Shown: piece by piece, positions 1-64,000 of the stretch | Layout: every line of letters starts with the position of its first letter | How positions within the stretch are numbered: the first letter of the stretch is position 1 | NCBI GenBank assembly: GCA_028826165.1 | Contig: JAPDFW010000077.1 | Span: forward strand, 124,001 to 188,000 | Direction of reading: 5' to 3' | DNA: 64,000 nt | Origin: Anaeramoeba ignava BMAN | Lineage: Eukaryota > Protista > Anaeramoebae | The notes under the pieces: model-generated | The model's input: the letters and a program-made list of their open reading frames with translations, nothing else | What the model was told of the DNA's origin: nothing | Database searches by the model: none | Position numbers and translations under genes: made by a program

Positions 1-633
1 TTGAATAATTTACCTAAAAAATTAAAATTTTTGGAATCAAATATTAATCCCTATTTGAAAGATAATGATGAAGATTGGATGTTTTTTACTGAAGAAGATT
101 TGGAAAAAATGTTGATTCAAAATACAAATGAAGAAAATTTGAGTTTTTCAAAACAAAAAAGACCGACTGTTGATGATTTAGTAGATAAAATGACAAATTT
201 TGTTGAGAAAGCATCACCATTTGAAGGAGTTGAATTAAAAGAAGATGATTTAAGTGAATTTGATAGTGAAAAATTTTTTTATCATTTAAAGCAAGCAGTT
301 GGATTAATTGATGAAAATGAAAATGAATTTGGAAATGAATTTGGAGATGAAATTGAAGAAGATGATGAAATGTTAGATTATTATTCACAAATGGATCAAG
401 AACTTTCACAAACAACACTTACTGAATCATTTGATAGACCAAGAAATAATGAAAATGAAAATGAAAATGAAAATGAAAATGAAAATGAATTAAATTTAGA
501 TCCTTTAGAAATTGATTATAATCTTGTAAATAATTTACTTAAATCATTTGAATCACAAGAAGGATATGCAGGACCAACATCAAATTTAATTGGAACATTA
601 GGAATTGAATTTCCACCAAAAAAAAAGAAATAA
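1..633 (+). CDS. ECD: Ecdysoneless/SGT1 family protein, 3' part (5' end outside window)
   Basis: C-terminal DYNLVNNLLKSFESQEGYAGPTSNLIG and FVEKASPFEGVE match the conserved ECD/hSGT1 C-terminus; stop at 631-633. Confidence 0.8.
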   Translation: MNNLPKKLKFLESNINPYLKDNDEDWMFFTEEDLEKMLIQNTNEENLSFSKQKRPTVDDLVDKMTNFVEKASPFEGVELKEDDLSEFDSEKFFYHLKQAVGLIDENENEFGNEFGDEIEEDDEMLDYYSQMDQELSQTTLTESFDRPRNNENENENENENENELNLDPLEIDYNLVNNLLKSFESQEGYAGPTSNLIGTLGIEFPPKKKK

Positions 634-737
634 AATTAAAATTAAAATCAAATTTAAAATAGATTTTTTTTTTTGGAAATCAAATTAAAAAAAAAATATC
701 AAAATTGGATTGATTAAAAAAAAAAAGTAAAAGAAAT

Positions 738-2682
738 TTAAAATAAAATGTCTTCATCTTCATCTAACCATTCAGAAAGAATAGTAGGAATAGTAGAATC
801 ATCAAATTCTTGGAAATCAGAATCACTTTCTGAATCATCAGATTCAATTTCCTTTTGTTTTCTTTGGTCGATTAGATTATTATTATTATTATTATTATCA
901 TTGAAACGGGAAATCTGATTTGAAACTTGATTCTGATTAAGATTACTTTGTCCCGAAAGTAATTTCTTTTGCTCTTCAAGTTTCAAAGCCCAAAGTTTTT
1001 TTTCACGATCTTTTTTTTTAACTTTTTCTTTTTTTTTCTTTTGAATTTTTTTGAGTCTAAAAAACTCTTCACGATCTCTTTCATCCAAAGTATCGATAAC
1101 AAAACGAATAGTATTTTCTATTCTTGGCTGGATAACATGTTCAATTGCATTGACTCTTCTGTTTGTTTTTTTAATAACTTCATCCAAAGTAACAAAAGCG
1201 ACTTGAAGTGAAGCTAATTGAACAAGAAGATTAAGAGCCTCGTTGAATTTGTGTTTACAGAGCTGAATCTGCTGGCCTCCTTTGCTGATTCCCCGCAGAT
1301 CGCTTGTGTCTTGATGCTCATTTACTACTGTGAATTTTGGAATTTTTACTCCTGCTATATTTTCCATTCCGGTTTTGATTTTTGTTGTTGATTCCGTTAC
1401 ACTTTCTATTATTGAAAATGTTGAGTGTGTTCCTGCTACGTATTTCACATCCATTAGTGATGAGTGTGCTTCTTTGAAATATGCTACTATTTGTTCTTTT
1501 GTCTGTGTTTTTTAATTTTCAAATGAATTTTCAAATGAATTTTCAAAATGAATTTTCAAAATGAATTTTCAAAATGAATTTTCAAAATGAATTTTCAAAA
1601 TGAATTTTCAAAATGAATTTTCAAAATGAATTTTCAAAATGAATTTTCAAAATGAATTTTAATTTTAATTTTAATATTAATTTTAATTTTAATTTTAATT
1701 TTAATTTTAATTTTAATTTTCGAAATGAATTTTAATTTTAATTTTAATTTTAATTTTCATTTTAATTTTAATTTTAATTTTAATTTTGATTTTAATTTTA
1801 ATTTTAATTTTAATTTTCAAAATGAATTTTAATTTTAATTTTAATTTTAATTTTATAAATGAATTTTAATTTTAATTTTAATTTTGAATTTTAATTTTAA
1901 ATTTTAATTTTAATTTTAATTTTAATTTTAATTTTAATTTTAATTTTAATTTTAATTTTAATTTTAATTTTAATTTTAATTTTAATTTTAATTTTAATTT
2001 TAATTTTAATTTTAATTTTAATTTTAATTTTAATTTTAATTTTAATTTTTAATTTTAATTTTAATTTTAATTTTGATTTTAATTTTAATTTTTAATTTTA
2101 AATTTAATTTTAATTTTAATTTTAATTTTAATTTTAATTTTAATTTTAATTTTAATTTTAATTTTAATTTTAATTTTTAATTTTAATTTTAATTTTTAAT
2201 TTTAATTTTTTAATTTTAATTTTAATTTTATAAATGAATTTTAATATTAATTTTAATTTTAATTTTAATTTTAATTTTAATTTTAATTTTAATTTTAATT
2301 TTAATTTTGAATTTTAATTTTAATTTTGAATTTTAATTTTAATTATAATATTATAAATGAATTTTAATTTTAATTTTAATTTTAATTATTGAATTTAAAT
2401 TAGATTTTATAAGATTTAATGATGATGAATCATTTATTTTTTTTAAATTGAAAAATTCATTTTGAGTTAAAAATGGTTGAATGATCTTTTTGATTTTAAA
2501 AAAAGGGAAATAAAAATAAAACAGACATCAGCAATTTCATTAATCATTGAACGAAATTTTAAAGTTAAAGCATCACTCTTTTTTTTTAAAAGATTATGTC
2601 CTTTAATTGCAGCTACTAAACGTGCTCTTAAATTAGCTAAAACCATTCGAGATGGAACTACATTTAATTTTCTATCTCCCAT
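738..2682 (-). CDS. ATP6V1D: V-type H+-ATPase subunit D; exons 2682-2527 and 1502-738
   Basis: KGHNLLKKKSDAL and LDEVIKKTNRRVNAIEHVIQPRIENT..DEREEFFRLKK-type motifs; phase-0 GT (2526) to AG (1503) intron joins IAD|TKEQ in frame. Confidence 0.95.
1515..2400. repeat. Intronic satellite: (AAAATGAATTTTC)n followed by (ATTTTA)n
   Basis: Tandem 13-mers at about 1515-1660, then hexamers, filling the V-ATPase D intron. Confidence 0.95.
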
Positions 2683-2809
2683 TTTATTTTTCTTATTAAA
2701 AAAAAAAACTGAAAAATGAAAAATGAAAAATTAAAAAAATAAATAAAAAAATTTTAATTATTAATTTCATTCTAATTATTACTCATCTTTTTCTTTTATT
2801 TCTTTTTTT

Positions 2810-4995
2810 AATTTTATTCCACTTTTTATTATTAATTTATTCCACTTTTTATTATTAATTTATTTATTAATTTTATTCCACTTTTTATTATTAATTTATT
2901 TATTAATTTATTTTTTAATTTTATTCCACTTTTTATTATAAATTTATTTATTTATTTATTTATTAATTTATTTATTAATTTATTTATTAATTTATTTATT
3001 AATTTATTTAATAATTTATTTATTTATTTATTTATTAATTTATTTATTAATTTATTTATTAATTTTATTCCACTTTTATTATTAATTTTATTCCACTTTT
3101 TATTATTAATTTATTTTTAATTTTATTCCACTTTTTATTATTAATTTATTTATTAAATTATTTATTAATTTTATTCCACTTTTTATTATTAATTTATTTA
3201 TTAATTTATTTATTAATTTATTTATTAATTTATTTATTAATTTATTTATTAATTTATTTATTAATTTTATTTATTAATTTATTTATTAATTTATTTATTA
3301 ATTATTTTTATTAATTTTATTCCACTTTTTATTATTAATTTATTTATTAATTTATTTATTAATTTATTTATTAATTTATTTATTAATTTATTTTTATTTA
3401 TTCCACTTTTTTTTTTATTAATTTATTTAATAATTTTATTTATTAATTTATTTATTAATTTATTTATTAATTTTATTTATTAATTTTTATTCCACTTTTT
3501 ATTTATTAATTTTATTCCACTTTTATTAATTTATTTTTTTAATTTTATTCCACTTTTTATTATTAATTTATTTATTAAATTATTTATTAATTTTATTCCA
3601 CTTTTTATTATTAATTTATTTATTAATTTATTTATTAATTTTTTATTTATTAATTTTTTATTAATTTATTTATTAATTTATTTATTAATTTATTTATTAA
3701 ATTATTTATTAATTTTATTTATTTAATTTATTTATTAATTTATTTATTAATTTTATTTATTAATTTATTTATTAATTTTTTTTTATTTTTTTTATTAATT
3801 TTATTTAATTTATTTATTAATTTATTTATTAATTTTTTATTTTATTTATTAACTTTTTATTTATTAATTTATTTTTAATTTATTTTTTTATTCCACTTTT
3901 TATTTTTAATTTTTTTATTTATTAATTTATTATTAATTTATTTATTAATTTTATTTTTTTATTTATTTATTAATTTATTTATTAATTTATTTATTAATTT
4001 ATTTATTAATTTATTTATTTTTTTATTTATTTATTTATTAATTTTTTTATTTATTAATTAATTTATTTATTAATTTATTTATTAATTTATTTATTAAGAA
4101 TTTATTTATTAATTTATTTATTAATTTTATTTATTAATTTATTTATTAATTTTATTTATTAATTTATTTATTAATTTTATTTATTAATTTATTTATTAAT
4201 TTATTTATTAATTTTATTTATTAATTTATTTATTAATTTATTTATTAATTTATTTATTAATTTACTTTTTTATTAATTTATTTATTTATTAATTTATTTA
4301 TTAATTTATTTATTAATTTTTATTTATTAATTTTATTTATTTATTTATTTATTAATTTTAATTTTTTTATTAATTTTATTTATTTAATTTTTTTTTAATT
4401 TTATTCCACTTTTTATTATTAATTTATTTATTAATTTTATTCCACTTTTATTTATTAATTTATTTATTAATTTATTAATTTATTTATTAATTTATTTATT
4501 AATTTATTTATTAATTTATTTATTAATTTATTTATTAATTTATTCCACTTTTATTATTAATTTATTTATTAATTTATTAATTTATTTATTAATTTTATTC
4601 CACTTTTTTTATTTATTAATTTATTTATTAATTTATTTATTAATTTATTTATTAATTTATTCCACTTTTTTATTAATTTATTTATTAATTTATTTATTAA
4701 TTTTATTTTTTTTATTTATTAATTTATTTATTAATTTATTTATTAATTTATTAATTAATTTATTAATTAATTTATTTATTAATTTATTTATTAATTATTA
4801 ATTTATTAATTATTTATTTATTAATTTATTAATTTATTAATTTATTTATCAATTTTATTCCACTTTTTATTATTAATTTATTTATTAATTTATTTATTAA
4901 TTTATTTATTAATTTATTTATTAAATTTGTTTATTAAATTATTTATTAATTTATTTATTAAATTATTTATTAATTTTATTCCACTTTTTATTAAT
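2810..4995. repeat. Intergenic satellite (TTTATTAATTTA)n punctuated by TTATTCCACTTTTT
   Basis: About 2.2 kb of 12-mer units, essentially G-free on the + strand; the TTATTCCAC motif recurs throughout. Confidence 0.9.
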
Positions 4996-5059
4996 TAAAT
5001 TTAAATACATCCTTTTTTTTTGGGTTTGTTTGTTAAAAAAAAAAAAGCGTAAATAAAAT

Positions 5060-8000
5060 TTAAAAATTCATCTCTAACACTTTCCTCTGCTTGAAATAAC
5101 TCAAAAAAGAATCCAAATCATTATTATCAGTAAACAAAAAATAATAATAACTAAAATCATCTAATCTGATTCTGATCCGATTTTGATTATTGGGGAAAAG
5201 AATCAAATTAGTTTCATTGTATTTCTTAACAAACTTCAATTCTCCAAAATTAAAAACCAAAAAACGAGACATTTCGATTGTTCCTTTCCCAATCTTTGTG
5301 GACTTGTTCGAAAGAACTGTGACATCAAAAGATTTCTGAGAAACAATATTATTCAGGGATCTGCGCTGCCTTAATTGTATCGGAGTAATCTGGCAATTCT
5401 CTTTGATGAGCCGATAAAAATCATAGAATTTATTAGTATCATCCGAATTCGGAAAAAGAAGAATAATTTTTTCATCGCCAAATTTCAAATCAAGAATCTT
5501 CTGATTTTCTTGATTCACTGTGATGCTTGATTTGTCAAAGGGAAGCGTGTACGACCGAGTTTCGACATGGATTTTCAGCAACTTCTGGTTTAATGAAATC
5601 AAGGTATGTTTCAAAACATCCATTTTTTGGTTCAACAAAGAAACAGTGAATTTTTCCTTGAAATAATTTTCATGACTTGTTTTTTCGCGCTGTTTTTTGA
5701 ACAATCGGAAAAAAAGTTTTTGAGATGATTCGTTGACAAACTGAATGCTGATTGAATACAAAGTATTTTTCCATTGAATAAACGGGTGTTTTGCGACTTT
5801 CTTAGTTTCTTGTTTGGTTTGTTTGTCTTCTTCTTCTCGTTGATTTTGATTTTGATTTTGATTTTGATTTTGATTTTGATTTTGATTTTGATTTTGATTT
5901 TGATTTTGATTTTGTGCGTCATTAGGTTCTTCTTCAGGAATATAATCAAAAACAAAAATAAACGCATTTTCTGTTGTTTGATCAGGAATAAATTGAGTGT
6001 TTTTTGTAATCGCAAAACTCCATTCATTTTCAGTTGTTTGAAGCTTGATTTGCCGTTTGTTTATGATAAAAAATCCTTTTTTCATTGATTCTTGTTCTTG
6101 ATGAAGAATATTGATTTGGAATATCGGAAAATTTTGGATCGAAACATTTTGCATTTGGATTTTAAGTAAATAAAGCGAATAAATGAATTTTGAGGCTTCA
6201 TTTTCGGAATTGAACATGATAATGTAATCTCGGAATTCCTCGAGAAAAAAGTACACGATTGCCAAGCGCTGTTTTTCAACCCAAACGTTGCGAATTGGGA
6301 TGTTGAGGATGGGCTTTCCCAAAATTCTGATGTGCAAAATGGATTTTTGAAGAATAATCGAGCCAGGTCTGGACTTTCTGAACTGGTGATTCAGAACATA
6401 AACCTGGAAAGAATTGTCGTTTTCTTTGTGCTTCAGATGTATATCCTCAAACAGCAGACAGAATTTCTGGGAATCATTTCCAGAGTCAAATTGGATCATT
6501 ATTGATGATTTATCGGGAAGAATAAGAACATGATTCAAATGCTTGTTATAATTAATTACGCTCACATCATTGCGCAAATAAGTGGCGACAAAATTATTAT
6601 TTGAATAAATTGTGATTCGGTCAAAATTGATTGCCAAGTCGCAATCATATGTTTTTGTTGCTGAGGGTATAGACGCTTTAAGAATCGTATCTTTATCACT
6701 AAAAGACATGCAAACAAAAAGATCAATGTTTCTTTGCAATACTTTCTCAAACATTTCCTGTGATTTCTCGTCTTGGAAACGCAAACAAAAGTATTTGTGT
6801 TGAAAATGAATCAATGTAACTTCATCCATTCGAGTAATATTGATTTGCGGTGAATAGCAAATATAATAGGTTTGAAATGAAATGACAAGCATTTGATCAT
6901 AAAGAAGAATCAATTCGCATTCAATCCATGAAGATTCCCCCAAAATCAAGCAGTTCGAAAATGATATTTGTCTTGGGATTTTTTCTTCTTTGAAGGATTG
7001 TGGTTGAATTGAAGTTAGGTTTAATAAATGTGTTTGCGCTTGAAATGAATTTGGCGGATTTGTATCCATGTTCGATTTTTCGATCAATTCTTCTGCAAAT
7101 TTTAAGTTTTCAATTTGTTTTGATTTATTTTTTTTTTTCATTATTTTCGGGAATTTTGGGTTTGAATTTAAATCAAAATTTGAATTTGAATTTGAATTTG
7201 GAATTGGATTTGAATCAAAATCAAAATCTGAATTTGAATTTGAGTTTGAGTTTGAGTTTGAATTATGAGTTTGAATTCGAATTTTATTTGAATTTGAATT
7301 TGAATTTGAATTAGATTTAACTATTGGAATTGGTTTTGATTGAGAATCATTTTTGATATTTTTATTTAGTAATGTATTTCTTAATGTTGTTATCATTGTA
7401 TCTTTTCTTGAATCTGAATCTGAATCTGAATCTGAATTTAAATTTTGATTTTGATTTTGATTTTGATTTTGATTTTGATTTTGATTTTGATTTTGATTTT
7501 TGATTTTTGATTTTTATTTTGATTTTGATTTTTATTTAAATTTGAATTTTGATTTTGATTTTGATTTTGATTTTGTATTTTTTCTAAATCAAAATCTACA
7601 CTGAATAATTTCTTTTCTATTGAATTCTCCACAATAGTTGAATAATGTATGAAATTCTGATATTTATCATAAAGCTTCCAATTTTTATGGAGATATTCTT
7701 GGCAAACATGCTCAAAACTCAATTTAAATTCCTCAAGCTGAATATATGATTGGAAATGAATGGGAATCAAATGCACTTCATCAATGAAAAGAAAACAAGA
7801 AGATGCTTTCTTTTCCAAAGTTTTAATTCTTGAAAAAGGAGAATATTTTCTGTGAATTTTGTCCTTTTTAAATTGCAAAGTAAAATGTTCACTCCAAATA
7901 AGAATATCAATTGTTTTTTCTTTGTGATACAAATTGGGAACAACAACAATACCGCGGAATAATTTGTAGTTTGATTTCTTGATAGGAGTACTTGTATTTG

Positions 8001-10358
8001 TGTTTGGATTTGCATTTTCATTTCCTTGAGGCAAATCTTGCCATTCATAAATTGTTGGACAAACTCTTTTCAATTGAAATTTTTTTGAAGGAAGGGAGTT
8101 TGAGTCATCAAAACGAATAAATTCAGTAGAAATTGAATAAACCACAGAATCTCTTGATTTCATAAATTGCATAATTGAATTCTTGTTGATTTTGCGAATC
8201 ATATCTTTTTCGTCTTGAGTGGAAAAAACATTTTGCAAAAGAAGATTTTCTTTAGAAGATTGATTGATGTGATAGCAAGGTAAAGAATTTGAGTTGAAAA
8301 GCTTAAGACATCTGAAGATGAGTCTTGAACAATGCTCAGATTGCGTATTAAGAGAATAGACCAGAACGCCAGGAATGCATATGTCAATTGTAAAAGGACG
8401 GAAATAATGGATATTATTTGGGGAATTTTGGAAAAATGGAAAATTTGTTGTGATTTCTTGATTGTTCACATATTTCCCAAAGTTGATGAACTCGTCTTGA
8501 TCTTGCGCAAAAGATCGTTCATCATAACTCACAAGGTCTTGAATGGCAAGTTCGGAATCCTCGTCTTTGAAAGTGTTGAATTCGCTATTTGATTCCGAGT
8601 ATTCCTCATTGCTGCCATGCAAATTGAGATGAAAAATCAAATCATCTTGCCAAATAATAATTGAGGCATGCTTTCCTTTTGGAGTTATACTAAGATGATG
8701 CCGATCAAAGTGTAAAATACAAGGAATAAATACTGCTTGATTTGGAAGTTGAATTGAAGTGCAAGAAAACAGCTTTATTTCTGAAAAAACAGCGCAAAGC
8801 AAGAGCTTCAACTTCAGAATTTTTTGATAAAATACCATTTCTAACATGATGATAAAAGCCATGAACCCCAATGTAATTATTAAACATGAGGAAAATTTTG
8901 TAAAACAAATAAAGTTCTCCAGGTGTTTTTAAACGAACAGTGAATTTTATTGAATTTTCTGTTATAACATTTGCAAGTCTGCTCTTAATATCTAAAGAGA
9001 TTGAGTTTTTCTTGGAGTTTTTCAAAGTTTGAATATTTTTGGAATTTTTCGGAATTAACTTAAAATTAAGTGAATTAAATTGAATTAAAGTTGGAATGTT
9101 ATATTGTTTGTTGTGAAAATTCACTAATCCGTTCATTTGATGCAATCCTTTTGCAAATGAATGAATTACTTGTTGATCGTAAATACGTGAAAAATGCTCC
9201 TCGAAATATGAGGATGTTATCAATGTATCTATTTGAAGATGTTCAAATAGATTTTCTTTTTTGGTGTCAATTTTCTTTTTTAATATTTTTAAAATTTCGA
9301 AAATGAAGCTAATATTTTCTTGTTTTTCTTTTAGTTTTGCAAGTAATGTATCTGGTATTTTGTATTCTTTGCATGCTTCAATAAAGAATTCTATGTTATT
9401 ATTTTTATTTCTTTGAATATAAATTTTATAAATGAATTTTAAATTTTAATTTTGAAATGAATTTTGAAATGAATTTTGATTTTAATTTTGAATTTTAATT
9501 TTAATTTTGAAATGAATTTTAAATTTAATTTTGAAATGAATTTTAATTTTGAAATGAATTTTAATTTTGAAATGAATTTTAATTTTGAATTTTAATTTTA
9601 ATTTTGGAATGAATTTTAATTTTGAATTTTAATTTTGAAATGAATTTTAAAATGAATTTTAATATTAATTTTGAAATGAATTTTAATTTTAAATTTTAAT
9701 TTTGAAATGAATTTTAATTTTGAAATGAATTTTAATTTTGAAATGAATTTTAATTTTGAAATGAATTTTAATTTTGAAATGAATTTTAATTTTGAAATGA
9801 ATTTTAATTTTGAAATGAATTTTAATTTTAATTTTGAAATGAATTTTAATTTTGAAATGAATTTTAATTTTAATTTTGAAATGAATTTTAATTTTAATTT
9901 TGAAATGAATTTTAATTTGTGATCAAATGTTAAAAAGAAAAAAATTTGATGATTTTAATTTAAATTTGTAATTGAGGATTTTATTTTAATTTTAATTTTT
10001 AATTGTAATTGAGGTTTTAAATTGAGTTTATATTTGATGATTTTAATTTAAATTTGTAATTGAGGATTTTAATTTTGATTTTTAATTGTAATTGAGGATT
10101 TTATTTTAAAAAAGTTGGTTTTTTGAAATTTAAAAAAGAAAAAAATTTTTTTTTTCTAAAAATAATTTGATGAATTCTTTTTAAAATTAAAAAAGAATTT
10201 ATCAATTTTAAAATTTACAAAGTTGTTTGAGATAAAATTTTAGGATTAATTTTTTTTATAAAATGAGTAAGTTGGAAATATAAATGGGGAATATTTGTTA
10301 TATCAAGTTTTTCTTGTAAAATATTTTCAACCCAATAAATTACATTTTTATCTTCCAT
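5060..10358 (-). CDS. Large protein with N-terminal calponin-homology domain and multiple divergent PH-like domains (paralog A); one long intron (about 10220-9420) and apparent frameshifts near 9300, 8860-8760 and 7500
   Basis: ATG at 10358 gives MEDKNVIYWVENILQEKL..FIKKINPKIL, then NNIEFFIEACKEYKIP (CH-like). ORFs 8705-9223, 7438-8871 and 5060-7396 contain repeated beta-rich units ending in an FxxxxxxxxF helix, typical of PH folds. Confidence 0.55.
9430..9920. repeat. Intronic satellite (TTTTGAAATGAATTTTAA)n
   Basis: Tandem 18-mer; source of the spurious MNFNFE ORF. Confidence 0.9.
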
Positions 10359-10764
10359 TTTTATTTAATTTTTATTTAAATTTTAATTTTAAAAAGAAAA
10401 AGAAAAAGAAGAAAGAAAGAAAAAATGAAAATTTAAATTTAATTTTTTTTTCCATTTTTCTCTCTTTTCAAAAAAAAAATCTTTTACAAATTTTCTAATT
10501 TTAATTTCAATTTTATATTCAATTTTAAATTTTGATTTTAATTTTAATTTTAATTTTATATTTGATTTTGATTTTGATTTTGATTTTGATTTTGATTTTG
10601 ATTTTGATTTTGATTTTAATTTTGATTTTGATTTTGATTTTAATTTTAATTTTAATTTTAATTTTGATTTTAATTTTAATTTTAATTTTGATTTTATATT
10701 TAATTTTGATTTTGATTTCAATTTCAAATTGATTTTGATTTTGATTTTGATTTTGATTTTGATT

Positions 10765-13700
10765 TTAATTTTGAAAAACATAATATTTTTTTATCATCCT
10801 CAGAAACAAATTCTTTTCTTCAAATGAAGAAAATTCTGTTATAAAATCTTTTTTCTTAAATTGAATTCTAATTTTTTTAAGTTCATTTTTATCTTGAAAA
10901 AGTTTCAATTTGTTATATTTAAATTCATATTTTTGATCAAAAATTTCAAATTGAATTTGATTTTTTAAAAAAGTAATTTTTCCTGCTTTTCGAAATTCAA
11001 GCATAAAATTAACATGAAAAATTCCTTGATTAAATTGATTTGATGAAACTAATTCGAATATTTTCAAAAATTTCTTCATTTGTTTTTGTTTCTTAAAAGA
11101 AGCAACAAGAAGAACTTTGCTTTGTTTCAAAATTCGAACACTATTTTTATCTAATTGTTGCGTTTGTAAATTATCATTGAATCTGAATATCTTTTCATTT
11201 GGATTAAATTGACATTTAATTGATTCAAATCCAATTTCAACTTTAACTGCCTTTTGAATTAAATGAAATTTTGAATTAAGAACATTCACAATAAAATAAT
11301 AAACAGGAAAATCATCTTGATTTAAAATTTGAGTTGATTTTAATTCATTTTCTTGATCTAATATTGCACAAAATTTTTGCATTTTTTCTTCTACATTAAA
11401 TAAAAGAGTCATTTGTTCATTATTATAATAAAGTTCCAGAATTGTTTGTTGGTTTGAAACACTGGATTTATATTTAATATTCTTGATTGGCCAAATTAGC
11501 ATTCTTTTTTGTGTTTCGAATTTTAATACATTTTTTTGTTTTGTTATTGTGATTGTCTCTATGAATCCATTTTCTTCAACAATAGAAATTTGGAAACTTG
11601 TATTTTCTTCGTTTTGTTTTAAATTAGATGAATTCTCAAGATGATTTTCTTTTTTTTGGGAAAGTAATTTTAAATCGAAATACGTTCTTGTAAGACTTCT
11701 TGATTTTTTAAATGTGTTTTTTGGAGTATTTAAATTATCTTTAAATTGATTTGTTATATTTTGTGGAGTATTTAAATTATCTTGAGATTGATTTGTTATA
11801 CTCCTTCTTTGATAAACAATTTCAGATGAAAAAGAATTTTTTTGTGCAAATTTTTCAAAATCATCAAATAATTCAGTTCCATTCTTCTTTTCTTTTTCTG
11901 TTGATAAAATAGAACAATCACGTACTCCATGAGTTGGGTTTGAAAACAATTTCACAAATTCATTCATATCTTTGTTTGTCTGGAATTGAAGTTCCATGAT
12001 TCCGTTTTCTAAATGTAATAAAATATTATGCAGATAATCATGTTTTGATTTTGTAATTTCAAATGTATAAGGAATAGTATATATACCAAAAGAAGTTGTG
12101 ATTAAAATTGTGTTTTTAAGAATCATTATTCTTGCAGAGCTTGCATTTTTTTTCTTAAAAACAATTGTAATGTTGAAAGAACTAAAAAGGGAAGCAAAAC
12201 ACCCGGAAACATATTTATCATTTCTTCTTTGGAATTCTTCGATGAAATTCAAACGTTCTTGAGAGGAATTAAAAATAAAAAGAAAATACTGAATATAATC
12301 AAGTGAGAAAACAAGTTGACCATTGATTTTTTGATGCAAATAAATTAAATGAGAATACGGAAACTGAATATTTTCTTGCATTGCATTTTTGATTGTGAAA
12401 GAACCGGTTTCAAGAATAATTTCAGCAGGACTTGTTCCCAAAGTGGAAATCATCGAACAATTAAAAACAGAAGGTTTCTCTGCAATTTCCTTGATACGAG
12501 AAGCTCTTCGAGATGAAAATTCTTGGATAAAGTTTTCGCGAATCTCTGTGTTGTGCAAAAACAATCGAAGAAAGGTGTTTTTATCAAGATGGAAATTAAT
12601 TATTGAAAAATCTGGATCGGGAAGAATTTGCGAATAAACAGTATATTCAAATGAGACTTGCTTTTCGTTTGTTTGAATAAAAAAGAAATCATCTTCCAAA
12701 GATATTTTAGCAACACTTGAAAACTCATTGAAACTATTAACAACACAAAATGTGTATTTGCTTAAAGAAATATTTTGTGTATTTTCGTCTTTTGTATTCA
12801 AGTCATTGGGTTGTGTTTCCTTGAGCAAATACTTCTTCAGAAAATTTTGCATAATTTTGATGTGTTTTAAATCCGAAACCATTGCATGATATTGGGAAAC
12901 TTGAATCATTTGGAAATGCTTCTGATTTTCGACAAAATTTTCAATATCAGAGAAATAAGCTTGTTTGAAAATGCAAAAAATATTACAAATTAGATCTCTT
13001 TCGAAACTTGATTTTGCTCTCAATAAATAATAAGATGTGTTTTTCTGGATGTGTATAATAAAAAAAAGCTCTCTTGATGAATCCAGAAAGAATCGGTGCG
13101 AGTAATCGTAATTTTTCTCAAACAAAACGCGTGATTTCGAAACCAGTTTGAATTTTTCTTTTGTAAAAATAAGAGTCGCTTCTTCGGTATTTTCTGTGAA
13201 TAAAATGACGGAAAATTCTGCCTTTTGAGACTTGATTCTTTTCTGGATTTTCTTTTTGAGCTTGGCTATATATTGTCCTTCGTGATTTTTGAACACAAAA
13301 TTGTTATTTATCGTTGGGAATAAAAATTGCGATTGGAAAATTAGAGAAGAATTTGGATATTTTGGGAAATCAACAACAAATCTATTCTGGAAAGTATCTC
13401 TTGAAATTAGTGTTGATTGCGATTCAGCCATTTGGATGATGTCTTCATCATCTTTCTCCATGGGTGGCCTTTCATCAATTACTTTGAATAAATGGCCTAT
13501 TTGAGATTCTTCCTTTGGTTTTTTGAGGTTTCTTGGAAATCAACCAAAAAATTTGAGAGTTGATCATCAAGAGCTTGAGTGACAGAATTACTAAACACTT
13601 TCAAACAAATAAAAATAAGCCGAGTTTGTGTGGATTTTATGTTGTAAAAAATGAGGAATAATGGAGTTTCGTTTGGTTGGTTGTGATTTTGAACAGTCAT

Positions 13701-14944
13701 TTTGATTGCTTCGATTGAAAGCTTATCGAGGATTTTGAGTTCAAAATTGATCGATAAATCAGACCATTGGAAAGATAGAGAGTCGTTTTTATCAGAAGAA
13801 ATTGTGAATTCGTACTGAGAAAGACGAAGAATTGCAGGATAGTGATTTTGGGTGTTAGTTATTATGTTGATATGAAAAGAAGCCTGCCGCAAATTACAAC
13901 AACGAAGTGCAACAGCTTGTATTTCGTGTTCGATTCCAATAACTCTTCCTCTGATTTGGTTTGATTCTGGATACAGTGCTGGATATTCCAAAAACATCCG
14001 CAATGTGCGAATAATGATATATTTTTCCGATTTAGTATTGGCCGCAAATGTATATTTTTGCGTGTGAAGTTTGATGAAAAATTCCTCCAGTTTGTTTTTT
14101 CTTGATTTAATCTTGATTTGTTTTCTTGGTTCGTATTTTGTGATTATTGGATCGGCTCCAATTATCGTGATCCAAATTTCATCAAATAGAATTTTCAGGA
14201 TTGTTGGTATTAGGCTTGTTTCGTGGAACATTTTCACATAAAACGTGGCTTCGCCTGCAATGTAGTTTCTCTGAATAATGTAATTGAGTTTCGTTTTTGT
14301 TTTTGTTTTTGTTGTTTGATCAAGATTGTTTGATTGATTTTTATCAAAAAAATCAAGTGATAAATAATTTTCGTTTTCTTGGATTGATATATTAGGATTG
14401 TTATTTTTGGGATTATTTTTTAAAGGTGTTTTGAAAATGAGTTTTTTCCCATCTTTAATTAATGCTGTTTTGTTTTTTTCTCTTTTTTCATAAATTTTTT
14501 TCAATTCTTTGAGGAGATTAATTAATTTTTCTTCGTTTATATTTTCTATTAAATCTTGAATTGAAATTAAATTTTGGTTTGAAATACCATATTCTTTACA
14601 AGCTTTAATAAAGTAATGAAGATTATAAATATATTCTTTTCTATTTTTTTTAATTAAATTTTTTTTTTTAATTGAATTTTTTTTTGATGAATGGAATAAA
14701 ATTTTATTTATTATTATTTTTTTTTCAATTTCGAATGATTAATTTTTTATTATTTTTATTTTTATTTTTATTTTTACTTGGAAATTAAAGGAATTATTCC
14801 TGGTTTTAATTGATTTAAGAGTTCACATAAAATAATTGAAATTTCTTTTATTTGTAAAGGTAAAATAATTTCTTTGTTTGTAATTAAAAAAATCCAATCA
14901 AAAATTTCTTTATAATCTTGAATTTTTGAAAAAGATTTTTCCAT
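10765..14944 (-). CDS. Large CH + multi-PH-like protein (paralog B); short intron near 14778-14641, frameshift near 13500
   Basis: ATG at 14944; LCELLNQLKPGII and NIYNLHYFIKACKEYGI are CH-like. EIQAVALRCCNLRQASF aligns with EVEALALRCFFRNKAVF of paralog A. Confidence 0.55.
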
Positions 14945-15222
14945 TAATTAAAAATAATTAAAAAAAATAAAAAATAAAAAAAAAAAAAATGAAAAAAGAA
15001 AAAGAAAATTTTTTTAATTTAAAAATAAATTTTGAAATTGTTTTTGTTGTTTCTTGATTGAAAAGCAAAAGCTAAAGAAAAGCAAAAGAAAGATTAACTC
15101 AATCAACAAAAAATTGTAAAAAAAAATTGGATTAAAAAAAAAAAATGGATTAAAAAAAAAAATTGGATTAAAAAAAAAAATTGGATTAAAAAAAAAGTGG
15201 AATTAGGGAAAATTTTTTTGAA

Positions 15223-16951
15223 TTAAAAAATTGAGCAACCACCACCTTTTTGTGGTTTAAGAATATCTTGTAAACCAGAAACAAATTGAGCTGTGGCATT
15301 GTTACTGCTTTTGCAATGAGCTCTGAATTCTTCTTTAGAAAGAACACCATCTTGATTAACATCTACTTCATCAAACATCTGATCAACGATCTGTTGAACT
15401 TCTTCTCTGCTAATATTTGCTTGAATCAATTTTTTTGTATCTTCTTCTCCTCCTTTTTGTGCATCTTTCATGTTTCTCATTGTTTTAACTGATTTGAGAT
15501 GTTCATTCATTAATATATTTGCTGTAACAACAATTGTACTATGAATCATTTGCATTACTTCATTTTTATCTAAAGTTCCATTTCCATCTCTTTAAAAATA
15601 AATTTTATTTAAAATTAAAATTGATTTGAAATTAAATTGATTTAAAATTAAATTGATTTAAAATTTGGTTTATTTGAAATTAAATTGATTAAAATTGATT
15701 TGAAATTAAAATTAAAATTAATTTAAATTAAAATTAAAATTGATTAAAATTTGGTTTATTTACGCATCCCAAAGATCAAATAACATTTCTGCTTTTTGTT
15801 CATCTGATTCTGAAGAAAGGATTGTCATTGCACTCAAAAGTTCTTTAAATTCAACAGTTCCATTTCCATCACTTTAATTTGATTTAAATTTGATTTAAAT
15901 TTAATTTAATTTTGATTTAAATTTGATTTAAATTTGATTTAAATTTGATTTAATTTTAATTTAATTTTGATTTAATTTTGATTAAATTTTGATTTAATTT
16001 TGATTTAAATTTGATTTAATTTTGATTTAATTTTGATTTAAATTTGATTTAAATTTTAATTTCAATTTAATTTTTGATTTAATTTTGATTTAATTTTGAT
16101 TTAATTTTGATTTAATTTTGATTTAATTTTGATTTAATTTTGATTTAATTTTGATTTAATTTTGATTTAATTTTGATTTAAATTTGATTTAATTTTGATT
16201 TAATTTTGATTTAATTTTGATTTAAATTTGATTTAAATTTGATTTAAATTTGATTTAAATTTGATTTAAATTTGATTTAATTTTGATTTAATTTTGATTT
16301 AATTTTGATTTAATTTTGATTTAATTTTGATTTAATTTTGATTTAATTTTGATTTAATTTTGATTTAATTTTGATTTAATTTTGATTTAATTTTGATTTA
16401 GATTTAATTTAAATTTGATTTAATTTTGATTTAATTTTGATTTAAATTTTGATTTAATTTTGATTTAATTTTGATTTAAATTTGATTTAAATTTGATTTA
16501 AATTTGATTTAATTTTGATTTAAATTTGATTTAATTTTGATTTAAATTTGATTTAATTTTGATTTAATTTTAATTTAAATTTAATTTAATTTTAATTTAG
16601 AATGGAAATAATTTTTTTTCGAATTTAGATCATGTTTATTGGAATTAATTTTTTTTCGAATTTGGATTTAATTTGAAATTAAAATTAAAAAAGAAAAATA
16701 CCTATCCATAACTAAATGAAGAAGTTTTGCACCATTTTCATCTAAACCAAACAACTCTTCCAAATGTTTTGCAGTTAAATGACATTTTGTTGGATCTCCT
16801 TTAACAATTTTCTTAATACTTGCTTTTAAAGCTTTAATTCCTTTCTTTGTAATTCCTGGACTTTCTTTTTTTTTTTTTTCTTTTATATTTTTTTAATTAA
16901 TTTTTTTATTTTTATTTTTAATTTTAATTTAAAATCTTTACTATTTTCCAT
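15223..16951 (-). CDS. EF-hand Ca2+-binding protein (calcineurin B/NCS-like) with C-terminal CaaX; exons about 16951-16942, 16864-16702, 15871-15764, 15589-15223
   Basis: Spliced reading gives EF loops DSDGNGTVEFKE, DADGNGTLDKNE and DVNQDGVLSKEE; all junctions are GT-AG and in frame; ends KGGGCSIF*. The 10-nt first exon is the least certain part. Confidence 0.85.
15875..16598. repeat. Intronic satellite (TTTGATTTAAT/A)n, 11-mer
   Basis: Tandem 11-mers in intron 2 of the EF-hand gene; same unit as 60670-61905. Confidence 0.95.
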
Positions 16952-17135
16952 TCAAAATTCAACCAAAAGAAGAAAAATGAAAAATGAGTTTTTTAAAATA
17001 AAATTTTTTTTTTGCTTTTTTTTTTTGTTTATTCTTATTTTCTTTTTATTTTTAAAAAAAAAGAGATAAATTAAAAATTAAATAAAAAAGGAGAAAAAAT
17101 AATTTTCATTTTTTTTTTTTCATTTTTTTTTAATA

Positions 17136-20100
17136 ATGGAATTTAATTTAAATTTAAATAATTCTGTATTAGAATGGGTAATAATATATTTTTGTTAAAG
17201 AATTGCTTTTCAATTTTAATTTAATTTTAATTTTAATTTATAATTCAATTTTAATTTATAATTTAATTTTAATTTATAATTTAATTTATAATTTATAATT
17301 TATAATTTAATTTATAATTCAATTTTAATTTATATTTCAATTTTAATTTATATTTCAATTTTAATTTATAATTCAATTTTAATTTATAATTCAATTTTAA
17401 TTTAATTTTAATTTATAATTTAATTTTAATTTATAATTTTAATTTTAATTTATAATTCAATTTTAATTTATAATTTAATTTATAATTTGTTTAATTTATA
17501 ATTTAATTTTAATTTAAATTTAATTTATAATTTAACTTTAATTTATATTTCAATTTTAATTCAATTTTAATTTATAATTTAATTTTAATTTATAATTTTA
17601 ATTTAATTTAATTTTAATTTATAATTTAAAAAGAAAAATTTTAATTTATATTTCAATTATAATTTAAATGAATTTATATTTAATTTTTTCAATTTTTAAA
17701 ATTTCAATTTTAATTTATATTTCAATTTTTAATTTATTTTTAATTTTTAATTCAATTTTAATTTAATTTTAATTTAATTTTAACAATTTTAATTTATATT
17801 TTAAATTTTTATTTTAATTTTAAATTTTAATTTATATTTCAATTTTTATAATCAATTTTAATTTATAATTCAATTTTAATTTATAATTCAATTTTAATTT
17901 ATAATTAATTTTTAATTTATAATTTAATTTTAATAATTTAATTTAAAATTTATATTTCATTTTTCAAAATTTATAATTCAAATTTTAAGAAAAATTTAAT
18001 TTTGATTTTTTTTTAAAAATAAAATTTAATTTTTAATTTTTTGTTTTAATTTAATTTATTTTTTAATTTTATTTTTAAAATTTATATTTAAATTAAAATT
18101 TAAATAAAAATTTATAAAATTTTAATTTTATAATTCATTTTTCATTTTTAATTCAATTTTAATAATTTAAATTTATAATTTAATTTTAATTGTAATTAGA
18201 ATTTATATTTTATTTAATATTTATTTTTTTTAATTTTATAATTCAATTTTAATTTATAATTCAATTTTAATTTATAATTCAATTTTAATTTATAATTTAA
18301 TTTTAATTTTAATTAAATTTTTAATTTAATTTTTAATTTTAATTTTTAATTTTTAATTTTAATTTTAATTTATAATTTTAATTTTAATTTTTAATTTTAA
18401 TTTTAATTTTAATTTATATTTTAATTTAAATTTAATTTTAATTTATATTTCAATTTTAATTTATAATTTAATTTTAATTTATAATTCAATTTTAATTTAT
18501 AATTTAATTTTAATTTATAATTCAATTTTAATTTATAATTTAATTTTAATTTATAATTTCAATTTTAATTTATAATTTAATTTTAATTTATAATTCAATT
18601 TTAATTTATAATTCAATTTTAATTTTAATTTATATTTCAATTTAATTTAATTATAATTTTAATTTATATTTCAATTTTAATTTATAATTCAATTTTAATT
18701 TATATTTTAATTTATAATTTAATTTTAATTTATAATTTAATTTTAATTTATAATTTAATTTTTAATTTATAATTTAATTTTAATTTATAATTTAATTTTA
18801 ATTTATAATTTAATTTAATTTATAATTTAATTTATAATTTAATTTTAATTTATAATTTAATTTTAATTTATAATTTAATTTATAATTTAATTTTAATTTA
18901 TAATTCAATTTTAATTCAATTTTAATTTATAATTTAATTTTAATTTATATTTCAATTTTTAATTTATAATTTAATTTTAATTTATAATTTAATTTTAATT
19001 TATAATTTAATTTTAATTTATAATTTAATTTTAATTTATAATTCAATTTAAATTTATAATTTTTAATTTATAATTCGATTTTAATTTATAATTTAATTTT
19101 AATTTATAATTCAATTTTAATTTATAATTTAATTTTAATTTATAATTTAATTTTAATTTATATTTCAATTTTAATTTATAATTTTAATTTAATTTTAATT
19201 TATAATTTAATTTTAATTTATAATTTAATTTTAATTTATAATTTAATTTTAATTTATATTTCAATTTTAATTTATATTTCAATTATAATTTATAATTTAA
19301 TTTATAATTTATAATTTAATTTTAATTTTTAATTATATTTTAATTTATAATTTAATAAGATCAAAAATCAAAATATAAATGAAGAAATCAAAGATCTTTC
19401 TGAAATAAGAAATGGTTCCATCTTAAAAACCCTATTTCTTCAACTGTAAATATTTAAATATATCTATTCTTTTTTTTTAAAAGAAAAATATTTATATTTC
19501 TCAAAATTCAAAAAGAAATCCAACATTTTTTGAATTCTTAAAAAATTATCAAATCCAAAAATCTGAAAATTGGTTAATTAGAGCAAAAAATTTAAAATTA
19601 TTATTTGAAGCTTTATCAAAATATTTTGAAGAAAAAATGAATCAAAAAGTGATTTATTTTTATTTTGATTTATATATATTTTTTTTTTGAAAAAGAAAAA
19701 AAAAATTGTTTATTAGATTTTTAAAAATAAATAGTTAAGATCAAATCAAGTAAATATTTACAAAATTGCAAGAACAGGAGATGAACAAGAAATTATTAAA
19801 TTATTCAAATTTATATTTTTAGCATTTCATTCTGAATTTAAAGAAAAAATATTTGAAAAAAATCTTCAAATTTTTATTGAAAAGGTTGATATTTTTATTT
19901 ATTTATTTAATTATTTATTTAATAATTATTTAATGTTTAATTATTTTTATCAAGTTAATTGAAGAAAATGAAGAAAATCAAAATTTAATATCAAAAAATA
20001 AATTGGATTTAAAAAAACCAAGAAATTTCGTTCAAAAAGAAGAATTTGAAGATTTATTAGAAGCATATGAACATTTAAAAGATCAAGCATTAAAATTAAA

Positions 20101-20866
20101 GGAAGATTATGATTTTTTAGAAGGAAATTTTGATAAAATAATTGATGGAAATAATCAACTTAGAGAAAAAAATCAAGAACTTGAATTCAAATTAAATCAA
20201 TCAAAAAATAATTACAATCTTTTGTTGAATTCATGCAAACAATCAGAAGAAAATTTCCAAAAGCAAGAAGAAAAGTGGAAACAAACCGTTTCTTCTCAAG
20301 AAGAGCAAAATGAAAAAATCAAAGAAAACATCAAAATTAAAGATGAAAAAATTTTTCAAATTTCAAAAGATAACGATGATTTAAAAGATGAAATTCAACA
20401 ACTAAAATCAGAAATAAACTCACTTAATCAGGAAATCTCACAAATACAATCCCAACAAAACAGCCAAACAACTCATTCGTTGAGAAAAAGAATCAAAGAA
20501 CTTGAGGAAATTAATGAAAAACAAAATATCCAAATTTTCCAACTTCAAACAAATGAATCAAAATTTGAATCTGAAAAAAAAAAACTGAAGGAAATTATCA
20601 AAAAATCAGATGAAATTGCAAGAAAAAATCAAACCAAAATAGAAGAATTAACAATAAAAGCAAATGAATGTGACCATTATCGCTCTCTTGTTGAAGATTT
20701 CCAAAGCAAACAAACTAATATCCAAAAAGATCATTTGGATAATTCTCAAAATACACAAACAATCACAGATCTTTATATCGTTAATCAAAATTCTGAATCA
20801 AACACAAATCAAAACACAAAATCACTTGCTGATGAATTATCTTTTTTTAGCAATAATTTCAAATGA
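17136..20866 (+). CDS. Hook-domain coiled-coil protein (dynein adaptor-like); exons 17136-17177, 19360-19445, 19516-19648, 19735-19883, 19955-20866
   Basis: Spliced N-terminus SVLEW|IKNQ..DLSEIRNGSIL..QL|NPTFF..ENWLIRAKNLKLLFEALSKYFEE..NIYKIARTGDEQEIIKL matches the Hook domain; long coiled coil; terminal SLADEL Spindly-like motif. Confidence 0.75.
17210..19357. repeat. Intronic satellite (TTTTAATTTATAATTT/CAA)n, about 18-mer
   Basis: Fills the 2.2-kb first intron of the Hook gene; degenerate in the middle (17640-18230). Confidence 0.9.
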
Positions 20867-20951
20867 TTTTAATCATTCAATAATAAATTAATCAATTTAG
20901 ACTAAATAGAAGAAAAAATAATTTTTCATTTTTTGTTTTTAAATAAATTTT

Positions 20952-23226
20952 TTAATTAAATTTTATCAAAAGATCTTGATTAAATTGTTTTTCAAAATTT
21001 TCTTCTTTTTCTGGATTTTCATATTCAATTTCAAATTCATGCTCATTTGCCAAATGAAGTAAAGCAAGAAAGCAAAAATGTGGACTAAGATCTTTTAAAG
21101 GAATTTCAGTTTTAGATTGAGTTAAAGTTTCAATTGTTTTTTTAAAAGAAACATTTTTCGTTTTCGAATTTTTTGGAGTTTGATTTGTTTCAAAAACAGA
21201 ATTTGGATCGTTTAAAGAATTCCAAATATTTTTTTTCAATTTAAATACATCGATATTTTTAGGTTTTCTTGCGTAATTAATTTTGATTTTTTGCGCCATT
21301 GGTGGGAGTTTCACAAGTTGTAATTCACCAAAATAATCGAGTTCATTTTCTTCAGGATTTTCTGCATCAAGAAAATCATCTTCATCATCAATATCATTGT
21401 TGGTTTCCTGATCAGCAAAAATTTTCGAAATTTTGGGATTGATTTGCTGTCGAAAAATTATCTCCAGATCCAAAATAGACGGTTTGAGCATTGAGCTCAT
21501 TGCCGCTAAGAAACGGGTCTTTTGATTGGAAATCTTGAAGTTCGTCGTGTTCGTTTTGGTTGTCAAAGAAGAATTTATTTTGATTTGCTTGGCGATGATC
21601 AAGAAGATCAGAAATTCTTATTTTCCAATGAGGTTTATTGAACAAATGAGTAAGATCCATTGCCGAGTAATGAATATCTTCTGGGAGTGTGGTGTTCTCA
21701 ATTTTGAACCGACTCAACTGGGCTTGAGATAGTTGATTTTTCTCGGGATTTTTCGACTTCTTCAATAGACGTTTATCAACAGGAGGATCAGAGAAATTAA
21801 GCAAGAAAATCTTGCGCTGCCTGCCACGCTTGGATTTGGAGGTATCTGTATTCTGCGCTTCGCCGAGGTTCTGTTGTTGTTGTACCCTCCGTTTCCAATG
21901 TGTGCTGCCTAACCACCAAAGTTTATTTTGAGTTTCATTTTGAAGTTGATCAGAATTTAGGTTCATTTTGCTGAATTCTTCAGCTAGATTTTCTAATCCA
22001 TCAGGATTATTTGCGTTGCTTTGATACCGACTGATGATATTTGTGTCTAAGTATGTATATTCATCTTGCGATTTTTGATATGATTGCTCGAGAATGTGAT
22101 CCAATTCTTGAAATTCAAGTGGATCTTTTTGATTTGTTTCGGTCATCTCTTGATCACCTCCATAATCGTCTATGCTGTCATTAGCCATATCTGCTTCAAA
22201 ATCGTTGTCTGATTCTGTGGCTTCAATAAACATCGCGTCTTTGTGGATGTCCGGTGTTAAAAAATTCGATATATTTGAACTCAGATCGATCATCATTTCA
22301 TTTGCAATGAAATTTGACCAATTTGATTTCACAAAATGATGGAATGATGGACAGATTTCCATGGAATTAAACTGCGGTTTGTCTGAGGAAAATATGTTTT
22401 GACTCAAATCAATGGGGCTTTTTTTGTGATTTTTATCTTCATTTTCGATATTTTCCAATTGCGGATCTTGATCCAAAAAATTTGAATTTTGCGAATCGTT
22501 TTGTGTTTCGTTTTCTATTTGGTTTTCAAGATCTGGTTCGTTTGGATCTGCAGAGAGTGACTTTTGAAGAGTTTTGTTTTGTGAGTCGTTGTCAAAATTT
22601 GTAAGTTGAATCCTGCAATTCTCAGAGACACTAAGTTGATTAAGCAATAGTTTATTTGGTCCACTTTCATTAATTGAAGTTGTTATTTGTTTGAAAAGTG
22701 GATCAATATTCACATTTGTTTCATGTGTTTTCAAGTTAAGATTGGAAATGTTCTTCTCAAGAGTTGAGGAACCTCTTTGTTTTGATTTTCTTGATTGATC
22801 CTCTTCGTTTTCTTGATTTGTTTGGGAATTGAGTTGATCATCTTGATTTTTTGATTTGGAATTTTTCTTTTTTGTATTTTCAGTTAGATTAAAACCACTT
22901 AAAATTTTATAAGCTTCATTCAAAACAGAATCAACTCGATAAGAATAAATTTTAACACTTGCATCAATTGTAAAACTTGCAACTTGAAAATTTGTTCCTC
23001 CTTTTTTTTCTTTTGCTTGATTATCAATTACTTCTTCAAGATAATCAATTAAATTTAAAGACCATGAATTTTTTTGATTTACTTTATTTTCAGTACATAA
23101 TTTAATACTTAATTCATACATATCACTAACTTGTGATGAATTAAGTCTGTTCGTTATTTCCAAAAGTTTTTGTCTTCTTGATTTATTTTGATTTTGATTT
23201 TGGATTTGGATTTGATTTGATTTCAT
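20952..23226 (-). CDS. NCAPH: Condensin I kleisin subunit H (Barren/Brn1); one-base frameshift at about 21417-21421
   Basis: IKLCTENKVNQKNSWSLNLIDY, NFQVASFTIDASVKIYSYRVDSV, WLGSTHWK, TTLPEDIHY and C-terminal INYARKPKNIDVFKLK..CFLALLHLANEH. Confidence 0.92.
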
Positions 23227-23382
23227 AATTTTAAATAAAAAAGAAAAAATAAATTAAAAATTTTTTCATTTTTTTTTGTTTTTAAATTTAACGGACAAAA
23301 TAAGAAAAAAAAAAAAATTAATAAAAAAAGAAAGAAAATTTTATTTGGAAAGAAAAAAAAAAAAGAAAAGAAAAGAAAAACT

Positions 23383-26300
23383 TCAAAATTTGAATAAGGA
23401 ATCTTCTTTTGTTTCTTTTTTCTTATCATTATCAAAATTTAAATCTAAATCAAAAAGTGAATTTTGTTTTTGTTTTAAATCTAAATCTAAATCTAAATCA
23501 AAAAGTGAATCTTTTTTTTGATTTTGTTTTTGTTTTTATTTAAATCTAAATCAAAAAGTGAATCTTTTTTTTGATTTTGTTTTTGATTTTGATTTTGATT
23601 TTGTTTTAAATTTAAATCTAAAAGTGAATCTTGTTTTTGTTTTTGATTTTTAAATTGAAATCTAAAAGTGGATTTTGATCTTGTTTTTGATCTTGTTTTT
23701 CTTCTTGTGAATCTTTTGCAAGAGAAAGATATTTTCTTGGAGTTTCTTTCTTTTTTGAAAGTTTGGAAATTTTAATTTTTTTTTGTTTTGATTCTTGATT
23801 TGATTCTTGATTTTGTTTTTCTTTTGGTTTTGATTGATTTGATTTTGGTTTTGATTTTGATTGTGTAAAAATATTAAAATCATCTTCTTTTGGTTTTATT
23901 TGATTTTGATTTGATTTTGATTGTGTAAAAATATTAAAATCATCTTCTTTTTGGTTTTAATTGATTTTGATTTGATTGTGATTTTGTAAAAATATTAAAA
24001 TCATCCTCTTTTTGTTTTGATTGATTTTGATTTAATTTTGATTTTGTGAAAATATTAAAATCATCCTCTTTTGTTTTTGGTTGATTTGATTCTTGATTTT
24101 GTTTTTCTTTTGGCTTTGATTGATTTTGATTTAATTTTGGATTTGTAAAAATTTCAAAATCATTCCCTTTCTTTTTGTTATCTTCTTGCTTTTTTGTTTC
24201 TTTTATTTCTTGATTTTGATTTGAAAAAAATGAAATTGGAGTTATTGGAGAATTTTTTTTTAAATCTTCCTTAATAGAATCTTGAGAATAAATTTGTAAA
24301 TTATCATATTTACTAGTTTGAGAGTTTGAAATAATAGATAATTTTGATTCTTTTTTTGATTCTTCTTTTGGTTTTTCTTTTGATTTTGTTATTGATTTTG
24401 TTATTGGTATTTTTTCTTTTGATTTTGGTGATAAAAGAGGATTTAAATCAGCAAATTGAAATGGATCATGATCATCTTGAGTAATTGCTTTTTTTTCTGG
24501 TTTTTTCTCTTTAATTTGTTGTTTTTTTCCAAATGAAGATTTTGGAATCTCGTTTTTTTTGATCATACAAATTTGTTGAATCACATTTTCAAATGCCTTT
24601 TTAATAAGTAAAACTTGATATTCCAATTCAAATTTAGAATTAAGTAGTAAATTTGATAAAAAACTTAAAATCTTGTTTCCAATGATTTTATAATCAATAT
24701 TATTATTTTTCATAATTGATGAACATAATTTGAATATTTCAATAATAATATAAGAATTATCCTTTTTTAAAGAGATTTTTTCAATTAAAGGAAATAAATT
24801 TTGAATGATAATTCCAGATTCAAGTCGATGAGCAAGTTGAGATAAAGAATCAAGAAGAATGATTAATGAAGAATCATTTAAATCTGAAAAAGATGATAAA
24901 ATTAGTGAAAATATTTTGTTCTTTAAAATATCTGACTCAATTTTAATGTAAATTTTTGGTAAATCTTGCAAAATTTGGTTTCTGATTTGTAAATTTTGTG
25001 AATGAAATGAATTCTGAATAAAATCAGTTAGTTCTTTTTAAATTTCAAAAAAATTTTTTGTTAAAGTTAAAATTAAAATTAAAATTAAAATTAAAATTAA
25101 AATTAAAATTTTTTTGTTTTTAATTTCATACCATTATGCGTTGAAATATCATTTCCTAAAAGCTCTATAATTAAATCTAAATTCTTAATCAATGATAAAT
25201 TAACTTCCAATGGTTCTGTTAATGAGATAAATTTTTGAATCTGTGGATAAATTGATTGTAAAAAATTCGTTTTGAGAAAATGTTTTGATAAAACAAGGAG
25301 AATTTCAATTAAAACAGAAATAAAAGAATCTTGTTTTAACAAATCAGATAAAACTTGGGTAATTTGATTGATTTGAGAGGGATTGAAATAAGGAATAAAC
25401 CATTTAAGTGAATTTAAAACGATTTTTTGGAAATGTGGTTTTTGTTGATTAAATTTTGAAAGGAATTCAATAACTTTCGTTTCAAAATCAATTAAATAAT
25501 CACTCAAAATGAAATTTTCAAATGAAATTCTTTTGCTTGGATCTAATTTGATCAAATTTATGATAATTTTTTGAAGTTGAACTGGCAAATGTTTTTTTTG
25601 AAAAAGAGAAGTTTCAATATCATTAATTTTTGCTTTGTATAATTGGATATTTTGGTTTGTATCTAGTAAATAATCTTGAGATGATTTTGCATAAATATTA
25701 GCAAGTAAACATCCAAATGAAAAAATATCAGATGAAAAAGTTGTTTTTTTTGTATTAAAAATTTCTGGAGAAAGATAATCCAAATTTGGAAAAGGATTGA
25801 AAATCTTATTGTTATTCTTTTTTTTTAAAACAAATTTAAATTTAAATTTAAATTTAAATTAAAATTAAAATTAAAATTTACTTCATTTCTTTTTTTTTCA
25901 AAAGAAAATTGAGCTTTTTCTTGTTGTTTTTTGATTTGCATTGAAAATATTAAATTGATTTTCCATTCCATTTTTTCATTAAGATAAACACATTCAGGAT
26001 TTAAATTAACATGAACTTGTTTGAATTTTTTATTAAGAAATTGCATTCCTTCAATTAATTGAATAAAACCTGATAAAATCTATAATAAAAAAAATTAATA
26101 AAAAAATTAATTAAAAAAAATTAATTAAAAAAAATTATTTAAAAAAAATTTTACTTTAAATTCTTGAATAAATTCAGTTTCAATTTCAGTTTCACTTTCT
26201 TTTTGTTTGTTTATTAAAAAATAACTGTTTTTTAAAGAGTTTTTAATTGGTTCAATTGCAAAAAAAATTAAATCTTTTTCTTCAAAAATTGGAGATAAAA

Positions 26301-26538
26301 CTTTTAAAAAAATTTCATTTTCAATTTGAATTTTAGTTTGTTTTTCAATTTCTTTTTCAAGAAAATTAAGAAAATTTTTAATTTTTCCTTGAATAAATTT
26401 TTTTTCAAAAATAATTAAAGAAACGTTTTTTAAAGTTATTTTATCAATTGCAGAAACAATTTTAAAAATATTATTATTATTAATATTATTATTAGAATTA
26501 ATTTGTGAAATTTCTTTATTAATTTCAAAATTTTGCAT
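23383..26538 (-). CDS. SCY1-like (SCYL2/Scy1) pseudokinase with HEAT repeats and a motif-rich tail; several short introns and homopolymer frameshifts
   Basis: Degenerate kinase motifs (AIEPI, VHVNLNPECVYLNEKMEWKI, PNLDYLSPE, SSDIFSFGCLL), helical repeats, tail with DPF, DDFNIF and LLDL/LFDLD repeats. Confidence 0.75.
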
Positions 26539-26640
26539 TTTAAGAAAATTGAAGAAAATTGAGTAAAAAAAAAATGAAAAAAATTTTTCCAACTTTTAAA
26601 TTTATTTTTGAATTAAAAATTTAATAATTAAAAAAAAAAA

Positions 26641-26714
26641 ATTTAATGAATTTTCAAAAAATAATTGTCTTTTAAATAAAGATTTAAATTATTTTTATCA
26701 TTTACACACTAAAT
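26641..26714 (-). promoter_or_regulatory. SECIS element (form 2) in the 3' UTR of the Rdx-family gene
   Basis: RNA reads AUUUAGUG-uguaa-AUGAU-AAAAAUAAUU-u-AAA-UCUUU-auuua-AAAGA-c-AAUUAUUUUU-UGAA-aauu-CAUUAAAU: 8-bp helix I, AUGA/GA core, perfect 10-bp helix II, AAA bulge, apical mini-stem. Confidence 0.88.
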
Positions 26715-26790
26715 TCTTTTTTTTATATATATAAATTTTAATTCCAAAAATAAAAATAAAAAGAAAAATAAAAAGGAATAAAATTTGTTT

Positions 26791-27496
26791 TTAATCAAGT
26801 TTAAAATGTTTTTTAACAAGTGAAAGTGCTTCTTCTTGTGTTGGAAATCGATATTCAGTATCTTTACTAAAAAGTAATACTTGAGGTTCTGAAGTTTGAA
26901 CATCACAAACGTAAATGTCAAATTGATCAGTATAACCTTTTTTACCAAAGACTTTGATTCCTTCTATGTTTTCATTAAGAATATCTCGAATATCTACAAA
27001 ATGTTCATAAGTTCCCTTTTTATATTTTTATTATAAATATATTTTATATTTTTATTTCATGTTTTTGTTATATTTTTATTATAAATTTATTTTATATTTT
27101 TATTATAAATTTATTTTTATATTTTTATTATAAATATATTTTATATTTTTATTATAAATATATTTTATATTTTTATTATAAATATATTTTATATTTTTAT
27201 TATAAATATATTTTATATTTTTGTTATAAATATATTTTATATTTTTATTATAAATATATTTTATATTTTTATTATAAATATATTTTATATTTTTATTATA
27301 AATATATTTTATATTTTTATTTCATATTTTTGTTATATTTTTATTATAAATATATTTTATATTTTTATTATAAATTTATTTTATATTTTTATTATATTTT
27401 TATTTCATGTTTTTGTTATATTTTTATTATAAATTTTACCTTGCATCATCCTAATTCCAAAAAAATACAAACTCTATATTTAATTTCTCGACTCAT
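26791..27496 (-). CDS. Rdx-family (SelW/SelT/SelH-like) selenoprotein, about 93 aa; exons 27496-27440 and 27015-26791; UGA at 27448-27446 read as Sec
   Basis: MSREIKYRVCIFLELG-U-CK|GTYEHFVDIRDILNENIEGIKVFGKKGYTDQFDIYVCDVQTSEPQVLLFSKDTEYRFPTQEEALSLVKKHFKLD*. Rdx hallmarks FxIxV and LLFSK..RFP..EE; phase-0 GT-AG intron; SECIS about 75 nt after the stop. Confidence 0.85.
27020..27437. repeat. Intronic satellite (TATATTTTTATTATAAATATATTT)n, 24-mer
   Basis: Tandem 24-mers fill the selenoprotein intron. Confidence 0.9.
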
Positions 27497-27658
27497 TTTT
27501 AAAATATTTTTTGAATAAAAAATGAAAGAAAATGAAAGAAAATGAAAGAAAATGAAAAAGAAAATGAAAAAATGAAAATTTTTTAATTTTTCATTTTTCA
27601 TTTTTCATTTTTCATTTTCCTTTTTTATTATTTTAATTCGTATTTAAATTATTTAAAA

Positions 27659-30227
<2,569 letters not shown>

Positions 30228-30479
30228 ATTTTAATTTTAATTTTAATTTTCAATTTTATTTCATGTTTAATTTTTTTTTTCTTAATAATAAAAAAAATTA
30301 ATAAAAAAAAACAATCATTTTGAATTTAAAAATTTCTAAAAATTAATTTCTTCTTTAATTTCTAAATTGATTTTGTTTTAATTTCTTTATTTTAACTCAA
30401 ATATAAATTTAAAATTTAAATCTAAATTTTTCTTTTTTTTTTTGGATTAAAAATAATAAAAATAATAATAAAAAAAGTA

Positions 30480-31081
30480 TCAATCATTATTTTGTTCATC
30501 ATCATTAACTTTCTCTTCTATTTAAATAAAAAATAATTTAATTAAAATTTAATTTAAAATTTAATTTAAAATTTAAAATTTAATTTAAAATTTAAAATTT
30601 AAAATTTACGAATGAGTTCTAAATGAAAAGAAAAATATAAAAAATGAAGTAAGTATTAAATAGATTTGAGACATTTAATTAAAGAGTATAAAAATACCTG
30701 AAATTGCTCTTTGAGTTCTTTTTTCTAATTTATTTAATTTTTTTTCAACATCTCTTTTTAAATCCCAATTAATTTTTTTTGGAATCAATTCAAGTAAATC
30801 TCCATCAACCTTATAAATTATAAGTAAAATTAAAACATAAAAAAGTAAATATAAGTTGATAAGAAACTGAATTTAATTGCATTTCAAATTAAATTCTCAG
30901 TTATTTTTGATTTTACGTCATTAAATTGATTTGATTTTTTTTGTGATTGTTGAATCATTTTTTCCATCATTTTTTCAGCATTTTTAACTGTTTCAGGAAT
31001 TGGTTGTTTGTATTTTTGAAGATTTTCATCTTTAGGAGAATAATTTCTAAAGTGAAGATTATCGAAATTATTTTTATTCAT
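30480..31081 (-). CDS. CCDC12: Splicing factor CWF18/CCDC12; exons 31081-30917, 30809-30698, 30618-30610, 30517-30480
   Basis: LHFRNYSPKDENL and LIPKKINWDLKRDVEKKLNKLEKRTQRAIS-ELI-QEKV motifs; a 9-nt microexon restores the conserved ELI. Confidence 0.9.
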
Positions 31082-31192
31082 TTTTTTTTATATAATTTAT
31101 TTTTTATTTAATTTTTATTGAAAAATTTGAAAAAAAAAAAATGAAAAAATTTTTTCCATTTTTTTTTTCTTTTCTTTTTTTATTTAAATTTA

Positions 31193-33756
31193 ATGAGTGA
31201 AAAAGAAAAAGAAGAAATTCTTTATTATACAAAATCTATTTGTCCAAAATGCACTTTTGTTGATAGAAAAGGAGTTATTTTTATTGATGCTCGTGTTGTA
31301 AAAAGAAAACAAAAAAATAACGAAAATTATCAAGTTTTTTTAGTTTCAGAATGTCAAATTCATGGAGAAATGAATACTTTATATTGTTCAGAATCTGATT
31401 TTTTTGAGCAAGTAATTAAAATTAAAATTGAAATTCATTTTAAAATTAAATTTGAAATTCATTTATGAAATTAAAATTGAAATTAAAATTAAAATTAAAA
31501 TTAAAATTAAAATTAAAATTAAAATTATATTTGAAATTAAAATTAAAATTAAAATTATATTTGAAATTAAAATTCATTTATAAAATTAAAATTAAAATTA
31601 TATTTGAAATTAAAATTAAAATTAAAATTCATTTTAAAATTAAAATTATATTTAAAATTATAATTATAATTAAATTCATTTATAAAATTAAAATTGAAAT
31701 TAAAATTAAAATTATATTTGAAATTAAAATTAAAATTAAAATTATATTTGAAATTAAAATTATATTTAAAATTAAAATTAAAATTATATTTGAAATTGAA
31801 ATTAAAATTAAAATTAAAATTAAAATTAAAATTAAAATTATATTTGAAATTAAAATTCATTTATAAAATTAAAATTAAAATTAAAATTATATTTGAAATT
31901 AAAATTCATTTATAAAATTAAAATTAAAATTCATTTATAAAATTATATTTAAAATTAAAATTCATTTTAAAATTAAAATTCATTTTAAAATTGAAATTAA
32001 AATTAAAATTATAATTAAAATTAAAATTAAAATTAAAATTATATTTGAAATTAAAATTATAATTATAATTAAAATTAAAATTAAAATTAAAATTAAAATT
32101 ATAATTAAAATTATAATTAAAATTATAATTGAAATTAAAATTATATTTAAAATTGAAATTATAATTAAAATTAAAATTAAAATTAAAATTAAAATTCATT
32201 TATAAAATTAAAATTAAAATTATATTTGAAATTAAAATTAAAATTAAAATTATATTTGAAATTAAAATTCATTTTGAAATTAAAATTCATTTTGAAATTA
32301 AAATTCATTTATGAAATTTATGTTTAAAGACAATATTCTATAATAAACACATGTTTCGATCTCAAAGACATCAATTACTTTCCAAATCAAAATTTGATAT
32401 AGAAGATATTTGGAAATTTTCAGAAATCAAAAAAACAAATGTAAATAATAATCTTCCATTAATGATTACATTAAATATTTCAGAAAATCAACAATTAATT
32501 GAAGATGAAGAAATAGTTAGAAAAATTCGAACAATAAAATCTTTTTTTCCAAATACAAAACAAGTATTTTTTTTAATTGAATTAAAAATTATAATTTAAA
32601 ATTTAAAATGAAAATTAAAAATTTAAAGCTTGTTATAAAATTAGCTGGTCGTATTATTAATGAAATTGAATTATTTAACTATAAATGCAGATTTGTTGAT
32701 TCAATTCTTCCAGAAGAATTTACAATTTTTATTGAAATTTCAGTTGAAAAAATGTTCACTTTAACAAAATTAGAAAAATCAATTTTATTAAAAACAAGAG
32801 TTTATCCAAATGTGAAATATTATTTACAACAAGGAGATGAATCCAATTTCACAGAAAGAATTACAGAATTAATTAAAGAAATGCAAAAAATCAAAGATAT
32901 TGCTTTGTTATTAACTGTTGTTGTTGAAAGACCTTTTCCAAAATTAGAATCAATTTTATCAACATTTATTAATCAAAAGGGATTTATTCCAACAGTAATT
33001 TTTGAGATTGAAAGACCACTTTCACAAATATTAAAAGGAATTTTTCCACAAAATCAAAATGAAAATTCAAATCAAAATGAAAATTCAAATCAAAATTTAA
33101 ATCAAAATTCAAATCAAAATTTAAATCAAAATTCAAATCAAAATCAAAATTCAAATCAAAATTCAAATCAAGAATTTGGAAATGTTGATCCTATTGAGTT
33201 TATTGACTTAATTATAAAAAGTGCACAAGAAATTCATCTGCAAATTAAAAGAACTGATTTTCTTCCTTCAAGTTTAATTGTTTCTGTTGAACCCTTTCTT
33301 TCTTTATTTGGATATGGAAAATTTTCATTAAGAATTTCTCCTTTTTGTAGTTTCTTTTGTGTTTTAATTACAACTTCATCTCTTAACAATTATCCACTTT
33401 CAAGATTGTTTGATTTGAAAAAATTTTTTGAACAAATGTCAAAAGATATTAATTCACTTAAAGATGCTAAAAAAATTGGATGGATAACAGCAAAGAAAAC
33501 TCAAAAATTAGTCAAATCTTGTATTTTGGATCGTAAAAATGTTCCTGATAATTTTCTTTCATATCTTATTGATGAATCAAAAAAAGAAATTGTTGAGAAA
33601 TTTCTAGCAAATATTCAAATCATTTTGATTCATAATAAAATGGATCTTGCAAGTGTTGATTTACAAAGAAGAACTCATTGTCCATTTTTACAGTTTTCTG
33701 AAAATGGAAAAACACTAGATGGTCTTTCAACATCTTGTTGCACAGGATGTCTTTAA
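31193..33756 (+). CDS. Degenerate radical-SAM protein related to the Tes/MJ0619 (COG1964-like) family; exons 31193-31411, 32330-32563, 32629-33756
   Basis: TKSICPKC..A.V..VFLVSECQIHGE..LYCSESDFF, SPFCSFFCVL..YPLSRLFDLKKFF and HNKMDLASVDLQRRTHC follow the family pattern; both introns are phase-0 GT-AG. Confidence 0.7.
31415..32320. repeat. Intronic satellite of AAATTA hexamers with TATTTG/CATTTA variants
   Basis: Fills intron 1 of the radical-SAM-like gene; source of spurious KL/NF ORFs. Confidence 0.9.
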
Positions 33757-33890
33757 AATGATTCTATTCTTTTTTTTTTTCTTTTTTAATAAAAAAAAAT
33801 TTTTTTTTTGGAATTTAGAATTCGGGAAAAAATTTTTTCTTTTTATTAAAAATTCTAAAATGATTTTCTTTTTGTTTTTTTTTTGTTTTT

Positions 33891-36602
33891 TCATTTCTTC
33901 AACTTGTAAACATTATTTGAATTTGAATACTCAATTATTCCATCACGAACAAGTTGAGACAAAAAATCACGAAGTTCAAGAGCAGTTTTATCAAAAGGAG
34001 GATCTGTAACAAACATTTTTAACATATTAAATATTCTTTCCAAAGGCATTTCTTCAAAATTAGTTAGCATTCCAATAATAAATTGTTGATAAATTTGAAT
34101 TTCTGTTTGGTTGCTTTCTCTTTGAATTTGAGAAGAAGTGAAATTTTCGTCATCAGAATCAACAAAATCATTTGCAACTTCATCAGTATTTGTATTAGTT
34201 TGGGATTTTGATTTTGAAGGTGTTTTTTGTGATTGATTTTGTAATTGATTTTCATGTTCAGAAATTGAATCAATAAGATAATAACTATTTCCTCTATCAG
34301 AAGTATTTATGATCCCATTTTTAATCCAAAATGACAAATTACTGCGCAATATTTTATCATCAGAAATTTTCAAAGATTCTTTCAATTCGGAAAAACTCCA
34401 AATTTCTTTTTCTTGAAATTTCATTATTAAACTTGCCAAAATTGGAGAAACTGCGAAATCAAGTGTTTTATCTGAATTCCGGAAACCAAGAGTTAATTCA
34501 ACAACTCCCAAATCAGGTTTCCAATTGAGTTGTCTGGGTTTTTTCAAGTTATGATATTCTTTTGCGTATTTTTCCATCATATTCTGAATTCTTGTTGGAA
34601 GTTGGAATTCAATAGAACGGAAATTAGGCCAAAATAATTCTGAAATGATATGAGAACGGAAAATATATTCTCCTTCATAATAATCAAGAGGGTTTGAATT
34701 CTGCTCAGAATTTTTAGTTTCAGTTTCATTTTCGTTTTGGTTTTGAATGTTTGTAAAAATTCTTTTGGAATCTGAAATATCCTTAATCATAACTTCGCAG
34801 TTATGGAAAGAACTTTCTCCAAATCTTATTTTAAGAAGCTCGAGCATTTTAACTTCCTTATCAATATCAAAACTTGTATTTGCAAGCAGTTTATCTGCTA
34901 AAACAAGTCTATATTCGGAAACAATGGGATCTTTTGATCCGAAAATATTGATCATGTGACCAATAATATCGATATTTTTCTTCAAATTCACAACAGCAGA
35001 TAATGTTTTGGAGCTTGAATAGATTGGATCAGGATTCCATTCTTCATTTTCGTCTTCTTGACCACTAAAATAGTCAAATTCATCGCTGGTGTCTCCATAT
35101 GCCTGGGAATTATCCAAATCATAAATATCATTTTCATCACTATCATCGTAATTGAAGAATTGATTTGTTTCATCATTCATTCCGCTCAGTATTTGATGCT
35201 CCTCAGATTGCAAACGATGCGAATTTTGATCTGCAAATTGCATTTCAACAATATGCATTGGTTTTGCAGCATATTTTTCCAATTCCTCATAAAGTTCTCC
35301 ATTTTCCTCATCAACCAAATTAGAAATGATACAACTTATTGCATCTTGTCTTTTCTTCAAATATTTGCATATGGGTTCACTGACAATTTCCAGCATGAAT
35401 CCGCTGGGTTCCAATATTTTCAAAGCTTTTATTGTGGATAAAAATTGTGTGATTATGTCTGATGTGCTTGCGCCTTGGTGAAGAAGACGTGACAGATATG
35501 ATTTGCGCAATGATTTTCCAACTTTCAAATAATTCCCTGTTTTTTCTATGCACAATTTCAAATCCATCAAAGCAGACATGCTGTCTGGAAAATCGACTAT
35601 AATTTCAAACAACTCATTTAATCTTGCCTCCTCGATTTTCTGATAAATCAAATTTTCAAAATACTCCTTGTGCGGCTTGAAATCATAATGTGGATTGGCT
35701 TCGAATAATATTGTCTTCAATTTGCTATTCTTTTGACTGTCTTTTGTGTTGATAGTTATTTTCTTTTCGTTGAAAAATGTGAAAAAAATTTTCTCAAACC
35801 AAATCATTGCCACATTTGAAACCCAATTCAACATTTTTGGCAAGGCTTTGCTGCCAAAATCCCCAACAATATTGTCTTTGATAATATGTTCAATTTCTCT
35901 AAAAATACTTTCAAATGCAATTTCCTCCAAAAAAGGTGAAAAATTCATTTGGAATAGTAATCCAACAAAATCTTTGAAATATTTTGAAATATCGATTTTT
36001 GAGTCTTGATTTGAAATGTTAATTTCGTTATCTTCATATTCATCTGTTAAATTATTAGTCACTTCACTGCAAAACTGTAAAAAATTAAAATGGAATATTT
36101 TCTTGATTAAATCTTTCAAAAATTCTTCTTGTTTTGTTTGGAATAACGCAATATGAACCAAACCAAAAAGCTTTGCGCTTGAATCTTGATTGAAAATGTG
36201 GTTGTTAATTTCCATAAAACGAGTAAACGAATTGATTTTATTGGAAAATGTTTGCAAAGCTTGAAAAATATTTTCTTGATTTCCAATAATAAAATCTTCT
36301 TCTTCAAATAAATTATTAAATTCTTCTTGATTTTTTCCAGATAAAATGTTTTTATAAAGTTGAGGAATTAATTCAAATTGAAGTAAATGAACAATTTTTT
36401 GGAAAAAAAGATCAACAAAAGAAGGAATTAAAAATAAATTTGAATTTGAATTTGAATTTGAATTTGAATTTGAATTTGAATTTGAATTTGATTTTTTGTT
36501 ATCAAATAATAATTTCGATTTTAAATTAATTTGATTAAAATTATCTTGAGAAAGTAATTGGAATGTTTGAATAAAAGAAGAAGTTTGTAAATTATTTATC
36601 AT
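33891..36602 (-). CDS. ANAPC2: Anaphase-promoting complex subunit 2 (cullin-like)
   Basis: ELFEIIVDFPDS, RLLHQGASTSDIITQF, WNPDP, IFGSKD..EYR..LADKLL, ELLKIRFGE..CEVMIKDISDSKR, C-terminal winged helix IIGMLTNF..PLERI. Confidence 0.95.
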   Translation of the reverse strand: MINNLQTSSFIQTFQLLSQDNFNQINLKSKLLFDNKKSNSNSNSNSNSNSNSNSNLFLIPSFVDLFFQKIVHLLQFELIPQLYKNILSGKNQEEFNNLFEEEDFIIGNQENIFQALQTFSNKINSFTRFMEINNHIFNQDSSAKLFGLVHIALFQTKQEEFLKDLIKKIFHFNFLQFCSEVTNNLTDEYEDNEINISNQDSKIDISKYFKDFVGLLFQMNFSPFLEEIAFESIFREIEHIIKDNIVGDFGSKALPKMLNWVSNVAMIWFEKIFFTFFNEKKITINTKDSQKNSKLKTILFEANPHYDFKPHKEYFENLIYQKIEEARLNELFEIIVDFPDSMSALMDLKLCIEKTGNYLKVGKSLRKSYLSRLLHQGASTSDIITQFLSTIKALKILEPSGFMLEIVSEPICKYLKKRQDAISCIISNLVDEENGELYEELEKYAAKPMHIVEMQFADQNSHRLQSEEHQILSGMNDETNQFFNYDDSDENDIYDLDNSQAYGDTSDEFDYFSGQEDENEEWNPDPIYSSSKTLSAVVNLKKNIDIIGHMINIFGSKDPIVSEYRLVLADKLLANTSFDIDKEVKMLELLKIRFGESSFHNCEVMIKDISDSKRIFTNIQNQNENETETKNSEQNSNPLDYYEGEYIFRSHIISELFWPNFRSIEFQLPTRIQNMMEKYAKEYHNLKKPRQLNWKPDLGVVELTLGFRNSDKTLDFAVSPILASLIMKFQEKEIWSFSELKESLKISDDKILRSNLSFWIKNGIINTSDRGNSYYLIDSISEHENQLQNQSQKTPSKSKSQTNTNTDEVANDFVDSDDENFTSSQIQRESNQTEIQIYQQFIIGMLTNFEEMPLERIFNMLKMFVTDPPFDKTALELRDFLSQLVRDGIIEYSNSNNVYKLKK

Positions 36603-36699
36603 TTTAAATTGAAAATAAAATTAAAAAAATGAAAAAAAAGATTTTTTGATTTTTTGATTTTTTCATTTTTTCATTTTTTTTTAAATCAAAAATCTAAAA

Positions 36700-38660
36700 A
36701 TGGATTTAGAAAAAGAAACAGAACAAAAATTAAATGATGTTTGGTTTTTGGGTCGTAATTCTTTTCCTGATTTAATAAAAAATCCTGAATTACAAATTAC
36801 AACATTATTTCAAGTTGATTTTTTCGAACAAGAAAAAAGAATAATCCAAATAGCAATGAATTGGAGAATGTTAATGATTCTTTTTGAAAACGGAAGAGCA
36901 TTTGAATATTATAATGATTCAAGCCAAACTGAAACCAAAATCCAAATTGAGAATATTCAAAAAATATCAGTTGGCACTCGAATTAATGCAGTTTTAACAA
37001 AAAAAGGAGAAGTATTTGCAAGAGGAAATTATATCAATTCAAGAAATCAAAAGGAATTTATAAATGTTTCAGAAATGATTGAATTTTCTGATGACAAGTT
37101 TATGATTGATATTGTTTGTGGAGCAGATACAGCTTATTTATTAAGTTCGCAAGGAAATGTTTATGCAGTTGGTGATAATCATTCTTTTGAATTTGGTTGC
37201 AATTTACCAAAAGAATCACAAAAACCAATTTGTATTAAATCAAATGTTTACAAAATTTTTTCCAGTGGAAATTGTAATTTTGCATTCTTTTTATCCAGAA
37301 AGCAAAAATTGTATGGATGCGGCAGAAATGATAGAAGTCAACTTGGTTTAGGCAAAGATAAAAGAAGGCAAATGATCAAAATGGAAAAAATCGAAAATGT
37401 TTCAAATATCAGAATAATCGAGATTAAAACTTGTAGTTCCTATTCAGTTATCTTCGGTGAAGATGAGGAAACCGGCGAAAAAAAGCTTTATTTGTCTGGG
37501 ATTACTGGAATATATCCAAATAAGAAAAAAAAAACAGAAGAATTTATTGAATTTAAATCACCTCTATTTGAAAATGATGATATTCTCCAAATTTCTGTTG
37601 GAAATACTTATACTTTTTTTTTAACTTCTAATCGCAAACTCTTTCAATTTTGGGAATCTACTTTTGATCATTTGATAAATAACAAAACTGAGTATCAACC
37701 TGCCAAGGAATTTGATCTTTCTCATTTACCATTTGATATTTTCAGTTACCAAATTTGTGGAATAACGGAGAATTTTTTTCTTTACTCTTCGTTTTTTTCC
37801 AATCTTGAAGATGATTTGAATAATTTATTACAAAGAAAAGAATTTTGTGATATTTCATTTAAAACCGAAAATGGAGAAATAATTGAAGCTCATAAATTAA
37901 TATTGAAATATAGATTAAATCAAAATCAAAATCAAAATCAAATTGAAAAACTTCAAGAAATTATTTCAAAAAAATCAATTAAAGAATCAAATCAAATATT
38001 TGAAATGATTTATTCAAACAGAATAATAAATCCAAAATTATATTCTGAAATTAAAGAAATTATAAATGAAAGTGAAAGAATTGAAGAAACAATGAAAAGA
38101 ATTTATTTAAATGAAAATGAAAAAGATTTTACAATTGAAAAAAAAGAAAAGAAATATAAATTTCCCAAATTAATATTAATAATGAGAAGTGAATTATATC
38201 GAGGAATGTTTTTATCTGTAACTGAAGATGATTCAAATAAAGTTACAGATTATAGTGAATTAAGTAATGAATCATTTGAAATATTAGAATATTGGATTTA
38301 TACAAATCAAATTAAAGAAGGATCAAAAATCACAAAAGAAATACTTGAAGAACTTGAAAGAGGAATGGATTATTTTCAATTAAATCCAATAAATCCAAAT
38401 ATAGTTTCTTCAACAATTGATTATTTGAACAAAAATCGTAAAAAGAGGATAAAAAAGAAAGAAAAAGATAATAATAATAATGATAATGAAAAAGATAATA
38501 ATAATAATAATAATGAAAAGATAATAATAATAATGAAAAAGATAATAATAATAATGATGAAAAAGATAATAATAATAATGAAAAAGAAAAAGGAAAAGAT
38601 TTAAATTCTCATATCAGTGAAGATCTCAAAAAGAAAAATTCGAATTGTTTCATTTTATAA
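36700..38660 (+). CDS. RCC1-repeat + tandem BTB protein; a 1-nt correction near 38518 extends it to a CaaX end (KKKNSNCFIL*)
   Basis: RCC1 blades (GCGRNDRSQLGLG), EFCDISF..AHKLIL and LILIMRSELYRGMF BTB motifs; ORF track frame stops at 38604. Confidence 0.85.
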
Positions 38661-38712
38661 TTTTTTTTTTCATTTTTTTCATTTTTTTCATTTTTTTTCA
38701 TTTTTTATTTTA

Positions 38713-40617
38713 ATGAGCAAATTTAAAAAAATAAATGATATTTGGACTTTTGAAATTAAAAAATATCATATCCAACAACAGAAATCATCACAAATTATCA
38801 AATGCAAAAAATTTAATTTTTTAGAAGAAGAATCACAAGTGAAACAAATAGCTTCAGGAGAATTTTCAACAATTTTCCTTTTAGAAAATGGAAAAGTAAT
38901 TGAATATTACAAAAAAGCAAATATAAGTGAAAAACTGTCAATTGAAAATATAAGAAAAGTATCAGCTGGGTTTAAAATGATAGCATTTTTAACTACAGAA
39001 AGAGAAGTTATTATGACAAGAGAAGATGAAAATCCAATAAAAGATGATCCGTTTAGGAATATTTCAAATTTGATTGAATATCCAAGAGATAGAATAATTT
39101 CAGATGTTGTTTGTGGAGCTAATTCAGTTTATTTACTCAGTGAAAATGGAAATTCTTATGGAATTGGTTCAAATTATTGGCATCAACTTGGTTATAAACC
39201 AGAAGATAAAACTAAAAAATTGGAGAAATCAGAAAAACCCATTTTCATGATGAGCAATGTTTCTAAAATTTATTCAGGAAGTTATTCACATTCCGTTTTT
39301 CTTTTAACTTCAAATCAAAAATTATTTTGTTGTGGAGATAATCAATATGGCCAACTTGGATTGATAAAAGGAAAAGAAGAAATCAAAACATTAACGCAAA
39401 TTGAAAATCTTCCTGAGGGAAAAATACTTGATATCCGAATGGGACATGACCATTCAGTCATGCTCATTGAAGAGAAAAGCGATATAAGAAAAATTTATTC
39501 ATGTGGAGGTCGAGTTTATAATCGATATCAAGTCAAAGAAAGGAAAACAGAATTTACTGAAATCAAAACTCCATTGGATCCAGATGAGAATATTCTCGAA
39601 ATGAGAACAGCTGAATTGGTCACTCTCATTTTAACTTCCAATGGGAAATTGATCGGATTTGGAAGAACCAATGGATTAATGCAAATATCAGGAAATATCA
39701 ACAACTATTTAACCCCAATCAGAATACAACTTCCGAAATTGTCTTTTGATATTTCCAATTATCATATTTCTTGTGGCGATGAAGTATCTTTTCTTTATTC
39801 ATCTTTATTTACAAGTCTTCATGCTGATTTGGTTGAATTATTCCAAAGACAAGAATTTTGTGATGTTCTTTTTGATACAATCGATAACCAGCAAATTGGA
39901 GCTCATCAATTAATATTGAAATACAGATTAAAAGACTATCAAAATCAATTGGGAAAGCTCAGAAGCATCATCTCACTAAAAACACTTAAAGAGGCAAATC
40001 AAATATTTCCAACAATTTATTCAAATAAGCAGATCACATCAATCAATTTAGAATCTTCAATTCAAGAACTTTTGAACGAAGAAAGTATTATTGAAACAAT
40101 TAAAAGAATTTATTTGAATGAGAATGAAAATGAAAAAGATTTTACTATCAAAAGAGAAGAAAAAGAATATAAATTTCCCAAATTAATATTAATAATGAGA
40201 AGTGAATTATATCGAGGAATGTTTTTAGCTGTAACAGAAGATGATTCAAATGAAGTTACAGATTATAGTGAATTAAGTACTGAATCATTTCAAATATTAG
40301 AATATTGGATTTATTCAAATCAAATTAAAGAAGGAATTAAAATTACGAAAGAAATTATCGAAGAATTAAAGAAAGCAATGGATTATTTTCAATTAAATGA
40401 ACTTAATCCAAATTTAGTTTCTTCAGCAATTGATCTATATAACAAAACTCATAAAGGAAGAATAATTAAAAATATTGAAGAAAATCCAAAATTGAATTTA
40501 AATTCAAATTCAAATCAAAATATAAATCAAAATTTAAATCAAAACCAAAATCCAAATCAAAATCAAAATCAAAATCAAAATCCAAATCAAAATCAAAAAA
40601 AGTGTGAAATTTTTTAA
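38713..40617 (+). CDS. RCC1-repeat + tandem BTB protein with CaaX (KKCEIF*)
   Basis: CCGDNQYGQLGL, IRMGHDHSV blades; BTB motifs; ATG at 38713 follows CATTTTTT repeats. Confidence 0.88.
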   Translation: MSKFKKINDIWTFEIKKYHIQQQKSSQIIKCKKFNFLEEESQVKQIASGEFSTIFLLENGKVIEYYKKANISEKLSIENIRKVSAGFKMIAFLTTEREVIMTREDENPIKDDPFRNISNLIEYPRDRIISDVVCGANSVYLLSENGNSYGIGSNYWHQLGYKPEDKTKKLEKSEKPIFMMSNVSKIYSGSYSHSVFLLTSNQKLFCCGDNQYGQLGLIKGKEEIKTLTQIENLPEGKILDIRMGHDHSVMLIEEKSDIRKIYSCGGRVYNRYQVKERKTEFTEIKTPLDPDENILEMRTAELVTLILTSNGKLIGFGRTNGLMQISGNINNYLTPIRIQLPKLSFDISNYHISCGDEVSFLYSSLFTSLHADLVELFQRQEFCDVLFDTIDNQQIGAHQLILKYRLKDYQNQLGKLRSIISLKTLKEANQIFPTIYSNKQITSINLESSIQELLNEESIIETIKRIYLNENENEKDFTIKREEKEYKFPKLILIMRSELYRGMFLAVTEDDSNEVTDYSELSTESFQILEYWIYSNQIKEGIKITKEIIEELKKAMDYFQLNELNPNLVSSAIDLYNKTHKGRIIKNIEENPKLNLNSNSNQNINQNLNQNQNPNQNQNQNQNPNQNQKKCEIF

Positions 40618-40679
40618 ATTTGTTTTTTTTTTTAATCAATGAAAGAATTTTTATTTGAAGAAAAAAAAAAAAAAGATTT

Positions 40680-43097
40680 TCATTTTTGTTGAGAAGTTGA
40701 ACCTGAACCATTTCCATCATTTTGATCATTTCCATCATTTTGATCATCATTTTGATCATCATTTTGATCATCGTTTTGATCACCATAATAATCATCAGAT
40801 TCAGAATAAGAATCAATATCAGAATTTCGAAGATATTGATTTTCATGATATGAATTTAAAGCTTCAAAAAAACGAATTTGTTCATCTTCATACTCATCTT
40901 TATTTGTATTTTCAGAATTTAATTCTTCTTTAACTTCAGGTTTTTGATCCAAAAAAATAAATCTATCAGGATCAATTTCTATATATTTTTTCCAAGAAGA
41001 AGAATCCTTAATATTATCAATATTTTTACGAATGAAATCTTCAATTTCTTGTTGGAATTCTTGAATTTGGAAAGTTAAAATTTTATCGTAAATATCCAAA
41101 ACATTTTCAGAAGTAATTGAACTAGTTGAAACAAGATGTCGACAACAAAGAATATCAAGAGTATTATCCTTCAATCCAAAAAAAGAACTTGCTCCAAGAA
41201 GATCCAAACAAATTGGAGTTGATAAAGATGATAAACGATGAGTGTAAATGAATTCAATAAGTTTTTCTATTGATTCTGGTTTTCGACCACTGTAATCTGG
41301 AACTCTGTTGGATTCATCTTGAACAGAAAGAAACATTCCACAAAAAAGTTGACTTCTTGCAGCAAGCATAAATCGATGAGTAAGGATTTCTTTTCCTTGA
41401 ACATCAAGAATAAAATCACCATTTTCATTTCGTCTAAAAAATAATTTTTTTAAATTTCATGTAATTGAATAAATTCTTTTTAAAAATTTTTTAAAATTTA
41501 AAATTTAATCTAACCTTTCATAAAGTTTTGCATAATCTTCCAAAATAGTATTCTGGTTTTCATTTGTATTACTACTATCACATAAACACAATCTCTCTAA
41601 ATGTTTGAGTTCGAGCCTTTTAGAAAGAGAAAGTAAACCAGAATTAGTAAAATTTGATTGACGATAACGACCGGTATAAATGTAAAAAAGAACATCTTCA
41701 ACATCAACCAAAAGATGAGACATGAAAGCAATGATGATATTTTCCAAAGAAACATTAGGACATCTTTGGGAGATAAAACAACGATTAGCAACGACTTTTT
41801 GGTGGTCCAAAGTGGAGAACTCAATATCATAAACAGAACTGCGAATATCGTTGAAAAAAATCTTCATTTCATCAATTAAAGGATATTCCATTTCAAGCTC
41901 GTAAATATCATTATAAAGATCTGAGCCCATACAACTGACGCCAAAACAAGCAATTAATTTATTTTCATAAAGAACCAAATCATGTCCAAATCTTGGTGCA
42001 GGAATTTCTTCTACTGGCTGTTGAGTATCAACTTCAAACCAAGAATTTTTGTTTATATCAAAATAGTGCAAAATATTATCGTCAAAAGAAGTATAACCAC
42101 CAAAAACAAGCAGTTTGTTATCAAAAACACATCCTGCACTAACTGTTCTTGGAGGCGGTTTGGCAACAACACTTTTCTTTGAAATCGAACGGAAAAAAGA
42201 AAATCTGTATTGATTTGATTTTGGTTTTTGATTTGATTTTGATTTTTTGTGATTTTCTTTCAATTCCAAAAATCTTTGAGATCGTAATTTTTGAAAATCG
42301 GGTAAATTTTGCTGAATGTTTTCATCATCTTGCCATTGAAAAGGGTTAATTTTTTGCCAAAAATCTGTTGAAATATCATATCTGAAAAATCTGTTAGTAT
42401 CAACTTCGTTTTTATGGTCTTTTCCACTAAAAATATAAAGGAAATTATTATACGGAAACATGACATGAAGAGAAACTGGCATTTTTTCTGGAATAAAAGA
42501 ATCTGAGCGAATTTGTGACCAGACTTTTGATTCCAAATCAAAGCGATAAAAACTATCAATATGATATTCATTAATATCACCATCCCAACCGCCGTAAACA
42601 AAAAGAAAAGACTTTCCTTGAGGGGAGACATAAGGGGTAAGCGAGTGATCTGAGCGATTTTCGGGAACTTCGCCATTTCCGTTAATTTGGACCCATTTGT
42701 TTGTCATGAATTCATACTCCCATAAATCATTGAGATAACTATCCTTGCCGTGTCCGCCGAACACATACATTTTATTGTCCAGAACACATGCCTTATGTCC
42801 CCAACGTGCAGGTGGTGGTGGGAAGCTGATATTTGGTTCGATTTTTCTTACTTCATGTGATCGCAAATCAAAATTATAGAAATGATCATAAACTTCTGTT
42901 CTTGATATTCCTCCTCCAAAAAACCACAGCTTGTGTCCATATACTACTGTCTCAGTTCTTCTTTTTAATAGTTCAACTTTATCCCCATTTTTGGCCGTTA
43001 ATTGTCGCCATTTTGAATTTCCAAATAGATAATGTGAGTCAAATTTATCAATTTTATTCTTTGGATTGTTTGGTTTTTTATTTGGATAAAAAAACAT
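40680..43097 (-). CDS. Kelch-repeat + two BTB domains (LZTR1-like architecture); exons 43097-41515 and 41433-40680
   Basis: Kelch motifs (PPPARWGHKA..MYVFGG, PAPRFGH); BTB1 YDIEF..ANRCFISQRCP; BTB2 GDFIL..THRFMLAARSQLFCGMF after an 81-nt intron. Confidence 0.88.
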
Positions 43098-43186
43098 TTT
43101 AGAAGAAAAAAAATGAAAAAAATTGAAATGAAAAAAATCAAATTTTTTTTTTTTCATTTTTTTTCTTTATAAAAAATATAAAGAAA

Positions 43187-44947
43187 ATGAATGAATGTTT
43201 ATTTTTTGGTTTAAATAGATATCCAAAACTTTTCAAAAATGAAAAAGATAGAATAACAAAACCAATTCAATTTAAATTTGAAAATGAAAATGAAAATGAA
43301 AATGAAAAACAAATTAAACAAATTTCATCAGATTATTTTTCAACAATTTTCCTTTTTAAAAATGAAAAAGCAATAGAATATTCAAGAAATTCAAGAGAAA
43401 ATCCTCAAAAAATCCAAATTGATGAAAATATTCAAAAAGTAACTGTTGGTTGGCAAAATGAAGCTATTTTAACAAAAGAAGGAAATGTATTTGCTAAAGG
43501 AAAAAATATTAATCCAAAAAATCCAAATCGATTTATCAATATTTCATCATTAATTGAAGATAAAAATGATAGAATAATTGAAGATATTGTTTCTGGATAC
43601 TTTTCAATTTACTTATTAACCTCAAATCAAAATGCTTATGGAATTGGTGATAATCATTTTAGTCAAATTGCTTTTAAATCAAATAACAAAAAAAAAAGAA
43701 AATCAGAAAAACCAATTTTAATGATGAAAAATGTTTCTAAAATATTTTCAGGAAATAATTCACTTTTTGTTTTTCTTTTAAATTCAAATCAAGAATTATT
43801 TGGATGTGGTAAAAATAATCATGGAACACTTGGATTAGGATATCGAAAAAAAGAAATTTTACAACCAATTCAAATTAAAAATATTCCAAAAGGCAAAATA
43901 ATTGATATTCAATGTGGATATTTTCATTCAATAATGTTGATTGGAGATGAAAATGGAAAAATAAAATTTTATTCATGCGGGAATTATGAATATAATGGAC
44001 TTGGCAAAGAAAATGAAAATACTTATGAATTTACTGAAATCAAATCATCTTTATTTGAAAATGATGATAATATTCTTGATTTTTCTGTTGGATATAGTCA
44101 TACTTTGATTTTGACATCAAATTCAAAATTAATAGGATTTGGAAATAATTCCTTTGGTCAATTAGGAATTGAAGAGACAAAATATCAGCCAATTCCAATT
44201 CAAATTGAACTTCCTAAATTAAGATTTAATGAAAATATTTCTAATTATCATATTTATTGTGGATATTTCAATTCATTTCTTTATTATTCTCCTCCTTCTC
44301 TTTCCAATCTTGAAGAAGATTTGATAAAACTATTTAGAAGAAAAGAATTTTGTGATATTTCATTTAAAACCAAAAATGGAGAAATAATCAAAGCTCATAA
44401 ATTAATATTGAAATATAGATTAAATCAAAATGAAAATCAAAATCAAATTGAAAAACTTCAAGAAATTATTTCAAATAAATCAATTAAAGAATCAAATCAA
44501 ATATTTGAAATGATTTATTCAAACAGAATAATAAATCCAAAATTATATTCTGAAATTAAAGAAATTATAAATTTAAATGAAAAAATTGAAGAAACAATGA
44601 AAAGAATTTATTTAAATGAAAAAGAAAATGAAAAAGATTTTATAATTGAAAGAAAAGAAAAACAACATAAATTTCCAAAATTAATATTAATAATGAGAAG
44701 TGAATTATATCGAGGAATGTTTTTATCTGTAACAAATGACACTTCTAATAAAGTTACAGATTATAGTGAATTAAGTAATAAATCATTTCAAATATTTGAA
44801 TATTGGATTTATTCAAATCAAATTAAAGATGGAATTAAAATTACACAAGAAATTATTGATGAATTAGAAATAGGAATTGATTATTTTCAATTAAATCAAA
44901 CAAATCCAAATTTATTTGATTTATTAATTAATAAATTTAATAATTAA
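43187..44947 (+). CDS. RCC1-repeat + tandem BTB protein
   Basis: Intact 586-aa ORF; FGNNSFGQLG and SVGYSHTLIL blades; conserved BTB module. Confidence 0.9.
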   Translation: MNECLFFGLNRYPKLFKNEKDRITKPIQFKFENENENENEKQIKQISSDYFSTIFLFKNEKAIEYSRNSRENPQKIQIDENIQKVTVGWQNEAILTKEGNVFAKGKNINPKNPNRFINISSLIEDKNDRIIEDIVSGYFSIYLLTSNQNAYGIGDNHFSQIAFKSNNKKKRKSEKPILMMKNVSKIFSGNNSLFVFLLNSNQELFGCGKNNHGTLGLGYRKKEILQPIQIKNIPKGKIIDIQCGYFHSIMLIGDENGKIKFYSCGNYEYNGLGKENENTYEFTEIKSSLFENDDNILDFSVGYSHTLILTSNSKLIGFGNNSFGQLGIEETKYQPIPIQIELPKLRFNENISNYHIYCGYFNSFLYYSPPSLSNLEEDLIKLFRRKEFCDISFKTKNGEIIKAHKLILKYRLNQNENQNQIEKLQEIISNKSIKESNQIFEMIYSNRIINPKLYSEIKEIINLNEKIEETMKRIYLNEKENEKDFIIERKEKQHKFPKLILIMRSELYRGMFLSVTNDTSNKVTDYSELSNKSFQIFEYWIYSNQIKDGIKITQEIIDELEIGIDYFQLNQTNPNLFDLLINKFNN

Positions 44948-45006
44948 AATTAAAATTAAAAATTAAAATTAATTTTTTTCTTTTTTTCATTTTTTTCTTT
45001 TCAAAA

Positions 45007-46761
45007 ATGAATGAAATTATATTTTTTGGTTTAAATCGATATTCAAAACTTTTCAAAAATGAACCAGATAAAATAAAAAAACCAATTCAATTTAAATTTG
45101 AAAATGAAAATGAAAATGAAAATGAAAAACAAATTAAACAAATTTCATCAAATTATTTTTCAACAATTTTCCTTTTTAAAAATGGAAAAGCAATAGAATA
45201 TTCAAGAAATTCAATTCAAAAACCTGAAAAATTCAAATTGAAAATATTCAAAAAGTAATTGTTGGTTGGCAAAATGAAGCTATTTTAACAATAGAAGGAA
45301 ATGCATTTGCCAAAGGAAGAAATGCTAATCCAAAAAATCCAAATAAATTTATTAATATTTCATCATTAATTGAAGATCCAAATGATAGAATAATTCAAGA
45401 TATTATTTCAGGAGATAGTTCATTTTACTTATTAAGTTCAAATCAAAATGCTTATGGAATTGGTGATAATCATTTTAGTCAAATTGCTTTTAAATCAAAT
45501 AACAAAAAAAAAAGAAAATCAGAAAAACCAATTTTAATGATGAAAAATGTTTCTAAAATATTTTCAGGAAATTGTTCTCATGTTTTTCTTTTAAATTCAA
45601 ATCAAGAATTATTTGGATGTGGTAAAAATAATCATGGAACACTTGGATTAGGATATCGAAAAAAAGAAATTTTACAACCAATTCAAATTCAAAATATTCC
45701 AAAAGGCAAAATAATTGATATTCAATGTGGAAATGAACATTCAATAATGTTGATTGAAGATGAAAATCTAAAAAGAAAAATTTATTCATGTGGTTATTCT
45801 CGGATATAATGGACTTGGCAAAGGAGATAAATATACAAATAAATTTACTGAAATCAAATCATCTTTATTTGAAAATGATGATAATATTCTTGAAATTTCT
45901 GTTGGATATAATCATACTTTGATTTTAACATCCAATTCAAAATTGATTGGATTTGGAAATAATTATTATTTCCAATTAGGAACTGAAGATATAAAAAATC
46001 AATCAATTCCAATTCAAATTGAACTTCCTAAATTAAGATTTAATGAAGATATTTCTAATTATCATGTTTCTTGTGGATATTCTAATTCGTTTCTTTATTA
46101 TTCTTCTCCTTCTTTTTCCAATCTTGAAGAAGATTTGATAAAACTATTTAGAAGAAAAGAATTTTGTAATATTTCATTTAAAACCAAAAATGGAGAAATA
46201 ATTGAAGCTCATAAATTAATATTGAAATATAGATTAAATCAAAATCAAAATCAAATTGAAAAACTTCAAGAAATTATTTCAAATAAATCAATTAAAGAAT
46301 CAAATCAAATATTTGAAATGATTTATTCAAACAGAATAATAAATCCAAAATTATATTTTGAAATTAAAGAAATTATAAATTCCAATGAAAAAATAGAAGA
46401 AACAATGAAAAGAATTTATTTAAATGAAAATGAAAATGAAAAAGATTTTATAATTGAAAGAAAAGAAAAACAATATAAATTTCCCAAATTAATATTAATA
46501 ATGAGAAGTGAATTATATCGAGGAATGTTTTTATCTGTAACTGAAGATAAATCAAATAAAGTTACAGATTATAGTGAATTAAGTAATAAATCATTTCAAA
46601 TATTTGAATATTGGATTTATTCAAATCAAATAAAAGAAGAAATTCAAATTACACAAGAGATAATTGAAGAATTAGAAAGAGGAATTGATTATTTTCAATT
46701 AAATCAAACAAATCCAAATTTACTTGATTTATTAATTAACAAATTTAATAATCAAAATTAA
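45007..46761 (+). CDS. RCC1-BTB paralog with two frameshifts (about 45230 and 45800); sequencing error or pseudogene
   Basis: Colinear with neighbouring copies across three ORF fragments; the first break is a missing A in an A-run relative to the 48807 copy. Confidence 0.75.
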
Positions 46762-46824
46762 AATTAAAAATTAAAATTAATTTTTTTCTTTTTTTCATTT
46801 TTCATTTTTCAGAAAATTAAGAAA

Positions 46825-48768
46825 ATGAAAAAACAATTATTAAATATTTGTAAAGAAAAAAATCCAAAAAATTTATTGGAAAAGATCAAATCATCAATCA
46901 AAAAGGGAACAGATATCAATGCCAAAACAAAATTAAATCAAACACCTTTACATTTGATTTGTCAATGGCAAAAAAAAAATTCAGTTGAAATTATTAAGTA
47001 TCTTGTTGAAAAAGGAACAGATATCAATGCCAAAACAAAATTAAATCAAACACCTTTACATTTGGTTTGCAAATTTCAAAAAAAAAATTCAGTTGAAATT
47101 ATCAAGTATTTTGTTGAAAAAGGAACAGATATCAATGCCAAAACAAAATTAAATCAAACACCTTTACATTTGGTTTGTCAATTTCAAAAAATAAATTCAG
47201 TTGAAATTATCAAGTATTTTGTTGAAAAAGGAACAGATATCAATGCCAAAACAAAATTAGATCAAACACCTTTACATTTGGTTTGTCAATGGCAAAGTCG
47301 AAAAGGTTTTGAAATTATCAAGTATCTTGTTGAAAAAGGAGCAGATATCAATGTCAAAACAACTGAAAATCAAACACCTTTACATTTGGTTTATCAATTT
47401 CAAAAAGTAAATTCTTTTGAAATTATCAAGTATCTTGTTGAAAAAGGAGCAGATGTAAATATACAAAATGTATTGGATGAAACAATACTGCATTTAGTTT
47501 GTAAGGATCATTCCCAAAAAGGAAATACTTGTGAAATGATGAGATTTCTTGTTGAGAAAGGAGCAAACGTAAACTCTCTGCAATATACAAAAGAAACACC
47601 TTTGCATTATATATTTCATTACCAAGAAAAAAATGTATTTGAAATGGTCAAGATTCTTGTTGAAAAAGGAGCAAACATAAATGCACAAAGTGAAAATAGC
47701 AAAAGTACTCCCTTTCATTTTGCTTTTTCACTTCCACGAAAGAATGTATTTAAAATTATCCAATATTTGATTCAAAATGGTGCTGATGTCAATATCAAAA
47801 CAGCACAAAACCGAACTCCTTTATACTTTGCAGCACAAAATAATCGTGAATATTTAATCGAAATTTTACTCTTGAACAATGCAAATATTTATGATTTGCT
47901 AGATACACAAATTAAACAAGAATATATAGATTTATTTACTCAAATTTACTCTTTTAATCAAGATTCACAAAACTTCTTAAAATCTAATGATAATTTTTCT
48001 GATTTGGGAATTAAATCAAATGATTCTTTTACTTTCCAAGCTCATCAACAAATTTTATTAATGAGATTGGATCAAAATGAAACAATTTTACAACAATTTA
48101 TCAAAAATTGTTCTCAGAAATCAAAAGAAACTGTTGAAATTGTGCTCAATTTTATTTATTCTGGAATTTATGATTTTGAAAATTTCTCCAAAATTTTAAC
48201 AGATTTTTTACATCTCCAAAATCGATACAACAAAGCTCTTAAAAATCATCTCAAATTAATCCTTCCTTTTGAACAATTCCATGAAGAAAACAAAGAAATT
48301 TCCAAAATAAAGGAAAATCATTTAAATAAAATAGAAAAACAAAAAGAAATCATTGAAAGCTTTTTCAAAGAAATTGGAATTGATTCAGATTGGATTGAAA
48401 AGAAATCAAGAAGAAAAGGAATATTGAAAGATTTTACAAAATTTTATCATCAAAATGAAACAAAAGATTTCACAATAATTGTTGACGAAAAAGAAATTAA
48501 GGTTCATAAATTAATTCTAATGATAAGAAGTGAATTATTCAAAGGAATGTTTCAATTAAATATTTCAGATAAATCAAATAAAGTTCACGACTACTCAAAA
48601 AAATCATTTGAAACAATTAATCAATTAATTTATTTCCTTTATCATGATGAATTTGAAGAAACAAAATTAAATAATCAAATTATTGAAGAACTTTATGATG
48701 TAAAAGATTACTATCAATTAAATCCAAATTCAATAATTGATTTAATTTTGTTTGATGGTTTAAAATAA
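46825..48768 (+). CDS. Ankyrin-repeat + tandem BTB protein
   Basis: About nine 36-aa ankyrin repeats (QTPLHLVC..EIIKYLVEKGADIN); BTB KDFTI..VHKLILMIRSELFKGMF..VHDYS. Confidence 0.92.
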   Translation: MKKQLLNICKEKNPKNLLEKIKSSIKKGTDINAKTKLNQTPLHLICQWQKKNSVEIIKYLVEKGTDINAKTKLNQTPLHLVCKFQKKNSVEIIKYFVEKGTDINAKTKLNQTPLHLVCQFQKINSVEIIKYFVEKGTDINAKTKLDQTPLHLVCQWQSRKGFEIIKYLVEKGADINVKTTENQTPLHLVYQFQKVNSFEIIKYLVEKGADVNIQNVLDETILHLVCKDHSQKGNTCEMMRFLVEKGANVNSLQYTKETPLHYIFHYQEKNVFEMVKILVEKGANINAQSENSKSTPFHFAFSLPRKNVFKIIQYLIQNGADVNIKTAQNRTPLYFAAQNNREYLIEILLLNNANIYDLLDTQIKQEYIDLFTQIYSFNQDSQNFLKSNDNFSDLGIKSNDSFTFQAHQQILLMRLDQNETILQQFIKNCSQKSKETVEIVLNFIYSGIYDFENFSKILTDFLHLQNRYNKALKNHLKLILPFEQFHEENKEISKIKENHLNKIEKQKEIIESFFKEIGIDSDWIEKKSRRKGILKDFTKFYHQNETKDFTIIVDEKEIKVHKLILMIRSELFKGMFQLNISDKSNKVHDYSKKSFETINQLIYFLYHDEFEETKLNNQIIEELYDVKDYYQLNPNSIIDLILFDGLK

Positions 48769-48806
48769 AATTCAAAATCATTTTTTCATTTTTTTCTTTT
48801 CAGAAA

Positions 48807-50530
48807 ATGAATGATTGTTTATTTTTGGGTTTAAATAAAAATCCAAAACTTTTCAAAAATGAACCAAATACAATAAAAAAACCAATTCAATTTAAATTTG
48901 AAAATGAAAATGAAAATGAAAAACAAATTAAACAAATTTCAACAGGTCATTTATCAACAATTTTCCTTTTTAAAAATGGAAAAGCAATAGAATATTTAAA
49001 TCAAAATGATTCAAATCCAAATCCTGAAAAAATTCAAATTGAAGAAAATATTCAAAAAGTAACTGTTGGTCATGGAAATGAAGCTGTTTTAACAATAGAA
49101 GGAAATGTATTTGCCAAAGGAGATTATATTAATTCAAAAAATCCAAATGAATTTATCAATATTTCATCATTAATTGAAGATCCAAATGATAAAGTAATTG
49201 AAGATATTGTTTCAGGAAGATTTTCAATTTACTTATTAACTTCAAATCAAAATGCTTATGGAATTGGCTCAAATGGTTCTAGTCAACTTGGTTCTAAAAC
49301 ACTTTCAAAAACAGAAAAACCAATTTTAATGATGAAAAATGTTTCTAAAATATTTTCAGGAAATTCTTCAAGTTTTGTTTTTCTTTTAAATTCAAATCAA
49401 GAATTATTTGGATGTGGTAATAATTTCAATGGTCAACTTGGATTTGGATCAAAAAAGAAAATACGAAAAAAACTAAAAAAAATCCAAAATATTCCAAAAG
49501 GCAAAATAATTGATATTCAATGTGGATATGCTTATTCAATAATGTTGGTTGAAAATGAAAATCAAAATCAAAATCCAAAAAGAAAACTTTATTCATGTGG
49601 AAGTTATCATTATAATGGACTTGGCAAAGAATACGAAGATACTTATGAATTTACTAAAATAAAATCATCTTTATTTGAAAATGATGATATTATTGAAATT
49701 TCTTGTGGATATAATCATACTTTGATTTTAACTTCCAATAATAAAATGATAGTATTTGGAAGCAATTTAAATGGTGAATTAGGAACTGGAGATACAAAAA
49801 AGCAAAAAATTCCAAACCAAATTGAACTTCCTAAATTAAGATTTAATGAAAATATTTCCAATTATCATGTTTCTTGTGGATATCATAAATCATTTATTTA
49901 TAGTTACTCTTCTTTTTCCAATCTTGAAGAAGATTTGATAAAATTATTTAAAAGAAAAGAATTTTGTGATATTTCATTTAAAACAGAAAATGGAGAAATA
50001 ATTGAAGCTCATAAATTAATATTAAAATATAGATTAAATGAAAATCAAAATCAAATTGAAAAACTTCAAGAAATTATTTCAAAAAAATCAATTAAAGAAT
50101 CAAATCAAATATTTGAAATGATTTATTCAAACAGAATAATAAATCCAAAATTATATTCTGAAATTAAAGAAATTATAAATTCTAATGAAAAAATTGAAGA
50201 AACAATGAAAAGAATTTATTTAAATGAAAATGAAAATGAAAAAGATTTTATTATTGAAAGAAAAGAAAAACAATATAAATTTCCTAAATTGATATTAATA
50301 ATGAGAAGTGAATTATATCGAGGAATGTTTTTATCTGTAACTGAAGATAAATCAAATAAAGTTACAGATTATAGTGAATTAAGTAATAAATCATTTCAAA
50401 TATTTGAATATTGGATTTTTATCAAATAAAAATCAAATTAAAAAGAAGAAAATTCAAATTACAATTGAAATTATTGATGAACTAAAACAGGAATTGATTT
50501 ATTTTCAATTAAATCAAAAACAAATAAAAA
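48807..50530 (+). CDS. RCC1-BTB paralog; last about 100 nt garbled by indels (ORF stops at 50429)
   Basis: 540-aa ORF homologous to neighbours; 50420-50530 is an indel-ridden version of the conserved C-terminus. Confidence 0.8.
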
Positions 50531-50652
50531 TTTAATTAAAATTTATTAAAATTAAAATTAAAAATTAAAAATAAAATCAAAATCAAAATCAAAATTAAAA
50601 ATTTTTTTCATTTTTTCATTTTTTCATTTTTTCATTTTTTTCTTTTTCGAAA

Positions 50653-52458
50653 ATGAATGATTGTTTATTTTTTGGTTATAATCAATATCCAAAACTTATC
50701 AAAAATGAACCAGATAAAATAACAAAACCAATTCAATTTAAATTTGAAAATGAAAATGAAAATGAAAATGAAAATGAAAATGAAAATGAAAATGAAAATG
50801 AAAATGAAAATGAAAATGAAAAACAAATTAAACAAATTTCATCAAGTTCTTTTTCAACAATTTTCCTTTTTAAAAATGGAAAAGCAATAGAATATTTAAA
50901 TGATTCAAATCAAAATCCTCAAAAAATCCAAATTAAAGAAAATATTCAAAAAGTAACTGTTGGTTATCAAAATGAAGCTTTTTTAACAAAAGAAGGAAAT
51001 GTATTTGCCAAAGGAAGACATGTTAATTCAAAAAATCCAAATAAATTTATCAATATTTCATCATTAATTGAAGATCCAAATGATAGAGTAATTCAAGATG
51101 TTGTTTCAGGATACAATTCAATTTACTTATTAACTTCAAATCAAAATGCTTATGGAATTGGTGATAATCATTTTAGTCAAATTGCTTTTCAATCAAATAA
51201 CAAAAAAAAAAGAAAATCAGAAAAACCAATTTTAATGATGAAAAATGTTTCTAAAATATTTTCAGGAAATTGTTCTCATGTTTTTCTTTTAAATTCAAAT
51301 CAAGAATTATTTGGATGCGGTAAAAATAATCATGGAACACTTGGATTAGGATATCGAAAAAAAGAAATTTTACAACCAATTCAAATTCAAAATATTCCAA
51401 AAGGTAAAATAATTGATATCCAAATCGGATTTGAACATTCAATAATTTTGATTGAAGATGAAAATCTAAAAAGAAAACTTTATTCATGTGGAGATGATGA
51501 TTATAATGGACTTGGCAAAGGAGATAAATATACAAATAAATTTACTGAAATCAAATCATCTTTATTTGAAAATGATAATATTCTTGAATTTTCTGTTGGA
51601 ACTAATCATACTTTGATTTTAACATCCAATAATAAAATGATAGGATTTGGATATAATTATTCTGATCAATTAGGAACTGAAGATACAAATCATCAATTAA
51701 TTCCAATTCAAATTGAACTTCCTAAATTAAGATTTAATGAAGATATTTCTAATTATCATATTTATTGTGGATATCTCAAATCATTTCTTTATTATTCTCC
51801 TCCTTCTTTTTCCAATCTTGAAGAAGATTTGATAAAATTATTTAAAAGAAAAGAATTTTGTGATATTTCATTTAAAACCAAAAATGGAGAAATAATTGAA
51901 GCTCATAAATTAATATTAAAATATAGATTAAATCAAAATCAAAATCAAATTGAAAAACTTCAAGAAATTATTTCAAATAAATCAATTAAAGAATCAAATC
52001 AAATATTTGAAATGATTTATTCAAATAATTCCAAAATAAATCCAATATTATATTCTGAAATTAAAGAAATTATAAATTTAAATGAAAAAATTGAAGAAAC
52101 AATGAAAAGAATTTATTTAAATGAAAATGAAAATGAAAAAGATTTTATAATTGAAAAAAAAGAAAAACAATATAAATTTCCAAAATTAATATTAATAATG
52201 AGAAGTGAATTATATCGAGGAATGTTTTTATCTGTAATAAATGATACTTCAAATAAAGTTACAGATTATAGTGAATTAAGTAATAAATCATTTCAAATAT
52301 TTGAATATTGGATTTATTCAAATCAAATTAAAGATGAAATTCAAATTACACAAGAAATTATTGATGAACTAGAAACAGGAATTGATTATTTTCAATTAAA
52401 TCAAACAAATCCAAATTTATTTGATTTATTAATTAAGAAATTTAAAAATCAAAATTAA
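50653..52458 (+). CDS. RCC1-repeat + tandem BTB protein
   Basis: Intact 601-aa ORF with an expanded (EN)n tract. Confidence 0.9.
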   Translation: MNDCLFFGYNQYPKLIKNEPDKITKPIQFKFENENENENENENENENENENENENEKQIKQISSSSFSTIFLFKNGKAIEYLNDSNQNPQKIQIKENIQKVTVGYQNEAFLTKEGNVFAKGRHVNSKNPNKFINISSLIEDPNDRVIQDVVSGYNSIYLLTSNQNAYGIGDNHFSQIAFQSNNKKKRKSEKPILMMKNVSKIFSGNCSHVFLLNSNQELFGCGKNNHGTLGLGYRKKEILQPIQIQNIPKGKIIDIQIGFEHSIILIEDENLKRKLYSCGDDDYNGLGKGDKYTNKFTEIKSSLFENDNILEFSVGTNHTLILTSNNKMIGFGYNYSDQLGTEDTNHQLIPIQIELPKLRFNEDISNYHIYCGYLKSFLYYSPPSFSNLEEDLIKLFKRKEFCDISFKTKNGEIIEAHKLILKYRLNQNQNQIEKLQEIISNKSIKESNQIFEMIYSNNSKINPILYSEIKEIINLNEKIEETMKRIYLNENENEKDFIIEKKEKQYKFPKLILIMRSELYRGMFLSVINDTSNKVTDYSELSNKSFQIFEYWIYSNQIKDEIQITQEIIDELETGIDYFQLNQTNPNLFDLLIKKFKNQN

Positions 52459-52589
52459 AATTAAAATTAAAATTAAAATTAAAATTAAAATCAAAAATTA
52501 ATAATTAAAATTAAAATCAAAAATTAAAATTAAAATTAAAATTAAAATTAAAAATTTTTTTCATTTTTTCATTTTTTTCTTTTCAGAAA

Positions 52590-54359
52590 ATGAATGAAAT
52601 TATATTTTTTGGTGATAATCAATTTCCAAAACTTATCAAAAATGAGCCAAATAAAATAACAAAACCAATTCAATTTAAATTTGAAAATGAAAATGAAAAT
52701 GAAAATGAAAATGAAAATGAAAATGAAAATGAAAAACAAATTAAACAAATTTCATCAGGTTATTTTTCAACAATTTTCCTTTTTAAAAATGGAAAAGCAA
52801 TAGAATATTCAAGAGATTCAAATCAAAATCCTCAAAAAGTCCAAATTGAAAATATTCAAAAAGTAATTGTTGGTTATCAAAATGAAGCTTTTTTAACAAT
52901 AGAAGGAAATGTATTTGCCAAAGGAAGACATGTTAATTCAAAAAATCCAAATAGATTTATCAATATTTCATCATTAATTGAAGATCCAAATGATAGAGTA
53001 ATTCAAGATATTGTTTCAGGAGAAAGTTCAATTTACTTATTAAGTTCAAATCAAAATGCTTATGGAATTGGTGATAATCATTTTAGTCAAATTGCTTTTC
53101 AATCAAATAACAAAAAAAAAAGAAAATCACAAAAACCAATTTTAATGATGAAAAATGTTTCTAAAATATTTTCAGGAAATTGTTCTCATGTTTTTCTTTT
53201 AAATTCAAATCAAGAATTATTTGGATGTGGTAAAAATAATCATGGAACACTTGGATTAGGATATCGAAAAAAAGAAATTTTACAACCAATTCAAATTAAA
53301 AATATTCCAAAAGGTAAAATAATTGATATCCAAATCGGATGTGAACATTCAATAATGTTGATTGAAGATGAAAATCTAAAAAGAAAACTTTATTCATGTG
53401 GAGATAATGATTATAATGGACTTGGCAAAGGAGATAAATATACAAATGAATTTACTGAAATCAAATCACCTTTATTTGAAAATGATGATAATATTCTTGA
53501 ATTTTCTTGTGGATATAATCATACTTTGATTTTAACATCCAATAATAAAATAATAGGATTTGGATATAACTATGATGGTCAATTAGAAATAGAAGGTACA
53601 AACCATCAATTAATTCCAATTCAAATTGAACTTCCTAAATTAAGATTTAATGAAGATATTTCTAATTATCATATTTATTGTGGATATCTTAAATCATTTA
53701 TTTATTATTCTGCTCCTTCTTTTTCCAATCTTGAAGAAGATCTGATAAAATTATTTGAAAGAAAAGAATTTTGTGATATTTCATTTAAAACAGAAAATGG
53801 AGAAATAATTGAAGCTCATAAATTAATATTGAAATATAGATTAAATGAAAATCAAAATCAAATTGAAAAACTTCAAGAAATTATTTCAAATAAATCAATT
53901 AAAGAATCAAATCAAATATTTGAAATGATTTATTCAAATAATTCCAAAATAAATCCAATATTATATTCTGAAATTAAAGAAATTATAAATTTAAATGAAA
54001 AAATAGAAGAAACAATGAAAAGAATTTATTTAAATGAAAATGAAAAAGATTTTATAATTGAAAGAAAAGAAAAACAATATAAATTTCCTAAATTAATATT
54101 AATAATGAGAAGTGAATTATATCGAGGAATGTTTTTATCTGTAACTGAAGATAAATCTAATAAAGTTACAGATTATAGTGAATTAAGTAATAAATCATTT
54201 CAAATATTTGAATATTGGATTTATTCAAATCAAATTAAAGATGAAATTAAAATTACACAAGAAATTATTGATGAACTAGAAACAGGAATTGATTATTTTC
54301 AATTAAATCAAACAAATCCAAATTTATTTGATTTATTAATTAAAAAATTTAATAATTAA
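52590..54359 (+). CDS. RCC1-repeat + tandem BTB protein
   Basis: Intact 589-aa ORF, closest to the 50653 copy. Confidence 0.9.
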   Translation: MNEIIFFGDNQFPKLIKNEPNKITKPIQFKFENENENENENENENENEKQIKQISSGYFSTIFLFKNGKAIEYSRDSNQNPQKVQIENIQKVIVGYQNEAFLTIEGNVFAKGRHVNSKNPNRFINISSLIEDPNDRVIQDIVSGESSIYLLSSNQNAYGIGDNHFSQIAFQSNNKKKRKSQKPILMMKNVSKIFSGNCSHVFLLNSNQELFGCGKNNHGTLGLGYRKKEILQPIQIKNIPKGKIIDIQIGCEHSIMLIEDENLKRKLYSCGDNDYNGLGKGDKYTNEFTEIKSPLFENDDNILEFSCGYNHTLILTSNNKIIGFGYNYDGQLEIEGTNHQLIPIQIELPKLRFNEDISNYHIYCGYLKSFIYYSAPSFSNLEEDLIKLFERKEFCDISFKTENGEIIEAHKLILKYRLNENQNQIEKLQEIISNKSIKESNQIFEMIYSNNSKINPILYSEIKEIINLNEKIEETMKRIYLNENEKDFIIERKEKQYKFPKLILIMRSELYRGMFLSVTEDKSNKVTDYSELSNKSFQIFEYWIYSNQIKDEIKITQEIIDELETGIDYFQLNQTNPNLFDLLIKKFNN

Positions 54360-54746
54360 AATCAAAATTAAAATTAAAATCAAAATTAAATTTAAAATTA
54401 AAATTAAAATTAAAATCAAAATTAAAATTAAAAATTAAAATTAAAATTGAAATTGAAATTAAAATTAAAATTGAAATTAAAATCAAAATCAAAAATCAAA
54501 ATTAAAATTAAAATTTAATATTAAAATTAAAATTAAAATCAAAATTAAAATTAAAATTAAAATTAAAATTAAAATTAAAATCAAAAATCAAAATTAAAAT
54601 TTTTAATTTACTCGAACTAAAAATCCAACTCAACAAATAAAAAATTTTGATTAATTTTTTTTGAAACCATTTTTTTTAAAATCATTTTTTTTCCTCATTT
54701 TGTTTTATTTTTTTTTTTTTAAACATTACAAACTTTACAATAAATC

Positions 54747-56536
54747 ATGCAATTAAGTGCATCCAAAAATAAAAAAATCAATGATCTCTTTTTTTTTGGT
54801 CAAAATAAATTTCGACAACTTTTGCCATATCAACCATCAAAAATATCAAAACCAATACATTTAGATCTTTTCGACTCAGAAAAACAAATCAAACAAATAA
54901 CATCAGGAATAATTGCAACAAGTTTTCTTTTTGAAAATGGTAAAGTTGTTCAATGTTTAAGAGAAAGAGATTCAAATCAAAATCCACAAGAAATTCCGAT
55001 TGAAAATATTAAAAAAATATCAGGAGGAGATTATGTTTTTTGTCTTTTAACTGAAGAAGGAGAAGTTTTTCGCAAAAGGAATAAATATTAGTTCAAATAA
55101 TCCAAAACAATTTATCAATATTTCATCATTAATTGAAGATCCCAATGATCAAGTAATTCAAGATATTGTTTCTGGTTTTCGTTCTGTTTATTTATTAAGT
55201 GAAAAGGGAAATGTTTATGGAATTGGTTCAAATGGTTATGGCCAACTTGGTCTTGGATTAATTCGCAAAGCAGAAAAACCAATTTTAATGATGGAAAATG
55301 TTTCGAGAATATTTTCAGGAAATTGTTCTCTTGTTTTTCTTTTAAATTCAAATCAAGAATTATTTGTTTGTGGAGATAATGATTCTGGTCAAGTTGGATT
55401 GGGAAAATCAATTAAAAAAGATGAAATCAATCAAATTGCTCATGTCAAAAACATTCCCAAGGGAAAAATAATTGATATTCAGACTGGATGGACTCATTCA
55501 GTAATGCTTGTTGAAGATGAAAATCAAAACGGAACACTTTATTCATGTGGAGATTATCAATATAATGGGCTTGGCAATGAAGACGAAAATGCTTATGAAT
55601 TTACTGAAATCAAATCACCTTTATTTGAAAATGATAATATTCTTGAATTTCGTGTTGGAGATCATCATACTTTGATTTTAACATCCAAAGGGAAATTAAT
55701 CGGATTTGGCAGAAATCATCATGGACAGCTGGGAATTGGAAACACAAATATCCAATCCATCCCAACCCAAATTCAAATCCCTGAATTGTTGTTTGATATT
55801 TCTAGTTATCATCTTTCTTGTGGTGATGCAACTTCATTTCTTTATTATTCTCCCGTTTTTTCCAATCTCCAAATTGATCTGATAAAACTATTTCAAAGAA
55901 AAGAATTTTGTGATATTTCATTTAAAACAAAAAATGAAAACGAAACGATTGAAGCTCATAAACTAATATTGAAATATAGATTAAAAGATCAAAAATCAAA
56001 ATCAAAATCAATTTGAACAACTCCAAGAAATTATTTCAAAAAAAACCAAAGAAGAAGCAAATCAAATATTTGAAATGATTTATTCGAGTAAAAAAACATA
56101 TTCCAAATTATATAAAGAAATACGAAGATTGTTGAAAGAAGAAGAAGATTTAAATGAAAATATGCAAAGAATATATTTTTCAGAAAAAGAAAAAGATTTT
56201 ATAATTCAAAGAGAAGAAAAAGAAATCAAGTTTCCCAAATTAATATTAATAATGAGAAGTGAATTATATCGAGGGATGTTTTTATCTGTAACAGAAGATA
56301 GTTCTAATCAAGTAAATGATTATAGTGAATTAAGTGATGAAGCATTTGAAATTTTAGAATATTGGATTTATACAAATCAAATTAAAGAAGGAATAGAAAT
56401 TACACAAGAAATTATCGATGAATTAGAACAGGCGAGTGATTATTTTGAATTAAATGAATCAAATCCAAATTTAATTGATTTATTAATAGAAGAGTTTGAT
56501 AATCAAAATCCAAATGAAAATTCGAATGAAAATTAA
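54747..56536 (+). CDS. Divergent RCC1-BTB paralog with frameshifts at about 55070 and 55990
   Basis: Three colinear ORF fragments; breaks lie in T- and A-runs. Confidence 0.75.
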
Positions 56537-56765
56537 GATTCATTTATAAAATTCATTTATAAAATTAAAATCAAAATCAAAATTCATTTATAAAATCAAA
56601 TTTAAAATCAAAATTAAAATAAATTTCAAATTAAAATTAAAATTAAAATTCATTTATAAAAACAAAATTAAATTTAAAATTCATTTATAAAATTCATTTA
56701 TAAAATTAAAATCAAAACAAAATTAAAATTAAATTCAAAATTCATTTATAAAATTAAAATTAAAA

Positions 56766-56878
56766 TTTTTTCATTTTTCATTTTTCATTTTTCATTTTTC
56801 ATTTTTCATTTTTCATTTTTCATTTTTCATTTTTCATTTTTCATTTTTCATTTTTCATTTTTCATTTTTTCATTTTTT
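56766..56878 (+). promoter_or_regulatory. Tandem (TCATTTT)n array directly upstream of the SRP19 ATG; putative initiator element
   Basis: About 15 copies of the 7-mer ending just before ATG 56882; the same motif precedes most start codons in the window. Confidence 0.6.
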
Positions 56879-56881
56879 AAA

Positions 56882-57413
56882 ATGGCACAAAATAAAGAAA
56901 AATTCATTATCATTTATCCTTCTTATATTGATTCTAAAATTAGTTATAAATTTGGGAGAAGATTTTCAAAAACTAAATGTATCGAATCACCAACAATTAT
57001 TGAGATTGCAAAAGCTTGTAGTCATCTTGGATTTAAATTTTTAATTGAAGCTGATAAAGGATATCCACGAGAATTATTTAAGAAAGGAAGAGTGAAAGTT
57101 TTTTTTTCAGCAGAAAATCAAAAAGAAAAAAATGAAGAAATTAAAACAAGTAAAAAAATTAATAACAATTTTTTTTTCCTTTTTGAAAAATCAATTAATT
57201 TTAAGTTGAATTTTTTTATTAGAAACTCAATTAATTTTGGCTTTACCTCCTTTAATTGCTCAAATTCGATTGCAAGCTCCAAAACAAAAAACTCAATCTT
57301 CAAGTCCTACAAATCAAAAAGCAAAAACTCCTTATGGAAAAGGAAATAAATCTCATAAACCAAATAAATCAAGAGGTAGAAGTAAAGGAAGAGGAAGAGG
57401 AAGAAGAAAATAA
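56882..57413 (+). CDS. SRP19: Signal recognition particle 19 kDa protein; exons 56882-57149 and 57223-57413
   Basis: IIYPSYIDSK..GRR..CIESPTIIEI..KGYPRE..GRVKV; splicing gives KT|KTQLIL and a basic RG-rich tail. Confidence 0.92.
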
Positions 57414-57651
57414 TTTTGTCCCCTTGCAAAAAAATAATTTTCAAAGAAATAACTTCTAATTATTCATCAATCAAAAATCAATAAAAATATTTTCCAAAGA
57501 AATAACAAAATTATTCCTCTCCGAAGGATAATTTTTTAAAATCTTTTTTTATCGGACATTTTTTTTTAAAATAATTTGTCCAATTGTCTAAAAGTCCGAT
57601 TTTAAATCTATAAGAAAAAAAAAACAGTTTGATCTCTTTATTTTTTTCTTT

Positions 57652-59085
57652 ATGGAACAAAGATATTCACTTTCAACACCAGAAGAAATTGATTTACTAG
57701 CTCAATCCTCAACCCCGAAATCAACAAGAAAGGCCACACAATTCGCCAAAAATATTTGGATCAAGTATGCAAGAGAAATGGGAATTACTGAAAATATTTG
57801 GGAGTTAGACACAAAGGAACTCAATTTTCATTTATGCAATCTGTTACCGCAACTCAAATCCGAGAAAGAAAAAAGTTATACCAGCTCGACCATCTACTAT
57901 ATTACCTGCGGATGGAGAAGATGGATCCTTCAACAATCAACCCAACCAAGTCCACCGGATATACTACACGACAAAAACTTTCTTCAGTTTCAAAAAGTGC
58001 TTGATCATGTTATGAAAGATCTGGATCAAAATGGGAAATCTGAAGTAAAGCACACAGAATCCTTAACGGAAGAAGAGATAATCAAGTTATTATCAGCTTG
58101 TGATCGTTCAACCCCACAAGGTATCCTCATGGCTTGTATCTTACAGATAGGAAAGTTTTGTGGATTGAGAGGAGGAGAATATCACACTTTATTGATGAAC
58201 CAGTTTTGTAAGAAGGAAGATAAAGGAAAATTCTTTTATGAACTCATTCTCTATAAGCGAAAAACACTCCAAAGAGGCATACGAAGAGATCAAAAAGCTT
58301 TTAAAACATATATCCTCGATCGCGAAGCGATCGAGGATATAGATCAATACTTGAAACGGAGAAAAGAATTCACTTGCTCAAGATTCTTTTTAGGAATCAA
58401 CCATAAAGTGCGTGCTCAGTCTGAATTCATTAATGGTCCAATGGGATATGGAAAAATGACCTCTCTCCTTAAAGAGTTTTGTATTAAGGCGAATATTAAT
58501 AAGCATATCACACTTCATTCATTGCGTGCAACCTGTATCACTCGCTTATCAGATCTGAATATGAAAGATGAACAAATAATGCAGATTACTGGGCATAAAA
58601 GTTCCAAAAGTGTGCAAGTTTATCGGGAAGAAAGCACTGAATTCAGGAAAAATTTGTTCGAGAATTCGACCAATACAAACCAAAAACCAAAAGAGGCAGA
58701 CATGGTTGAATCCCAAATCAATAGGTTGAAAACGGCACAAGATGGGTTTATTTTCCAATTTTCTAATTGTCATATTGATCGGGTTTTCAATTTCCAGAAC
58801 CATGATTTGGATAAATTATTTTCAAGTTTATCCATAAAGGAAGAAGTGACTGATTCATTCATGAAACAGAAGTTGGTGCAAGAGACAATCGATAATTCCA
58901 TTGAAGAAAAGGAGAATAACCAGCAAGATTCTGAAAATCTGATTATTGATGAAACTGAACCCGATCACGTCGAAGAAGAGAATGAGATGATTGATCAAAT
59001 TCAACCCTTGAAAAGAAGAGTTTACAGATGCTCCAGATGCGGAGAAATCGGGCACAATAAGAAGGGTTGCCCAAATCGAAAATGA
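57652..59085 (+). CDS. Tyrosine recombinase (Crypton/DUF3504-like) with C-terminal CCHC zinc knuckle
   Basis: Catalytic set GLRGGE, K(TLQRG), HSLR, TGHKS, VQVY; CSRCGEIGHNKKGC knuckle. Confidence 0.88.
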   Translation: MEQRYSLSTPEEIDLLAQSSTPKSTRKATQFAKNIWIKYAREMGITENIWELDTKELNFHLCNLLPQLKSEKEKSYTSSTIYYITCGWRRWILQQSTQPSPPDILHDKNFLQFQKVLDHVMKDLDQNGKSEVKHTESLTEEEIIKLLSACDRSTPQGILMACILQIGKFCGLRGGEYHTLLMNQFCKKEDKGKFFYELILYKRKTLQRGIRRDQKAFKTYILDREAIEDIDQYLKRRKEFTCSRFFLGINHKVRAQSEFINGPMGYGKMTSLLKEFCIKANINKHITLHSLRATCITRLSDLNMKDEQIMQITGHKSSKSVQVYREESTEFRKNLFENSTNTNQKPKEADMVESQINRLKTAQDGFIFQFSNCHIDRVFNFQNHDLDKLFSSLSIKEEVTDSFMKQKLVQETIDNSIEEKENNQQDSENLIIDETEPDHVEEENEMIDQIQPLKRRVYRCSRCGEIGHNKKGCPNRK

Positions 59086-59133
59086 ATGACATATGGATCA
59101 TTTTGATTTCTTCTGGTTCCAATTTTCGATTTT

Positions 59134-59245
59134 TCTTTTTCAATTCTTTTTTCAATTCTTTTTTTCAATTCTTTTTTCAATTCTTTTTTTCAATTCTTTT
59201 TTTCAATTCTTTTTTTCAATTCTTTTTTCAATTCTTTTTTTCAAA
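59134..59245. repeat. (TTTTTTCAATTCT)n 13-14-mer tandem repeat downstream of the recombinase
   Basis: About eight copies. Confidence 0.85.
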
Positions 59246-59999
59246 TTTTTTTTTGCAGAAGGACAAAAAAGTTAACCTTTTCAACTCCGAATTCCATTTT
59301 TTATTTTTTTTTTTCCTTTTTTTAAAATGGTTTTTTCCCGACTTCGCCGGAAAAAAACTTAATTTTTTTCTCTTACAGCTCGAAAAAAAAAAAATTTAAA
59401 AAAATTTTCAAAAAAAATAAAAATGTTATTCACTCGTTATCAAAAGATTAACATATCATTATTCTTTTAAAAAAACAAAAACTCAAATTTATAAAAGAAA
59501 AAGAACCAAGAATTTTTTTCTATTAAACTTTATACTCAAAAAAAATAAAAACAATTTAAAATTTGAATTAAAATTCATTTATAAAATTAAAATTAAAATT
59601 AAAATTAAAATTCATTTATAAAATTAAAATTAAAATTAAAATTAAAATTAGAATTAAAATTAAAATTAAAATTAAAATTAAAATTAAAATTAAAATTAAA
59701 ATTAAAATCAAAATCAAAATCAAAATTCATTTATAAAATCAAAATTAAAATTAAAATTAAAATTAAAATTCATTTATAAAATTGAAATAAAAATTAAAAT
59801 TAAAATTAAAATTAAAATTTGAATTAAAATTTGAATTAAAATTAAAATTAAAATTAAAATTGAAATTAAAATTATAATTAAAATTAAAATTAAAAATCAA
59901 TTTGAAATGAAAAATTTATTATCATTATCGTTATCACCAAAAATATTTTTTCCCTTTTCTAAAAATTTGTCAAAAAGAAAATTAAAAGAAAATTAAAAG

Positions 60000-62692
60000 T
60001 TATTTATCTTCCCAATGAGCATGAAAATTTTCATTCAAATCAGCATCTAATCTTTTGAAAGTATGAGCACCAAAGAAATCACGTTGAGCTTGAATCAAAT
60101 TAGCGGGAAGAAATTCTGAACGATAACTATCATAATAAGCCAAACTTGAACTAAAAGCGGGAACAGGAATACCTAAACCAACAGCAATTTGAATAACTTT
60201 TCTCCAATCAGCAAGATTATCTTTCAGTTTGTTAGTGAAATAGGGATATAATAATAAGTTTGTTAATTTTGGATCCTCTTCATAAGCTTGAGTGATTAAA
60301 TTCAAAAATTTTGCTCTTATAATACAACCTGATCTCCATAAAGATGCAATTGATCCCAAGTTGAGATTGTATTTGTATTCTTCGCTTGCAATCAATAATA
60401 ATTCCATTCCTTGTGCATACGCATTGATTTTACTTGCATATAATGCTTTTCTAACTGATTCAATCAATTCTTCTGGTGATCCAGAATATTTTGCTTTTTC
60501 TTCATCAACTCCTGAAAATAATTTTTTAGATGCAATTACTCTTTTTTCTTTCATACTTGAGATTACACGTTCTACAACAGCTGAGTTAATTGCTGGAATT
60601 GGAGCTCCAAGATTTAATGCGTTTTGAGAAGTCCATTTTCCAGTTCCTTAATAATTTTTTTCAATTAATTTTTTTGATTTAATTTTGATATAATTTTGAT
60701 TTAAATTTTATTTAATTTTTAATTTTGATTTAATTTTGATTTAAAATTGATTTAAATTTGATTTAATTTTGATTTGATTTTGATTTAATTTTGATTTAGA
60801 TTTAATTTTGATTTAAATTTGATTTAATTTCGATTTAATTTTGATTTAATTTTGATTTAAATTTGATTTAATTTTGATTTAATTTTGATTTAAATTTGAT
60901 TTAATTTCGATTTAATTTTGATTTAATTTTGATTTAAATTTGATTTAAATTTGATTTAAATTTGATTTAATTTTAATTTAAATTTGATTTAATTTTGATT
61001 TAAATTTGATTTAATTTTGATTTAATTTTGATTTAATTTTGATTTAGTTTTGATTTTATTTTGATTTAATTTTGATTTAATTTTGATTTAATTTTGATTT
61101 AATTTTAATTTAATTTTGATTTAAATTTGATTTAGTTTTGATTTAAATTTGATTTAGTTTTGATTTAAATTTGATTTAAATTTGATTTAGTTTTGATTTA
61201 AATTTGATTTAATTTTGATTTAATTTTGATTTAATTTTGATTTAATTTTGATTTAATTTTGATTTAATTTTAATTTAATTTTGATTTAATTTTAATTTAA
61301 ATTTGATTTAAAATTGGTTAAGTTTTGATTTAAATTTAAATTTAATTTTGATTTAAATTTGATTTAAATTTGATTTAGTTTTGATTTAAATTTAATTTAA
61401 ATTTGATTTAATTTTGATTTAATTTTGATTTTATTTTGATTTAATTTTGATTTAATTTTGATTTAATTTTGATTTAATTTTGATTTAATTTTGATTTAGT
61501 TTTGATTTAGTTTTAATTTAATTTGATTTAATTTTGATATAATTTTGATTTAAATTTGATTTAATTTAAATTTAATTTTGATTTAATTTTGATTTAATTT
61601 TGATATAATTTTGATTTAATTTTGATTTAATTTGATTTAATTTTGATTTAATTTTGATTTAGTTTTAATTTAGTTTTGATTTAGTTTTGATTTAATTTTG
61701 ATTTAATTTTAAATTTGATTTAAATTTGATTTAAATTTGATTTAATTTTGATTTAATTTTGATTTAATTTTGATTTAATTTTGATTTAATTTTGATTTAA
61801 TTTTGATTTAATTTTGATTTAATTTTGATTTAATTTTGATTTAAATTTGATTTAATTTTGATTTTAATTTTGATTTAGATTTGATTTAATTTAAATTTAA
61901 TTTAAATTATCTACCTTTTTGTGCAGCTTTATCCAAAACAATATCAACTAAAGGTTTTTGAGTTTTGTCATCAATTTTCTTAAAAATTTTAGAAGTAATT
62001 TCAATCAAATAACTATCCAATTCACCTTTATTCCAATCTTCAAAAATTTGAGCAATTTTTTGGGGTTGCAACTTCAAAACCTTTCTCAAAATATCATAAG
62101 CTTCAGCAATCAATTGCATATCAGCATATTCAATAGCATTATGGACGGATTTGACGTAGTGACCAGCACCTCTAGGACCAATATAGTCAACACAAGGACG
62201 ACCATCATCAGCTTTTGCACTGATTAATTCAAGAATGTGCTTGACATCATTCCAGGCCTCAGGAGAACCACCAGGCATGATACTTGGGCCGTTAAGTGCG
62301 CCTTCTTCACCTCCACTTACTCCAACTCCCATAAATTTGATCCCCTTTTCTTCAAGCATTATTGCTCTTCTTTCTGTATCTTCAAAAAAGCTATTTCCAC
62401 AATCCATGATCAGATCTCCTTTTTCCAAATAATTCAATAACTGCTCAATTACACTATCTACTGGTTTCCCGGCAACGACCATAATGATTATTTTTCTTGG
62501 TTTGCTGAGCAAGTTTACAAATCCTTCTAATTTTTCTGATGATACTATGTTCTTGTCTCCGTTTTGTTTCATGAAATTCTCAGTTCTTGAATATGTTCGA
62601 TTGTAAACTGCTACTTTGAACTTGTTTCTTTCAATGTTCAATGCGAGATTTCCTCCCATTGTTGATAATCCTATAACTCCAATATCTGCCAT
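60000..62692 (-). CDS. PGD: 6-phosphogluconate dehydrogenase, decarboxylating; exons 62692-61915 and 60646-60000
   Basis: GVSGGEEGA, GHYVKSVHNAIEYADMQLIAEAY, AAQK|GTGKWT, WRSGCIIRA, NLIQAQRDFFGAHTF. Confidence 0.97.
60670..61905. repeat. Intronic satellite (TTTGATTTAAT/A)n, 11-mer
   Basis: About 1.2 kb array in the PGD intron. Confidence 0.95.
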
Positions 62693-62919
62693 TTTTTAAT
62701 TTAATTTCAAATTTTTTTGGATTGTGAAAAATAAAATTGAAAAATGATTTCCAAAATTTTTTTTTCTTTTAAATTATTTATTTTTTATTTGATTTTCCAA
62801 AAATATTTTTTTTTAGGGGAATATATTTTTAATTAATACACGTGTTAAATATTAATCAAACAGGGGATACAAAAAAAACAATTCAAGATTTACTTTTCTT
62901 TATCTTTATCTTTTTCTTT

Positions 62920-64000
62920 ATTAAATTTATTCCATTTTTTTTAAATATAAATATTTATTTAATTTAATTAAATATATTCCACTTTTTTTAAATATAAATA
63001 TTTATTTAATTTAATTAAATATATTCTATTTTTTTTAAATATAAATATTAATTAGATTTATTAAATTTATTCCACTTTTTTTAAATATAAATATTTATTA
63101 AATTTATTCCATTTTTTTAAATATAAATATTTATTAAATTTAATTAAATTTATTCCACTTTTTTTAAATATAAATATTTATTAAATTTAATTAAATTTAT
63201 TCCACTTTTTAAATATAAATATTTATTTAATTTATTTAAATTTATTCCATTTTTTTTAAATATAAATATTTATTTAATTTAATTAAATTTATTCCACTTT
63301 TTAAATATAAATATTTATTAAATTTAATTAAATATATTCCATTTTTTTTAAATATAAATATTTATTTAATTTAATTAAATTTATTCCATTTTTTTTAAAT
63401 ATAAATATTTATTTAATTTATTCTAAATTTATTCCATTTTTAAATATAAATATTTATTAAATTTTTTATTTTTAAAATATAAATATTTAATTAATTTTTA
63501 TTCCACTTTTTTTAAATATAAATATTTAATTAATTTAATTAAATTTATTTCATTTTTTTTAAAAATAAATATTTATTAATTTTAATTAAATTTATTTCAT
63601 TTTTTAAATATAAATATTTATTTAATTTAATTAATTTTATTCCATTTTTTTTTAAATATAAATATTTATTAAATTTAATTAAATTTATTCCACTTTTTAA
63701 ATATAAATATTTATTAAATTTATTCCATTTTTTTTTAATATAAATATTTATTTAATTTAATTAAATTTATTCCACTTTTTAAATATAAATATTTAATTTA
63801 ATTTAATTTAAATTTATTTCATTTTTAAATATAAATATTTATTAAATTTAATTAAATATATTCCATTTTTTTTAAATATAAATATTTATTTAATTTTATT
63901 AAATTTATTCCATTTTTTTTAAATATAAATATTTATTTAATTTATTCTAAATTTATTCCATTTTTTTTAAATATAAATATTTATTAAATTTAATTTTATT
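62920..64000. repeat. Minisatellite, about 45-48 bp unit AAATTTATTCCAC/TTTTTTTAAATATAAATATTTATTTAATTTAATT
   Basis: Roughly two dozen degenerate units running off the window end. Confidence 0.9.

Follow-up and report, generated by a model that had tools for sequence, protein, structure and literature searches.

Does a small gene of Anaeramoeba ignava, whose first exon carries an in-frame TGA, encode a selenoprotein, or is the TGA removed by splicing as the public gene model has it? We consider this question for a locus on the minus strand of a 64-kb stretch of the genome, called the window below. Searches of the window covered 1-26050 and 26200-64000, and local scripts read all of it. A. ignava is an anaerobic, free-living amoeba. 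It belongs to the Metamonada, for which the use of selenocysteine (Sec) was previously reported in Spironucleus and Preaxostyla. The string "selen" is absent from the A. ignava genome paper (PMC11550330), and for the genus Anaeramoeba, the only Sec literature found is a mention that A. pumila has two tRNA-Sec genes. Our best explanation, which we regard as quite probable, is that the locus contains a nuclear gene with two exons for an Rdx (SelW/MIEN1-like) thioredoxin-fold protein of about 93 residues, with UGA-17 read as Sec; the use of the splice donor, the insertion of Sec and the redox chemistry are the parts that we infer.

Gene structure

Translation of the minus strand gives a first exon of 57 nt (27496-27440), which consists of 19 codons from the ATG at 27496 and reads MSREIKYRVCIFLELG-U-CK if its codon 17, the TGA at 27448-27446, is taken as Sec. 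The codon directly before this proposed Sec codon is GGA (Gly). The exon is followed by an intron of 424 nt (27016..27439), which opens with GTAAAA (GT at 27439-27438) and closes with the AG at 27017-27016. Exons 1 and 2 join in frame, and exon 2 (27015-26791) comprises 74 codons and a TAA stop, corresponding to the part of the Rdx/SelW fold from helix 1 to helix 2. The 57-nt exon with its UGA at codon 17, both splice sites and the in-frame join had been proposed in a preliminary description of this DNA, and all of them are present on the minus strand as proposed. The intron is a 24-nt tandem repeat in 16.8 copies with a GC content of 2.6%, while exon 1, with 28% GC, resembles exon 2 and differs from the intron. 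In another species of the genus, A. pumila, introns are nearly absent.

Two other splicing arrangements were rejected. A mini-intron of 22 nt, with its GT...AG just before GA-TGA at the intron position of the paralogs, breaks the frame and reaches a stop; a second acceptor, with its AG located 27 nt inside exon 2, is out of frame.

Just 5' of the start codon, at 27519..27629 of the same strand, there are promoter-like arrays of a TTTTTCA / TGAAAAA motif, detected as tandem repeats of period 5-13. The motif TTTTCATTTT has 113 copies in the window, compared with about 22 in shuffles, and it also closely precedes the ATGs of neighbouring genes at other loci (L016, L017 and L018). The arrays presumably act as a promoter.

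Assignment to the Rdx/SelW family

The exon-2 product belongs to the Rdx/SelW family, as judged from a Pfam match just under the cut-off, from its predicted fold and from its similarity to paralogs of this genome. With exon 2 alone as the query, the match to Pfam PF10262 (Rdx) has an E-value of 2.3e-4 and 21.7 bits; it spans profile positions 15-74 of 74, and the first 14 positions would correspond to exon 1. In this form of the Pfam check suggested in the preliminary description, the score is 0.9 bit below the gathering cut-off of 22.6. It is the fourth PF10262 match in the genome. By BLASTP, exon 2 matches the CGGU paralog on C137 with an E-value of 4e-7 and 32% identity over the whole exon, and hhalign aligns it with four paralogs at 87% probability (E 3.8e-6). 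When the A. ignava paralogs and the locus protein were combined into one profile, this matched MIEN1 (2ljk, E 2.4e-11) and SelW (2npb).

The AlphaFold model covers the exon-2 product; strand 1 belongs to exon 1. Its pLDDT is 82.9, and it shows a helix, then three strands and a second helix. With this model, Foldseek returned no significant match in the PDB, and dsRBD folds compete there because the model is without strand 1. A second look with VIA-align settled the ambiguity toward SelW-related structures: ranks 1-6 (2obk, 2oka, 3dex, 2p0g, 2fa8 and 2ojl) are all SelW-related, with a Z of 7.6-8.1 and an rmsd of 1.8-1.9 A across 64-67 of the 74 residues, and the next match has a Z of 6.1. The Rdx reading of the preliminary description is therefore borne out by the profile E-value, the BLASTP match and the six best structural matches alike.

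A search of PDB sequences with exon 2 alone gave nothing relevant. The sole match in a word-index protein search was the public A. ignava protein, and an exhaustive phmmer search over 1.84 billion representative proteins returned that same protein only. In a six-frame search of its own genome, exon 2 matched the locus itself and no ortholog or close paralog.

The redox motif

The TGA at codon 17 is located at the Sec position of the relatives, with GGA before it, but the alignment needs two extra residues (C and K) between U and the residue that directly follows U in the paralogs. The motif is E-L-G-U followed by C, so that the first Cys of CxxU is replaced by Glu, and helix 1 is about 4 residues longer than in the A. 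ignava paralogs. The preliminary description had placed the UGA exactly in a CxxU motif after strand beta-1; the UGA does fall in frame where the relatives have Sec, but the motif is ELGU-C with two added residues rather than CxxU. The resolving partner of Sec is likely to be the adjacent Cys (U-C) or Cys10 in beta-1. By analogy with the Cys-Sec pair of thioredoxin reductase, Sec and the adjacent Cys may form a vicinal selenenylsulfide, with the order of the two residues reversed. An active site of that kind would be new to the Rdx fold, and the Cys-less ExxU-C motif could show specialists the range of variation in the Rdx redox centre.

The altered motif could also mean that the gene is a decaying paralog, formerly of the CxxU type, which has lost its resolving Cys and is becoming a pseudogene, with UGA-17 stopping translation after 16 residues. 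ELGU in place of CxxU agrees with this, and so do the missing ortholog in the phmmer and six-frame searches and the divergence of the gene, which with 23-32% identity to its paralogs and the weakest Pfam score is the most divergent Rdx gene of the genome. However, exon 2 retains an intact frame of 74 codons with a confidently predicted Rdx-domain fold, and its splice sites, phase and SECIS are likewise undamaged. Besides, an Rdx-like gene on C66 that also bears a SECIS has the motif TSGU and is likewise without the first Cys; therefore, the loss of this Cys is a family trait here and not a sign of decay. We regard decay as very unlikely and keep to a Sec-containing gene as the probable reading. 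It is possible, though we propose it only tentatively, that Anaeramoeba has a lineage-specific set of Rdx-type selenoproteins that abandoned the CxxU redox pair (ExxU-C here and TxxU elsewhere).

The candidate SECIS element

A form-2 SECIS-like hairpin occupies 26640..26716 of the minus strand, between the stop codon and the start of the next gene. Its helix I starts about 74 nt past the stop codon and leads to ATGA at 26701-26698 and a 10-bp helix II; AAA at 26685-26683 (12 nt after ATGA), a mini-stem of 5 bp and the GA at 26655-26654 complete the element. This agrees with the form-2 layout, in which an AUGA...GA core carries a helix II of 9-12 bp, an AAR that comes 11-12 nt later and an apical mini-stem. 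The hairpin folds with -18.4 kcal/mol (z = -3.1).

The candidate is the sole match of a rule-based SECIS scanner in the 64-kb window, with 0.15 matches expected per shuffled window and 2 found per 200 kb elsewhere in the genome. Two covariance models, R1 and R2, were built from other SECIS of the genome with the candidate left out. From R2, which is based on five of them, the candidate obtained 26.6 bits, the best score within the searched range of 26200-64000, compared with 21.8 bits for the best site in 100 kb from elsewhere in the genome. Within the window, it is also the top match of R1 with 23.6 bits. Over the six SECIS, helix II is 93% paired, with compensatory changes in 9 of its 10 pairs, a covariation that none of 500 shuffles equalled. 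The hairpin that the preliminary description had seen past the stop has all the SECIS features given there, and the genome-specific model ranks it first.

When the whole genome was searched with R1 and 150 of about 94,500 first-look candidates were taken on to scoring, the elements used for training came back together with one further true SECIS (that on C66); the candidate is not among the best 8. Genome-wide, the SECIS score alone is not significant. The chance of finding a SECIS-grade hairpin at exactly this place is about 1e-3 or less.

In a focused Rfam scan of 191 nt, SECIS_1 (RF00031) was the top family in the 3' region and was placed end-to-end with 15.6 bits (E 1.9), below its gathering score of 35 bits; an Rfam scan over 2 kb gave no SECIS match. 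As controls, the sure SelW SECIS on C71 obtained 20.1 bits and likewise fails the gathering score, while that on C137 passes with 39.5 bits.

Selenocysteine machinery and other selenoprotein genes

The genome of A. ignava decodes Sec, as seen from its machinery genes and from other genes with TGA and SECIS. A tRNA-Sec was found with 70.3 bits in a context of 20% GC, and an SPS2 gene has its TGA at a G-U-x-C-K site and a SECIS of its own. SepSecS scored 404 bits. A split match to eEFSec is located on C24, with the eukaryote-specific Pfam domains III and IV present; the best match of TIGR00475, which was considered for this role, is actually EF-1 alpha. PSTK is represented by one PSTK-like gene with a single sub-threshold match. 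For SBP2, the candidate is a multi-exon gene on C73 with an L7Ae domain, whose PDB matches are eL8 with 21.5 bits and human SBP2 with 16.4 bits. Sec decoding, which had been expected for this organism from the locus alone, is thus confirmed; in the machinery search proposed with it, tRNA-Sec, SPS2, SepSecS and eEFSec are clear, but PSTK stays sub-threshold and SBP2 is not securely identified.

At least four other Rdx-like genes of the genome have a TGA and a SECIS. Three of them are canonical Rdx selenoprotein genes: that on C71 has CLVU in one exon, and those on C137 (CGGU) and C15 (xGU) have an intron just before the Sec codon. The fourth, the TSGU gene on C66, encodes a signal peptide and has a phase-1 intron before Sec. 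GGA-TGA is common to the locus and three of these four genes. Taken at the level of sequence, the locus and the other loci found show that A. ignava has a selenocysteine system that works and more than one SelW-like selenoprotein.

Public gene model and donor choice

According to the preliminary description, standard gene callers miss this gene. This is not the case: it is annotated as M0811_09024, a protein of 82 aa, but is probably mis-modelled with an upstream donor that skips the TGA. As deduced from the 82-aa protein, which reads MSREIKYR and then GTYEHF, this alternative GT donor (GTTTGT) is at 27471..27472 of the minus strand, and its use removes 33 nt including the TGA.

If the public model were correct, the product would be an Rdx-like protein without Sec or a redox loop, and the hairpin would be a chance A/U structure or a relic. 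The model itself comes from a genome project that mapped RNA-seq. Its EIKY is similar to the consensus of strand 1 found ahead of the motif in the paralogs, exon 2 begins with a residue that aligns with the one directly after U in those proteins, and one GTT-type donor is present elsewhere in the genome. Also, A/U hairpins are common in this genome, and scanner-type matches occur about once per 100 kb.

Against this, gene predictors are unable to retain an in-frame TGA, and therefore a TGA-skipping model is expected whatever the true transcript. The 33 nt that it drops are exon-like, with 30% GC compared with 2.6% in the intron (P ~1e-3 even when the genome-wide intron GC of 8% is taken), and GGA-TGA, which would be lost with them, is common to three paralogs. 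The donor at 27439 with its GTAAAA agrees with the GTA start of 8 of the 9 other donors read in the genome. Finally, the low chance given above for the hairpin applies to a SECIS-grade element on the correct strand in a 3' spacer of only 255 nt. We consider it improbable that the public model is correct. Exon composition and donor type suggest that the TGA-keeping donor at 27439 would be the one in use.

Both donors might also be used, as alternative 5' splice sites that give Sec and Sec-less isoforms of one small protein. Each donor is in frame with the same acceptor and the exon-2 fold is kept in both products, but none of the nine donors read here matches GTTTGT, and we hold such a pair of isoforms to be decidedly improbable.

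Proposed decoding

With the gene read as a selenoprotein gene, the standard eukaryotic pathway provides by analogy the following scheme. With the donor at 27439 (GTAAAA) in use, the mRNA would keep all 57 nt of exon 1. About 90 nt beyond the stop codon, in the presumed 3' UTR, the form-2 SECIS would recruit a SECIS-binding protein and eEFSec carrying Sec-tRNA(Sec), and UGA-17 would be recoded as Sec rather than terminating translation. The Sec would then be placed at the end of beta-1 and the start of alpha-1, the redox position of the family.

Significance

On the Sec reading, the locus corrects the public gene model M0811_09024. The miscalling of UGA-containing genes is a familiar and ordinary annotation error, and because of this the find is useful rather than surprising. 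If the Sec reading is true, this locus and the others found would be the first selenoprotein genes described for Anaeramoebae, as far as the searched literature shows.

Comparison with known systems

Among the closest systems for comparison are the canonical genes on C71, C137 and C15, which belong to the same family and have the same form-2 SECIS layout of ATGA, 12 nt, AAA, mini-stem and GA. Those on C137 and C15 also share GGA-TGA with the locus, and their introns are likewise filled with tandem repeats. However, their intron interrupts the Gly codon that precedes Sec (phase 1), whereas the intron of the locus is two codons after Sec (phase 0); the locus is also without the first Cys of the motif and has C and K added. 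The TSGU gene on C66 resembles the locus in having Sec without the partner Cys of CxxU, an Rdx-like body and a form-2 SECIS, but the locus protein lacks a signal peptide, and a Cys directly follows its Sec.

The hairpin itself differs from the other five SECIS of the genome in the first pair above the core, which is U-U at the locus and A-U in theirs. When compared with Rfam SECIS_1, the AUGA/GA core, helix II, the AAA bulge and the apical mini-stem are all in place from end to end, but the element of the locus is nearly pure A/U (12-13% GC).

In the wider SelW/Rdx family (PF10262, with SelW, SelT, SelH, SelV, Rdx12 and MIEN1/C17orf37), the locus protein shares the length of about 90 aa, the SECIS in the 3' UTR, the fold order with a helix after strand 1 and then three strands and a helix, and the location of the proposed Sec where strand 1 ends and helix 1 starts. 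It differs from this family in its low identity to any known member and in having ExxU followed by Cys in place of the defining CxxU/CxxC.

Results

Gene structure and public annotation

The candidate gene lies on the minus strand and consists of two exons. Exon 1 (27496-27440) begins with a start codon at 27496, and its 19 codons read MSREIKYRVCIFLELG, a TGA stop codon (27448-27446), and then Cys and Lys. A donor GT (27439-27438) and an acceptor AG (27017-27016) enclose an intron of 424 nt, which is nearly pure A/T and made of 16.8 tandem copies of a 24-nt unit; its GC content is 2.6%, compared with 28% in both exons. Exon 2 (27015-26791) is an open frame of 74 codons closed by TAA (26793-26791). 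By minus-strand reading, translation and hairpin folding, the exons, TGA, splice sites and hairpin of the preliminary description were all found where it had placed them. The neighbouring open frame downstream (26125-26592) is on the same strand.

The motif TTTTCATTTT, counted with its complement, is about 5-fold over-represented in the window (113 occurrences compared with about 22 in shuffles). Short arrays of it stand directly upstream of the start codon in several genes, whichever strand they are on (for example 27519-27629), and in many intergenic places. It may be a core promoter element.

It had been claimed that standard gene callers miss this gene. Instead, it is annotated but mis-modelled with the TGA skipped: the exon-2 product matches M0811_09024, an Anaeramoeba ignava hypothetical protein at NCBI, with 100% identity. 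Since this protein (82 aa) passes from MSREIKYR immediately into exon 2, the donor chosen by the annotators is the GT after codon 8 (27472-27471). With that donor, the 33 nt holding the TGA would be spliced out. The window corresponds to positions 124001-188000 of contig C78 in an assembly of 42.8 Mb. The genome paper (PMC11550330) reports an A+T content of 80.65% overall and 91.86% in introns and states that RNA-seq reads were mapped; the string "selen" is absent from its text.

Several observations argue against the public model. The disputed 33 nt are exon-like with 30% GC, and their probability is about 1e-3 under the intron composition of the genome and far lower under that of the candidate intron itself. 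The donor of the public model, GTTTGT, has no counterpart among the nine other donors read in the genome, eight of which start with GTA (one of them GTAAAA) and one with GTT (GTTAAT, in an intron of the L7Ae gene on contig C73). The tandem repeat begins directly after GTAAAA, which matches the other introns read in this genome. A SECIS is useless unless the message carries the UGA, and gene predictors have to bypass in-frame TGA codons, however the real transcript is spliced. This indirect evidence favours the TGA-retaining donor, GTAAAA, as the predicted splice site. We regard the Sec-containing two-exon model as very probable, and the small remainder is shared by the public model, parallel use of the two donors, and gene decay.

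The candidate SECIS hairpin

The hairpin (26716-26640, minus strand) starts about 74 nt past the stop codon. Its lower helix (helix I) is followed by ATGA (26701-26698), above which helix II extends for 10 pairs; AAA is placed 12 bases after ATGA and is followed by a 5-pair mini-stem, the returning strand of helix II, and GA (26655-26654). It folds with a predicted -18.4 kcal/mol (z = -3.1 compared with shuffles). All parts of the form-2 SECIS that had been proposed are therefore present, and the elements found for selenophosphate synthetase (SPS2) and for the Rdx-type genes on contigs C71, C15, C137 and C66 all show ATGA, 11-12 nt, AAA, a short apical stem and GA.

A rule-based scanner for the ATGA/AAA/GA layout returned the candidate as its single site in the 64-kb window, compared with a rate of 0.15 sites per shuffled window; 200 kb from elsewhere in the genome gave 2 sites, or 0 sites at stricter values that the candidate satisfies. 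From these rates, the chance of such a site in the 255-nt 3' spacer on one strand is about 1e-3. At relaxed settings, an 18-nt tandem repeat of ATGAATTTTAATTTTGAA-like units at 9536-9884 (plus strand) gives a run of false matches, a caution for pattern-based SECIS searches in this genome.

Two covariance models were built from other A. ignava SECIS elements, R1 from four and R2 from five, both without the candidate. The candidate was the top match of R1 (23.6 bits) in window parts 1-26050 and 26200-64000, and the top match of R2 (26.6 bits, E 0.014) in 26200-64000, the part searched with R2; over 100 kb taken from elsewhere in the genome, the R2 maximum was 21.8 bits. Across the six SECIS elements, helix II is 93% paired with compensatory changes in 9 of 10 pairs, and this covariation was equalled by none of 500 shuffles, while slid registers are only 35-62% paired. 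In the 191-nt 3' region, no Rfam family ranked above SECIS_1, which aligned end to end but reached only 15.6 bits compared with a threshold of 35. The controls from C71 (20.1 bits) and C137 (39.5 bits) indicate that this model is limited in the A/T-rich genome. In a genome-wide search with R1, the candidate score was not significant by itself, and the case for the hairpin rests on its position in the 3' region.

Family membership

The two exons were handled separately, and the family searches used exon 2 alone. Pfam Rdx matched exon 2 with 21.7 bits (cut-off 22.6, E 2.3e-4) over profile positions 15-74 of 74, and the 14 unmatched positions are exactly the part that exon 1 would supply. Searched against the whole genome, the profile found four loci (C71, C137, C15 and the candidate), with the candidate scoring lowest. 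Exon 2 aligns over its full length with the post-Sec part of the C137 protein (BLASTP, E 4e-7, 32% identity), and hhalign against the four same-genome relatives (C71, C137, C15, C66) gave a probability of 87% (E 3.8e-6). A profile of three paralogs and the candidate matched MIEN1/C17orf37 in PDB (E 2.4e-11), as well as an Agrobacterium SelW-like protein and mouse SelW.

The AlphaFold model of the exon-2 product is confident (pLDDT 82.9, pTM 0.71) and has the order helix, three strands, helix. Foldseek alone gave no significant match with this model. In VIA-align, ranks 1-6 were all SelW-related (Z 7.6-8.1, rmsd 1.8-1.9 A, 64-67 of 74 residues), and the next match had Z 6.1. Taking sequence comparison and the modelled fold together, we consider the assignment of exon 2 to the Rdx/SelW family established, as the preliminary description had read it.

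Sec machinery and other Rdx selenoproteins

The inference that the organism decodes Sec holds on independent evidence, as a near-complete eukaryotic pathway was found (below, L denotes a locus with its own local coordinates, taken from a C contig of the same assembly, G000). The tRNA-Sec gene (L001, C85) has 90 nt and the anticodon TCA, combines a D stem of six pairs with a long extra arm, and scores 70.3 bits in Rfam; it lies in 20% GC sequence and is thus nuclear, rather than from sulfate-reducing symbionts. SPS2 (L002/L003, G000:C64:1028999-1031640) has at least 4 introns filled with tandem repeats; its TGA occupies the known Sec/Cys site (K-G-U-S-C-K), and its form-2 SECIS lies at L003 2845-2890. 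Inside the last SPS2 intron is a non-repetitive island at about L003 2190-2290. SepSecS (L005, C115) scores 404 bits, and eEFSec (L014, G000:C24:177997-181581), with at least 3 exons, exceeds the Pfam cut-offs for two domains, the eukaryote-specific third one and the C-terminal RIFT domain. Two components are less secure. A PSTK-like open frame of 351 aa (L007, C118) matches a single family, eukaryotic PSTK, with 73.8 bits, below the equivalog cut-off. For SBP2, the candidate is a multi-exon gene (L049, G000:C73:329300-331300) in which a Lys-rich stretch precedes a weak L7Ae domain and long Asn/Gln-rich repeats come after it; its PDB score for eL8 (21.5 bits) is slightly above that for human SBP2 (16.4 bits), and it is possibly SBP2, indistinguishable from other L7Ae proteins.

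By our count, with the candidate included, the genome has at least five Rdx-type selenoprotein genes, an unusual number for one anaerobe. The single-exon SelW gene of C71 (L016 1498-1731, G000:C71:143335-143568, plus strand; CLVU) matches Pfam Rdx over its full length at 66.3 bits with one in-frame TGA, and its form-2 SECIS (L016 1846-1889) lies about 115 nt past the stop. The two-exon gene of C137 (L018 953-980 and 1425-1659, plus strand; CGGU) has a repeat intron of about 445 nt that splits a Gly codon, so that exon 1 ends C-G-G and exon 2 supplies the Gly remainder and then the TGA; its SECIS (L018 1790-1830) exceeds the Rfam threshold. The C15 paralog has the same layout, with a GA-TGA exon (L017 1444-1690, minus strand) that is 63% identical to C137 after Sec, a preceding intron of more than 1.4 kb of 11/12-nt tandem repeat, and a SECIS at L017 1273-1313; its exon 1 falls outside locus L017. 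The C66 gene (L024 1620-2024, minus strand; TSGU) encodes an Rdx-like protein with a signal peptide and has a phase-1 intron before the TGA; absent from the Pfam Rdx genome search, it was detected only through its SECIS (L024 1515-1558, covariance model 38.9 bits).

Discussion

The candidate is very probably a selenoprotein gene of Rdx/SelW type that carries a form-2 SECIS, and its mis-annotation is of the ordinary kind. Following the standard eukaryotic pathway, which is near-complete in A. ignava, PSTK would phosphorylate Ser-tRNA(Sec) and SepSecS would make Sec-tRNA(Sec) with selenophosphate supplied by SPS2. An L7Ae-type SECIS-binding protein and eEFSec-GTP-Sec-tRNA(Sec) would bind the 3' UTR SECIS, and this complex would bring Sec to UGA-17, which in the mature message would precede the SECIS core by about 320 nt. 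The product would be an Rdx-fold protein of about 93 residues in which helix 1 has Sec at its N-terminal end. Since the usual partner Cys is missing, the putative resolving thiol is Cys18, adjoining Sec, or the strand-1 residue Cys10; another possibility is that Sec relies on an external thiol and has no internal partner.

For metamonads, there are earlier records of Sec use in Spironucleus and Preaxostyla. For Anaeramoeba, the only literature found was a 2026 preprint describing two tRNA-Sec genes in A. pumila.

The claim that the UGA falls exactly at the Sec site of CxxU is close to correct. Aligned on Sec, the candidate reads RVCIFL-ELG-U and the C137 paralog QVSITF-CGG-U, and the GGA-TGA codon pair is common to the candidate and three paralogs. 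However, Glu replaces the first Cys of the motif, and because the first residue of exon 2 corresponds to the residue directly after Sec in the paralogs, the candidate has two extra residues, Cys and Lys, between Sec and helix 1. The predicted ExxU-C motif and the shifted intron are what is unusual in the candidate. In three relatives a phase-1 intron interrupts the Gly codon that precedes Sec; the candidate intron is in phase 0, two codons downstream of Sec. Absence of the first Cys is shared with the C66 protein, which has TSGU in place of ELGU.
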